Shown piece after piece: positions 1 through 64,000 of a DNA stretch of 64,000 nt. Every line of letters begins with the position of its first letter. Position 1 is the first letter of the stretch. The DNA comes from Setoptus koraiensis (taxonomy: Eukaryota > Animalia > Arthropoda). The stretch spans positions 22,568,001 through 22,632,000 of the forward strand of contig CM106585.1 of the NCBI GenBank assembly GCA_048013815.1, read 5' to 3'. Made by a program: the position numbers and the translations under genes. The notes under the pieces were generated by a model that made no database searches, was not told the origin of the DNA, and saw only the letters and a list, made by a program, of their open reading frames with translations.

Positions 1-581
1 ATCGCAAATCGCAAATATCAGATGTGAGATGGCAAATATCAATGAAAGATGAATGCATTATGACGATGATGATGTCATTGGTTTGGTTGTCATTATTGGG
101 TTACTGCGCGGCCAGTTGTAGCTGACTGGCGACCACGAAAAGACAGCCCCACTCAACAGCTGATGTATATCATCCGTCTATTGAAGGATCGGTCCTACAG
201 ATAAGATGTTATGCATTGTCCACTTGCGTAAGTAGACACTTGTTCGTGATGTTGTTTGCACACACACAACATTCAACTGTCAGACTTATCGTCGTCAGCT
301 GTTCACATATGGCAACAACGTCAAGATCAGCTGATATTGTTGTGGCATTGGTCGCAACTATGGTGAACAGATAAGTCAGTGACAGTTAGCTTGTAGGAAT
401 GGCGCTTCTGTTCAACAGAATCTGTTGTTGTTGCGATATCATAACAACAACAACGACAACAATAAGTGATTACATGATTGGCAAACAAGCGGCGATGAAA
501 ACTTTTTCTTTCTCTCTGTACGCTTTATATATATACTTTGCAGACTGGCTGGCGGTGTTCGTTGGTTAGCTTGGCTCGGCT

Positions 582-641
582 CGGCTTCGATCGGCTTCGA
601 TCGGCTTCGATCGGCTTCGAACGGCTTCGAACGGCTTCGAT
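582..641. repeat. Tandem decamer (CGGCTTCGA[T/A]) x6
   Basis: Six consecutive 10-bp units read directly, starting at 582, 592, 602, 612, 622 and 632. Confidence 0.95.
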
Positions 642-1022
642 CGGCCGGCCGGCCAACCTGTGGGCACATGTGTGATTCGCAAAATCAATCATGCTACATA
701 ATAGTGATGGTAAGTATATCTTGCGGTTGCCCATTTATATTAGTTCAAACTACTATTATAGCCGAGGCTGGCCGATGGACGTAACGCAACTAGATAAAGC
801 GTCACAATGCAACAAGAAGAAATTGTTCAAGAATTTTGTGTGTCTGAAAATTTTGTCTGATTTGTTCAATTGATGTAAAATTCAATAGCGTTGCGCTGAC
901 CGCGCATATTTGTTATTGTCATGGCGCTACCTGTTTTGTCAGATACAAACACACGGACAAAATAAATTTGAATATCTCATCTAAAAAGCATCTAAAGTTT
1001 CCACTGTTGCAGCCTCTCCAGC

Positions 1023-1130
1023 AACAACCGCCCAACTACAACAACTACCGTACAACTACAACAACTACCGCCCAACTACAACAACTACCGTACAACTACA
1101 ACAACTACCGCCCAACTACAACAACTACAA
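1023..1130. repeat. 20-bp minisatellite with two alternating variants (ACAACTACCG-CC/TA-CAACTACA)
   Basis: The 20-bp units alternate CC/TA/CC/TA/CC at the variable position, giving a 40-bp higher-order period. Confidence 0.9.
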
Positions 1131-4100
1131 CAACAAACGAGTCGCCAATGTCCAATTGTCCGTGTAGTTGTGCGTTTGTGTTGCGCAACTCACAACAATC
1201 GTTGCCAATGTTAGATTTAGCAGTGTCTATCCACAATTACGACACTGCTATAAAAAAAAGAAGCCAACAAATGAAAAGCGATTGTTGTTCTAGAGAGAAG
1301 CCGATAATCTTTCGATAAATTCGTTGTCTTGTTCATTCAATCGCCCGCTTCGTTTGCTCGCCGTCTAAACTCGTACCGTGATCAGCTGATCCATTTTATC
1401 TAACAATCAGCGATCTAACAAGTGTTCGAGTGACAATAAATGAGATAAACAGATAAGACCATAGCAATCATTGGCTCATTAGCTCACAATGAGTGTCCCA
1501 TGTACGTGCTTTTGCCAATGCAAATAGCATGTATAGTGTGTCTAAATCTACTCTGGTATAGATAGCATGATCACCTGATGAGATCAACGTTGTGATTGAA
1601 TAGTAATTGGCAATTGCGTAATCTCTTCAACAATACAATTTACATTTGCATCTTGAGAGCACAACAAGAAATAAATAAATGAATGAGATCATGATCTTGT
1701 TCTTTGTTGTTTTTATTCCTACTTGATTGATGTTAGTTGATTTGATTTTACATTTGATCATCTCTCTCTCTCTGTTTCGCTCGCGTTGCATCGACGAAGC
1801 GACGGGCTGTTGCGATGGCTTCACATTTGAAGTTAGTCATGACATGACAACACCAATAACAACAACAACGACAGCAACAACAACGACAGCAAAATAAGAA
1901 CAGATAGCCACTTTGATATTATATAATCGGCCGATTTGAACAATAAAGTGGCATTAGAAACTAACGAAAACAGATAGGAGATGAGCGACCATTTGCATAA
2001 TTGTTTGTTGTCTGGAGTAAGCATCAGAACAAGCACAAACATCATTATCTAATGTATTTACATATCATCAAACATAAGATAAATAACGTGCTCATCCATC
2101 TCTATTCTCACGCGCTCTCAATCAACTTGATCAGTTGATTGGGCAGCCAGTAACATTGAGCTCACAATTAGACATCTTTTTTTGCTTGCTTGTTTGTTTG
2201 TTTCTAAACTAAAAAGAATCTCGGTTTGAAAATGTGAATTTTTCATTTTAAGCTCCATGTTGCATGCTAATGGTGACTGGCTGGCTAAATGACTAATAAA
2301 TTATTAGTCAGAAGGAATTCGCAACCTTGAGATTGGAATAAACTTGAGCTTAACTGGGCTGCTGTTGTTTAGTTCTCTTTGCTCTCTATACTATTACTGG
2401 CACATTAAATAAAGGTTGCCAATTACCTAAGTCGAGCGAATCAGCTCACACTAGCCGCTACTAGCAAGTAAGCGAATAGTATTGTAAAACAACCTAACAA
2501 CAACAACTCAATCAAAGAAGAGAGAGAGACAGTCGACCGGAAGTTGTGCGTCGAGTCAATTGTTCTTGTTCGAGAATGTTTCGGCTGGCATGGAGTTGGC
2601 GAACATGGAGTCTTATTAACTGACTGTGAGTGATTAACATCATTAGCGCCATTAACAATCAACCATTATAATTACTGGTCTAAATAACCTAATAATAACA
2701 TATCAACCACGATCGAGCTGCAAATATCCAACGATCGAAAGTAAGTCAAAACGGATATGATCAGGCCGACTTGCATTAACAGACAAGCCACCAGTAGTGT
2801 GGCAACAACAACACACTAACAATCTGACAGTTAATAGAATAGATCGCAAATTAGCGGCTAAAAAAGACAAAAGCAGATAGTGAAAGCAACAAAAAACGAT
2901 TTATCTAACTGTCGATTTGTATGATAGCTGGTGCAGGAAATAAGCCTCGTCCCACGCTGCATCCCCACGAGCTCACGAGCATATGAGCGTATGAGATCCA
3001 CTAACTATCTATGCTATGTGGCTGTCCAAATAATGAAAATAATAATGAACCTTGTTTGTTTGCAACACAATGCATTGTTATAAATAGAGACAAGTAGATC
3101 ATTATTATTTGTTTGTTTGTTGCTGTCGGACGTGTGGGTGGTATTGTGCATATTTATAATATAAAATACAAAATGCATTGGTTCATTTAATTGCGGACAA
3201 GCAACAGACCACATCACTTTGATCGGCTCACAGACAATAACTTTTGACAGGTCGCTCAAATCATACAGGTAAATCATAAATATAACCGAGCACGGTCACT
3301 GCAGAGCAAAGTTTGTATGCATCAACATGATGTTGTGTTGCATGTTTGTTGTTGCGAGCAAACAATAAATTCCTCTCGTTTGCTTGACCTTTACCTGGTC
3401 GCCATGTTATGCAAAGTGGATCAGATGATATGAGCCAGCGAGAACAAACAGATGATCAATCGATAAATCAATCATCTCATTATATCTTCATTATGACGTC
3501 TAACATTTGCGAGCCATTGTGTACCATTGCCAGACAAAATTCAAACATTCTCGCCCAATACTTGTTTTCACGAAACCAACAGATTACAATTCTTCTTACA
3601 ACTGCATTCATCTTCATACTGTTGCATTCATTACATCTCACCATTGTGAGTTTACAAGATTAACCAATCACAACTATTTATGCTCGCTGTAAGCTCGCAA
3701 AATACTCGTAAATTACCCCTCAAACTGACTAATATTTACTGATGGCAATAACGATTTGATCAATTGCAACAGACGCAAACATTAGCACTAATTATGAATA
3801 TAAATGTGTTATTTATTTGTGCAACACGTTGCTTAAATAACACGAGTGTCCAATTCCAAAACAAGCAGCTTATTTATTGTGTCAATAGGTGTTTAGCTCA
3901 CAGTTATTAGTTGTGTCAGTCATGGAATTAGAGCAGACACACAACTTGACAAAGTGAGTTTTGGTGTCAGCTAACAAGACAGTTGCTGTCATGTTTGATT
4001 TATTACGATAAATGATAAATCAACGTTGCGAATCAAGGTCACAAAAATGCTATTGTTGTCGTGCGAAGGTTTGTGAGGCAACAACAAACATAATGATCAT

Positions 4101-4746
4101 TTAGATCACTGTCAGAGCACATAACTGACCCGTCGGCGGCTGATTAGCATACGAGCCGGTGAACAGGTGATTGTGGCTACTATTTGTGTCATACATTGGC
4201 GAACGAGACTGACGAACAACAACAACAATTAGACGCTTGGGTAACAAAAATATCAATATCTAAATGTTGATGAGCCAGAAAAAGTGGCCTCCATTACACT
4301 TGTGGCCGGCACTAATGTGCAAATAGCTCTGTTGTGTGCCAGTTGATGTGGATGCATTGACACGATTAGCGAGACACAATTGACATTTATGGTTATTCAT
4401 CGCTTCATTTGGCATAAATCATTTATCAATGGCGATCATTTGCGAGTGAAAAGGAAAAAAAGCAAAAGCAAATTCATGTCATCATTGCTGCATTTGCCTT
4501 ACAAAATGGCCGACAATTGAAAACTCACACTCAATCTAGTTTTGCTTGTGTATTGTTGTGTAAGTGTGATATAATATTGTCAATGTTGTATTGTGCTGGT
4601 ATTTGTATAACCATTTGTACAACCGTTTGCGTGGTGTGTTACATAACAAGGTATTTATAATAATCTTATTGACAGATTGATCACATGCCATCTTGGCTGT
4701 GCTGGTGAACATTTTGTGATAACGGGATTGTCTGGCCAGCACCCAC

Positions 4747-4812
4747 AACAACGGCGACAACAGCGCCGACAACAACGGCGACAACAACGGCGACAACAAC
4801 GGCGACAACAAC
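4747..4812. repeat. 12-bp tandem repeat (ACAACAACGGCG)n, about 5 copies
   Basis: Read directly. It produces the LLSP/CCRR repeat ORFs in the track. Confidence 0.85.
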
Positions 4813-6005
4813 GGTAGCGGCACCAACAACAACAACGGTAAGCCATACATGTGAGTGGCGATCGTTGATGACCCACTTTTCAAAACTTGAGCCATTGTGT
4901 GTCAATGCAAAGACGACGCGAAATTAGCAATGATTAAATAATGAAATGAGTTTGCAAAATAATTTAAACTTGCATCAATTGTGATCACCTGTTGTTGTTG
5001 GCTGATAGTTGTTGTTGGCTGATAGTTGTTGTTGGTCGGTCGGCGGTTGTTGTCGGGTGCTGCTGTTGAATGCGGTCTTATGCCTTTCTAAAGAGCGCTC
5101 ATGGTAAGTCTAATGCTAAAATTGTTATTATTGTAACTTACCATTGACTAAAATAGCCAGCCACCAAAAAAGCGTTTGTGTGTTAGTATCATTATTACAT
5201 GTATTATTGCACAGATGAGATTGCCAATGGTGAGTTAGTTTTGGTTAGCAATATATCAATTCTTACACATATATCTAACTACACTTCAGCCAGTCAGCCA
5301 GCCAGCATCGCATTATTATTATTATTATTTGAGTTGCTAAATGATGCACACTCTCAAAATGTCTTGCCATTATCATCACTAGCCAACTAGCTAGCATCAG
5401 CTGTTGCATCCAAACTTCAAAAGATGGTCTTGCCATCTCACCTGAGTGCTTATGATCATTAGAGCACGGATGACCAGTGGTCAGCAGCAAGTTGAGTGCA
5501 ACTGTTGTTGTGAGTTTGTTAGTTGGCAGCCACAACAACAATGTAAACACATGCTGTTGTGCCACTCGATATAAACGCAATGATGATTGATGCGCCGTGA
5601 GCCAGTTGGACAGTGAGACAACATATTGACTAGACAAGCGAATCAACAGCATACTCGAATATCCTCTTTTTTCGCCGCAGCTACAGTTGGATATCATGCA
5701 GTCCGGTATGATACTCACAAGTATCAGATATTATGTGATATCAAAATGGATACACACACACACACGGCACCAATGATGTAAAATCACATCATTGATAAAT
5801 ACAGAATGAGCGCTAGGTGGCCACATGATTGCAATCATATCGCTTGTTTTGGGTACAGCATCTGACATTGATCCACTGATAACATCACCATTAGCGATGT
5901 TACGTCAGCGCAATAAACACCTAGATGCAGACCGCCAAGCAAAGTGTTTTGAGTTTTACAAGTTTGTTAGATGAAAAATTTGGATAATTTTGAGCGCACT
6001 CTTAC

Positions 6006-6063
6006 AACTTGTTGAGGTGAGACTTTGGGAGTGTCAACTCCCAAAGTTTTCCCTCAACAAGTT
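6006..6063. other. Near-perfect hairpin (two 11-12 bp stems, 4-nt terminal loop)
   Basis: AACTTGTTGAGG (6006-6017) pairs with CCTCAACAAGTT (6052-6063). Inner ACTTTGGGAGT pairs with ACTCCCAAAGT around a GTCA loop. Confidence 0.85.
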
Positions 6064-8562
6064 TCCGTTGATGCAGCTCGTTGATGCTGCATCATTCGGC
6101 CAGAGTTTGCGGTTATCCTAGGGCAAGGCACATTATTATTATTAGTGTTACTGCAGCGGTACTACTAGTGCCATTACACAAAACAAGGAAGAGACAACAA
6201 TGCCTGTTCGATGATAATCGCAACAATCATATCATCGACAGTGGCAATGGCACAGCAGACGCATATTGTGATGCAAGCAAAAACTATCCGCTGCTAATCG
6301 AAAGATAATCATCATGTAACACTTGTTGCGCCCATTTTCTGGTTATACCAGCAATGACCAGTGGTCAGTGGTCAGTGGTCGTTGGTCGTTGGCGAAATAA
6401 CTGACTGCACCAACAGTTGTTGTGAGCTGATGAAATTGTTTGGCGTCTCTGGCAGCAAGTGGCCAATATGATTGCGTAACACTTATTGTTGCGGCTCACA
6501 ATGAGTTCGATGACAATCAATCATCTACGCACAATCTCTCAGCGGAGAAGCATATCGCACATATTGCTGTGTTATGCGCATGGCATGCAGTTGTTGCTGT
6601 GTCCAATTAACATTAACTTGCTGGCCTCATGAGCTCACCTGGCGAGTGCGCATATGTGCTCACAATTATGCATAACGCAAGCATGCCACTGCTAACGTCA
6701 TAACGTCATAACGTCATAAGGTTGCAAGACGGCATGTTGCAGCATATTTAAAATGCAGATCGAGTCCAGAGTTGCACAATGTTATTGACATTTCCAGAGA
6801 GAGAGAGAGAGGCGCGGTGTCTGTGTCTCTCTCTCACTCTGCCAATTTCAAGCTACACATAACAAGTAGCACAACAATCATCGCTAAATGAGTTTGTCAA
6901 TGTTACATAATACTACTGTTGTGTTGGTATTATGTAACATTGACTGTGTGTATTATGCAACGGCAGCGACAATGACCACTACAGCGCACAACTGTTGCGC
7001 TGTTACGTAATGGAAATCAGTCATACGTCACAATTGAATAGCACATTTGTTGCCAGTGTCGTTGTTGTTGTGCAACAGTTATAGCTGCTGCCGCTGCTGT
7101 TGTTGTTGTTACAAGTTACATAATGTCCGCTAATAACCAGCGGCACTGGCGCAAGTGCCGGCCGCATCCAGCAGCAACGTTGGCCGGCGACAACAGGAGA
7201 CAGGTGAGCGCAATAATGAGCGATCAGCATGCCGAGCCAACATAAACCCTGTGACGAATAATGAAAGCCATTACATGCCGTAGTGACCAGTGCTCATTGT
7301 TGGCTGGCTCACTGACTGGCTGGCTCACTTGCTGGTGCTAGTGACAAATTAACAGATATCAGTTAACATACACACACCGTTGCTGCCAGTTGACAGTTGC
7401 CAGTTGACAGTTGCCAGTTGAGTTACCTTGACACTGCATGCCTGCCACTCACTGACAGCACCAGCCATCAGCTGACTGACTCGAACTGGATCGTCTGGGT
7501 AAATATTGGTGCTGCTGCTGTTGTTGTTATTAATGCCACTGCTTGTCGGATATATATATACACTGTGTGATGTAATGATGCTTCGCTCCAATAATTTGAC
7601 TGACTGAGCTTCGTTTTTCTTCGAACGATCCCAAGCCGGCGTTTTCTTGTGCGTTGTCTTGCAAATTCTCGCCAAGATATAACAAAATGCTGCTGTGACA
7701 AACTCGCCGTATATACGATTAACGTAACAAGTATCAAGTTGTCACAACAACAAGTTGCTACAAACAACAATTGTGTGGGGCTCTCTTTCACACACACACA
7801 CACTCACTCAGCGGCAGCATAGGTGATAGATGGACAAATCCGTTTTCTCCCAGTGCCGCTCTCAATGTCACATTGCGCCAGGAATACATTTTGTTGGTGC
7901 TGTTGTATAGGCAACCGTTGTCGTATATACATACCGTGTTACATAACAACAACAGTTATAGCTCAAAGTCACAAAGTTGCATAGTTGCTTTGAGCCTCTC
8001 GAAAGCAACTATGCATCAAATATGAACTTGGTGACTGACGGACGCGTCAAAAGGAAGCGTGCACGCCCTTCTAACTTGCAAGTTGCAAGTTATACAACGA
8101 CACACTAAGTTGTTGCAACGCCAACTACCTGTACAGTAGTGCAACAGTATGCGTACATGCAACAGGTGCTTACAGGTGACCCATTGCATCATCATATATC
8201 ATGGCTTTGTTGTGATCAGAGTGACGCAAATGGCTGAATGAATGAAATACAAATTAAATCTGAGCTTTAATCAGCATCACACACAGCGATGGCTAATTGT
8301 GTTTTTGTTGCCAATGATACGGCGAGAGAAGTGCTGCTGTTACTCATAGTGTTTGTATATACTGTTGTTGTTGTTGTTGTTGTTTATCCAACAGCAACAA
8401 CCAAGGGCAACATCATCATTTTGTATTAACCAAACAGACAAATAAATAGACAAATTAGCAACCACTCCTTGTCCGTCTACACGTTGCCATGCGAGCTAAT
8501 GGCTTCTGATGACCGACACATAAACCAACAACAATAAATGAGCGCGCTCTCGTCTGGCCCAA

Positions 8563-8638
8563 TCTGTGTCATTGCACTGTGTTGTTGTTGTTGTTGCTGC
8601 TGTTGCTGCTGTTGTTGCTGTTGTTGTTGTTGTTGCTG
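8563..8638. repeat. (TGT/TGC)n trinucleotide microsatellite, CAA/CAG on the minus strand
   Basis: Read directly. It produces the poly-Q, poly-T and poly-L ORFs. Confidence 0.9.
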
Positions 8639-9463
8639 AGTCTTGAATCTTTTGGGGCCACAGACAGCAAGCAAGCAGCAGTGTCAATGCCGAACGTTCA
8701 GCGTGAATTGGCACCCACCTCGCAATTCTCTAAGTCTCAATTCAAGACTCTCAATAGAGTGAGAGAGAGAGAGTTTGCTTCAGCAATAGATTACATTCGA
8801 TTGAATTGATAAACTTCAATTGGCCGACATTTTACATTTTAGCTGGATGACGACGACGACGACGATATTACGTAACAACAATATTACCTAGCATTATTAC
8901 ATAACAACACAATTATTTAACAATACAAATAGCGCCAACAAACAATCGATCAATGATACTGACAATAACAATGGTCACTTATATCATTTAATTTGTATGC
9001 CAGATAGTATATACAAGAACAATCTCACAATGCAAAACAACAACTACAACATTTAACTGGTATTTAGTTAGTATTTAGTACGTATTGTTGTCGCAATCAC
9101 ACTATTGAGTCACACTCTTGGTCAGCGAAGCTTTTTAGTTTTCTTTTTATTTAGTAATTTTGGGCGCTCTCTAATAACATACTGACTGCAAACAAACTGA
9201 CAATCGTTATTGTCCGTTTGTTTGCTTAGCCGTTTGTTTGCTTTTTTTGCATGCGCAAGCATCTTGTAAGTGAACTCGCTCCTAGCAAATTGACCAACAA
9301 TCTGGCATTGACCCGATGGATTCAATTTGATTGCAACGCAAACACACACTGTGACTTTGAAAAAGAAAAACACACACACACACTCAAATCTGCATAATTG
9401 ATTGATTGATTGACTCCTCACAGACACAATAATTGACATGGTGGCATGATGCAATCAACTTAC

Positions 9464-10747
9464 CGTGTTCTTAATTACGGGCCTCTCCGGTGTCACTAGC
9501 ACAACCACTTGTAGTTCGCGCGATATCAATGGCTCGTGATCTATGTCTTGTGCTGTCACTTGACATTGCCATGTTCCATCTTCTGTTGACATGCTAACAT
9601 TTCTAATTAATAAACTACAATCGCCATCATCTGGTGTGCGCAAATATTCATATTTGTTACGTAATTGTCCAACAACGCGCCCATTACGCAACCAAGAACA
9701 TTCGCCCTGACGACGTCTAATTATACAACGAATGCGCAAATCCAATCCAAGATGCGGATAATAGGTAGCTTCCGGTTGCACTTCAAAACTTTGTTCGTAG
9801 TCACTGAAGCGCTTCGATCGCGATCGTTTCGTTGACTGTTGCTTATTTAACACAACCATTTTTGATGATGATGCTGCGGGTAATGAATGTAAAAAGTGTT
9901 GATGTTGTTGAGCATTGGCGTACAATATGATTGGCCTATCGACATCAGACATTAGTGATAGTCTAGACAACAGTGATGTGCTTGGTAATAGTGAACTGGC
10001 CAACAGCGTTACTGAGGCCAACAAAATTGATAGGATTAACATGGGGCGCTTGTTGTTGCTTTTTAGTTGAGGCATGATTGCTTGTTTGTCGCAATCCGAT
10101 CTTGATATCTGATGGTGTTTGTTGTGAGTCTTGAGGCAAGAGGCTAACAATAACTTGCTATTATTATTATTATTATTATTATGCCTGATAGGACTACTAA
10201 TAAGTTGAGTATTTTTATTTTCTTCTGTGATAGTTGGTTGATTATGCGAATAATTATAAAGATAGCTCTGCTGTTTATGGTGTCGATTGACTGGTTGTTG
10301 ATCACTTGTAATATTTGTTTCAAAATTGTTGCAGGTTGATATATTTTGTTGTTGTTGTTGCTGCTGCTGCTGTCTTGATTGCAGAATCAGTCTGTTAAGA
10401 CTATTCTCGTCATTATTATCTAATTGTGAACTTAAATGCACGTTACTGGAGGCCAACAATGATTCATGCAATGTAGCTGTTGCATGTTGACATATATTAC
10501 AATTCGTGGTTGTTGTTGGTGCTCTGTAAATATCTATCTTATGATTATCGTTGCAATAATCAAAGTGATGAGATGTTTTTTTGTCGCAACAAAACTCTTT
10601 TGGGCCCAATCTCGACAACAAACCACTGATACCACTGTCAAACGCCATTCGATCGGCATCACAGTCGACCAAACTAGCGATCGTTTGACTGCTTTTAGTG
10701 GGTCGCTCCTCACCTGTAGTTGGTATTGGCTCACAGTGATGATACAT
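9464..10747 (-). CDS. First coding exon of an Ig-superfamily cell-adhesion protein (kirre/roughest/echinoid-like); remaining exons not identified
   Basis: Ig-domain signature: LRIRC...CSWLRNG...DGDCSLLIRNVS...DGTWQCQV, then VVLVTPERPVI. It is preceded by a hydrophobic segment (LILSILLASVTLLASSLL) and an RSKR furin-like site. The exon ends at ACG|GTAAGT (donor at 9463). The start codon is uncertain (10747, 10075 or 10042). Confidence 0.8.
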
Positions 10748-11945
10748 GACAACACTAACGCTTTTTTCGACACAATAACTGTTAATTGTGTGTCAAATGC
10801 ATGCGAGATTAAATGCAACAATGATAGTTTAGTTTAGCTGATTGCAATAATATTCAGATCAGTTATAATCTATTTTACACAAATAGTAGACACACGTTGA
10901 AGCTAATAGCATCAAATATGGATGAACTGTTCAATCAATTTGCAGTAATACACAGTGGCAATGATTGATGATCTTGTTTATTCGTTTTGCTGTATGCGTT
11001 GGCCAATGATGGCACCTAAACTTGAGGTTTGCTTGTGAATTTGATTTAAGCTGATCTCAATGTTCATCAATGTCAATGATGACACAATGATGATCTAGAT
11101 TCACTTATTATTTTCCTCAATGATACTTGATATGGTTGACTTGATGTATTGCAATGATGATCACGGTCAGTTAATAAATTGTTGCAAACGTATTTGTATT
11201 TTCAGTTGTATCAGTTGATTAAGTTGAATATGACACAACCGTATGTATCTACGACTCGAATGATAATGTGCTGCGCCCTTCTAACTTATCCGTTATGCAG
11301 TGTGGCAATGATTGATCGAACAAATGTTGCTGTTTAGTAATTGATAACACTTATTTATTGATGAAAACAACATATCTCAATGCTTGGTTATAGGTCATGT
11401 ATTATGATGGCCACTGCTGCTATCATAATGCAACTCAACAAGTGACCAACAACATGTTGGCAAACAATTATTATTATTGTTAGTAATATCTATTCTTTCT
11501 TATCTTGTTATTCACACTCAATACCGATTTGTTGTCTACCGATTGGTGTGATCTAATATTATTATTTGTACGTCTGTTGATGTTATTGTTGCATAATAAA
11601 TAATCCTAACAGATTATGTAATAGACATAGTTGCAGATGTAGCAATGGTATTAGAAGATTTGATGATGACAAGTGTGTTATATCATCTACTGTCTGATCT
11701 AAATGAAGCAACTCTATTAACAATCTCATGCATCTGTTCGCTAAGCTAGCCAATCTAACACTGACTACCTATTGTTCGATTGGCTACTAGTTGCATTCGA
11801 ACACACTGACGCAAAGTTAGTTCGTTCAATCCCGTTACACATTTAAACATTGAACGTTGTACAACAGCAAAAGTTGTTTAAACTCCACCCTATACCCTCA
11901 ACAGCAACAGCAACAGCAAAAGTGTTGTTTGTCGAAATGTTCTGA

Positions 11946-11968
11946 GCGCCACCCGGTGGCGCCATCTA
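11946..11968. promoter_or_regulatory. Candidate tandem CTCF-like insulator motif
   Basis: GCGCCACCCGGTGGCGCCATCTA contains GCGCCACCNGGTGG and GCGCCATCTA (reverse complement TAGATGGCGC), which resemble the recalled CTCF consensus. Function is inferred. Confidence 0.35.
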
Positions 11969-12913
11969 CAAGATTCGCAAAATAAATGTATGTAATGCAA
12001 AAGTGAATTGAATTACATTTTTGCCCGTGTCCAGCTCACCACCAATAAACTGTTGCAGAAAAAGAACATAAATATGATGATAACATGGGATTCTTGCTTT
12101 TCTGTTACTGAAGACTTTGGATGATCATCGATATCAATCATTCAATGGCTACACTAAAATACCCGTCATAATCAGCAAATTCAGGCGACAATAACATTTG
12201 TGCCAGAAACAACAATAATTCGACTGGCAACAACTTCCACGCAATTCAATTTTTCATGTATTGTTTTTGAATAATGTTATCATGATATAAAGCGCAAACT
12301 TCTAGAGACTTCTGCCCCGATCAATTGTGCTTGTGGCCTCACAATGATATAGATATATTATAGATGCTCGATTAGAGGGCCGGCCTCAAGTTGTAAAATT
12401 CAGTACAATGAATATTGTCTATGATGACCATCGACGGATTGACTTGTTGCAATGATATTCCTGCAATGAAAATTTTTCCTATGAGATTTGTTGGTTCGCA
12501 AAGACATTTTGAGTTGTATTGTTCAAGACACACCAACAAGATGGTAGTTTTATCAACAAGAAACAAGAAAACTTGCGAAAGTATCTCCACTTGTTGATTC
12601 ATTTGTCACGTTGGCGCCGTTTCGTGTTCGTGTGCAGTCGGTGGCAGCTTTTGTGCATTTTACGCAATGCGCAGTTAGACTCTTACCCAACATGAATCAA
12701 CAACATGGCCATGAAACCGTTAATTACCACCGTACAGCTGTTTGTTGCGATATCACATTTTCCTAAATAGTGATTGTCATTTTTGCCCATACCAAACGAT
12801 ATCATCGATCAGGGAAGCCTTATATGCTCGCAACTAGTTGCATTCATCAGTTGATTGGTTGGTTAGCTTATTATTATCACTATTTTATACATATATGAGC
12901 GTACAATCACATA

Positions 12914-13255
12914 CTGGGTGCGTTTTTGCCAATGGCTTTTTTCCCATTTCTTTTAGAAGCCGCCAGGGCGGCGCACTCAGATTTTCATATGCAGTGTGAG
13001 TGAGCGTCAGTCGCAGTATGTGCCGCAGTATAGCTGTTTCGCGAGTAAACTGCCAGGGATGAACTGCCGTCAGAGTAGTGAGTGCAGTGATCGCAGCGCC
13101 TCTAGTTGTTTGCTAGCTATCTGTTGAGTAACGTCAACCAATTGAAATATTTATCGATACACTCTACCCTCGGCTGTGCATCCCTGTGCGCTCGCTGCGC
13201 CCTTGGCGGGCAAAAAAGAAAACAGGAGAAAAGCCATTGGCAAAAACGCACACAG
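12914..13255. mobile_element. MITE-like non-autonomous DNA transposon with terminal inverted repeats and TA flanks
   Basis: The left end CTGGGTGCGTTTTTGCCAATGGCTTTT matches the reverse complement of the right end at 26/27 nt, with looser similarity to about 60 nt. TA lies immediately outside both ends (12912-13, 13256-57). There is no transposase ORF. Confidence 0.7.
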
Positions 13256-13331
13256 TACAAATATCAGACTCTATCAATAATAACAAAAGACTGTTCAGGT
13301 TATCCAATTCAAATTCACTCAAACTAAAGAC

Positions 13332-14294
13332 ATGGCAGTCGACTCCAATGAGCAAAAAAAGGGTGACCAATTGGACCAATCTCGCCCACCCAAGGAAAAC
13401 TCATTAACTAAGAATTTCTTCGGGGGAGCCTTCGGTGGCGTGTGTCTCGTAGTGGCAGGTCATCCGTTAGATACTATTAAAGTTAGACTACAAACACAGC
13501 CATACACGAGCGACAATAAACCAACACAATATACAGGAACTTGGGATTGTTTCAAGAAGACTCTACGCCAGGATGGCTTCCGTGGATTGTACAAAGGTAT
13601 GGCGGCACCTGTGGCTGGAGTTGCACCCATGTACGCCATATGCTTTTGGGCATTCACTTGTGGCAAAGACATACAAAAGAAATCCGACGATCACCAATTA
13701 ACATTGTTCGAAATATTCAACGCTGGTGGTTTAGCCGGTCTAGCCACTACGGCTATATTGGCACCAGGTGAAAGAGTCAAATGTTTGTTACAAATACAAA
13801 GCGCCGCTCAGACAGATGCATCCGTTAGACCAAAATACAATGGACCAGCGGATTGTTTCAAGCAACTGTATAAGCAAGGAGGAATTAGAAATGTATATGT
13901 GGGCACCGTTGCAACAGCGTGCCGAGACGTTCCTGCTACTGCAACTTATTTTATGACGTATGAATATTTTCAACGCATTCTAACACCGGCTGGTCAGTCT
14001 AAAGACCAACTGTCGCCAGGAAGAACACTTTTGGCGGGCGGTATGGCCGGCTTGGCCAATTGGATAGTAGCGATACCGGCTGATGTCTTGAAATCTCGAC
14101 AGCAGACAGCACCAGAGGGCAAATATAAAGGTTTGATTGATGTATTCCAGAAGACTATTAAACAAGAGGGACTTAGCGGCTTGTACAAAGGAGCGACACC
14201 TATCATGTTGAGAGCATTCCCAGCCAATGCTGCATGTTTCCTAGGATATGAGACTGCGATGAAGTTCTTGAACTATTTGTTTCCAAACTCCTAA
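13332..14294 (+). CDS. SLC25A20: Mitochondrial carnitine/acylcarnitine carrier (SLC25A20 / congested-like trachea), intronless, 320 aa
   Basis: Three SLC25 repeats (HPLDTIKVRLQ, PGERVKCLLQ, PADVLKSRQQ), plus GLYKGMAAP and RAFPANAACFLGYE, typical of the carnitine carrier. Confidence 0.93.
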   Translation: MAVDSNEQKKGDQLDQSRPPKENSLTKNFFGGAFGGVCLVVAGHPLDTIKVRLQTQPYTSDNKPTQYTGTWDCFKKTLRQDGFRGLYKGMAAPVAGVAPMYAICFWAFTCGKDIQKKSDDHQLTLFEIFNAGGLAGLATTAILAPGERVKCLLQIQSAAQTDASVRPKYNGPADCFKQLYKQGGIRNVYVGTVATACRDVPATATYFMTYEYFQRILTPAGQSKDQLSPGRTLLAGGMAGLANWIVAIPADVLKSRQQTAPEGKYKGLIDVFQKTIKQEGLSGLYKGATPIMLRAFPANAACFLGYETAMKFLNYLFPNS

Positions 14295-14383
14295 TACAAT
14301 ACCTTCGAACACAGTTAATATTTTGTTTTTATTATTGGTATAAATATTGGTCTATACAAAACTAATAAACATTATCGTAAGGG

Positions 14384-15394
14384 TCATTTCCTCCACGTAA
14401 CTTCCACTTCGTCCGTTCTAAATTTTTGTGTGATCCCAGTCTCACCCCAATTTTCCATCACATAACCAGATTTATACATTAGGTAACCTGCTTGGGCAAT
14501 CATCGCCCCATTGTCTATGCAAAATCTCTCATCCGTTGCATAAACTGTGGCTCCTCTTTCCTTTGCCATTACGTTCATCATGTCTTGTAGACGCTCATTA
14601 CAACCAACACCACCAACCAAAAGAACCTCTTTGGAGCCGGTTTGGGCCATAGCTCGTTCAACCGTTTCTACCAGCATGGCGAACATGGTTTCTTGCAATG
14701 AGAAACAGATATCTGCCTCTGTATACCCGTCTCTCTCTAGCCATACTTTGATGTTTCTCTCTACATGTGTGAGGATTCCTGAAAAAGTCACATCCATACC
14801 TTTAACTTGATAAGGTAATTCAACTAATTTTGATCCTTTTTTTGCCATCTGTTCTATATTGTAGCCAGGACTAGGATCATTGGATAATTTTATTATGCGA
14901 GCAAATCTATCAAGAAAGTTACCTATTGCTATATCTATTGTTTCACCAAATATCCTATATCTTCCTCTACTGAAGGCAATAATTTGAGTGTTTCCCCCGC
15001 TAACATACAAGATTGTGGGATTGTCTGCTTTCGTTATAAGCCTACCCATTTCGATATGAGCTATGCAATGATTCACTGGAATAATAGGTTTTTGCCACAA
15101 TTGCGATATTGTACGAGCCACAACCGCCGTCGATACGAGAGGTGCTCCCATACCCGGCCCTTTTGTGAAACAAATAATATCTATATCGTGAGGTTTCAAT
15201 TTAGCTTCGCTCAGGGCATCATCAACTAGGCCAAGAATGACTGAATTATGGTGCCTCGCTGTCTCAGACGGTTTAAATCCTTCTCCTGGAGGTGTGATAT
15301 ATGTTTTCCTAGGGTTGGCCAGAACTTCACCATCTTTTATTATCCCAATACCTATCTTGTTGGCACTACCCTCGAACCCCATGGCAATAACCAT
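14384..15394 (-). CDS. OSGEP: tRNA N6-adenosine threonylcarbamoyltransferase (Kae1/OSGEP, KEOPS), intronless, 336 aa
   Basis: [61 protein letters not shown] and the C-terminal [11 protein letters not shown]. The start is taken at the ATG at 15394 (MVIAMGFEG). Confidence 0.96.
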
Positions 15395-15705
15395 TTTTTC
15401 CGAGGACTCAAAGGCTACAGTGATAATGAGTGAATTGAAAACGTTAAAAATTGTTTTTGTTTTCTTTGATGAGAAGCAAAATAAAGTCACGTAACACACG
15501 TGGATGTTTCCAGGTGACTCATATCATCAATAATAAGACAACGTGGTTTGAAAAGCACGTTGTTCAGCGGCACAGGGCGAGGGTTGGTTGTGGTGCAGAT
15601 TCACAACGAAACCATTATTAGTCAAAAAAATTATTTTAGCATTATAGTATTGTATTTATTTTCTCAAGACCTTTTGGATTTATCTCAAGAACTAATTGAT
15701 TCAAG

Positions 15706-17019
15706 ATGAATGGAATAATAAATGTGGGCGATCATGTCGTCTTGAAGAAAACCTATGACGAGGAAAATATGAAAATATTCCGAGTAGAACCAGATAAGCC
15801 AATTTATTATGGTAAATTGAGATTTATTTTCAATAAACTCATTGGAGCTTCTTACGGAACAATATTTGAGATAAAAGATAATGAAATGTTTTTAGTCGAC
15901 AACTTTCAACAGCTGGATTCCGAGTTCACTAGTATAGTAACTAACAGCACATCGACTTTTAATGATAAGTCCCAGTTCTCGCAAGAGAAGATTATCAAGA
16001 AGAAAAAAAGACGCTATCTGAATTTCGTAACAATACTCAGGCCATCTATTCGTCTAATAAGCGATGTATACTTTAGTCGAGACAAAATTGGCGGATTGAG
16101 ATTAGATACTTTGTCCCAGATACTAACCTCTTGCAATGTGCAGAATGGAACAAAATCGCTAATAGTGGACAATAATTTGGGTTTAGTCACTGCCGCTGTG
16201 GTCAGTCGTAGCTGCCCAGATGGTAAATGCATTCAAGTGGCTATGGAATCAGGATTGATAACTAGCTACAGACACGCTGTTGACACATTGGATATCCCCT
16301 CTGAGACATTGAATAATGTTTTATTTTCCATCAACATCAAGGATATTTATAGAATCTCCCAAGGAATTAGCTCGTTTGAGGAAGAGGATGCCAGACGCCA
16401 TCAGCGGACATGCTACAGGTTAGATTACATCAATAAAAAACGCGAGGAGCTCAAGAAGAATTCTTTGGATCACACTAATATCGAGACAACAACAGAAGAA
16501 AGAAAAGAAGATGAGAAATTGGACAAAAGTTCTTACAGTTTCAGACTTGATTTATTGGATGAGACGTTGCTCAAGAAGGAGGCGAATAGAAGTGTTCGCA
16601 AACAAGAAAGAGACAAAGCTTGTGAATATCTCAAGTCTAAATGTCTAGATACACTAATTATAGTCACTCAAAGTTATCATCCACTACCACTATTCAAGTT
16701 GCTATTTCCATTTTTGTTGCCATCCAGACAATTTGCCATTTATAGTGATACCGTTGAGCCCTTAATAGAGTGTCAACATTTCCTCAAGACAGAGTCCTGC
16801 GCAGTTTCCATTTCACTGTCAGAAACCTGGCTTAGGAAGTACCAAGTTTTGCCGGATCGGACGAGACCTGAAATGAACATATCAGGATTCGGAGGTTACT
16901 TATTAAGTGGTACAAAAGCTGTTTTAAATGACGATAGTCGTTCAGAATCAAATATAGAGGCCACCGATGAAGGCGACGATGAGGTCGCAACAAACAATAC
17001 TATTAAAAATTCCGAATGA
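15706..17019 (+). CDS. TRMT6: tRNA m1A58 methyltransferase non-catalytic subunit (TRM6/Gcd10), intronless, 437 aa
   Basis: SQFSQEKIIKKKKRRY, LRLDTLSQILTSCNV, GLVTAAVV and LSETWLRKYQVLPDRTRPEM...GGYLLSG. Confidence 0.9.
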   Translation: MNGIINVGDHVVLKKTYDEENMKIFRVEPDKPIYYGKLRFIFNKLIGASYGTIFEIKDNEMFLVDNFQQLDSEFTSIVTNSTSTFNDKSQFSQEKIIKKKKRRYLNFVTILRPSIRLISDVYFSRDKIGGLRLDTLSQILTSCNVQNGTKSLIVDNNLGLVTAAVVSRSCPDGKCIQVAMESGLITSYRHAVDTLDIPSETLNNVLFSINIKDIYRISQGISSFEEEDARRHQRTCYRLDYINKKREELKKNSLDHTNIETTTEERKEDEKLDKSSYSFRLDLLDETLLKKEANRSVRKQERDKACEYLKSKCLDTLIIVTQSYHPLPLFKLLFPFLLPSRQFAIYSDTVEPLIECQHFLKTESCAVSISLSETWLRKYQVLPDRTRPEMNISGFGGYLLSGTKAVLNDDSRSESNIEATDEGDDEVATNNTIKNSE

Positions 17020-17033
17020 GTCCGTTTTAGCAG

Positions 17034-17683
17034 CTAATCACTATCGTTCTTTTTTGGCTTATCAACATAAAAATTTCTAGTCGCTACTGGTAGTTTAAAT
17101 TCCAGACCATCTAAATCTTTTGTAATCAGAACCTGGCAACTTAACCTCGACGTTGACTTGACGAACAATGCCAAATCAAGCATATCCTCTTCTCCGTCGC
17201 TAGCTGGCGGTAGTTTCTTAAAGCTATTTTCGTCCAAATAAACGTGACAAGTAGAACAAGCCAAGCTACCTTCACAGGCGGCCTCTATTTCAATTCCTGC
17301 CGATTTAGCGGCAGACATTAATGTTTCCCCTACCTTTGCTTCGATTTGTTTACCCTTATGAACAATATTAACTTGAGTTGGTGGGATAACAAGGCGTCTT
17401 TTATCTCGGCTCACGTATGAATTATCACTCAACTTATGTGCTGGCCCATCTGGTCAGTGGGAATACAACAGGCGGTAATCAGTAGTGTGGATATCGAGTT
17501 ATATAAGATTATATTTATATATATGTGAGTTCCGTATGAGCACTTACCTGGTATCAAAGGATGGGGTGGTGATCTAGGTGACATATCTGCCTTATACCTC
17601 AACTGTTTATTCCATACTCTACCAAGAAGAAATTGTCTAAATATTTGCATCATGTAGCTGATATCCCTTCTAGATGAGGCCAT
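17034..17683 (-). CDS. NDUFA7 (complex I B14.5a)-FDX2 ferredoxin fusion; join(17683..17548,17449..17034), 183 aa
   Basis: Exon 1 MASSRRDISYMMQIFRQFLLGR...QLRY...PHPLIP ends at CCAG|GTAAGT. A 98-bp intron ends CTGACCAG|AT. The splice yields LIPDGPAHKLSDNSYVSRDKRRLVIPP (NDUFA7 core), which runs without a stop into a ferredoxin with CEGSLACSTCHV, EEDMLDLA, SRLSCQ and LPVATRNFYVD. The joined length is 552 bp, in frame. Confidence 0.88.
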
Positions 17684-18047
17684 TATGATATATTTAAATA
17701 TTTGACTCGGATCAGGAGAGGTACAGATGATATTTTTAATTACAATCGTACAATAATATACAATATGTAAGCAACTTACGAAGATATTATTATAAATAAA
17801 CATCGGGCAGAAATCATGTGATTTTGTCTTGTGTTCGTTTAGCTAGAAGGACAAAGTACAGGGCGTCTTTTTGCGTCAAAACTAGGTTTAAATTTCCCGC
17901 TGAGAGAGATGCCAATTGGACTAACTCTTCTACTATAAAACACGTGGTAATACCGTTTAATATCGATAACCAACTGAAACTTTGAATAACTAAAAACTTC
18001 CAATCAATCAGGATTCTGGCGTGAAAAACTGCATATTTTGTTCCATC

Positions 18048-18923
18048 ATGAAGTACATTCTCGTAACTGGGGGAGGAGTTGATAAACAAATTATAACCAG
18101 CTCTATAGGATTCCTCTTGAACGCCTGTAACCTCCGGGTCAATGCCATCAAAATAGATACTTATATATGCCTTAACCCCAAATGTGATTCACCGACGCGG
18201 AAAGTTTTCATTACCAAGGACGGTTGCGACGTCGATCAAGACTTGAGAAATTATGAGAGTTTCTTAGATACACGCTTATCTGGGAAAAACCACATAACAA
18301 CTGGTAAAATATACCAAAAAGTTATAAATCAAGAAAGAGAGGGTAAATATCTTGGAAAAACTGTACAGACCGTCAATCATATTACCGATTGCATCCAGGA
18401 CTGGATTAAGGAAGTGGCCACTCTAAAGAACGAGTTCGTCGATTTGAGTGAGACAGATGTTTGTTTAATTGAACTCGGTGGAGCAGTTGATCACGCGTCT
18501 GCTATGGCGTTTACTGAGGCCCTGCGTCAATTTGCAAGCGACCAAAGACGAGAGGACTTCTGTTGCATACATGCAGTATTTGTTCCTCGCACTAAGACTT
18601 CTGGCGAATTCAAGACAAAAGCGTTACAATTCAATGTCCAAGAGTTGCGTAAACTGATTATTTGTCCGAACATGATAGTTTGCAGATCGGAGTACGCTAT
18701 CCCAACAAGTGTCCGTGACAAGATTGCTAGATCTTGTGGTGTAGGCAACAAACAAGTTATAAATTTGCCAGATTCATCTTATAACGTTTCTGTTGAACTA
18801 GAAAAACAAGGCATGATTGAATCGCTAGCTGAATGGTTGAAACTAGACCTTAAAACTAATTCAAAGAAAATTGGAAGGTGGAGCGAGATCAATGAAAGTT
18901 TACAACTGTTGTTATCTAGATAA
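18048..18923 (+). CDS. CTP synthase-like protein, N-terminal synthetase domain only (291 aa), degenerate motifs
   Basis: MKYILVTGG, TTGKIYQKVINQEREGKYLGKTVQTVNHITDCIQDW and IELGG are clearly CTPS. The stop at 18923 falls at the interdomain linker, and LSm2 ends 61 bp away, so there is no glutaminase domain. Confidence 0.85.
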   Translation: MKYILVTGGGVDKQIITSSIGFLLNACNLRVNAIKIDTYICLNPKCDSPTRKVFITKDGCDVDQDLRNYESFLDTRLSGKNHITTGKIYQKVINQEREGKYLGKTVQTVNHITDCIQDWIKEVATLKNEFVDLSETDVCLIELGGAVDHASAMAFTEALRQFASDQRREDFCCIHAVFVPRTKTSGEFKTKALQFNVQELRKLIICPNMIVCRSEYAIPTSVRDKIARSCGVGNKQVINLPDSSYNVSVELEKQGMIESLAEWLKLDLKTNSKKIGRWSEINESLQLLLSR

Positions 18924-18984
18924 GAATATCATCCATATCTTTATTGGATCATTTGAATAGAATCCTGACTCCGACGACTGTGAA

Positions 18985-19281
18985 TCACTTGGCGGCCACA
19001 GTAGTTTTTTCCGCCTCTTTCCTTGTAGCATCCTGTAATAAAGCTGTGTCCACTTCTTTTATTGGCAATTGAACATATCTGACAACAGAGCCTCTGATGA
19101 AACAATTTTTTACACTCAACATATATGGAAATTGCTGGGCATCTTGAGTGGTAACATTTGTGAGTCTGATATTTAAGAATTGGTCTACACTATGTAATGT
19201 CCCACTTATTGTGAGGTTGTTCTTCAATTCGACCACGACATCCTTGCCGACCAATGTCTTGAAGAAGGAATAGAATAACAT
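18985..19281 (-). CDS. LSM2: U6 snRNA-associated Sm-like protein LSm2, intronless, 98 aa
   Basis: MLFYSFFKTLVGKDVVVELKN...GTLHSVDQFLNI...LSVKNCFIRGSVVRYVQLP...DTALLQDATRKEA. ATG at 19281. Confidence 0.96.
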   Translation of the reverse strand: MLFYSFFKTLVGKDVVVELKNNLTISGTLHSVDQFLNIRLTNVTTQDAQQFPYMLSVKNCFIRGSVVRYVQLPIKEVDTALLQDATRKEAEKTTVAAK

Positions 19282-19406
19282 GGTCTTTTGCAAATATACA
19301 AGATGATCTTTTGTGTTGCTTCTAATCTATCGATTAAGTAATGGTGATATTTATTATATTCTCTCGGTATTCTTCCTTTATGATACCTGGAGTGTTACGA
19401 TTGAAT

Positions 19407-19833
19407 GCAGCAAAACGTCTGAACGAAAGTGATGCGTTCCCCACGTTTGTGCACAAGGATGTTTTTATCTGCTGAAGGAGGGGCTTCTCATGCGGAAAAG
19501 GGGCGTAGAGGGTTTTCGGTGAGCGGGTCGCGTGAAAACGTGAACAGCATCAGTGTTGGGGTGGATGGATCTCCCGCAGTGAGAACCGGGAGACGTCTCT
19601 CTAAGAATGCACATCCAAGCACATAGTGTAAATTTTGCAACAACGGGAGAGATCTGGGAGATGGGGGAGAAACAGGAGACGCGGGATCTCCCGGGTAGGA
19701 ATTTCTCGTCTCCCGAGGCGGGAGATCGACCTCCTCCCATCACTAGGGCACCACATGTCCGCCGCGGATTTAGCAGCTGGGAGCATGCCCATGGAAACAT
19801 TTGTGGCCGTTCAAGAATTGGTCGTTAGACTGC
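19407..19833. ncRNA. Candidate structured non-coding RNA (~420 nt), family unassigned
   Basis: A GC-rich island in AT-rich surroundings. The ends pair: GTCTGAACGA (19417-26) with TCGTTAGAC (19822-30). There are several internal perfect hairpins. No convincing protein ORF. Confidence 0.45.
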
Positions 19834-19929
19834 TTTCTCTGTAATAGAGCAATCAAAATAATAATTTAAAACAATATCATATCAACAATATCAACAAACC
19901 CGAGTTTGCCAATAACAAATCCAACAATA

Positions 19930-20824
19930 ATGACCCTGGATGCTCGCAATAGTAATAGCAGCAATAATAATAATGGAACTGATTGTGAATTGGACGCAGC
20001 ATCAGCAAAGGGGATATTTGGTTGGGAAAAAATAAGCGAGGAAATATCTTTACCTGTATTACTTAGAAACAGAACTGAACGAATGGTACCAATCAGGATT
20101 GTTGAACAGGAATTGATTAAAAAATACAGCATATTGCCGACGAAAATATTCTCTTGCATTCACTTTAAGGCCTTTCCAATGACACAGGTTGAAGTGAATC
20201 ATTGGAACAATATTAACAATGAACATTGTGACTATAGATATGGTACTCAACCATTAGGAACTAATGATAGAATTGTTGCTATCAGGGACGTCAAAGAATT
20301 GAATAGATTTCTGAATGTATCCAAGAAAAGATTTCGCATGGATGCCATTGATTCATCTGATAAGTTGGGCATTGTTAAACTCAATTTGATTGGCGAATAT
20401 GACAAACCCGTCCTTATACCCTATATAACGAAACGTAAGTCGATATCCTCACTCATCACCACACTTCTCATTATCTCTCGCTTTAGCAAATAATAGTTTA
20501 CACAGTTGCTCACACTAACTATCCATCTCAATTCACTTTTAATTTACAACAGTGATCAACAATATGCAAGTTCGATTTGTGCCTCAAGCATTGGTCCAGC
20601 CCTACATCCAAGAGCCGTATTATGGCGTACAACCGGTGCCCACCGATTGGGATATTGCCTATCTTAAGATGTTGTGCTTGTATGCCGAAATCGACTCATC
20701 TCAGCTTTATTTGGATAAAGGTGTATTATTGCAGTTGAATGAACTTAGAGACTCATTTATGGGAAATCAAATTCATTATGAAGATTGGATATCTCATAAT
20801 ATTAACCGTCGCACTTTCTCCTAG
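19930..20824 (+). CDS. Uncharacterised protein, join(19930..20434,20553..20824), 258 aa
   Basis: A long ORF ends at AAAC|GTAAGT. The acceptor TTACAACAG| joins in frame (777 bp total). The sequence has globular composition (GWEKI..LPVLLR...VPIRIVE...NNEHCDYRYG). Confidence 0.7.
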
Positions 20825-21974
20825 CTTAAACAATAGAGGAACAACAACAAATAATGATTATTGTTATAATTGGCATGTGCAATAATAGACACCATGATAG
20901 AATCAACGGAACACATCAGGAAAATCTATCCAAGGTCTGTTTGAACACAATAGAAATTATAGCATAACAGTGGAATTTTTCGTATGCAGATGAAATCCTT
21001 ATCACCTCCACCATGTGTTTCCGTATCTCATACATTTCATTCAAATGTACGATTATTTTCACCCGTAATAATATTAATCTATATACTCTTCACAGGAAAC
21101 TATTTCATTCCGTACCTTCGAACAATGATTTATCGCTTGGCTACGGTTAATTATGAGTTTATTGAGCGTGCTTTAGGGAACGACATCCAAGAGTTGGATC
21201 CAGTACTATTAACTGGAAATTATTGTAATAAACCATTGTTATAAAGACGCGTCAAGTCTATGTCCTTGTATCTCACATTACATTGAGCATAAGAATTTTG
21301 TAAATAAATTTGCCCCTTTTTAGATAACACAAACTACATGAAGCCGATTTCAAAAAGAGAACTATGATATCGTATATTGAACAGACTTAAAATCGAGAGA
21401 GATTCGTGTCATAGATATTCGCGGATGACATTAAATTGTTTATTGTTACATGGACGAACAACAAACTGATCCACACTAGATATATCACGCTGCGGTAATT
21501 TGTATCTGCTCTACATCAAATATATCATCCCTAACTAGAGGCTAATTTCTTTGTTTTCAAAACAACTAAAATAGGCTTGGTTTACTTAAAAGTACTTCCA
21601 CTATAGAGTTATGTTAGACCACAACATCACAGAGAAATTATCAGATACATCACAAACTATAGTTGACTTCGATCAACTATTAGGTAGCCGTGCAAAAAAC
21701 AGATAATCACTACATAGGTCAGAGGCATCAACAATTATTTTAGTTAGTCTTTGATTAGTAATAATTGATAGACAAACAAGTTGGCAATCTATAGAGTATC
21801 TAATATTTTGATCTGATGTATGCCGAAAGCCACCGGTAGAAAATAATTTATCTAAAGCATGCATCAAAAGTTTATAGATTGATAATAAATGGATTTGAAT
21901 GATATCTCGGCCTCAGTGTTGTATATCGTCATCCAACAATATATTTGTTGTGAATTACCGAGGAAATAGATAGA

Positions 21975-23786
21975 ATGGTTTCATCTAAATTAATCAAAAT
22001 TGGTACTCCATTTGCCCGGACATCATTGTTGGCCCTCAGTGTTGCATTGATGGTAAGATAGTCAACAGTTTTTCACTCAAACACACATTAAAAAGCAAGC
22101 ACAATTTAGATTATTAGTTAGAAAAGTTACAACATACATTAGGATATTCTCGGAGTTTATTATTCACCAGAAAGGCTAAGCCTGTCATCGTGAGAAGAAT
22201 ACCAACTATATAAAACTCAATACTAAAACTGCAAACAAGAATGATAAAATTTACAACTATGATGAACATTTTCTATTTTCTTTCTCTCGTTTCATCTCTT
22301 CTTCAACATATACATTCATAAACTTTTATTTTCTACTTACATTGCTTTATACTAACAATGTAGATAAATGCCGTCTGCCTAATATTGGCTGCCTGGCAAT
22401 ACCCGTATCTTATTGGGCACGATGAAGATTTCTATCTGGAATCTATTAGGACAATATCCATAATATTTATATGTATTGGCGCGGGCGCACTTGTCACAGC
22501 AATATCCGGTTCTATAGTATCGAATAGGTATGATAATAATTTTTTACTTGTGGTGAGTATTATAGCCCCAGTATGACGTGGTCAGTTGAGCTAGTGTTGC
22601 CTATCTAAAATGACTAGCCTATTCACTCATTAAACAATCCTGATTTTTGTCATGAAATTCAATTTATGTGCAAATTGCCGTTGATGATCACACAAAAGCA
22701 TGCCGGATTAACTGCCATATTTCTTCCGGTGCTGATATTGGTCTTTTTTGGATCATTGTCAGCTCGTTACAAAGTTAGTATTCTATCCAACTGCATGCAA
22801 ATGTCTCAATCTTTTGATTACAAACTAATATCTCATCGTTTGTCATCATAGCCCAAAGAACATGAACACGATTATGAAAGTATGATAATCAATTATAAAT
22901 TGGTAATTAGTAACGATTCAAGTTTACCATTGACCACAACATTTAAAACAAATGGACCCCATTCGGAACTGGTGATAAACCGGAAACTATATCACCCTAG
23001 CGCTATAGATGCAATTCAGTCTAATTTCACTTGTTGTGGTTTAGATTCTTCCAAGGATTGGATTGATCGTTGGCAAGGTTTTATTCCAGCAACATGTTGC
23101 AAGAAACCTGAGACGAACGAAAATGACAAATGGTCCAACTTGTTTAAAGTAGCACCAGACTATAAGTTCTCCTATTGTAAAGAGGAACAATCTTATCAGG
23201 TATCCATGAAGACGAGATGATTATTACGTTAATCAGTTTATATATATAATAACGTTTATGATATTACGTCAAAAATGATGGTTATTAATTTAAGATGTCT
23301 TTTCTTTCCTGTCATCCTTCCTGCTGAAACACAACACAATTTTAAAAATAGTTAGGCTGCCTATTGGCCATGAAAGAGCATGTTAATGGGAAATATTCTT
23401 GGATAAAAGATTTGATGGTGATAATGATTGTTATCATTGTTGGTGAGACTATTGACTCATTCCTATTGTTTGGCTTAACTAAATCAGATAAAGAATATGA
23501 GAATACAACAGGCGATTTATCTATGATTGGAGCTATGGCAACCATGCAGCATAGAGCAAGCCAACCGACGATCATCGGCATGAAATCTCGTCCATCAGTA
23601 GTGTTTTCATTAGCAAATGCACCATCATCATCTGAGCAATTGTTTTCCGCTAGATTACAAGCCATAAGGGCCAATCTAAATAGTAACGAAGGACACATAG
23701 GGCATACTTATGCCGGCTCTCGACCATCAATATCAGGTCCATCAAAATTTTCTCCAGCGGCCAGAAGAGATAGTTCGTTTATTTAG
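21975..23786 (+). CDS. Tetraspanin-family protein, 5 exons: 21975..22052, 22364..22552, 22699..22773, 22852..23199, 23352..23786
   Basis: Large-loop motifs DAIQSNFTCCG, IPATCC and LGC, four hydrophobic segments, and GT-AG introns that are all phase 0 and keep frame. The exon 3 acceptor is the weakest call. Confidence 0.75.
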
Positions 23787-26239
23787 TCTAATTGATGTTT
23801 AACGAAATTAACAATTGTAATTACAATACAACACAAGCGCTTGCATGTTTAAGCTGAGAAAATCACCACAATAAATCGTATAATAGTAACCTTACAGTTG
23901 TACAGTTGGTTGGTAAATCTCAATTAATGCCATGATAGATAATGTCGCAATGTTGATGATTGTATTGACAATTTGACTCTTTCATTACAAACAGGAACCT
24001 CGATCGTCTCATTCGTCGTTGCGTCTATTGAGTCAACTTAATTTTATCGCCGACGATATGTATTAGTTGATATGTGCATTGAAGATGTGTGATCAATCTG
24101 TTCAAAGGGATCGCTCTTGAAGGAAATGTTCTAAAAGCAACGATGCATACGTTATTAAATTATTGTGTTACCTATTCAGAGCAGCAAGCTTTGAATAGAC
24201 ACAACAATTTATTGAAATATTGACAGTCGAAAGAGGGCATGATATTAGAAATCGTCTTCACATAGTTAGGTTATAGTAGCCGCCATTACTAAAGCAACAG
24301 ACTGTTGTTCTAACAAGAGTGATAGATGTCTATACACCTCGACTGTAGTTTGCTGTTTCATTATTATTGTCATCGTTTGAGCGCATTACATTGCATTAAT
24401 TAGGAAACTAATTACCAAATAGTTTGATTTTAGATTAGATCCGATGGTGAACAAGTCTATGTCAAAGTGGATCTCATTCACTTTTAGCTACGCAACTGAT
24501 ACACACACAACAAATTCAATTTGATATTATTGATTGATCTATACAATAATTCTGATATGGCTAGATAAACAAAGCAGATATTTTTATCAAAGAACAACGT
24601 TGAACTCTCCCTCTATAATATAATTGATTGATATTCTGCTACGGAAACTGTAACAATGTGATAGATTCATCATGCTTTATTTTGTCTCTAGTGTTCCTAG
24701 CAATAGAGATTTACTATTCAATGCTTGTGATGTGTCTATTGTGATTATTCTATAGTAACGCTGTCCTCTATGATAACTTTTCTGAAGAATTCATCATTTT
24801 CACGCTGGTTTCTATTCTATCATTGTATCGATTATGCTGTGACCAGGACAACAAGCAATTAGAACTACCAAATAACTGATATTATCTGTTGTTTATACCA
24901 TGATTGTTTAAAGATAGAAATCATTGAGCATGTGTACGGTAAATATCTGTAAGAGGACACATAGACAAACTACCTTTGTAGGAGCAGTGATCAGTTGAGG
25001 CAACAAAGTTGCGTCTATCTCGATATATGTGTGTCTATCAAAAATAACTGCAAGTCGATATAATAATAAATATCTGGAACGATGATATGCACATATATAA
25101 TATGGGTGCTAATATTTATATTATCACCCAGCGTATGCCTACAACTATACGCACGTAACTATATAAATAAATAAATGAATCTTGTTATCAATAAATAAAT
25201 ATATGATAACAACAGTATTGCACATGTCGAGTTGTTCCCATTGTAGTGAAGTATATAGTGTATAATATATAGTATTTATGTGTAAGTGTATTGAGTTCAA
25301 TGTTCAATAGTGTCTAATGTTCATCAGTTTACTGTTTAATGGGACACAGACACACATCTCACTGTTGGAATTAGAATTAGGCTTGAGTCCAATAAAAGTA
25401 TATCACAATTAAAAAGTTGAGCACCAGTCACGGTTTACAATAGAATGAGCATAGCCAAGCCAGCAATAGTTAGTTAGTAAGTTAGTTGTGAGCTGGTGAT
25501 TCTAGTTTAGTCTTATTACTATTGATCCATCATTATGGCAATTGTAATACATGTAAGATTTGAGATTTGTCCATAAATCTACTATTAGTTGTAGTTTTCA
25601 TCGTTGGTTCATTTACAGTTTTAGTTAGGTGGCTGTTTAGTTAGTTGAAATTCAAGTCAAAATAGTTGTTACCATTAGTCAGCAATTGCTAGTTGTTTAA
25701 GTTAATCGCATATATATATCAAAAAATAGTCATTGGTTACTCGACAGCCATGATAATAGCGTGTAGCAAAATAATATTATAGTTAGTTAGTAGCGACATT
25801 ATAACCAACATTATAATTCATGATTGAAGCTCATTGCTTCACTGTTGGTTCATTGAGATTAATATTTGCAACACACATTATCTAATATCAGCTTAATCAT
25901 CGTCATTATCATCATAGATTTATTGATCAGATCAATACACCAAGCGACGATATCTGGATTGATGTCAGCACCATGATTTTCAATGACTTTACGCAGTTTC
26001 CTTAAGATTGTTTGTTCAAATTCAACTAATTACTAATTTACATAGAGAAAATAGCAATATATTTTCAGTTGTTTGCATATTTGCCTGATTACGTGATTGA
26101 GCTAATTAGACAAATACACAATTGTTATATTAGATTGGTTATACAGCAATACATTATCTAGCAATCAACAGGTGCAAATAACAGAAATTATATCCAAAAA
26201 AATAAAATAGAAGAAGCGAGTTAAAACAAGCGACCAAAT

Positions 26240-27550
26240 ATGGATATATTTGGCTCGTTACGTTCGGCTATTAAAATAGACAAAGTGAGTCGAGATAATG
26301 CAATATTCAAGCTGCATTATAAAGCGACCACATTATTTTTGATAGGATGCTCTGCATTAGTGGCAAGTAGACAGCACTTTGGTGACCCCATAGATTGTAT
26401 ACAGCGAGATGACATACCAAATGATATAATGGACACCTATTGTTGGATCCATGCGACTTTTACATTACCGGCAGCTTATAATTTGACGGTGGGCGATGAG
26501 GTGAGAACAGTTAACAATAATTATCACTGACTGATATTTCTCATAATTAATAGATCAATTAGTTATAATGGATAAACAATTCATGCAAGAATTTGATAAA
26601 CACAGGTACCGCATCCAGGTATAGATAAGTACACGCCTGGCGAGGAACGAACTTATCATAAATATTATCAATGGGTCTATTTTGTATTATTCTTCCAGGC
26701 TGTGTGCTTTTACACTCCTCGTTATTTGTGGAAAACATGGGAAGACCAACGTCTCCAAAATGTTGTTTTAAGGCTCAAGAATCCCATTTTAAAAGATAGC
26801 GAGAGAAATGATGATATCAGAGAGATCGCACTTTACCTGAAGAGAACCCAAGGCAACAATCAATTATATTTTAGATATTTTATATTTTGTGAGACATTGA
26901 ATTTCTTCAATGTTATTTTTCAAATGTATCTAGTGGATGCATTCTTGGGTGGCAGCTTTACAACTTATGGCTTTGATGTAATACGTTATAGTGAAATGGA
27001 ACAAGATCAACGCTTCGATCCAATGATAAGAATATTCCCTAGAATGACCAAGTGTACATTTCATCGATATGGTTCGTCTGGTGACGTTCAGAGGCATGAC
27101 TCACTGTGCATATTGCCATTGAATATTATAAATGAAAAAATCTATATATTTATGTGGTTCTGGTTTGTATTCTTGGGCATTTTAAGCGGAGCCATGCTAA
27201 TATATAGAGCATTCACTGTACTCAATGATAATTTCCGTCACAAAGTTATGTCAAAGCGTGCACGTTTTGCCGATCGAAAGTATCTTAGTGAAGTAATGGA
27301 TGATTGCGATTGTAATGATTGGTTCCTATTATACATGGTGTGCAAGAATTTAGATCCGCTTCATTTCAAACATTTAATCAAAGAGCTGGCAAAAAACACG
27401 AAAGAAAATGGACCAGAAGAAAAAATAAGCCCTCAAAATAAAAACAATTTGCAAGATAAAAAGTCAAATGGTTCAATTGATTCAGATGATGAATCAAAAA
27501 AGTTAATAAAGAACCAAAACGCTTACGAGATGCCACAGCAAACGGAATAA
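26240..27550 (+). CDS. inx2: Innexin (inx2-like), join(26240..26500,26606..27550), 401 aa
   Basis: DNAIFKLHYKAT, RQHFGDPIDC, YCWIHATF, HKYYQWV, FPRMTKCTFHRYGSSG, CILPLNIINEKIYIFMWFW. Splice GAG|GTGAGA...ACACAG|GTA. Confidence 0.93.
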
Positions 27551-30529
27551 ACAATCTTTATGACCCTTGTCTGTTGGTAAAAGTGAAATATTTAAATTGG
27601 CCTGAGGACTATTAGCAGCTCAACAACAATTTCAACCAATTACAGCATATTTAGCTTAAGTACAGTTAAGATTGGTTGGTTCAATATTTAGATTACAAAT
27701 ATTCAATTGCAGAACAACATTTAATCGCCAATTATCAATAAATCCTATTTGTGAAATTTACTCTGACACACTTGGTAAGGTAACGATGCGACAATGGATA
27801 ATAAAATAAAATTTAATTGTTTATTTGTAATGCCATGTGGACCATGGATAACGATGAACAATGCCATGCCAACGCAAAACTAATTGTTGCATTTGCATTT
27901 GTTCTGGCCAATCTATCATCATGATCATCGTGATCTATCATAATTAATGCTCATCTCGAGGAATTATGATTTGTTCTTACGTCTATAACAGACGGTCTGT
28001 TACAATTGGGTTCATTAATGGCTACAATAGATGTTGCCAATAGTAGATGTACATGCACATTGGTCTGCATGATCGCTCGTTCGTCGGGCAATTCGGCTCG
28101 AGTTGCCAGTTGAACAATATCCACTGTCTCATTATAAGTGGCGATCTTTTGCCAACATGCTATGTGTCAGAAGCTCGACGGGTTCCACTCACCACAGATT
28201 GTGTTCAGAAGTGTTCACCTTGATGAGAGTATCAGCAGCTTTGTATCTCAACTTTTCATATAAAAAAACCATTGCAAATTGTCGCAAAGTGTGATGTAAA
28301 GCGACAATCCGGTGCTACATGTGACTATTGTCGGCAATGAATGGCGAGCAGCATGATTTGAGTAAATTTGCAATAGTATAGTTGCATTTAAGGTGAACGT
28401 TGCAGTAGATAGTGGTGGTTGGTTGAAAATAGTGTGCTGTTTGCATTACCTGTTGGTGCAAGCAGACACAAGGTGGCAGTTGAAAAGTGTGTCAGGTGGT
28501 GACTGATTCAACGGCGACGGCTGCAGCCAACAGTTTAATTGATAGGTGGTGCACCTACAAACTGATAAGTGCAGCACCTGCTTTGTCAGTCAGTCGAAAC
28601 AGTGCCGATTGGACTGGACATTGGCAACACATGGTGTTGTTGTTGTTTCTGGTTCATGCGTACGGTTGGTTAATGGTGGTCAATGATTAACAGTGACAGT
28701 TGGTGGCATCTACATAAAACGAGCGATTCTTTAATGTGTCGTTGAAACAAAACAAAGTCAGTTCCGCCGACAACCGCTATGCACCACTTTTAATGCTAAT
28801 ATAATACAAGGCAAGCTGTGATTAAATGTCGGCCAGCTTGACCGATCGCACATGCCGCTTTTCCAATGATATAGCTCGAGTCGCAAGACAAAAGATTGTT
28901 TATTGAGAGCTGATTAATGAACAAATGAAGCACACTTATCTACTCATTGCTCAGGCAGCACGCGTTTGGGCACGCGAATTTGATTGATAAAGATAAAATA
29001 TCATTACTGCAACGCCGTATCACTGGTTAGCAATGGTGCCAGCTTGCGATAATTGTTGCAGCAAAGGTGCACCAGGTGTTGGTGCACACACAATCGTTGG
29101 TGCGGCCAATGTTGGTTGTTGGTGTTGCTGGCACGCACATTCAGCTTGACCACATGGCCACTTCGCGCACCCCCACAGCTGAGCATGGCCGCCCGTTGTA
29201 CTTGACGGGGCGAGTGATGAAAATGGAGGAATATTCGACAGACGGTGCAGAGTTTAAAGGTTAAAACTGGCACGATTATCGGTTAGATTGTGATGCGGCC
29301 AACTGGCACAAGTTGCCGCTAGGCAGGTTTGCCTAAAAATGCAAAAGCCAGCAACAGGCATGACATAGAATGTGCGACATCTGCTGTTCCATGACCAATG
29401 GTCAATTGCGCTGCCGTGCCACTGTCTTGTTTGCCATACCATTGCATTATAACACCACCACACAATACAAATGCTCGTAAGCCAACCTTGTACTTGCATA
29501 TTAGCGTACACTGCATGCTGGCTGGATAGCATGTTGTGCACATATAAACAGATGTTGTTTTACTTTTTTCAATTCAACGCCAATTGGTTGCCGGTTGGTC
29601 GAGCGGGCGGGCCGGTCGGTCGGTCGGTCGCGAACTGATTAGAGTTACGTTGTTGTTGCTGGCGCCGTGCATGCGCTAAAACTTGAGGACAACAATCCAA
29701 CCGAACCAGTCAACTGGGTCCATCAGAGATACACAACTTTTGCTCTACTCCAGCCTCTGGAGAGCAGTGTTCGGTGTGCTGGTAACCGGCGCTCGCAAAC
29801 GGTTCACTTTTGGCAGTTCTATGCTATATAAGTATGGTATACTAACAATTGTTAATATGGTTTCGTTTGTATTGGCTCAGTTGGCGTGAGCCGCCGCTTG
29901 TGAGTGGTAGTTGCATGCTGAAGCCGGCAGCGAGTGGCACGCTTGTGCGCGTGCACATCACCGACAGCTGTCGGCCATGAATTATCGAATGCCACTAAAC
30001 GAGTGCCACAAACGGTAGTGTTGCCAATGCAAAATACAGGGGCCGCTCACTATCGGTCACTGGTACTGCGATAATGGCTGCGCTTACTCCTATCATAGGA
30101 GTCCTATGAGTGGCGCAGGCTATGACTGCTGGCTGCATCGTTTGCCCTTCCTGTTGCTCGCATTTGGATTTAATTTGAATACACAACAATTTGGGGGCAG
30201 CAGCGGCAGCCTCCCTTGCGTGTGTCGGTCGCACTTTTATAGTTTAGTTTATGTCATAGCCCGTTTTACGTGTGTGTTCGCTTGTTTGTGCGCACGCCGG
30301 TTGTGCGCATGCAACCAGTTGGCTGCACAAGCAAATTCGATTTCGAACTTTTGCTCACCGAAATCGAACACAATCAAAATCGAACCTCCAGCGACCGGTT
30401 GTGTCTGAATAGCAACCGCCATAGCACACACACACACACACACACACGCGCTCACCATTAGCGACACATATTACATCAGTTAGATTTAGATCACAAGCGG
30501 TGAACTCAACTGCTGAAACAAATTCAACA

Positions 30530-33500
30530 ATGTCCATTTATAAGAAGATAATTGATTCAACGGCATCGGCCAGCAGCAATCATTACAGTCGCTTGAGTAG
30601 CCAGTCGACACTGCAGTCGTTAGATGCCAACATCAACAGCAATCACGATCAACAAACTGCAACTCATTTCAACAAACGACAACCCTTGGCAACGCGAACA
30701 ATGTCGCCACAATTTCTCACTTCTGCCAGCCATACTAAGGCAAACAAATCACGCACCACCAACGATAATTACAATCACCATCTAACCATGAGAAACGAAA
30801 CAAGCAACTTCCGTTTGGACAACAACAAATCAGCTTACAATGGCATATTTACTTCGCTGTCTTCCGTTGGAACAAACCAATCAAACGATCCAGTTCTAAG
30901 CAGATGGCTCAACGAGATGCGCCTCGAAGCTGATGCCGAATGTTGCGCTTATCTAATACATCGAACTGTTGCAATAGACAAGTGCTCATTAGATGCGTTG
31001 AGTATCAGAAATTCACATTTGATTATACAGCTAATGCGAACACAATCACGCAAAGTGTTACAGTTAATTGATAACCTCATTGACCAATTACCATTGACTT
31101 CGCTCGATATGGAAACGTTTGCCGAACAATTCAGTTATATTTGGCGCAAAATTGACCAATTATCCCGCCATTCAACATTAATACCATCGGCTACCACCAA
31201 TGATCAAATCGTTGTCAATATGAACATCAATAATAATTATCACCATGCCACACAACAAACTAATCAGCCTTGTAGATCACCCACCACGCAAAATCTGGTT
31301 GCCAGACCATTGGATACAACCAGACGATTATGTTTGCAATTTGCAAAGTTATTACAACACTATCAAGAGCCCAACTACAATCAAAGTATACAAAACGCAA
31401 CCATTGAATCGTCATTGAGAAAGATAAAAGAGGTATTTGGGGAACTCATTGATATTTGTATCAGAATTGAATGTAATGAAATAGTTAAAGCACTAACAAT
31501 AACCACAGAACAACCAGCTATAGTTAATGGAGGGATTCAAAATTACTATCACAGTACGAATTATACTGCATCGACTTGTGATCAGCGCAACATCAACAAT
31601 ATAATACAACAACAATTAGCTCCACCATCACCGGTATATAGTGGTAGCAGTGGTTATGGGGGTTATTCTTGTGCAATTAGTGGCAACGATCTCGATCACG
31701 TCAACAGTAATACCAACAACAAAACAACTAACAACAATTATGGTCCTCAACAGAATAAATGTTTTTACAATGGAGAAGATATATATCATGAATCCAGTCA
31801 GTACAATAGACGGTATGCGACTATAGACTGTAATGTTGACCACCAGACCGACAATAATGAACATGCTCATCGTGTGCAACTGTTTGCATCAGCTAAAACG
31901 CAATTGTCATTGAAATGGTCACTAATAGCATTATGGCAGCTTACAAAAGATGACAGCTATATTTGTAGAATATTAGTAGAGAAACCATTTAAAGTATCTA
32001 ATATTCGTAACAATCTATCGTGTTTGAAGGAACCCTATCCGTTAGATTATTCTACAAAAAATATCAATAGGCCGGAGCACTCAATTACAACCATTGAAAG
32101 ACTTCTCGATATTATAGTAAATCAGCCCAATCAACATGAGAGATTAGATTTGATGAATTTCATGCATGCACAAGCGAAGAATAACAAATTGATAGATCTG
32201 GATGAGATTGACCAAAGTGTGGATGAGGCCATTTATACGAGCAATCAATTCAAAGTGGCAGCTTTAGTTATATTGAATCACTTATGCGTCAACGACAAAG
32301 CCATTAAAACAATATTGAAATGCTTATCTACATCACCACCGTCACATGATTGCCCTGAGCCAGAAAATAGAATTATCAAGTCTATATTTGGGGATTGTCA
32401 CAGTTCAAAACAAAAGAGAATGCCTATATATCAAAACCATGCTGTTCTTACAACCAAGCGTAAGCGCAGCGATTCTGATCAGGCCAAATTCATTGATGAA
32501 GGCGTAGAGAATGACTACAGTGACAATTGCAATTATAATACTGTCTCAGAGGACGACGACTGTCATGAGGATGAAAATCACGAAGAGAATGATGATCCAG
32601 TTGTCAGAGAAGCCCTGCGTCTCCTAGTGCAATTGACTGCCCCATTCATAGATGATACCACGAAGCACGATTATTATTCTCTCATTGGTCGACAATCCAT
32701 TGAGTTGATCATCAAGCATCTAACAAATATTATCCGATCGTCGAAGAGTAAGGACATGATATTACTGGCTGCAGCGACGCTCGCACATATATCATTTGTA
32801 TCTATAGAGCCGATAGTCAAATACGAAACAAATGCATTACTATTGAAAACAATCAAAACTTTCAGATCTATTCTATTGGACTTGAATATAAGGGATCAGC
32901 TAGTCACAATACTTGCTAATACAGCTGCAAAATATCCTCTTGAGGTTGTCAGTAGTGGAGGACTTATATTTTTACTATCGAGTTTACAGAGTTGTCCTTT
33001 TAAGATGGCGAAATTCAGTCCGAGACCTTCGAAAAGAGTTCAAGATTGCGATGATACTGCTACACTAGTTGATCGTAACATCAACCTAGTTAACAACATG
33101 GCAAGACGCCGAGAGCCTATTGCTTGCTCTGAGTTGACTGATGAAGCGGACGTTTTAATTCATTCCGATTGTGACCAAGATCATGGAGGTGGAAGTTGCG
33201 TAAAAAATATGGACCCAAAGATTATACCGATATTCGAAAGGATACACCAGAAAGTAGTCGTTGCTTTAGCTAGATTGTCCGCCAATAAGAGTGCAGCGCA
33301 TTTGATCGCAAAACTCGGTGGTATCAAGCGGATGATCGAGCTCTGTCACGATATCGAACAACGGAATCACAGTGACACAGTGCTGAAGGCCTGCATCGCT
33401 GCTCTGAGAGTTATGGCGAAGGCAATAGGTAATACGCACCCATTCGAATTTTATCACGCACTCGACTTGATTGAACTAGATTTTGAGAAAGCATTTGCTA

Positions 33501-33535
33501 TATACAAAACACCTCAGACTGAATCACAAGTATAG
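30530..33535 (+). CDS. insc: Inscuteable-like spindle-orientation adaptor, single coding exon (~1001 aa from the first ATG)
   Basis: The N-terminal motif PVLSRWLNEMRLEADAEC resembles the Pins/LGN-binding segment. Armadillo-like C-terminus ERIHQKVVVALARLS...GGIKRMIELC...RNHSDTVLKACIAALR. PDZ-type end ESQV. Confidence 0.82.
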   Translation: MSIYKKIIDSTASASSNHYSRLSSQSTLQSLDANINSNHDQQTATHFNKRQPLATRTMSPQFLTSASHTKANKSRTTNDNYNHHLTMRNETSNFRLDNNKSAYNGIFTSLSSVGTNQSNDPVLSRWLNEMRLEADAECCAYLIHRTVAIDKCSLDALSIRNSHLIIQLMRTQSRKVLQLIDNLIDQLPLTSLDMETFAEQFSYIWRKIDQLSRHSTLIPSATTNDQIVVNMNINNNYHHATQQTNQPCRSPTTQNLVARPLDTTRRLCLQFAKLLQHYQEPNYNQSIQNATIESSLRKIKEVFGELIDICIRIECNEIVKALTITTEQPAIVNGGIQNYYHSTNYTASTCDQRNINNIIQQQLAPPSPVYSGSSGYGGYSCAISGNDLDHVNSNTNNKTTNNNYGPQQNKCFYNGEDIYHESSQYNRRYATIDCNVDHQTDNNEHAHRVQLFASAKTQLSLKWSLIALWQLTKDDSYICRILVEKPFKVSNIRNNLSCLKEPYPLDYSTKNINRPEHSITTIERLLDIIVNQPNQHERLDLMNFMHAQAKNNKLIDLDEIDQSVDEAIYTSNQFKVAALVILNHLCVNDKAIKTILKCLSTSPPSHDCPEPENRIIKSIFGDCHSSKQKRMPIYQNHAVLTTKRKRSDSDQAKFIDEGVENDYSDNCNYNTVSEDDDCHEDENHEENDDPVVREALRLLVQLTAPFIDDTTKHDYYSLIGRQSIELIIKHLTNIIRSSKSKDMILLAAATLAHISFVSIEPIVKYETNALLLKTIKTFRSILLDLNIRDQLVTILANTAAKYPLEVVSSGGLIFLLSSLQSCPFKMAKFSPRPSKRVQDCDDTATLVDRNINLVNNMARRREPIACSELTDEADVLIHSDCDQDHGGGSCVKNMDPKIIPIFERIHQKVVVALARLSANKSAAHLIAKLGGIKRMIELCHDIEQRNHSDTVLKACIAALRVMAKAIGNTHPFEFYHALDLIELDFEKAFAIYKTPQTESQV

Positions 33536-34008
33536 TAGTGTAAAATGTTATATGACTGTTCATGATGATTATGTATTGAATAAATGAGGACGTGTTGCAA
33601 AACGGCCTGTTTTTGAAAAAATTTCGCTGTAGTAGCGTCAACTGTTGCACATTGCTGTCAGAATGGTTTAACAATCGCATGAATTCTAACTCAATAATCG
33701 TTTTTGGTCCAACTAGTTTTTTGTATGGCAGCTTCGATTTTCTTTATCGCAATCCATTTTATCGTTGCTTCCATTTCTGGTTTCTGTACACAATAACTAG
33801 AGCAAGCGAATTCGGTCGAGAGATTTCGACTATTTCTGTCGGCTCCCTGATATATTCAGAGTATTTCTGAGTGATTCGGGAGTGCAGAAACTTCCGGTTC
33901 TAATAAAACTTCAAGATAGAGGCTTGAAACTCGAGACTTCGAAACAAGTTGCATCGATTACAGTAGTACAGTGTAGTCGTACCCATCGTAAGCGTGAATG
34001 AATTAAGG

Positions 34009-34407
34009 ATGATAAAAGGGCTCACAACTTTCGACTGCGAACATGCCTTTCGAATGAGCAGGCAACCCATTACGAAACTGTACAAGAAAGGGAGAAATAC
34101 AAGATCCTTGAGAAATGTCTCTGCGATTCGGCTCAAACAGAAAATTGGAAGGAAGGGAGCAAGACTATGGCCAATTAGTAGCCCTAGCTTGCCAAATAGA
34201 AAAGATGGCATTGAATTCTCATGCATACATGAATTTGAACCTCTTCATCGCAATCTTCTAAGTTTTGAGGCACCAAAACAAATTGTGACCGAGATGGGCA
34301 ACAGATCAAAGGAATGTGGAGTTGCAAAAAGGCAGATTGATTATGAAAAAGAGGTCCATAATAAATCGGTACCTTCGAAGCCATTGAGTAGAATGCACCG
34401 AAAATGA
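34009..34407 (+). CDS. Hypothetical Lys/Arg-rich ORF (132 aa)
   Basis: An open frame with an ATG at 34009 and coding-like composition, but no recognisable motif. Confidence 0.25.
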   Translation: MIKGLTTFDCEHAFRMSRQPITKLYKKGRNTRSLRNVSAIRLKQKIGRKGARLWPISSPSLPNRKDGIEFSCIHEFEPLHRNLLSFEAPKQIVTEMGNRSKECGVAKRQIDYEKEVHNKSVPSKPLSRMHRK

Positions 34408-34711
34408 TTTAAAAAGACTTTGGCAGACTTTCACATGGTGGTTGAACGATTGCCGCCGGTCTGGCTTCAATACTGCACTCACAAAGGGCACAGTGACGTT
34501 TTGAGAATTGAGTACGGGTGTGCGGGTGTGCGGATAGTAAGTGGGTGTGTACGGTGAGTGGGGCGTTACGGCACGACACAAGGACATCAACCATTCCATG
34601 GCCAAACTGTTCGAATTAACACATGTTATTAATTGCGTTGTTATTTTCAGATTTGATCGGTAACTCCTTTCTTAGATTTACAGCTTATTCACATCAACAT
34701 CATATTTCAGT

Positions 34712-34993
34712 ATGTCTCGCCAAGACCCCGTAGAAGAGATCAACGAGGCGCTGGAGGCTTGTCTATCGATTCCATCGGAGGAGGCACGAGCATGTGCTGA
34801 TAAAAACATAACAAGATTCATTGAAGCCGCAAGAAGATTAGAAGTTTTCTTTCTCCAAAAACAGCTCCTTCTATCCGGAGGTGAGATAGAAAAAGAAATA
34901 AAACTTTTAGAGGCAGAACTTAAATCCAGGGACGAAGTCATAGCGAGATGTTCAGAAAAATTTAAAGAATGGAAAAATATAACTGACGCTTAA
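34712..34993 (+). CDS. MED28: Mediator subunit 28, minimal form, 93 aa
   Basis: VEEINEALEACL...ITRFIEAARRLEVFFLQKQLLLS...EIKLLEAELKSRDEVI...KEWKNI matches the recalled MED28 core. Confidence 0.8.
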   Translation: MSRQDPVEEINEALEACLSIPSEEARACADKNITRFIEAARRLEVFFLQKQLLLSGGEIEKEIKLLEAELKSRDEVIARCSEKFKEWKNITDA

Positions 34994-35109
34994 CATATAA
35001 TCTGTAAAGTTGATTTTAACTTGAATCTGATCTCATTGTCTTAACAGTGCCGAGGGTTGTCATGATCTCTGAATTATTGCTTATTGTTTACAACTGTGAA
35101 ATCTGTCTA

Positions 35110-35859
35110 TCAGTCTTTTGGCTGCATCTTTTCTATCACTTTGACCAAATCTGACCTAAACTTGTTGTCAGCCATATTTTGAAGCACATCAAGTGAACTC
35201 TCTAAATGGAACAGAATTGATCGTCTATAATGGCTAACGTCTAGATTCTCAATAATACGCCTCTCGTCATCATTTATCTTATCACTGTAAAAAAGATCCA
35301 GTAATCTCTGAGCGGAGCCTATGTGAAGTCCTAATCGGCCCGTAGCTTCCAATAAGTCTACATTGTTATGACCTGCAAGTAGAGCGGCCGAAATAGATGC
35401 TTTTGAGAGTAAAGAACCGCAAGTAAGCTCCGCATATGTTTCTACCATATTTTGCTGAAGCATTTTAAATTTATAAAACTCTCCGCGAGTGTAATTTTCT
35501 AAGGCCTTTGCTATGAGACCGACAGTTTTGGGTAATCTCAATTCGGCCATATCCAAAGATGATTGAGACAGAAGATAGTCTCCTAGAAGCAATGACATAA
35601 CGTTGTCCTGGTGTTGATTGTCATCCTCACCCTCCTTTTCACAGACGCATCTGTGAAAAGCGTGTGCAACATTGATCATATCTGCTACTTCGGACAATTT
35701 GCGTTGTTTCTCCAATATTCTTTCGGTTTTATCTTGAAATAACGGGTGAATACCAATCATTGCAGAAGTGGCCATGACTATGGGTCCAAGAGTTTTATTA
35801 TGATTGGCAACATAGCGCTTGAGTTCAGACATGAACGGATGTGTTACTCTTCTAATCAT
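35110..35859 (-). CDS. PDSS2: Trans-prenyl diphosphate synthase subunit 2-like (PDSS2/DLP1); short upstream exon(s) possible
   Basis: LSEVADMINVAHAFHR and LLLGDYLLSQS...IAKALENYTRGEF form a polyprenyl-synthase fold lacking DDxxD, as in PDSS2. An acceptor-like CACATAG lies just upstream, and a presequence-like MKRLFSRAY ORF lies near 36098. Confidence 0.7.
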   Translation of the reverse strand: MIRRVTHPFMSELKRYVANHNKTLGPIVMATSAMIGIHPLFQDKTERILEKQRKLSEVADMINVAHAFHRCVCEKEGEDDNQHQDNVMSLLLGDYLLSQSSLDMAELRLPKTVGLIAKALENYTRGEFYKFKMLQQNMVETYAELTCGSLLSKASISAALLAGHNNVDLLEATGRLGLHIGSAQRLLDLFYSDKINDDERRIIENLDVSHYRRSILFHLESSLDVLQNMADNKFRSDLVKVIEKMQPKD

Positions 35860-36205
35860 GATGATGCAAATCTATGTGCAAAATATGTCCAATGTGAAAT
35901 GAGGAGACAATTTTAAGTGTATTAATATTAAATGTAATTTTTGAATGAAAAATGACCATGAGTAGAAAATGAGGTGTCACATAAACATTGATACAGTCTC
36001 GAATGAGCCTATAACAAAATATGTGCCCATTCGTAGCGCATACGATGATTGCTAAAACGAGCAGGCAAGATGTATGCACGTGAAAATAAGCGTTTCATGC
36101 TATAAACTGCGTTGTTATTATCATTATATTTCATGGGTAACACCTTTCTTAGATTTAAAGCATAATCACAATCTATATATACAATAATATTTTGTTGCCA
36201 TTAAT

Positions 36206-37300
36206 ATGTCACGACCAAGATGTCCACCTGTTATCGAATTTGGAATTTATGAAATAGAGACGTGGTATTCATCACCATATCCACAAGAATACGCCAAACT
36301 TGATAAATTATATATCTGTGAATTTTGCCTAACATATATGACCAGTAAGCCTACCTTAACCCGCCATTATAAGAAATGTAGATTGTCAAAACCTCCGGCC
36401 ACTGAAATATATCGATCGGCACATACTTTGCTTGATGGAACAACAACTGAGCTTAGTGTCTATGAGGTGGATGGAAGTACCTCAAAGCTTTACTGCCAAA
36501 ATTTATGCCTATTAGCTAAATTATTTTTGGACCATAAAACACTTTACTATGATGTAGACCCATTTCTATTCTACGTTTTAACTCAAAATTACAAACAACA
36601 GTCTCATTTTATAGGTTATTTCAGTAAGGAAAAACATTGTATACAAAAGAATAATGTTAGTTGCATTATGACATTGCCCGCCTATCAAAAACAAGGCTAT
36701 GGCAGATTTCTGATAGAATTTAGTTATCTTCTATCAAAACGAGAACAATGCCTCGGAACACCTGAGAAACCCTTGAGTGATTTAGGAAGGATTAGTTATA
36801 ATAACTATTGGAAATATGCTATATTAGATGTCATTAGAAATTGTTCGGATATTTCCATAGAGGAGATTTCACAAATGACATGCATCAAACCAGAGGATGT
36901 CATCAATGCCCTTAGAGAAAATAACATGTTAAAATATAAGAAGGATAAACGTATGCTGTGCATAGAGGTTTCCGAGGAAGATATTCTCAAATTAAACAAA
37001 CCCCGCCTAAGTGTTAATCCAGAATGTCTTAGATGGTGCCCATACATATCACCCATGGCAGCACCATCCAGTTACAGAGTTAGACGCTCCGATGGCCAAG
37101 AGGAGGAAGACGAAGAAGAAGAAGAGGTGCCCGATACGGAGTTCAATGATGTAGAGAAAGAAATCAAAACTCCTCTATCCGACTCTCCCACTGTGGTTGA
37201 TGATAATGATAACATCGCCAATCTAGACGATGCGAATTCGTCTGACACTTCTGTATCAACCGAACTTGACCATTTGGCCACACCAGAACCAAGCCCTTAA
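36206..37300 (+). CDS. MYST histone acetyltransferase, KAT6/enok-like catalytic domain only, 364 aa, intronless
   Basis: [26 protein letters not shown]2HC finger (CEFCLTY...HYKKC), [54 protein letters not shown] and a short acidic tail. Confidence 0.9.
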
Positions 37301-37332
37301 TATTTTAAGAGTTTTTTAAATGTTTATTTCCA

Positions 37333-37701
37333 TTATACCTCATTCAATAATTCCCTGAAGCATGTATTTATCATTCTAATGTTGTCACGATTGTCTATTA
37401 TAGGAGATCTAAGACTGATGCTGAACATGAATTCATTAGGTCCATCTCTATTAATGCATTCATGGACTGTTTGACTCAAGAATCTTGTCGTGGTACAGGC
37501 TACATCGTCTTCCAGACCAAACAATAACGCTGATTTGTATACATTTTCTTTGGTAATAATGGATCTTATCCAGATAGGTCCAAGACATTCATTATCCGTG
37601 ATCACTATCAGACTGATACTTGGCATTATCATTACGTTAACTACATGTCCACTACCGAATGTTATACTCTTACTAACGTAGAAAGGGTTTGAGTCGGACA
37701 T
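37333..37701 (-). CDS. PSMG3: Proteasome assembly chaperone 3-like (PAC3), 122 aa
   Basis: Size and pattern (LIVITDNECLGPI, LLFGLEDD, FMFSISLR) resemble PSMG3, though divergent. Confidence 0.55.
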   Translation of the reverse strand: MSDSNPFYVSKSITFGSGHVVNVMIMPSISLIVITDNECLGPIWIRSIITKENVYKSALLFGLEDDVACTTTRFLSQTVHECINRDGPNEFMFSISLRSPIIDNRDNIRMINTCFRELLNEV

Positions 37702-38107
37702 TTCACTAGTTGATTGTGTACAGTTATTTATTTGGGTATCAATTGAGGTGAAATAATTGTAGACAAAATCAAATACTGTTGTATTAGTATATTGTTCGGT
37801 AGAAAACTATTAATATCAAAATGAAAATACAAAAAGCAGAAAGTGCCAATCTATGCTGCTTGTTTAAAAGTAAGGGCCAGAAAACTCAAAATGAACTCAC
37901 AAGACAGCTGATGTCGAATCATGAACACGAACAATCTTCCTGTAATGGAACTGGTAAACGACAAAGCGCATGCCCGACTTCTCATCAAACTTGACGGGCA
38001 ATCGATCTGTAAAGTTGATTTGCACCTAATACTAACTGTAGAAAATTACACTCGAATATGGAGAAAAAGGTTGTTAAAAAGGGGGTTTATTTCACAAAAT
38101 GGTTGAG

Positions 38108-40720
38108 TCAGCTCAAAGTTTTAGGCGAGCCTCCATCTATTATCCTAACCACTTCTTGTTTGACTAATCTTATCACTTCAAAAGCTTGTGGTATGTTTAA
38201 GTGATCGGATGCCACAATTTCAGGCATCGCTGGTGGCTGCTTGTCTTTATTGGAATGGCCATAACGGAATATAATTGATTCTGGTTGTCGACGTTTGCTG
38301 GTTATCTGTACAATCATTTCAAGGGGCCTTTTGACAACAATACGGGCGAAACCCTTATTGTGTGGTATCTCTCTTAATATCCAAAGATGCGTTCTAGAGA
38401 GGGCAATGTATCCCGGATATTGTGCGTTACCTTTTATTTGAGAACATTTGAACGATGCAATAATGTCATCTTGCTTGCACCAAGTATCTATTTGTATCTC
38501 TTGACTTGTATCTGATGTGATCTCAAAGTTGTCATTTGAATTGTCTTCATCAATAGAATATCTCGATGAGTTTCCCGTGTAACGTTTCCCGAGTTTATCG
38601 TTTGAACTAACGTGACGTGCAGTTGAGCTGGAAGTAAATCCTGGAGGTTGTATCAGAGACTCGACAAATTTGTCCCTGATTATACTAGATTTACTTGCAA
38701 ACGCAGAAGTGAATTTGTCTAATATAGATCCCGATTGATTGAGCGAGCCTGAGCCGCTCAAAGAAGCTGTAAGTGACGATAAATTAGTATTTTTATCATA
38801 ATTTTTTAAGAAACCTGTTGTAGTGGCCAATAGAGACTGGGCAGAACTAAAACTCTTATTTCCTGGGCCTCGGGAGTTATTGTTGTAGCCCTGGGCTGCG
38901 TGACAAGCTAAACAGTGATTTGGATTGTGATCAATTATGTAACGATCAAAATTGCTGCTCAATTCCTGTTTTGAATTGACAAAGTCGTGTATGGCATCAA
39001 ATCCGCCAATGACAATGCTAACATACTTTTGATGTTTTTGTAGGAATGACGCAACAACCATATTAACATATCTATCTTCCTCTTCCCGACCACTGCCGAT
39101 AAAACAGAGATGCTGACCTCCTGCCTGAGAACCAGAGGCTATAATCTGTCGCTGAATATCCAATAAAGCTTGCACAGCTGTAGAAAATGCTGATGGTTCG
39201 CGCAACATCAAACTACAGTCTAAGTGAAAAGCTCTTGTTAGGTGTCCCGCATTGTACTGTTCGGCTGGACGACAATCAACTAGAAAATATTTTAGGATAG
39301 CTACTTTGGTTTGTTGAGGATTGTGATAGTGTGAATCACCTTGCGGCTGATTGTTTAAATCAGTTGTATTTAAGGGAATAATGATCTCTGCTGGGACAAT
39401 CGGAAGGCATAAGTACTGAGACAAATCTAGTTTTTGGGTGAGCTGATTTGTTTTCACATCAATAAGTGTGTGCTGACCATCTGGATCCGCCCCTAAATAG
39501 GTGTTTGAGAAAGTATCCATAAAGAATATATGACTATAGGCCCGTATGGACCGTGGAGTGAAGTTAGCATAGTGGCTGGATACTAAATAATACAGATCAT
39601 CGATGTCATCCTCTTGCAATCCTTTTGGAACCCTTTCTAATATATCGATCATGTCTGCACGGCTTGGATTTTGATTTCTCAGTTCTTCTCTTGCGTTAAC
39701 TACCATGACTATTGCCGCGAAAAATATAAGAAATGGATCAGCCATCTTGAAATGTGTGTCCCAGATTATCAAAGTGATGGCAGTGGAGCAACACCTTCCG
39801 AATAGAGAACATAACCAATCTTTGGCGTAAAGATCAGGCGTCACTTTTTTCGAATCAAGTATAGAGCACAATTCTGGATCGTGATATAGTAAGAGCAGTC
39901 TCAATAAATGATATGCCTGTGTAGATTTGCCAATATTTGAATCCGACGCTTCTGATTTTGTATTTGACTGTTGTTCCTCCTTATACTCTTTACACTGCCG
40001 AGAGTCGTCATCGCTGATGACTAAACTTTTCGGTATATACCTGTCAACAATCCTCAAAAACATTTGGTATAATTGCACATCGCTCAAGTCAAGATAATAT
40101 AGCACCCTTAAAATATCTATCCAGCCATTGTCTTGCAAATACTGTAACTCTGGCCTGGCTTTGATGTATGTTGTCAAAGTAGACTCTAGATCGCTTAATA
40201 AGGCCATCTGTTTGACGTCTGCTATTTGAAATTGACTACTAAGCTCAGCAACTAGCTTCTCACAATCTTGTCTGATTAAAGATTGATTGGGAAGGTTGAA
40301 TTCCTTAGTGAGGCTTACTTTACTAGAAGATGTGATGGCCAACAAAGCCTTCCAAAAGTCTGGTCTCAATGAGCTAGGCAATCTTTTACCTTGGCTGATT
40401 TTTTTCAAGGTAGCTGCATCACAATCCGCCAGCAGAGCGCACTCCAACTCATCGATCCTATAGAAATGAAAATCAGAAAAAAAGAAAAACATTAGCCTTC
40501 TATATCCGGAAAATAACTTCTCTCTACTGTCAATGACAAACGACACCTACCAGCTGCTGTCGGTAAAACCATTTTTGTCATCTGGGTCGCCATTCTCTTT
40601 CCTATCTGTTGGTTCCTCTTTTTCCTTATCCTCATCCAATGAACATTTATCAGGGTCGTCCAATGTTGTTGCAGGTTCATCCACAGACCGACAATTGTCC
40701 CCATCAACTGATGAATCCAT
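38108..40720 (-). CDS. TBC1D23: TBC1 domain family member 23, join(40720..40551,40457..38108), 839 aa
   Basis: TBC domain (LRLLLLYHDPELCSILD...WLCSLF), rhodanese domain (FLVDCRPAEQYNAGHL..AFHLD, HLCFIGSGREEEDRYVNMVVA) and a C-terminal PH-like domain. Splice TG|GTAGGT...TTCTATAG|G. Confidence 0.92.
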
Positions 40721-41325
40721 TTCCCATTTAAGAACTCTTTATGCTTTTTGCCTACCACTATAACAAAGTTTCAATAGGATGTGGTGAGTTTCGCCTGGTC
40801 GCAATAAATATGTTGTTGTTTACTGTTTATAAACGCACAGTCTATATCCTTAAATATGATTGATTGTTTGCCAAGGTACGAGTAGCGAATTGTGAATAAA
40901 TGATTGTATCCTTTGCTCAGTCCATACCAATGGGTAATCAAGGCGATTATGTAATTATTTTCGGAAGTATATCAATCATTTTGTAAACGGATTTATATAT
41001 TTATGGGTTACGCGTCACCAATTGGACTGTGTGTAATATTGGCAAATAGATTTTGTGAACATATGTGCCTATGCTTGAACAAAAGTAATGTTGTGCACTG
41101 ACATAGTGCTATAAAGAGAAAGTGAAACACTTCATACATTTGGCTGCAACGAAAGTCAACTGCAGTTTTTTCAAATCTTTATTTCGCGTCATCTCATTTA
41201 TTTATTTATTACTATTGTTAATCTTTGTTTATTGTTCTCAGAGCTCTATTTATAGAGAGCTCAATTATTTCCTTAGGTTAAATGTACAATTGACACAGCA
41301 GGACAGTAACTACAGCAATTATAAA

Positions 41326-43319
41326 ATGGATTCAACTAATAAGGAACAAACCAATTCTTCGGCGGTCATCCAATCAGTACTTACTAATTCAGAAGAAATG
41401 GATCAAGAAAAACGTAAAAAACTAGAGGAAACGATCAAACTTGAGATCACGAAAACTGAAGAAGAAATTAAATGTCTCAAGCAAGAACAAGCGATCAAAC
41501 AACATCATCTTCAAGGATTGAAAAGAAAGTTGGGCACTGAAGTTCAGCAGGACCTACGTAATGCCAATAGTTTTGTCGGACCTCTTCTCACTGACAGATA
41601 TCAAATCACCATGAGTTATGTCTATTGGCTTAAAAAGAGGCATAAAGACCAAGCAGTATTCGATCTGTTCTTTAGAAAAAATCCTTTTGAGGGCGAATAC
41701 ACAGTGTTTGGCGGCATAGAAGAATGCCTAAAATATGTAGAGAATTTTAAATTCTCACTCAGTGACATTGAATATTTACAAAGGACTATGTCAAAAGAAA
41801 TGAACCAAGAATTCTATAAATATCTACTTGATCTAGATACCAGTGAAGTAGAAATATATGGTCTAAGGGAGGGCAGCGTTTGCTTCCCTAATACTCCTAT
41901 ACTACGAGTGGAAGGACCATTAGGGGTGGTACAGTTGCTCGAGACAACTTTACTTAATCTTATTAATTTTCCAAGTTTAATAGCTACAAATGCTGCGAGA
42001 CATAGACATGCAGCCCACTCCTCAAGTAGGGCCCTACCAGTTCGTTTATTAGAATTCGGTTTACGCAGAGCGCAAGGTCCCGACGGAGGAATATCTGCCT
42101 CCCGATATTCATATATGGGCGGTTTCGATGGGACCAGTAATCTGATGGCAGGCAAAATATTTGGAATACCAACTTATGGAACATATGCACATTCCATCAT
42201 TCAAGCCTATCAAAATATAGATCTTGATAACAGCAAGCACGAATACTTGTTCAACATGAGAACACAAGTTACAGAAGACTTTACATCTGCCTGTTTGAAT
42301 GTTGAGGATGAATTGCGAAATTCTGATATGGAAATTTTCAATAGTAATAATCGAGAAAGAACCAACCACAAATCAGAACTGTTAGCATTTATAGCTTGTG
42401 CTTCCGCTCTCCCGGCGAACTTCTTAGCATTAGTAGACACTTATGACGTAATCAAAAGTGGACTGATCAATTTTTCAATAGTTGCTCTGGCACTAATACG
42501 ATTTGGCTATAAACCCAAAGGAATTCGTATAGATTCAGGAGATCTAGCCTATCTCTCCAAAGAGGCGCAACAAATGTTTGAAAAGATTTCACTGAGATAC
42601 AAGTTACCCGAGTTTATGGATCTTGACATTGTGGCCTCAAATGACATAAACGAAGAAACAATTTACTCTCTAAATGATCAACTCCATAGAATAACTTGTT
42701 TTGGTATAGGAACTCACCTAGTCACATGTCATGATCAACCTGCGCTTGGCTGTGTATACAAGCTGGACGAAATTAACGGACAACCATGCATGAAATTGAG
42801 TTCGGGATCTTCAAAACTATCAATACCATTCAAAAAAAACTTATACAGATTATACAACCAAGAAGGTTTTGCTATGCTTGATATAATACAGACAAGTGAC
42901 GAGCGGCCACCCGAACCTGGACAAAGAATCTTCTGCCGTCATCCTTTCATAGCAGAAAAGCGAACCTATGCTAAACCGACGAGAGTTGAATCTCTACTCC
43001 AACTTTGGTTCAAAAACGGTAAAATAGTTCAAACTCTGCCCTCTCTAGAAGAATCTAGAGCCTATGCCGAGAGATCATTAAAGTTGTTGCGGCCTGATAT
43101 CAAGAGACGTTTGAATCCCACCCCATATAAAGGTAAGGTGATCCGCAATAATCTAATAGTCAATCGAATTTCTTTTGGAGCAATATATACTATAATTAAT
43201 CATTTAACTGTCTTCTCCACGCATACCTCTACTAATATACAGTGTCATTATCGGAGAATCTCTATGAACTATTCGGCAAACTCCGCCTGGATTTGGCACC
43301 ACCTGGAGAATTGATCTAG
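41326..43319 (+). CDS. NAPRT: Nicotinate phosphoribosyltransferase, join(41326..43132,43243..43319), 627 aa, with N-terminal coiled-coil extension
   Basis: LLTDRYQITM, LFFRKNPF, EFGLRRAQGPDGG, GTYAHS, LVDTYDVIKSG, GIRIDSGDLAYLS, ASNDINE, FGIGTHLVTC, ALGCVYKL. The splice AAAG|GTAAGG...ATACAG|TG restores the expected end YKVSLSENLY...APPGELI. Confidence 0.93.
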
Positions 43320-43478
43320 CTGCTTTAGAATAGATCTCAATCGATCATCTATAAAAACAGATAGATAGATAATGATTTCGAATCGGTTAGAATGTAGGTT
43401 AAGTTTGATAAATTTATTAATATACCGTTGAGATGATAAACTCTGTTTGTTTGTTATCTGTTCGCTACGTCTAGGTGT

Positions 43479-43757
43479 CTAAATGGTGGTTTGAGGTTCT
43501 GGTTCTTTCTCTATAGATTCCACCAACAATCTTCGGAACTGTAGTTCTCTCTCAAAACTTTCTTTTGCAGCATCCTGAACTAATCTCCTTTTCAGTGTCT
43601 TATAGAAGCTTATCTCACCAACTCGAAATTCATTCATAAATATCTCCAGAGCGGCGCCTCCCATAAACACAATTGGAACATAGGCATAGAAACCGTACCT
43701 CTGTTGACCGGGCAGTTTGTCTAGTAACCAATTGAGTGATTGCCTAAATTTGTTCAT
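43479..43757 (-). CDS. SMIM4: Small integral membrane protein 4 / UQCC5-like mitochondrial protein, 92 aa
   Basis: LLDKLPGQQRYGFYAYVPIVFMGGAALEIFMNEFRVGEISFYKTLKRR matches the recalled SMIM4 pattern. ATG at 43757. Confidence 0.8.
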   Translation of the reverse strand: MNKFRQSLNWLLDKLPGQQRYGFYAYVPIVFMGGAALEIFMNEFRVGEISFYKTLKRRLVQDAAKESFERELQFRRLLVESIEKEPEPQTTI

Positions 43758-44589
43758 TTTATCATAAATTAATATTGCAATAACTGTCGTATTTACAGCA
43801 CACAATTACTCTTCAACAATACCGAGTAACTAAAGTAATTTTACAATAAACGCCAAGGTTGTTTACATGAAACAAATAAACAAACAAATGTTAGGTTGCA
43901 TAAGGCGCACATGTGTTTTCAAGAGGGCATGTTTCTTGAGGTATCAGCAGGGGTAGTTTTGGCATTGTCAGGCCGCACACGCCTACTAACACCGCGTACA
44001 CACACGGAGTCGATCGCCCATTGAGCGCCTCAACGCAGTGTCAAATAACTGCTACGCCTACGGTACGACGATTGCGGTCTGTTGCGGCTTGGGTAGGGTA
44101 TTCTATATGTTGCTTATACAAAACGTAAAATTTCTGCCGAAATACATATTTTTCTGTTTGCCTATCGAAATCCATTCTGTCTCTTTATTGTGATATCACG
44201 GATACAACTTGTTGTCATCCTGGTTTGACGAATTCCAACTGATTTAGACAAAAGGTTGCTTGATTCATCAAAACAGTGTTAGGTTACTAGGCGAACTTTG
44301 ACCATTTAAAAATTGATACAAATCCACTTGGCTCAATATATCCTCTTTCATTGATGTTACATTCATGAGAAAAGAACCCAACGGACTATACTAACCAGCT
44401 CGCGTATTATACATAATCACTCACCGGCTCCTCTTGCATGACCAACCACCGCCATCAATTGATTCATAATTAGACATCATATAACCACTGCCAAGTCGTT
44501 TTATTGAAAATTACAAGCAAGCACAATAATAGCAAATAATAGCTATCGAGCAAAGTAGACCTATTGAGATTGGATAGAATAGTCAGACA

Positions 44590-45645
44590 ATGTGTCTGCC
44601 ATTCTGTTTCAATCCTTTTAAATTTCTATTCGGCATCTTGCCGTTGTTGTATCTGATAAGTTGGCCAATTGTTATACAGCTCTTTGGTGCAGATCTACTG
44701 AGATGCCACTCATTAATATTCGTCATATACACTCTGTCCAGCGATATTTGTCAGAATCTTATGTTAAAAACAGTAAGTTTTTCATCTCTCATCAACTCTA
44801 GATTTAATTCCATCAATGTAGCTTACTCAACAATAACATCCATCCATCATCTTACAATTTATCACTTATTTCCCTCAATCTATCAGGTTGGCTTTGACAT
44901 TCTATCGAAACCGGTAGCAATGGCCCTATTGGCCAGTCTATTCTCAAAGGAGGGCAGGTCTTACTTAGATTACATACAGCCCTTGTACAATTCACTACTA
45001 TCAATGGCACAGCCTATTTTTCTTGCTATAGAAGTTGTGACATTTGTTGGTATAGTTTATAAACTTGGAGCCTGGACTGATAAACGATTTAGTATATTTA
45101 AACATATTAGAGGATCAATTTATATTAAGATACTCAATGCCATAATAGCAATGCTATGTTTTATAGCCACCTACCTAGTAATCAATGAGGCCTTGCGTTT
45201 AGTTGAGCCTTTAAGAACTCTGGTGTATTTCAATCAAGCGCTAGAGCTCACCGTACTGCTTCAAGTCATATTTATTGTGGCCACAATATTCTCTGGTAAA
45301 GGTATGCCCGAACTACTGTCTGGTTGCGACACCCACATTTCAACATGTTTTACTTCAGCTGGCCAATAGCAATTTTATGATAAAATAGAATATCGGATAT
45401 TCATACAAAATTTATATCCAACCAATTTTTCTCTTTGCCCCCAGGTGTTTTAAAGCATTCAGCTCTTATGGCATTGATGGCCTGCGTACCCATATATCTC
45501 GAGGCTTGGTCATACAACTATCAGTATAGAAAACAAATGGAGGAAACATCCTTGTTCAATCGGTGAGTAAGAAATATATGCTACTTTATTGTCGATACAT
45601 TATAAATTGCATTTGATTTTTTGTTTCAGCTATCTAAATTTTTGA
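44590..45645 (+). CDS. Multi-pass membrane protein, possibly ICE2/SERINC-superfamily; join(44590..45301,45445..45562,45630..45645)
   Basis: Several TM segments. LLSMAQPIFLAIE and FSGKG|VLKHSALMAL resemble recalled fungal Ice2 motifs. GT-AG splices keep frame. The last exon is uncertain. Confidence 0.55.
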
Positions 45646-48616
45646 TTGTTTAGTTTGTGTTATTCTGTTGCTGTTTGTAGTTGTTGGCGCTAATGCGTAA
45701 TATTGGCGAAACACGTTCACAAATACATCAGGTTAGGTTAAGTTAGGTTAGAGTTAGTTAAATTTACTTTTGATACTTTCACACTTGTGATAACCGCAAG
45801 TTCCTGTCTATTCAATTTTACACAGAGCAGCAACAACAACAGTAATGGCTTTGCATACATTATTTACCATCAAATGGCAGTCAATAATAACAGCATGATG
45901 TTAGCAATCATAATCAGAAAAGAAGAGAACTAGTTCTGCCTGATATAGCTGCTTTGACTAGTGTATTGTCAGAAGTAATAGTGCTGGTAGCAAAGAAGGG
46001 AAACAAACATCATTATTTTGCATATATCATTTATGTGGTACAAACATCTTTCCAATGTCCGAAATAGAGTTTGCTGTAGTTTATAGTACAGACCTATCAA
46101 CTATAGCAATAGTAGAAGATTTCTGTTTAGAGATAACGACTTCCGTCGAAGAAAATAGCCAACCATCGCTACCAGTGCGTATAGATCGCAATGACGGATG
46201 TTATGTGTTCTTTTTTCACTATCTATTTTCTTTTTTGGTGTTTGTTTGCAATCGTGGTGTCTAGTTGGTTTTGTTTGGGACACCAAAGAGTAGACTTACA
46301 ATTTTAGTTAGTTGCGGCTTACCACAACTATAAATATTTGTATGTAGCTCATAGTATACCCTTTGGCTATTAACCAGTGGCAAGTGACATAGGGTCGCGC
46401 CGTCAGTTATCTGAGCCTCTATTTACAACCAACTTTATCAATCAATTTCCCTGTATTTCACTATCAGACTATCACTAGATTGACTATATAATAATATGAC
46501 TATTTCATGCATATGTTTGATGGCTCGGAAACATTGATATTATTATCATTGTCGTCATCATTTTACAAATGATATGTATGATATAATTGACAACACGCAC
46601 ACACACACGCATTCAATATACTATAAACTAAACTATCTTGCCTTCAATCAAACCAATAGCCAGCCAGCTATTGTAGCCACGATTCGTCTAGTTTTTGGTG
46701 CAAATGGATGGGCAATGACTCCGGTCATTTAAATGTTGTTTTATCTCTTTATTGTTGTTATTGCGTAACTTGCTCTGTGGGTGTGAGTTGTTAGCCGCGT
46801 TGCAACAAATAATGGCGACACAAGGCCGGTCAAAGGAGTGAAACGACAAAGATGGAAAGGCAAACTTTTTTAGCGACGTGTTTATCACGTGTTCGAGATC
46901 TTATTTTTCATGTATATCCCTATAACTTTTTGTGCTTGATGCTGACTAACATCAACGACAGCTACAACTATAACAAATTGTACCAAATGCAATGCAGTTT
47001 GTGTGGAATTGGCTTTTTATTTCTATCTTCTCGGATCGCTTTGGGCCTCTGTCGGCTCTCAGAGAATCTTTTTTACACTGGCTCATTCAGATAGTGCTCT
47101 CTTTGTGTGTTGATATTGTTATTATACAGTGCCAGTTGAGATTGAGTCTTTGGTGTTGCAAATGCAATGGCTCATGCGGTTATCGCCACCAACCAACGAC
47201 CGTTATATCATACGTAGTTGTTGTGTAACAATACTAGTTGGCGAAATGTTGAGTCTAAGCGTCAGCCTATACACAGTAATAGGGTTAGTAATGGCCTACA
47301 TAATGACCATAATGATATGCATTAAGATGGTCAAATGATCTCTTTCACGATCAATAGTTGAACTATTTATTGCCATTAATGGACAGATATTTTTATTTTT
47401 ATTTTGTCTATCTCTTTACTAGCCACTCGCTGTGTCCCATTGCCAGCTATCTTATTGTTCGTCTAAAGTTTTGTTGTAGTTCAAGTCAAATGGCCCTTTC
47501 TTATGTCTGCGTTGGTCGCATCTCATTCACCATGTCTCTCCATCTAGTGAGGAGTGAGTCCCACTAGCAAACTGCCAAGACCTGTAGTGCTAGTCAGTGT
47601 AACCGCCAACAGACAAACAGACGATGATGGTGCCAGAGTAATGAAAGAGTAACCAGATCGCCGTCAATCTGATGCCAAATGTCAAAACGGAAGTGGCCTA
47701 TAATTCTCTCTCCCTCTCGCTGGCTCTTTATCTATTGAGCTTATGGCTTGTGGCTCATATGATAGAGATTGAGTTATATCAGCGAGTTGTATATTTATAA
47801 GTTGTTGGTGCTGTTATTATTACATATCTGTTAATAATAACTGTTCGCTTCTTGTCTGTGTGATTATCCAATGAACATTCAAATGGCACCCACGAGCACC
47901 TAAAGTGTGACAGTAATAGTTATACTGAACTGCTACCATACTGTAAGCGTTACTGCATAAGCCAATGTGTGATAACGGACACAAAAGTGTCCGTCGTTTT
48001 GTTGCATAATGTGCTCTTTGTTAAACATAAAAATCATATTGTGCGTATTTGTGTATAATGGGGCATGCAAGTCATGGTGTCATTATCGCCTATTTGCAAT
48101 TATCCGCTCAGTTTATTAGCAGCCATTTAGGCAACATTCAAATATATAATGTTGTTATTATAGCTATTGCAAATGGAATTATTTCAGCTAAGTGATCATG
48201 GACAAAAAATTAATTGTTTTGCCATGCATCTTGAGCTTGAAATGTGTGATATGTTTAGTTGAGAGTATCTCTCAACTACAGAGGGATATCTATCTCAAGT
48301 GAGTAGAATTGGTACGTGTATGTAACGCTCATACTATTGGATAGTGTTTGAATTGCAAACAATACTATCACTTTAATATATCATATTGTCTTTTAATTTC
48401 GCTTGTTGTGTAACGCACCATTATTAAATTAAATTTATTTTCTCTTAAATTTCTTCCTTAAAGTGGCGCCACCCAAGTGTCAGTGTCTTCTCACAAACAA
48501 TTGGCACTGTCAAACAATCAAACGAAATTCGCTCGCTCTGTCCCGAGTTCAATCTTTTTCATTGTTTGTGTTCACATCCATTGAGTAAAGTGACTTGTGG
48601 CATTTTGCTCACTGCC

Positions 48617-48681
48617 GACTGACTGACTGACTGACTGACTACTGTCGTTTGAGAGCCAACCAGTCAGTCAGTCAGTCAGTC
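48617..48681. repeat. Inverted tetranucleotide microsatellites (GACT)6 ... (AGTC)5
   Basis: Read directly. The two arms are reverse complements separated by 21 bp. Confidence 0.9.
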
Positions 48682-51520
48682 AAATACAATGTTTGCTTGT
48701 AATACAATAGAGGAGAAAAAGAATGGTTTGGTGACAGTGATATAAATGATAAAAATAATATATATTTAATATGTTCAGTCGAGAGTTATAATGCAGCACA
48801 TAGCGACTTTGTCTCTACTTATGTGTGTGTGTGCGTTGTTTCTTTTCAAGATATTTCCCATATCGCCCTTATATCCGACCTATTATTGCGACTAGTCATC
48901 GTATGCACATGCTTGATATAAGGAACATATAAACAAGGGAGACAGGCTGAGAGAAAGCCACAAAAAAACATGTCATGTCCCACTTGATTTGGGTATATTT
49001 CGCCATGTGCCACCTCTATTGTTACTACGCTAGCAATTGTAACACTAATAAAAGAGACACCACCAAAGATACCTAGATAAGATAAGATAGATTAGAGAGA
49101 TTAGCATATGATATGAATTCTAATTCGATGTTTGCTGCTCGATGCGTGAGAATACATTTAGATTTGGATTCAAATTCAGATTTATATCTATATTTATATT
49201 ATATTATATCTATATCTAAATTATATTGTAAGTGTAATTCAAATATGTGTTTGTGTGTGTCCAACAACAAATATCTACTTTCATTACAGTTGTTCTCCGC
49301 TAGGCGCAAAGCGTATCATAAAGGATGACTGCTTTGGGGTATTCATCTAGCGGTTTGTTGTCGCTAGACGAATTGTAGCCAGGCAAATAGCATACGAGGC
49401 ATATAGCGACTTTTGGCTCACTCTTGTCTAATCGTCTAACACTGTTAATGTGCCAATTGCATAGTTGTTGTGCTCGCTAAACACCACACATACACTTTTG
49501 CTGCTAGCTGCTGGCTGCTGGCTGCTAGCAGTGAACGGAATAGAAAGAGAATTTTCCAATTCGAGAATTCTTTGCTTCAGTTTGCTATTTATATATAAAT
49601 GGATATAAGTGAATAATTGAATAATTCGTAGTAGTTGTCGCTGTCTCTGTTGCTGTTGTTGCGCACAATGGCATTGCGGCGTATATGTACAAAGAATTAA
49701 GACATGGATGAAGGAGAAACTTTTTCAACCATGACAACTAGACTGTCGCCTACACTCAAGAATCTGCCGCAATTTTCATTCACATATTTGCACTACTATG
49801 ACCACTGCAACAATTACAACAACCGTTCTATTACATACAACAAGTATGTAATAATATAGTATACGACAGGAAGAGATAGTTGTACAGATAGATCTGCTTG
49901 CAGTGCGAGTTTTCGGGCCCCGCTAAAAGAGGGCGCACAACAAACTTTTCTCTCATGCAAGCTCTCAATAGATGGAGACTATTGTGTTTCAGGGCCAACA
50001 GACAAGCTTATGTATTAAATAAAATAAAATTGTGCTATGTTTAGCCCGACTGATGATAAGAGAATGAGATGTAACACTCACTACAAATCGCATTATTGAA
50101 TTGAATGCAACAGCAACAACATTCTAACATATAATTCTAATCTGTGTGCTTTTTTGGCTCGGCTCGTCACGTCACATCATAATACGAGTTTAATTCTTTT
50201 GCATCACACACTGTTGTTGTATCTCATGTTTGAGCAGATTTTCAGTCAATTGTTGTCTAACAACTTTATCTTTTGTACTTGTATATCTCGCTCTCTCTGT
50301 TAAGCAGTTACAAGCTATATCAGTCACGAGCTACAAGATTGCAAATTGAACAACAGTTGAGTTTATCCGAGCGATGCGACAATTGTTTGTTTGTAAGTTT
50401 GTGTCTTAATCACACAAACTGACTTTGTTTGTTTGTTTGTATGCACAACATATAGTACATGTAATACATACTGTCTTGAGCAGTAGATATTAGAGCAATA
50501 ACGACAATACGAGACAAAAGATGCAGATTATCTCATCTCATCTTTAACCTGTCACCTCTGGCTGCCACTAGCAGCGCCCCCAGCAAAACGGCTGAAGCCA
50601 CTCGCTGCAATTGGGAGACAAGCAGCTCGAGCGTTTCATTGGGCCAACTAAGTAACTAATTAATCAGGCTTATCTATTGTTGATGCAGTTTATGCAAAAT
50701 GAGCAAAATAGCTCGCATTCGTTGACGCCTAGCGTGCCTATCAATCAAGTCGTCAGCAATATCGCACACTCCTGTCTAATGGCCAGATTATCAACTCTCA
50801 AGTCAATTGTGTGATTTAGTGCCAAACTGACAGTTTTGTGAAAATATTCAAAACAATGTACTAACGTGTTTAATTACTAGCTTGCTGTTGCAACAGTTAC
50901 AATTAGCCACTCTAGATATTCACACATGAATTTGGCCGCCGGCAAGCGATTCGTAAGCGTGCACTTTGGACGAGAACAACAAGTCGTTGTGTTGTGCTCG
51001 GCGACGATTTCTTTGTTGTCGTCGTTGTCGTCGATGTTGGCGTTGTTGTCGGCGTTGTCGGCGTTGTCGGCGTTGTCGTCGATGTCGGCGTTGTTGGCGT
51101 CGCTGTCGTTTGATCGCGCAAACGATATGATGCAAAATGAAATGTTGTCGCTGTGATTGTTGCAGTTGTGGCGACAGAGACACGTTCACTTGTCCATTGT
51201 GACAGTTAGATTAACATCGATCGGATGCGCAATAGCTAATAGTCACGAGCCATCTATCTATATCTGGACAGACCGACAGACACACGTTCGGCTCGGTTGG
51301 CCGACCAACAGATGAGGCCCAACAACAAAGGACAAGTCGTGAATAGTGGTCAGCGGATATATTCATATTGGTTGCATTGCAACGGGCTCTTGTCAAATAT
51401 CACGCCTGAAATCACGTTGTGTTTGCTCTATCTATCAATCTCGACTTTTCATCTTGCTCATTGTAAAACTGTTTATGAGTGTGAGCTGTACAACAGCCAA
51501 CAATTGTGTGCAAAGTTGAC

Positions 51521-51572
51521 ACCGACAACACTGACGCCTCGGACGACACCGACGCCTCGGACGACACCGACA
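51521..51572. repeat. 18-bp tandem repeat (GACGCCTCGGACGACACC)
   Basis: Two or more copies read directly. Confidence 0.75.
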
Positions 51573-52243
51573 GCCACAAAGATAATGGGGCCAACAACAA
51601 TGGCTCAGCGCGAATTCGCGCACAGTTGGGCTACCATTGTGAGCATTGTGTGAGCATTGTGAGCAGTGTGAGCAGTGTGAGCATTGTGAGCAGTGTGAGC
51701 ATTGTGCGCGTCGTGGGCATTGTGAGTCACAATTGTGAGCAGTGCGTCACGATGCAAAAGTGCACAAGTGTGACACAATTGGCACAGTTGTTGCAATCAT
51801 TATCTTATCTTATTATTATTATCATTGTATTGTGCTGTCCAATGAATTGTGTGTATGCGCGTTATTAGTGTTATAACACGTTACCGTTATTCACTATCTA
51901 TATTATTTCTGACAGGTTGTAAAGTTGCACGTTGCGCGTGCACTATGGTTAGCTATGGTTGCAATTAGCTGCTGCTAACTGACTGACTGTCAGCGCACAA
52001 TGGCCAGCGACGGCCAGCGGCGGCCAACAATCGGCGGCCAAGTCGAGCACAACAAAGTATTGATACGTATATTTCTATTGGATCGGTTTCATTAGATTTT
52101 GCGAATTGAATGCATCAGCGGCGCAATATTCACATTCATGTCAAGGCGAGTCGCGCCACATTGTCGGGCTGGCCATTTTGTCAAGTAGCGTCACTGGCAC
52201 ACAATACAAATCACACAACCACCATCTGATGCGTGGGGATGTG

Positions 52244-52291
52244 CGCGGATATGCGCGGATATTCGCGGACATTCGCGGATATTCGCGGATA
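52244..52291. repeat. 10-bp tandem array with CGCGGATA core, 5 units
   Basis: Cores at 52244, 52254, 52264 (variant), 52274 and 52284. Confidence 0.9.
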
Positions 52292-53345
52292 TGTGGTGAT
52301 ACGAGGGGATATTTCGTGATACGAGGGGATGTTTGGTGGCAAGAAGCACAAAGAATCATAATGATTATCTGTGTGTGTGTCTATTGTCAACCATCTATAC
52401 AGTCTATACAGTACATATAGTCAGTACATACAGTTGCGCACACAAACAGTGGCGTGCAACAAACAACAAATAGCAACCATCAAGCGACTTAGCAACGACT
52501 CCGCTAACGACCCTATAGAGCACAATTGTTTGTATGCGCATTTGCCAGCAGCAGCATTCTCTCATTTGCCTCAGCACATTTGCTATAATGGACAAAATGG
52601 CGCTATAGTCGCTATAGTCGCTATACCGTCTGTTTCACTGTATTGTGTTGCATTGAAGCATTTATCATGTTATGTGTCCAATTGTCATTGTTGTCCATAT
52701 CTATTCATCGACTTGTTGTTACTTGTGCTTGTTATATGCTCGCCATGTCATGTCGTCTCCGTCTGAATACTATCATTAGCGAGCCCACTATTAGCGGTCT
52801 TCCACATCCACATCCACAACACATCATTGGGATAATTCGCGACCGAGCGAGCTCATTGTTTGGCCACTGTGTGCCACCGATCAGCTAGCATAAGATTGTT
52901 CCGGTTTAGTCGCCACTAGTCGCCACTAGTCGCTAGGTGCCTCTCCATCTATAGTTTCGTGGCACCACTTACAGAGGGCGCTTGCATGCTACACTAACAA
53001 AACCATGCCCACCGCCATACCACAAATCTAATTAGTCTCACACTGGTGGCCAACATTGCAAACACAATATAAGTTATTATCATAGTTGCTGCCATTTAAG
53101 GTCGCACCAAGCCACTCACTCACTAACTACTCACCATGAAATAGACGAGATTAACACTAATTGATTGTCCTCTACCTGTGTTATCGACATACACAGCCTT
53201 TCTAGGTGATGATTGTGTGTGTGTGTCGATAATATTATGATCGGCACTAATGATCGACTTGGGCTGTTAACGGCGCGCAGAAAAGGTTACGGCTCATGGC
53301 TTACATAACTTGTGTGAGTTATGACTGCGAGTCACAAGCCATGAG

Positions 53346-53463
53346 GCACAACAACAACAACAACGACAACAACAACAACAGCAACGACAACAACAACAAC
53401 AACAACGACGACGACGACAACAACAACAACAGAAACGACGACAAGACAAACACAAACAACGAC
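53346..53463. repeat. (CAA/CGA)n trinucleotide microsatellite
   Basis: Read directly. Confidence 0.9.
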
Positions 53464-55858
53464 AAGTCGTCGTGCCAGAGACAGTGAGCGCGTGGTTGCA
53501 TTGACATTGCAAGAGAAGATAATCAATCACTTGCGAGCGCCTCTAAATAAAGCTCGTTGCAGGCTGTTGATCGGGCCGCGTTGACTTTGCGGTTCAATGC
53601 AACTGATGAGGCCACGTTCCGTTTGTGTGTTTGCCAACGATAATTATTTCCATTTCTTTTCACTGTTCACAATGGCCATTTTCAGCCTACCTAATGAAGG
53701 CGCCTAGCGACTTGAGTGAGTTTGTTTGGCTTACGTGAGCGCGTGCCCGCCGCCAACAACCACACACAACAATCAACCAATTAACTAATAATATCTCATA
53801 TATCTTGTTTATTGCATATCTCAGTGTATACTTGAGCTAAAACACGTACCAATTTGCATGTTTGTCGTCCAATGCAAGCAAAGTATTTTGTATGTCTACG
53901 GGCCAATCCAATGGGCTGTTGCAATGAGTCACAATGGGCCAGTTTTTCACGTTTTGTCTCTGGCAAAACGGCCAATTTCTGGTTGACGAGATTTCTCAAA
54001 TATTACAAACCAAGTGTATAAACCGAGTCACTTGGTTTATCTGCAGTCACTCGGTCCGAGTGTATGCAGTGAATTGTGACTGACAGAAGCACAATCGGCA
54101 TACGGTTGTGATTTAGATGAAAAGATTGATGGCTGTGCACACTGACTAGCCAACACTAAATTGCAGATTATTGTCTCTCGAGTGGAGAGTCTCAAGTGAG
54201 ACAAGTGCCATCACGCTCATCATATCGCACCAAACAATGAACAAAATACCACAAAATAGTATGTGTGACCGACCGTTTGTTGGTTATTCACACCCAAACG
54301 ACGACGAATGCTTGTTGATGCAAATGGGCTTATATAGCGCGTACATAAGCCGTCTATCGTGTATGTCGTGTATATCGTGCGGTCTACCTAGAGAATCTCT
54401 AGTAGAGAATCTCTAGTAGAGATGTCGGCAGTTATTATATTGTATACAGTTGTTGTTATTTATTCAACTTTAATTAGCCAATTCATTTTTGCATGCATGC
54501 GTGCCAATGATGAGACTACTTAATTAAATTAAACTCATACTTGTGTGTGTTCTCGTTGCTTTGTTTGCAATGATAACTACATTTGCACTACATTTCTAAT
54601 GCAAGTTGGTTGGCATCTCGAGCCAACTAACATGCAGCAATATCTGACACGACTTTGTTTCAATTAATTCAAACTTGAGTTCAAGTCGCTGCTAAACTCT
54701 CTCTTAGATGCTCTCTCTCTTAGATGCCATATAGCACATTCATATAAATTGCAGTGTGCATTCGACAGAGTGTTGTGTGACGATATGGACAGTTGTCGTT
54801 TGTGTTGCGACAGCAGCAACAGCAACAGCAACAACTCAACAAGAAGCCCCAACAGACGGCAACAAACGGCATGCAAATAAGCACCGACTCAACTCGCTAT
54901 AACTGCAACCAACAAACGATAACAATAATACAAATAGTACAAATAGCACAAATAGCACAAATACGTCAAGTGACAGCTGACTTTTTCACTTGATGATTCT
55001 CTTGTTGAAATGATTTTGATTTACAACGAAAATGAGCTCATTTCCTTTAGTCTGGCTAATTTTACTTTGTACTAATCAATTGAGCGGCCATGAGGCCACC
55101 ATTAGCATTGGAGCATGGCACGAGCTCGTCATGCTCATACCACTAATGATGATTATTATCATGCTCATGTCGCTGGTCGTCGCTGTCGGCGTCGGCGTCG
55201 TTGTCGGACAGTGAAGCACTCGTTTGGTCACTCGTTGCTCTTGGTCTGATGACTTGAGAAATGTCGCAAAACTGTCACACAAACAAGTCGTCAGTTGTCA
55301 GTTGCGAACGAAACTTTCTAAACTTGATTCCACTTCTTGTGTGCGCAGTGATTCAATTGAATAGTGAAATCATCTCTTTCTCACGTTGCGCGTGCACGTC
55401 ACGTGAATTCAATTCCATCCCATTCTAATCCATGAATTGTGACAATTACATTACAAATGTCATTGCAAATGTAAACTCAATTGAGAATGGTCGCACACTA
55501 ATCATTGCTCATGGTCGACTATTCACGCGTGAATTTACTATTCACCTACATAGGTAGATGCGCATTATGGCTGGACAATCACAATGTATAATTTTTTTTT
55601 GATCAGTTTTTGGCAGTGTTAAAAGTTGAACTGGGCCTGATAATTAGCTTAACAATTGTGCCGACTGTAACAAAACAAAATGCACGTGTATAAAGTTTAT
55701 ATCTGGTGTGGCGCGCAATTATTGTCCCTATAAATTGTTTGCGAGCATCTATCAACACTCGCATGGTTGCCTTTTTTGTTATGTCTCTAACAAACCAATT
55801 GTTTTGCTGTATCTAATGTGCGCTATGTGCACTTGATCTCAGCTATTGATCACATTGT

Positions 55859-55917
55859 GCCGGCCATGTTTGTGTCGCCAATGTGACATAATGTTGGCGA
55901 CACAAACACTGGCCAGC
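55859..55917. other. Pre-miRNA-like hairpin (~23-bp stem, 12-nt loop)
   Basis: TGTTTGTGTCGCCAA pairs perfectly with TTGGCGACACAAACA, extended by GCCGGCCA/TGGCCAGC. Confidence 0.6.
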
Positions 55918-56516
55918 TTCAACCAGGCATCAGCCAGCTGAGAGTCAGCATATATTGTAACGTTAGCAACGTATTAGAGGCTAACAGTTGACTCAACGAA
56001 TCGAGTACAATAACTAAATGGGTTACATAATAGATGAGATAGATCGGTTCGGCTTGGTTGAGCTTAATTGAAAATTAATTAATACTCCATCTAGCCATTA
56101 ATTGGTCATTTGAATATTGTCTATTGAATATTTGCATGCGCGCTATTTACAACAACACTTAGTCTTGATACTATCAAGTTGATGGCATAAAGCGAGCTAT
56201 CTATGTTTAGCGTTACGTAAAGCATTTTGCACAGTGTTGCGCAGAGTGTTGTGCAGAGTGTTGTGTTGGTCTCAGCTAGCTGGCCTCACTTACCAACTGA
56301 TGGGCAAGCCTGGCTAGTCGGTTCGTCTTCTTTTGGGGCGCCCTTTTTGTCCACAAACAACAGACAATTTGAGAAGGGGCTACGTTGGCGATCATTAAAC
56401 TCTTGTCATGTTGTCTATAGTTGAATGAAGCAGAAGAGTCATTACATAAGCAACACATTGGCCACTGCCATCACTGCCAGTGCCCATGACACTATTTGCA
56501 GCATTATGCGCACCAC

Positions 56517-56560
56517 TATCCGCGGCACTATCCGCGCCATTATCCGCGGCATTATCCGCG
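56517..56560. repeat. 12-bp tandem array with TATCCGCG core, 4 units
   Basis: Cores at 56517, 56529, 56541 and 56553. Confidence 0.9.
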
Positions 56561-56991
56561 GCCACTATCGTGTTTATAGTGGCAAGAAATAGCGACACAA
56601 CAATTAGAGTTTATGAGGGTCACATCGAACGCATCAACTAATTGATTTGCTGGCTTGTCGTTGGTTTGTTTTGTTTTGTGCTGTGCTGTGTCTGAGTGAT
56701 GTGACCAGATTTGTATCACATGGATATATCATGGCCATGCATTTGTATCAATAACTACCTATATGATGATGACAATCTTTGGCTTATTCTCGTAACAACT
56801 TAATTTCAATTTCAATTTCTATTCTAATTTTAATTTCAGATTTTCAGATTTAACCAGATTTAACACCAGTTTAACACTAACCACAACCAACAATCTTATT
56901 TTTCTTTCTGTTGTTACCTAACGATAATCATCACTATACTGTATAATTGGTTATATATAATACCATACAAATCATTAGCGTAAGCTCGTGG

Positions 56992-57470
56992 ATGGCAAAC
57001 CTAAAAGACTGGCTACCAAGCGTGCAAGAATCAAGCAACAAACTCAATGTGGCCCCATATCACTCACAATATCTCTTTTTCGACACAAGCTCAACAGAAC
57101 AATCATTGGATGGCGCCGATTCGCGATCATTTAATGGCGCCTTCGATGACGCAACACAAAGTAAAACAGTATTTGATACAGACACTTTATTATATAATAC
57201 CTACGCTGGCGACACAACAACAAGTGCCACCGGATTTGATTTGAAGCAACTATTTCGAGCCATTCAAATGCTTATTATTGGCACCATAAAGGACTTTGCT
57301 CATTTATTTTGGCATACATTCACCACCTGTCAGGGCTGTGACGGCTTGTGCGTTCGCTGGCCGTGGGCCCGCCAAACCTACTGTGAGTATACCTATCACT
57401 ACAACGACACTGCCTACAAACAGTTACATCGAGCTGCATATACAAATATATCGTCGAGTATAGACAGTTG
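56992..57470 (+). CDS. Candidate coding exon of an unidentified gene
   Basis: A 159-codon non-repetitive open frame from an ATG, ending at TG|GTAAGA, in otherwise repeat-rich DNA. No motif recognised. Confidence 0.3.
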
Positions 57471-59135
57471 GTAAGATCATCATCATCATTATTATCACGG
57501 TGCGCGTTATATGAGATGATTAGTTTTTGTTTGCAATTTGAACAACACAGCGCAACATTTGAGCAACATTTGAGCATATTTTGACATTTGAATTTACTCA
57601 CAACAGTCAGCGAAAAGAAGAATGTCTCAACGAGCAACTTGCTGGCATACGCAACTGCTCATGATTGTTATATTGTTCAACTGGCTGCCTCACTAGTGGC
57701 TCCCTCTCTGCCTCTCACCCGACGCACTCTTTATATATGCGCAACTGTATATATACAAGTGTGCAATATCCGTTATACTGTCATCCATTGGAGGCCGTTG
57801 GACGCCATTGGTTTCGAATTGGAATGGAATTTGTGTTTTTGTTCGAGCGAGAGAATCGATTGGGGGAGCAACATTGAAAAAAAGGTTGAACGAGAGGCGT
57901 TCGAGGCAGCTCACCGAATTGAATGAAACGAATCAAAGTGTTGCCATTGAATATTTGTATTCTTTTTGAGCCGTCTAATCTCAATTGTTACGTTGTTGTT
58001 GGCGCTGTTGTTGTTGTTGTTGCTGCTGTTGTTGCTGTTGTAGATAGAATGGTGTTGTCGGCATCGTTGATACACGCCGACACACACACACACAACAGAA
58101 CAGATCCGTTGAACAGATCAGACAGACGCAGACAACAAACGTGTGTGTGTGTGTGTGTGTGTTGGAACGAGTATAGAGAAAGAGATAACGATGCGTCGGG
58201 CACGAACTGTTAGTCGCGAACGGAGCTATGCTAAATGAGCTGCAGCACTGAGATCACTGTTGCCACTCTCACTGCGAAGGGGACCGAGCGAGAAGCGAGC
58301 GAGAGGCGAGCGAGAAGGGCACTGAGTGAGCCATCTGAGAGCTCGCTACTGACTCACAAGCAGCAGCCAGCGGAGGCAAAGAAGCAAAGAATTGTAAGAA
58401 AAAATTTAATGGATCTTTAGTGCGCAACTGAGCCAGTCAGCATCAATAAAAGAAGCGAGCGACGAGTCTAGCCAGAAACGGCACAACGAGAGAGAAAGAA
58501 GAGACAGTTAGACAGACAAAGCGACGAGAGAAGAGAGGCCAAAGAGAGGGGCCCGAGCGCGGGGGCCGACAGAAGGGGCCAAGATGCGAGCGAAAGGGGA
58601 AGTGGCAAAAAGAAGTGTGTTTTTTCCTCTTTTGTCCTCTGCTGATCGCAACACCGTGGCCACTGTTTGGGGACCCTCAGCCAGCCAGCCAGCAAGTCAG
58701 TCAGTCAGCCAGGCCGGCGCATTTGTAGTTGGCGATAAAAAACAGCCCACCGAAACGAAACGAAACGCTTTGTTTGTGCATCTCGTCGGTCTGTATCGAT
58801 TTCATTGGAAATATGCGCATGTTAGAGAGGCCCACTTGAAGTAGCTATCACTCGAACGTCTATATATCTGGCAAGTTGGGGCCCCGTCAGCCCGCCGGCC
58901 CGCCAGCTAGCCAGCCAACCGTATGTCACGTGTTGGGTATGACATGTGATTGGTTTGCAGTGCGTAGAGTGAACAAGTCAATCAGTATGTTTGTTGGCGT
59001 TTGTTCAATTTTGTTGATTGGCCACCTTGCGTGAGAACGGCAAAACCAGAAACTGCAGCGGCAACCGGCATTTGGCACGGGCATTTGCCACAAATGGCAA
59101 TACATTGTTGCAAATGCCCGTGTGGAATTTCGAAC

Positions 59136-59225
59136 GCCCAACAAATGCGAACCGAATGCCCAACAAATGCGAACCGAATGCCCAACGAATGCAAACCGAA
59201 TGCCCAACGAATGCAAACCGAATGC
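59136..59225. repeat. 22-bp minisatellite (GCCCAAC[A/G]AATGC[G/A]AACCGAAT) x4
   Basis: Units at 59136, 59158, 59180 and 59202. Confidence 0.9.
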
Positions 59226-59859
59226 AAAACAAATGAATATGCGAAACTTCTCAGCGTATCTGAGATTGAACTTGATGCAATTGTCTCGGTTTGGGACTTG
59301 ATGCAACAAACTGTGTGCCGTGGCAATGATAGTAATAATGGCGATAATAATAATAATAATAGATTAAGGGATTTGTTTGCTGTATGACTGACTGGCGCGC
59401 CGCTCTATATGTTATATGCTGTGTGTGTTATGTAACATAGGTGCCACTTGTATCATACAAGTTGCACGACGAGACTGGATGAGACTTTTGTGAGACTCGA
59501 GTGAGACTTGAGTGAGAGTCGCGCGAGAGCGGCCAACGCGAAAGCCGTCGGCTGGCCGGCGAGATGAGTTGTTGTTGTTGTTGTTGTTGTTGGTTGTGTG
59601 GATGAATGATCTCAGTATGTGATTTGAGGCTGACCAAGCAACTCAAAGGCAACACCACTTATGTAATAACGACAAGCGATGCTTGTGTCTCATTGCAAAA
59701 TGGCAACTAGCTTGAGTTGTTGCCGCTGCCAAACGTCGCGCAGGCTTGTCTGGCCCCATGCCCAGATGGTTGCTATTAAATATAGATAATGCTCGCCAGT
59801 TCGCGTACTTACTCGACACTTGTTCACTTTGTTACACTAACGGGCCCCATGCTCGCAAA

Positions 59860-59861
<2 letters not shown>

Positions 59862-59902
<41 letters not shown>
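59862..59902. repeat. (CA)n dinucleotide microsatellite, about 20 units
   Basis: Read directly. Confidence 0.95.
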
Positions 59903-59904
<2 letters not shown>

Positions 59905-61256
59905 GCACACAGACGCAATTGATGCGAAATGGAGGGGCCCCGCCAACAGCTAAAAACAGCTCGAGAGGATGTTTGCTCGCCGGCCAGCGTGTGTGTTTGC
60001 CGAGATGACCAAACGAAAGAAACAGCCAAAGAACAGAAAGAGGCCGAGAGAGAAAGCAAACGAAACCAAAGATGAATGATGGAACCGATGAGATGAAAAC
60101 AATCATTAACTTGAACCAATCTCTTTCCTATTTTCTCTATACTTTTGCCCCTGCGCCCCCGTGCCCCTGTGCCACTGTACCCCTGTGCCCACTGTGCCCC
60201 CTGTGCCTGTGTGCGGCCTACCCATTGGGCGACTCGCTGGCACCAATGCCACCCAAACCAACAACCAACTTAAGGTCTGCGCTTGGCCCAATTCTGCCTC
60301 GGTGCCCACTTTTGGGGTATGCTCTCATTGAGGGTAGCATGTCTATTTAGGTGGATCTGTGCACAATTGTTTTCAAATGATGATGATGACGATGCAGCAG
60401 CAACAACAGCAGCAACAACAGCAGCAACAACAACAACAGCAACAACAACAACAACAACAAAGAAACTAAACAAGTCAGACGACAGCGACGACCAAGACGA
60501 AGAGCAATCTTTTGAGCGGCAACATGGAGATGAAGTCAAGGTATTTATCCGTCACAAATAATCTTTTTGCCCTTTGAGCCTAGCCTGGCTAGTAGGGCCT
60601 AGAGTGAGCACCACGGCTCACTACTTTTGGCCAGCTCGAGCTGTTGGCGAAAAAAGAGGCGGCTCTCTGGCTGTTGCAGCAACCAATCTCGGCCCAAACA
60701 ATCTCGGCCGGCCAAGAGAACCAACCAAATCCCTTCTTTCTTTTTCTTTCTCGCTGCAATAAGCCCCCGATTTGGGCCTGGCTCCCCGCTATCGATGATG
60801 TGAGCCAGTGGCCCAAATGATCGCATGTCGGCCAGTGCTGGCGTCGTATCGTAACAACAGCAACCAATGGCAGCATACAAATAGAAGCGACACACACAAA
60901 ATGTATCGATATTTGGGGTGTCCCTTACCTACAATAGGCTATTTGTCAGAATTGTCAGAGTGTGTTCTCGCTTAGCGGCCAACCGGCCAACTAACGATCT
61001 CTCGCAAGTTGCAAGCGACTGGATGGGGCACACAACACAAATATAACACAAGTTGGCCTCTGCAAAAGTCGGCATCGTTATCTTGGCTAGCCTATCGCTA
61101 GCAAAGTCTCTTATTCTTTCATTAGCATCATCAGCTGCTCTTTTCTTCATTCTTTAATACCCACAATAACTTATATATGTAACACAATAACAATATTTCA
61201 CACACAAACACATTGAGCCAGCCGTTCAGTTCAATAAACTCACCTTTTCTATTCTA

Positions 61257-61297
61257 TTCTCTTCTCTTCTCTTCTCTTCTCTTCTCTTCTCTTCTCT
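61257..61297. repeat. (TTCTC)n pentanucleotide microsatellite
   Basis: Read directly. Confidence 0.9.
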
Positions 61298-61395
61298 TTG
61301 CCTCCTTCGGCTGCCATCAAACCGGCCCACGACAATTACCATCCCAACACGCGTTGAACGAACCTGCCCAATGTATTGCGTAATGCACGCCTCCA

Positions 61396-61426
61396 ACAAC
61401 AACAACAACGACAACTACAAAAACAA

Positions 61427-61471
<45 letters not shown>

Positions 61472-61505
61472 CGACAACGACAACGACAACGACGACAACG
61501 ACGAT
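61396..61505. repeat. (AAC/GAC)n trinucleotide microsatellite
   Basis: Read directly. Confidence 0.9.
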
Positions 61506-62589
61506 GACTGGATTGTCGTTGCCGTCACGCTGTGGACACAAACCGGTCAACTGGCGCCGATGATTCGCTCACCTGATTCGTGATTTGGGATTGAATGTGA
61601 TTTGCGATGTGACTGGCGATGTGACTGGTAATGTGATTTGTAATGATTGAATTGTGTTGGCTAATTGCGAGCAGTTGAGCAGAGCACGAGCTGCAACAAA
61701 CAGGACCAATCAACACAATATTCTGTTGAGTTTTATACCGCTCACTAGATGGAGCATAATCAAATTATTGTTTGTACTTGTGTACACAAAGATGTTAATA
61801 GATCATGTGGCCATATCATCGTCGAACAACAATTAATCACCTACACACTCGCCGACAGAGGGAGCAAATTCAATCATGATGCCAATTCAGCGCTTACTAT
61901 ACTGTACACACACACACACATAACTGTACTGACTAACAAGATTAATTAAAGTGTAACAATAATGTTGCGTAACAATAAAAGATATCGCACCAAATGTAAT
62001 CAAACAAATGGATTGTTATTGGACAGTGGCTTTTGATTTTGGGCCTGTCACCAGTGGCTGTCAGTGTGAGTGTCATTGTTGTAGTGTGACAATGTTACAC
62101 TTATACCGACACTCACACTAACACTCACACTGTCACTTGTACGAGTTTGACAAGTATAAGTATAAGTGCAAGTACGAGTGTGAGTGCCAGCCGTTGATTA
62201 ACACTTGTCGCTGGCGCAACAATCGCGCAACAATCGCACAACAATTGCGCAACAACTAGACAGAGCAACTGACAATCGCGTAACCTGATTATGATTTGAT
62301 TAAACAAGAACACGTGTCAACAACACCACCACTGACCAATTCACCACAAGTGGTCAGTTGAGTGGCCAAACTGCACAAACAAACCACTGTGCACCATTGT
62401 CAATTGGTCAGTGGCACAATGCTGTCTCAAGCAGATTGGTCAGTCGGTTTTGTCTTGTCTTGTCACATTTATATATATCGTGTGACCATTGGGTGAGCCA
62501 ACCAACAAAATTAAACACACACTCACGCAGCAATTGTATCAAGTGTTTGTTTGCCCATTAGCTTAAGTGACTTTGGTTTGTCGCTCGCT

Positions 62590-62661
62590 GGTTGTTGCTT
62601 GTTGGTTGTTGCTTGTTGGTTGTTGCTTGTTGGTTGTTGCTTGCTGGTTGTTGCTTGTTGG
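62590..62661. repeat. 14-bp tandem repeat (GGTTGTTGCTTGTT) x5
   Basis: Units at 62590, 62604, 62618, 62632 and 62646. Confidence 0.9.
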
Positions 62662-64000
62662 TTTGTCCGTCTTTGGCTCGTCTGTCGCCAGTGTCTCGGT
62701 TGGTGTCAGTTGTCCGTGCTGCGCCATATCGCACCGCAACACAGCAAACAAGAAGCGAGCACAAATCAGCAGACAATCAACAACAATGAGCGAAAAGCAA
62801 CAACGTGCTTTCATTAGTTTCATTCGGTGTCCACTTTTGGTTGGCCAGTCAGTGGCCAGTAGTGACGGCACTTGACGGACAACAATTGAAATAATTGTTG
62901 TTCTTTGTCTCTCTGCTGCTGGCTGCTTGCTGCTGTCACAAATATACTCACTGAATAACAACACGAGAACTTGTTATGACTTATAACTTATAATTCCTAT
63001 GACAACTGGACACAACTTGACAACGTTGCGCCGGCACTTTGCAAACAAACAAATGGCCGAACGTTCGAAATGCCGCTGCAAAATGCTGCAAGTGACTCGC
63101 GAATCAGCAACGAATCGCATCTGAGACGATGATTCTTTTCTTCTCTACACTCGTCTCCATATGCCACTTCTCGACACTGTCGTCCATACTTTTGCTGGCG
63201 CAAACTACTCAAACTCGTTGCATCTTCACCAATCTTCGCACAACACATACTACACATATAACATAATCTAATAAATATCTTGTCTAGGTGCTTTATTGTA
63301 TTGCACGGGTATTGTTGTCCACAAGCACCGGCTAACAACATTGTGACAGCCTGTCCACTGGACATCGCCGGCCACTCAACATGCTGGCGTTTTGGTCAGC
63401 GCACATACACAAACCAATACAAACAATAACGCGGCCAATGTGTAAATCACATACATTATGTTTGCAATAATGAATTATGTAATAATAACAACGAGCGCGT
63501 TGTCTTTGTTCTGGCAGCACAAATAATCACTTGTTTGTTTGTGTTGTTTCTCGCACTGATCATGATTGTCTCTCTGTCTATATGACGACACCACCAGCAA
63601 CAACAACAACAACAACAACAACAATATAATCATAATAATATCTGCCAGTGTCCAAACTGTGAGATGTTGCGCTGGCAGACAACGTCTCGGCATTGTTAGA
63701 CAGTGGCCAATGTGTCAATTACACATTAGCCAGCCAACCAAAAACACGCTTGTTGAATAGCCCACAATTCTCATCATAATGAATGAATCTCCTCTCACTC
63801 CCACTAACTAACTGCCAGTCTGCCCAAGTGGCATATGCTCGCTAGTCAGCTTGTTTGTCAAATGTAATTAATGTGATTTTTGTCGTGTCTTCTCGACTCG
63901 ACAAAAAAAAAAATCATATTTCAACTGGACAGCGGTGTGATTGGCGTGATTTATGTCTGTTTCAAGCGCTTATATAGGGCCAAAATGTGTTATAACTTGC

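What the first reader, a model, noticed from the sequence alone, without database searches (positions are those of the whole stretch)
17034..17683. NDUFA7-FDX2 fusion: a complex I accessory subunit carrying an intact [2Fe-2S] ferredoxin
Seen: splicing a canonical 98-bp GT-AG intron (17547-17450) joins two ORF-track fragments into one 183-aa frame. Residues ~1-70 have the NDUFA7/B14.5a signature (RQFLLGR..QLRY...P.IPDGPAHKLS.N.Y..RD.RR.V.PP). With no stop or linker, residues ~71-177 are an adrenodoxin-type ferredoxin retaining all four cluster cysteines (C-EGSLA-C-ST-C...SRLS-C) and the FDX2-type tail LPxATRNFYVD. The ferredoxin has no ATG or presequence of its own, and NDUFA7 has lost its usual C-terminal tail. 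Known: these are separate genes in human and Drosophila. FDX2 feeds electrons to Fe-S cluster assembly. Plant and ciliate complex I contain a ferredoxin-like bridge subunit, and S. pombe Etp1 is a Cox15-ferredoxin fusion cleaved after import. Inference: either (a) a redox-active ferredoxin is tethered to the matrix arm of complex I, possibly coupling NADH oxidation to Fe-S, heme A or CoQ synthesis, or (b) this is a two-in-one precursor in which NDUFA7 acts as import leader and is cleaved, for example near RDKRR. I am not aware of this fusion being described in animals, but I could not search.
Basis: partly seen in the sequence, partly recalled or inferred. Interest (0 to 1): 0.93.

Follow-up and report, generated by a model that had tools for sequence, protein, structure and literature searches.

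The report
NDUFA7–ferredoxin fusion gene in mites
In a group of tiny plant-feeding (eriophyoid-type) mites, a small subunit of respiratory complex I and the mitochondrial ferredoxin that supplies electrons for building iron-sulfur clusters are encoded as one protein; the fusion is real and conserved, but whether the ferredoxin stays attached to complex I or is cut off after import is still open.

Summary
On the minus strand, exon 1 (17683-17548), a 98-nt GT-AG intron (17547-17450) and exon 2 (17449-17037, stop at 17034) give a 183-aa protein. Residues 1-69 match Pfam CI-B14_5a (NDUFA7) positions 1-72. Residues 72-183 are an FDX2-type [2Fe-2S] ferredoxin. The join lies inside exon 2, so it does not depend on the intron call.

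About 50 distinct related sequences share the architecture. They include intronless single ORFs in Fragariocoptes setiger genomic DNA and an Aceria tosichella entry. Other mites have separate NDUFA7 and ferredoxin genes. No stand-alone NDUFA7 was found for F. setiger.

The ferredoxin starts 2-3 residues after the NDUFA7 "PP" motif. In published complex I structures this is where NDUFA7's lineage-variable region begins. It keeps all four cluster cysteines, the acidic helix F, and the Asn/Phe that contact NFS1. It is far closer to human FDX2 (48% identity) than to plant C1-FDX (27%).

I favour an uncleaved, complex I-anchored ferredoxin (about 0.5) over a cleaved tandem precursor (about 0.33). 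I found no paper describing the fusion. This scan has noted other mitochondrial gene fusions in the same genome.

The parts
17548..17683 (-). Exon 1: start codon and residues 1-45 plus the first base of codon 46. Encodes the NDUFA7 N-terminal amphipathic helix and the start of the ascending coil.
   Evidence: Pfam CI-B14_5a positions 1-37, 33.9 bits. AF2 predicts a helix at residues 9-20 in orthologue P0004.
17450..17547 (-). 98-nt GT-AG intron, phase 1, inside codon 46.
   Evidence: The same intron position is read through in relatives P0008, P0123 and P0131. The intron is absent from F. setiger L002, L001 and L008.
17379..17449 (-). Exon 2, NDUFA7 part (residues 46-69): the ascending and lateral coil motif GPAHKLS..RDKRRLVIPP.
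   Evidence: Pfam CI-B14_5a positions 39-72, 32.1 bits. The PP motif aligns to residues 65-67 of mammalian NDUFA7 chains and to Drosophila 8b9z_r.
17373..17378 (-). Two-residue junction (T70, Q71) between the NDUFA7 PP motif and ferredoxin strand beta-1.
   Evidence: PP-to-first-Cys spacing is 34 here and 35 in 45 of 46 relatives.
17037..17372 (-). FDX2-type [2Fe-2S] ferredoxin domain (residues 72-183). Cluster cysteines C104, C110, C113 and C150; acidic helix F (D130, E133, D134, D137); C-terminal TRNFYVD followed by a short basic/acidic tail.
   Evidence: Pfam Fer2 46.9 bits. Human FDX2 8rmc_I E=4e-30. Foldseek top hits are FDX2 and Etp1fd. Residue mapping.
17034..17036 (-). Stop codon TAG. 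It lies 14 nt from the stop of the convergent TRMT6/Gcd10p gene (15706-17019, + strand).
   Evidence: The same convergent pair occurs in F. setiger L002.

Best explanation
This is a genuine, lineage-wide gene fusion of eriophyoid-type mites. It replaces separate NDUFA7 and FDX2 genes, at least for NDUFA7. Shown: a single ORF encodes the complex I-binding part of NDUFA7 (amphipathic helix, ascending coil, lateral coil) joined 2-3 residues after the PP motif to a complete FDX2-type ferredoxin. That ferredoxin keeps its cluster ligands and its FDXR/NFS1 contact residues. Inferred: the protein is imported through NDUFA7's own uncleaved N-terminal signal. The NDUFA7 part then lies in its usual groove on the peripheral arm. 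The ferredoxin stays covalently attached and takes the place of NDUFA7's variable region and descending coil, on the surface near NDUFS3/NDUFA5 at the N/Q-module boundary. There, or in a not-yet-assembled free pool, it still serves as the electron donor for Fe-S cluster assembly, with soluble FDXR and the NFS1-ISCU complex docking onto it. My confidence is about 0.97 that the fusion gene is real and conserved. It is about 0.5 that the product stays uncleaved on complex I; the confidence figure given refers to this complete statement.
For: Gene level: both Pfam domains score above their cut-offs and are contiguous in exon 2. The same architecture occurs in P0001-P0010 and P0019. The gene is an intronless single ORF in F. 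setiger genomic DNA, in a Logan contig and in an ENA metagenome contig. Microsynteny with TRMT6 is conserved between the window and F. setiger.

Sole copy: a profile search returned stand-alone NDUFA7 for Oppiella, Medioppia, Sarcoptes, Oppia, ticks and insects. For F. setiger it returned only the fusion. Among 325 NDUFA7 cluster representatives, the fusion cluster (P0004) was the only fusion among the 150 listed hits, whose unusually long members I read.

The NDUFA7 part is still under NDUFA7-like constraint. Thirty of 74 columns are invariant among four fusions, and the same motif residues are shared with stand-alone NDUFA7.

Structural plausibility: after the lateral coil, NDUFA7 has a variable region. 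It is disordered in mammals (residues 72-89), a small helical domain in Yarrowia and a short helix in plants (PMC8762328). The fusion's PP motif aligns to mammalian residues 65-67, so the ferredoxin begins where extra domains are tolerated. NDUFA7 is among the last subunits added, and its knockout has only negligible to moderate effects, so a fusion could be tolerated from the outset.

Against cleavage: there is no presequence-like linker. AF2 places beta-1 two residues after PP. The PP-to-Cys spacing is invariant (35 in 45 of 46 sequences, 34 here), while the C-terminal tail ranges from 6 to 44 residues.

Ferredoxin function is retained: the four Cys, the acidic helix F and the Asn175/Phe176 equivalents are present in all 50 sequences.
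Against: A ferredoxin that must alternate between FDXR and the ISC complex is normally a free shuttle, and a 2-3-residue tether to a 1-MDa membrane complex may hinder that. The conserved RRL|V inside the NDUFA7 motif resembles an R-3 type processing site. In eriophyoids the residue after RR is usually L or M, where many other taxa have E. The same genome is reported to hold other mitochondrial fusions, one with a putative internal cleavage site (unchecked notes). I could not test whether a second mitochondrial ferredoxin exists in these genomes. Steric fit on complex I was not modelled.
Confidence: 0.5

Rival explanations
1. Tandem (two-in-one) mitochondrial precursor. The fusion protein is imported using the NDUFA7 N-terminus and is then cut near the junction, for example after RRL at about residue 65-66. 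This releases a short NDUFA7 that joins complex I and a free FDX2 that works as usual.
For: Precedent: S. pombe Etp1 is a Cox15-ferredoxin fusion, and its ferredoxin domain (2wlb) is among the top structural matches. The ferredoxin keeps every residue needed for a freely shuttling FDX2. The RRL/V pattern fits an R-3-like processing motif and is enriched in the fusions. Other tandem mitochondrial fusions are noted in this genome, one with a putative cleavage site (unchecked). NDUFA7 residues 1-66 would still contain the helix, the ascending coil and most of the lateral coil.
Against: There is no presequence-like spacer between the two parts. The candidate site lies inside a motif that all NDUFA7 proteins share. 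To my knowledge it is not cut in mammals, where residues beyond it are seen in the structures. Stand-alone Oppiella NDUFA7 also has RRLV. The junction length is invariant, whereas the N-terminal tail of a released protein would be free to vary. At the moment the fusion arose, no dedicated site would have existed.
Confidence: 0.33
2. Leader or anchor capture only. The NDUFA7 segment now serves merely as an uncleaved import signal or membrane-surface tether for FDX2 and no longer functions as a complex I subunit. Complex I in these mites would lack NDUFA7 or use an undetected copy.
For: NDUFA7 knockout is well tolerated in human cells. This genome is reported to contain several genes that borrowed N-terminal leaders from other mitochondrial genes (unchecked).
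Against: The conserved residues of the segment are the canonical complex I-contact motif over 70 residues, not just a short amphipathic leader. A pure import signal would not preserve GP.H.LS.N.Y..RD.RR.V.PP across deep divergence.
Confidence: 0.1
3. Artefact: an assembly error, a read-through of two adjacent genes, or a mis-called intron creates an apparent fusion.
For: None beyond the lack of read-level data for this genome.
Against: The join lies within one exon. Independent assemblies from different sources (NCBI genome, Logan, ENA metagenome, UniRef) give the same protein. About 50 distinct clusters share the junction.
Confidence: 0.02

Closest known systems
NDUFA7 / B14.5a / NUZM accessory subunit of mitochondrial complex I (Pfam PF07347; e.g. 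Drosophila 8b9z chain r)
   Same: Residues 1-69 match model positions 1-72: the N-terminal amphipathic helix, the ascending and lateral coil motifs, and the same invariant residues as stand-alone arthropod NDUFA7.
   Different: The variable region, the descending coil and the C-terminal PG..W.WD motif are replaced by a 112-residue ferredoxin. No stand-alone copy was seen for F. setiger.
Mitochondrial ferredoxin FDX2 (human FDX2, PDB 8rmc/2y5c; yeast Yah1)
   Same: 48% identity and TM 0.81-0.87 to human FDX2. It has the four Cys ligands, the acidic helix F that binds FDXR and NFS1, and the Asn175/Phe176 equivalents.
   Different: It has no presequence or start codon of its own. The GH..PH end of the FDX2 C-terminal motif is lost. 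In most relatives 'VD' after TRNFY is 'AG' (the window keeps VD), and most relatives carry an extra Cys in the cluster loop.
Plant/algal C1-FDX and the ciliate ferredoxin-like subunit of complex I (7aqq_O, 8e73_FD, 7tgh_FX)
   Same: A ferredoxin-fold protein physically associated with complex I (PMC8290278). It is detectable as a structural match.
   Different: Those are separate polypeptides that sit in the NDUFA6-ACP-ND2/gamma-CA bridge. Their cluster sites are degenerate: a single metal ion in Arabidopsis, no ligands in Polytomella. Identity is only 22-30%. Here the ferredoxin is covalently fused to NDUFA7, keeps an intact 2Fe-2S site, and is predicted to sit near NDUFS3/NDUFA5. It is an independent origin.
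S. pombe Etp1 (Cox15-ferredoxin fusion) and other tandem mitochondrial precursors
   Same: A mitochondrial ferredoxin is encoded at the C-terminus of another mitochondrial protein. Etp1fd is a top structural match.
   Different: The partner is a complex I subunit, not heme a synthase. There is no spacer between the parts, and cleavage has not been shown.

Membership tests
NDUFA7 / CI-B14_5a (PF07347) | Sequence match to the family model above the curated cut-off | tested here: met
   33.9 bits (exon 1) and 32.1 bits (exon 2) against a cut-off of 25. Drosophila NDUFA7 8b9z_r E=1e-19.
NDUFA7 / CI-B14_5a (PF07347) | N-terminal amphipathic helix followed by a long unstructured coil carrying GP.HKLS.N.Y..RD.RR.V.PP | tested here: met
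   In orthologue P0004, AF2 predicts a helix at residues 9-20 and then a low-pLDDT coil to residue 72. The motif is conserved.
NDUFA7 / CI-B14_5a (PF07347) | Variable region plus C-terminal descending coil (model positions 73-95, PG..W.WD end) | tested here: not met
   Absent and replaced by the ferredoxin.
NDUFA7 / CI-B14_5a (PF07347) | Physically a subunit of complex I | not testable with these tools
   Needs complexome profiling or a structure.
FDX2-type mitochondrial [2Fe-2S] ferredoxin (PF00111, adrenodoxin-like) | Fer2 domain with the four cluster cysteines (C-x5-C-x2-C...C) | tested here: met
   Fer2 46.9 bits. C104, C110, C113 and C150 are present, and all 50 relatives keep the equivalents.
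FDX2-type mitochondrial [2Fe-2S] ferredoxin (PF00111, adrenodoxin-like) | Acidic helix F used for FDXR and NFS1 binding | tested here: met
   D/E, E, D, D at the E134/D137/D138/D141 equivalents in 49-50 of 50 sequences.
FDX2-type mitochondrial [2Fe-2S] ferredoxin (PF00111, adrenodoxin-like) | FDX2-specific C-terminal motif TRNFYVDGH.P.PH | tested here: inconclusive
   TRNF(Y) with the critical Asn is kept in all. VD is kept in the window but is AG in most relatives. The GH..PH end is lost.
FDX2-type mitochondrial [2Fe-2S] ferredoxin (PF00111, adrenodoxin-like) | Own cleavable N-terminal presequence | tested here: not met
   There is no ATG upstream of the fold. Strand beta-1 starts 2-3 residues after the NDUFA7 PP motif.
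Complex I ferredoxin C1-FDX (plants, algae, ciliates) | Separate subunit with a degenerate metal site, located in the NDUFA6-ACP-ND2 bridge | tested here: not met
   The protein is fused rather than separate. The Cys4 site is intact. Identity to 7aqq_O is only 27%, against 48% to FDX2. Location is not testable.
Tandem mitochondrial precursor cleaved after import (Etp1-type) | Internal presequence-like linker with a processing site, and demonstrated cleavage | tested here: inconclusive
   No linker exists. An R-3-like RRL|V lies inside the conserved NDUFA7 motif. Cleavage cannot be tested here.

The most novel reading that the evidence does not exclude
An intact, redox-competent FDX2 is a covalent, stoichiometric module of an animal complex I, anchored at the N/Q-module boundary through NDUFA7. 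This would be an independent recruitment of ferredoxin to complex I, separate from the ferredoxin-like subunits of plants/algae and ciliates, and the only one that keeps the 2Fe-2S site. The largest Fe-S client enzyme would then double as a docking platform for the Fe-S assembly machinery (FDXR and NFS1-ISCU). A less likely version is that the ferredoxin senses or exchanges electrons with the complex I chain.
Probability: 0.4. Interest if true: 0.8.

Novelty: new variant of a known kind. Interest (0 to 1): 0.64.

Why it matters
Ferredoxin-fold subunits on complex I were a surprise when found in plants and ciliates, and their function is still unclear because their metal sites are degenerate. 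Here an animal lineage has fused a fully equipped Fe-S-biogenesis ferredoxin to a complex I subunit and kept the fusion across deep divergence, from Phytoptidae to Eriophyidae.

If the protein stays intact, it is a natural experiment in two ways. It shows that FDX2 can work while tethered. It also physically links Fe-S cluster synthesis to its largest client enzyme.

If the protein is cleaved, it adds a clean animal example of a tandem mitochondrial precursor. Together with the other fusions noted in this genome, it would point to a lineage-wide trend of sharing import signals during genome streamlining.

Either outcome can be tested with a single proteomics experiment. The finding also corrects database annotation, where the protein is filed only as ferredoxin-2 or adrenodoxin-like and NDUFA7 appears to be missing.

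Tried and rejected
No transcript or read-level check of this genome was possible.

2. A word-indexed search with residues 1-72 of P0004 returned only three fusions. It was uninformative about stand-alone NDUFA7, so I replaced it with a full HMMER profile search and an alignment-seeded search.

3. Internal translation start at the Met in 'VMPP'. Rejected: the Met is not conserved (I in the window, T in P0003, P0006, P0007, P0008 and P0010), and the product would lack any targeting signal.

4. Natural 'P144L' as a peculiarity. All fusions have Leu where the human disease mutation P144L lies. Rejected as unremarkable, because that position is variable (P, V, L, A, F) in other invertebrate FDX2-like proteins.

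5. Membership in plant or ciliate C1-FDX. Rejected.

6. Other NDUFA7 fusions. Long NDUFA7 hits (P0170, P0190, P0269) have low-complexity insertions and no ferredoxin.

7. A second ferredoxin or NDUFA7 within the 64-kb window. None was found.

8. The scan's notes for this genome hold no other ferredoxin entry. This is weak evidence only.

9. Literature. No paper in the searchable library combines NDUFA7 with a ferredoxin fusion, or eriophyoid mites with ferredoxin or complex I. The A. lycopersici genome paper mentions neither ferredoxin nor complex I.

Full report
**What is in the sequence**

On the minus strand an ATG at 17683 opens exon 1, which runs to 17548 (136 nt). A 98-nt intron follows (17547-17450, GTAAGT...CCAG, 63% A+T). 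Exon 2 runs from 17449 to 17037 and ends at TAG 17036-17034. Splicing gives a 552-nt CDS and a 183-aa protein.

Pfam places exon 1 on CI-B14_5a (NDUFA7) model positions 1-37 (33.9 bits, cut-off 25). Exon 2 matches positions 39-72 (32.1 bits) and is followed directly by Fer2 (46.9 bits, cut-off 21). The two NDUFA7 halves abut at the splice site, which supports the intron call.

The second half of the NDUFA7 motif (GPAHKLS..RDKRRLVIPP) and the whole ferredoxin lie in one uninterrupted exon. The fusion therefore does not depend on any splicing prediction.
- The four cysteines are C104, C110, C113 and C150.
- The tail TRNFYVD is present.
- There is no ATG before the ferredoxin fold; the first Met is M90.
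- The usual NDUFA7 C-terminus is missing.

**It is a conserved gene, not an accident**

A database search with exon 2 returned proteins with the same two Pfam domains at 64-73% identity. The named ones are Fragariocoptes setiger ("Ferredoxin-2, mitochondrial, partial") and Aceria tosichella ("Adrenodoxin-like protein", UniRef A0A6G1S700). Both are eriophyoid mites.

In F. setiger genomic DNA the whole fusion is one intronless 543-nt ORF (L002). The same holds in a Logan contig (L001) and in an ENA metagenome contig (L008). The window's spliced product aligns to these without a gap across the junction.

Several database gene calls either begin at the intron site or read into the intron there (P0001, P0002, P0005, P0007-P0010, P0123, P0131). 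The intron is therefore shared by some species and lost in others. This fits the massive intron loss with preferential retention of 5' introns reported for Aculops lycopersici (PMC7738191).

Many 115-126-aa hits that start "MPPK..." are prokaryote-style gene calls. They begin at a Met inside the NDUFA7 RRLVMPP motif. In all, about 50 distinct 90%-identity clusters carry the junction.

The convergent neighbour TRMT6/Gcd10p is the same in the window and in F. setiger. The window's genome is in two pieces with several hundred 64-kb windows. That fits an eriophyoid-type genome of a few tens of megabases. I infer that the unnamed hits are eriophyoids; this is not shown.

**Taxonomic limits and copy number**

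A full HMMER profile of the NDUFA7 part was run against 1.84 billion cluster representatives. It found 325 NDUFA7 clusters. Among the 150 listed hits, the only fusion is the cluster represented by P0004.

The nearest other hits are ordinary 88-113-aa NDUFA7 proteins from a beetle, a mesostigmatid mite and a fungus gnat. The unusually long hits carry low-complexity insertions, not ferredoxin, and two of the three (P0190, P0269) end in the PG..W.WD motif that the fusions lack.

An alignment-seeded search listed stand-alone NDUFA7 from other acariform mites (Oppiella nova, Medioppia, Sarcoptes, Oppia nitens), from parasitiform mites and ticks, and from insects. For F. setiger it listed only the fusion. 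Oppia nitens also has a separate ferredoxin (P0083).

The fusion therefore arose within, or on the stem of, Eriophyoidea. It appears to be the only NDUFA7 gene there. I could not test whether a second mitochondrial ferredoxin exists in these genomes. Only one ferredoxin per named eriophyoid species appeared among the top 120 hits, and this is weak evidence.

**Anatomy of the junction**

A published structural review (PMC8762328) describes NDUFA7 as follows:
- An N-terminal amphipathic helix sits at the matrix/membrane interface.
- An ascending coil runs on NDUFS8, NDUFA12 and NDUFS2.
- A lateral coil runs along NDUFV1, NDUFS1 and NDUFS2.
- A variable region follows. It is disordered in mammals (residues 72-89), forms a small helical domain in Yarrowia and a short helix in plants, and touches NDUFS3 and NDUFA5.
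- A descending coil completes the subunit.

The profile alignment to PDB chains places the fusion's PP motif at mammalian residues 65-67. The AF2 model of orthologue P0004 shows a helix at residues 9-20, a low-confidence coil to residue 72, and a ferredoxin fold with pLDDT above 90 from residue 73. That is two residues after PP.

The ferredoxin thus replaces the variable region and the descending coil. It starts at the one place in NDUFA7 where lineage-specific domains already occur. The PP-to-first-Cys spacing is 35 in 45 of 46 sequences and 34 in the window, whereas the C-terminal tail varies from 6 to 44 residues.

**State of the ferredoxin**

The ferredoxin is closest to human FDX2 (E=4e-30 by sequence). 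By Foldseek it is 48% identical, with TM 0.81-0.87. S. pombe Etp1fd is next. Plant C1-FDX (27%) and the Tetrahymena complex I ferredoxin-like subunit (22%) rank far lower.

I used the human FDX2-ISC complex paper (PMC11618653) as a residue map. All 50 eriophyoid-type sequences keep the four Cys ligands and the critical Asn175/Phe176 equivalents. They also keep the acidic helix F residues that bind both FDXR and the NFS1 arginine patch, except for one E134-equivalent substitution in a single sequence.

The end of the FDX2 motif is relaxed. "VD" becomes "AG" in most relatives, although the window keeps VD, and the GH..PH end is lost. This looks like a working electron-transfer ferredoxin. It is unlike plant C1-FDX, in which one Cys is His and a single metal ion is bound, and unlike Polytomella, which has no ligands at all (PMC8290278).

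**Mechanism**

Shown: one gene, one ORF, and both halves under purifying selection with their family-typical patterns.

Inferred: import uses NDUFA7's N-terminal signal, which to my knowledge is not cleaved in mammals.

The fate after import is open. I favour the uncleaved, complex I-anchored form (about 0.5) for four reasons:
- There is no presequence-like spacer.
- The junction length is invariant.
- The attachment point is structurally permissive.
- The first fused protein must have worked uncleaved. NDUFA7 loss is mild in human cells, and NDUFA7 is added late in assembly.

In this reading FDXR and the NFS1-ISCU complex would come to the tethered ferredoxin, or an unassembled pool would serve them.

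The main rival (about 0.33) is a tandem precursor cut near RRL|V, an R-3-like pattern. This pattern is more common in the fusions than in other NDUFA7 proteins, but it also occurs in stand-alone Oppiella NDUFA7. The scan's earlier notes report several other mitochondrial fusions and leader captures in this same genome, one with a putative internal cleavage site. I have not checked them, and they raise my prior for this rival somewhat.

A pure leader or anchor role for the NDUFA7 part (about 0.1) fits poorly with conservation of the full 70-residue contact motif. An artefact (about 0.02) is effectively excluded by the independent assemblies.

Direct electron exchange with the complex I chain is unsupported. 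NDUFS3 and NDUFA5 carry no cofactors and lie on the outer surface. No distance could be computed.

**Novelty**

I found no paper describing the fusion. The proteins exist in public databases under ferredoxin names only. It is a new variant of known kinds: mitochondrial gene fusions, and ferredoxin-fold proteins on complex I. Its origin is independent and the 2Fe-2S site is intact.

**Limits**

- The rest of the genome could not be searched.
- No multimer modelling was done.

Noticed in passing
window 18021-18923 (+): The neighbouring CTP-synthase-like gene matches only the synthetase half. Residues 1-283 of the 559-aa CTPS in L008 match at 48% identity, and no glutamine amidotransferase domain was found anywhere in the window by tblastn.
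   Followed up: partly
L008 1480-3805 versus window 17034-18923: The fusion gene is adjacent to a CTPS gene in both, but the arrangement differs. In L008 the two are convergent, with a full-length CTPS. In the window they are divergent, with a half CTPS, and TRMT6 is the convergent partner as in F. setiger L002. This points to a local rearrangement or to CTPS paralogues.
   Followed up: partly
relatives P0001-P0049 (cluster-binding loop; window residues 104-113): 45 of 50 eriophyoid-type sequences have a fifth cysteine inside the cluster loop (C-D-G-N-C-A-C-S-T-C). The window, F. setiger and P0027 keep the usual Leu there. It might alter ligation or redox potential.
   Followed up: no
window 17034-17036 and 17017-17019: The stop codons of the fusion gene (- strand) and of TRMT6/Gcd10p (+ strand) are only 14 nt apart, so the two 3' UTRs must overlap.
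   Followed up: no
relatives, C-terminus after TRNFY: The FDX2-defining C-terminal motif (..VDGH.P.PH) is eroded in the fusions. 'VD' is 'AG' in 28 of 50 sequences, and the GH..PH end is replaced by a K/D/E-rich tail of 6-44 residues. The window alone keeps TRNFYVD.
   Followed up: partly
same genome, other windows (scan notes): Earlier notes list several other mitochondrial gene fusions or leader captures in this genome: COQ3-MRRF, IleRS-MRPL14, ACAD9-mS38, LRPPRC-STOML2, NDUFAF4-NDUFB11 and an NDUFV1/SDHB shared cassette. Together with this case they suggest a lineage-wide tendency that deserves a joint analysis.
   Followed up: no
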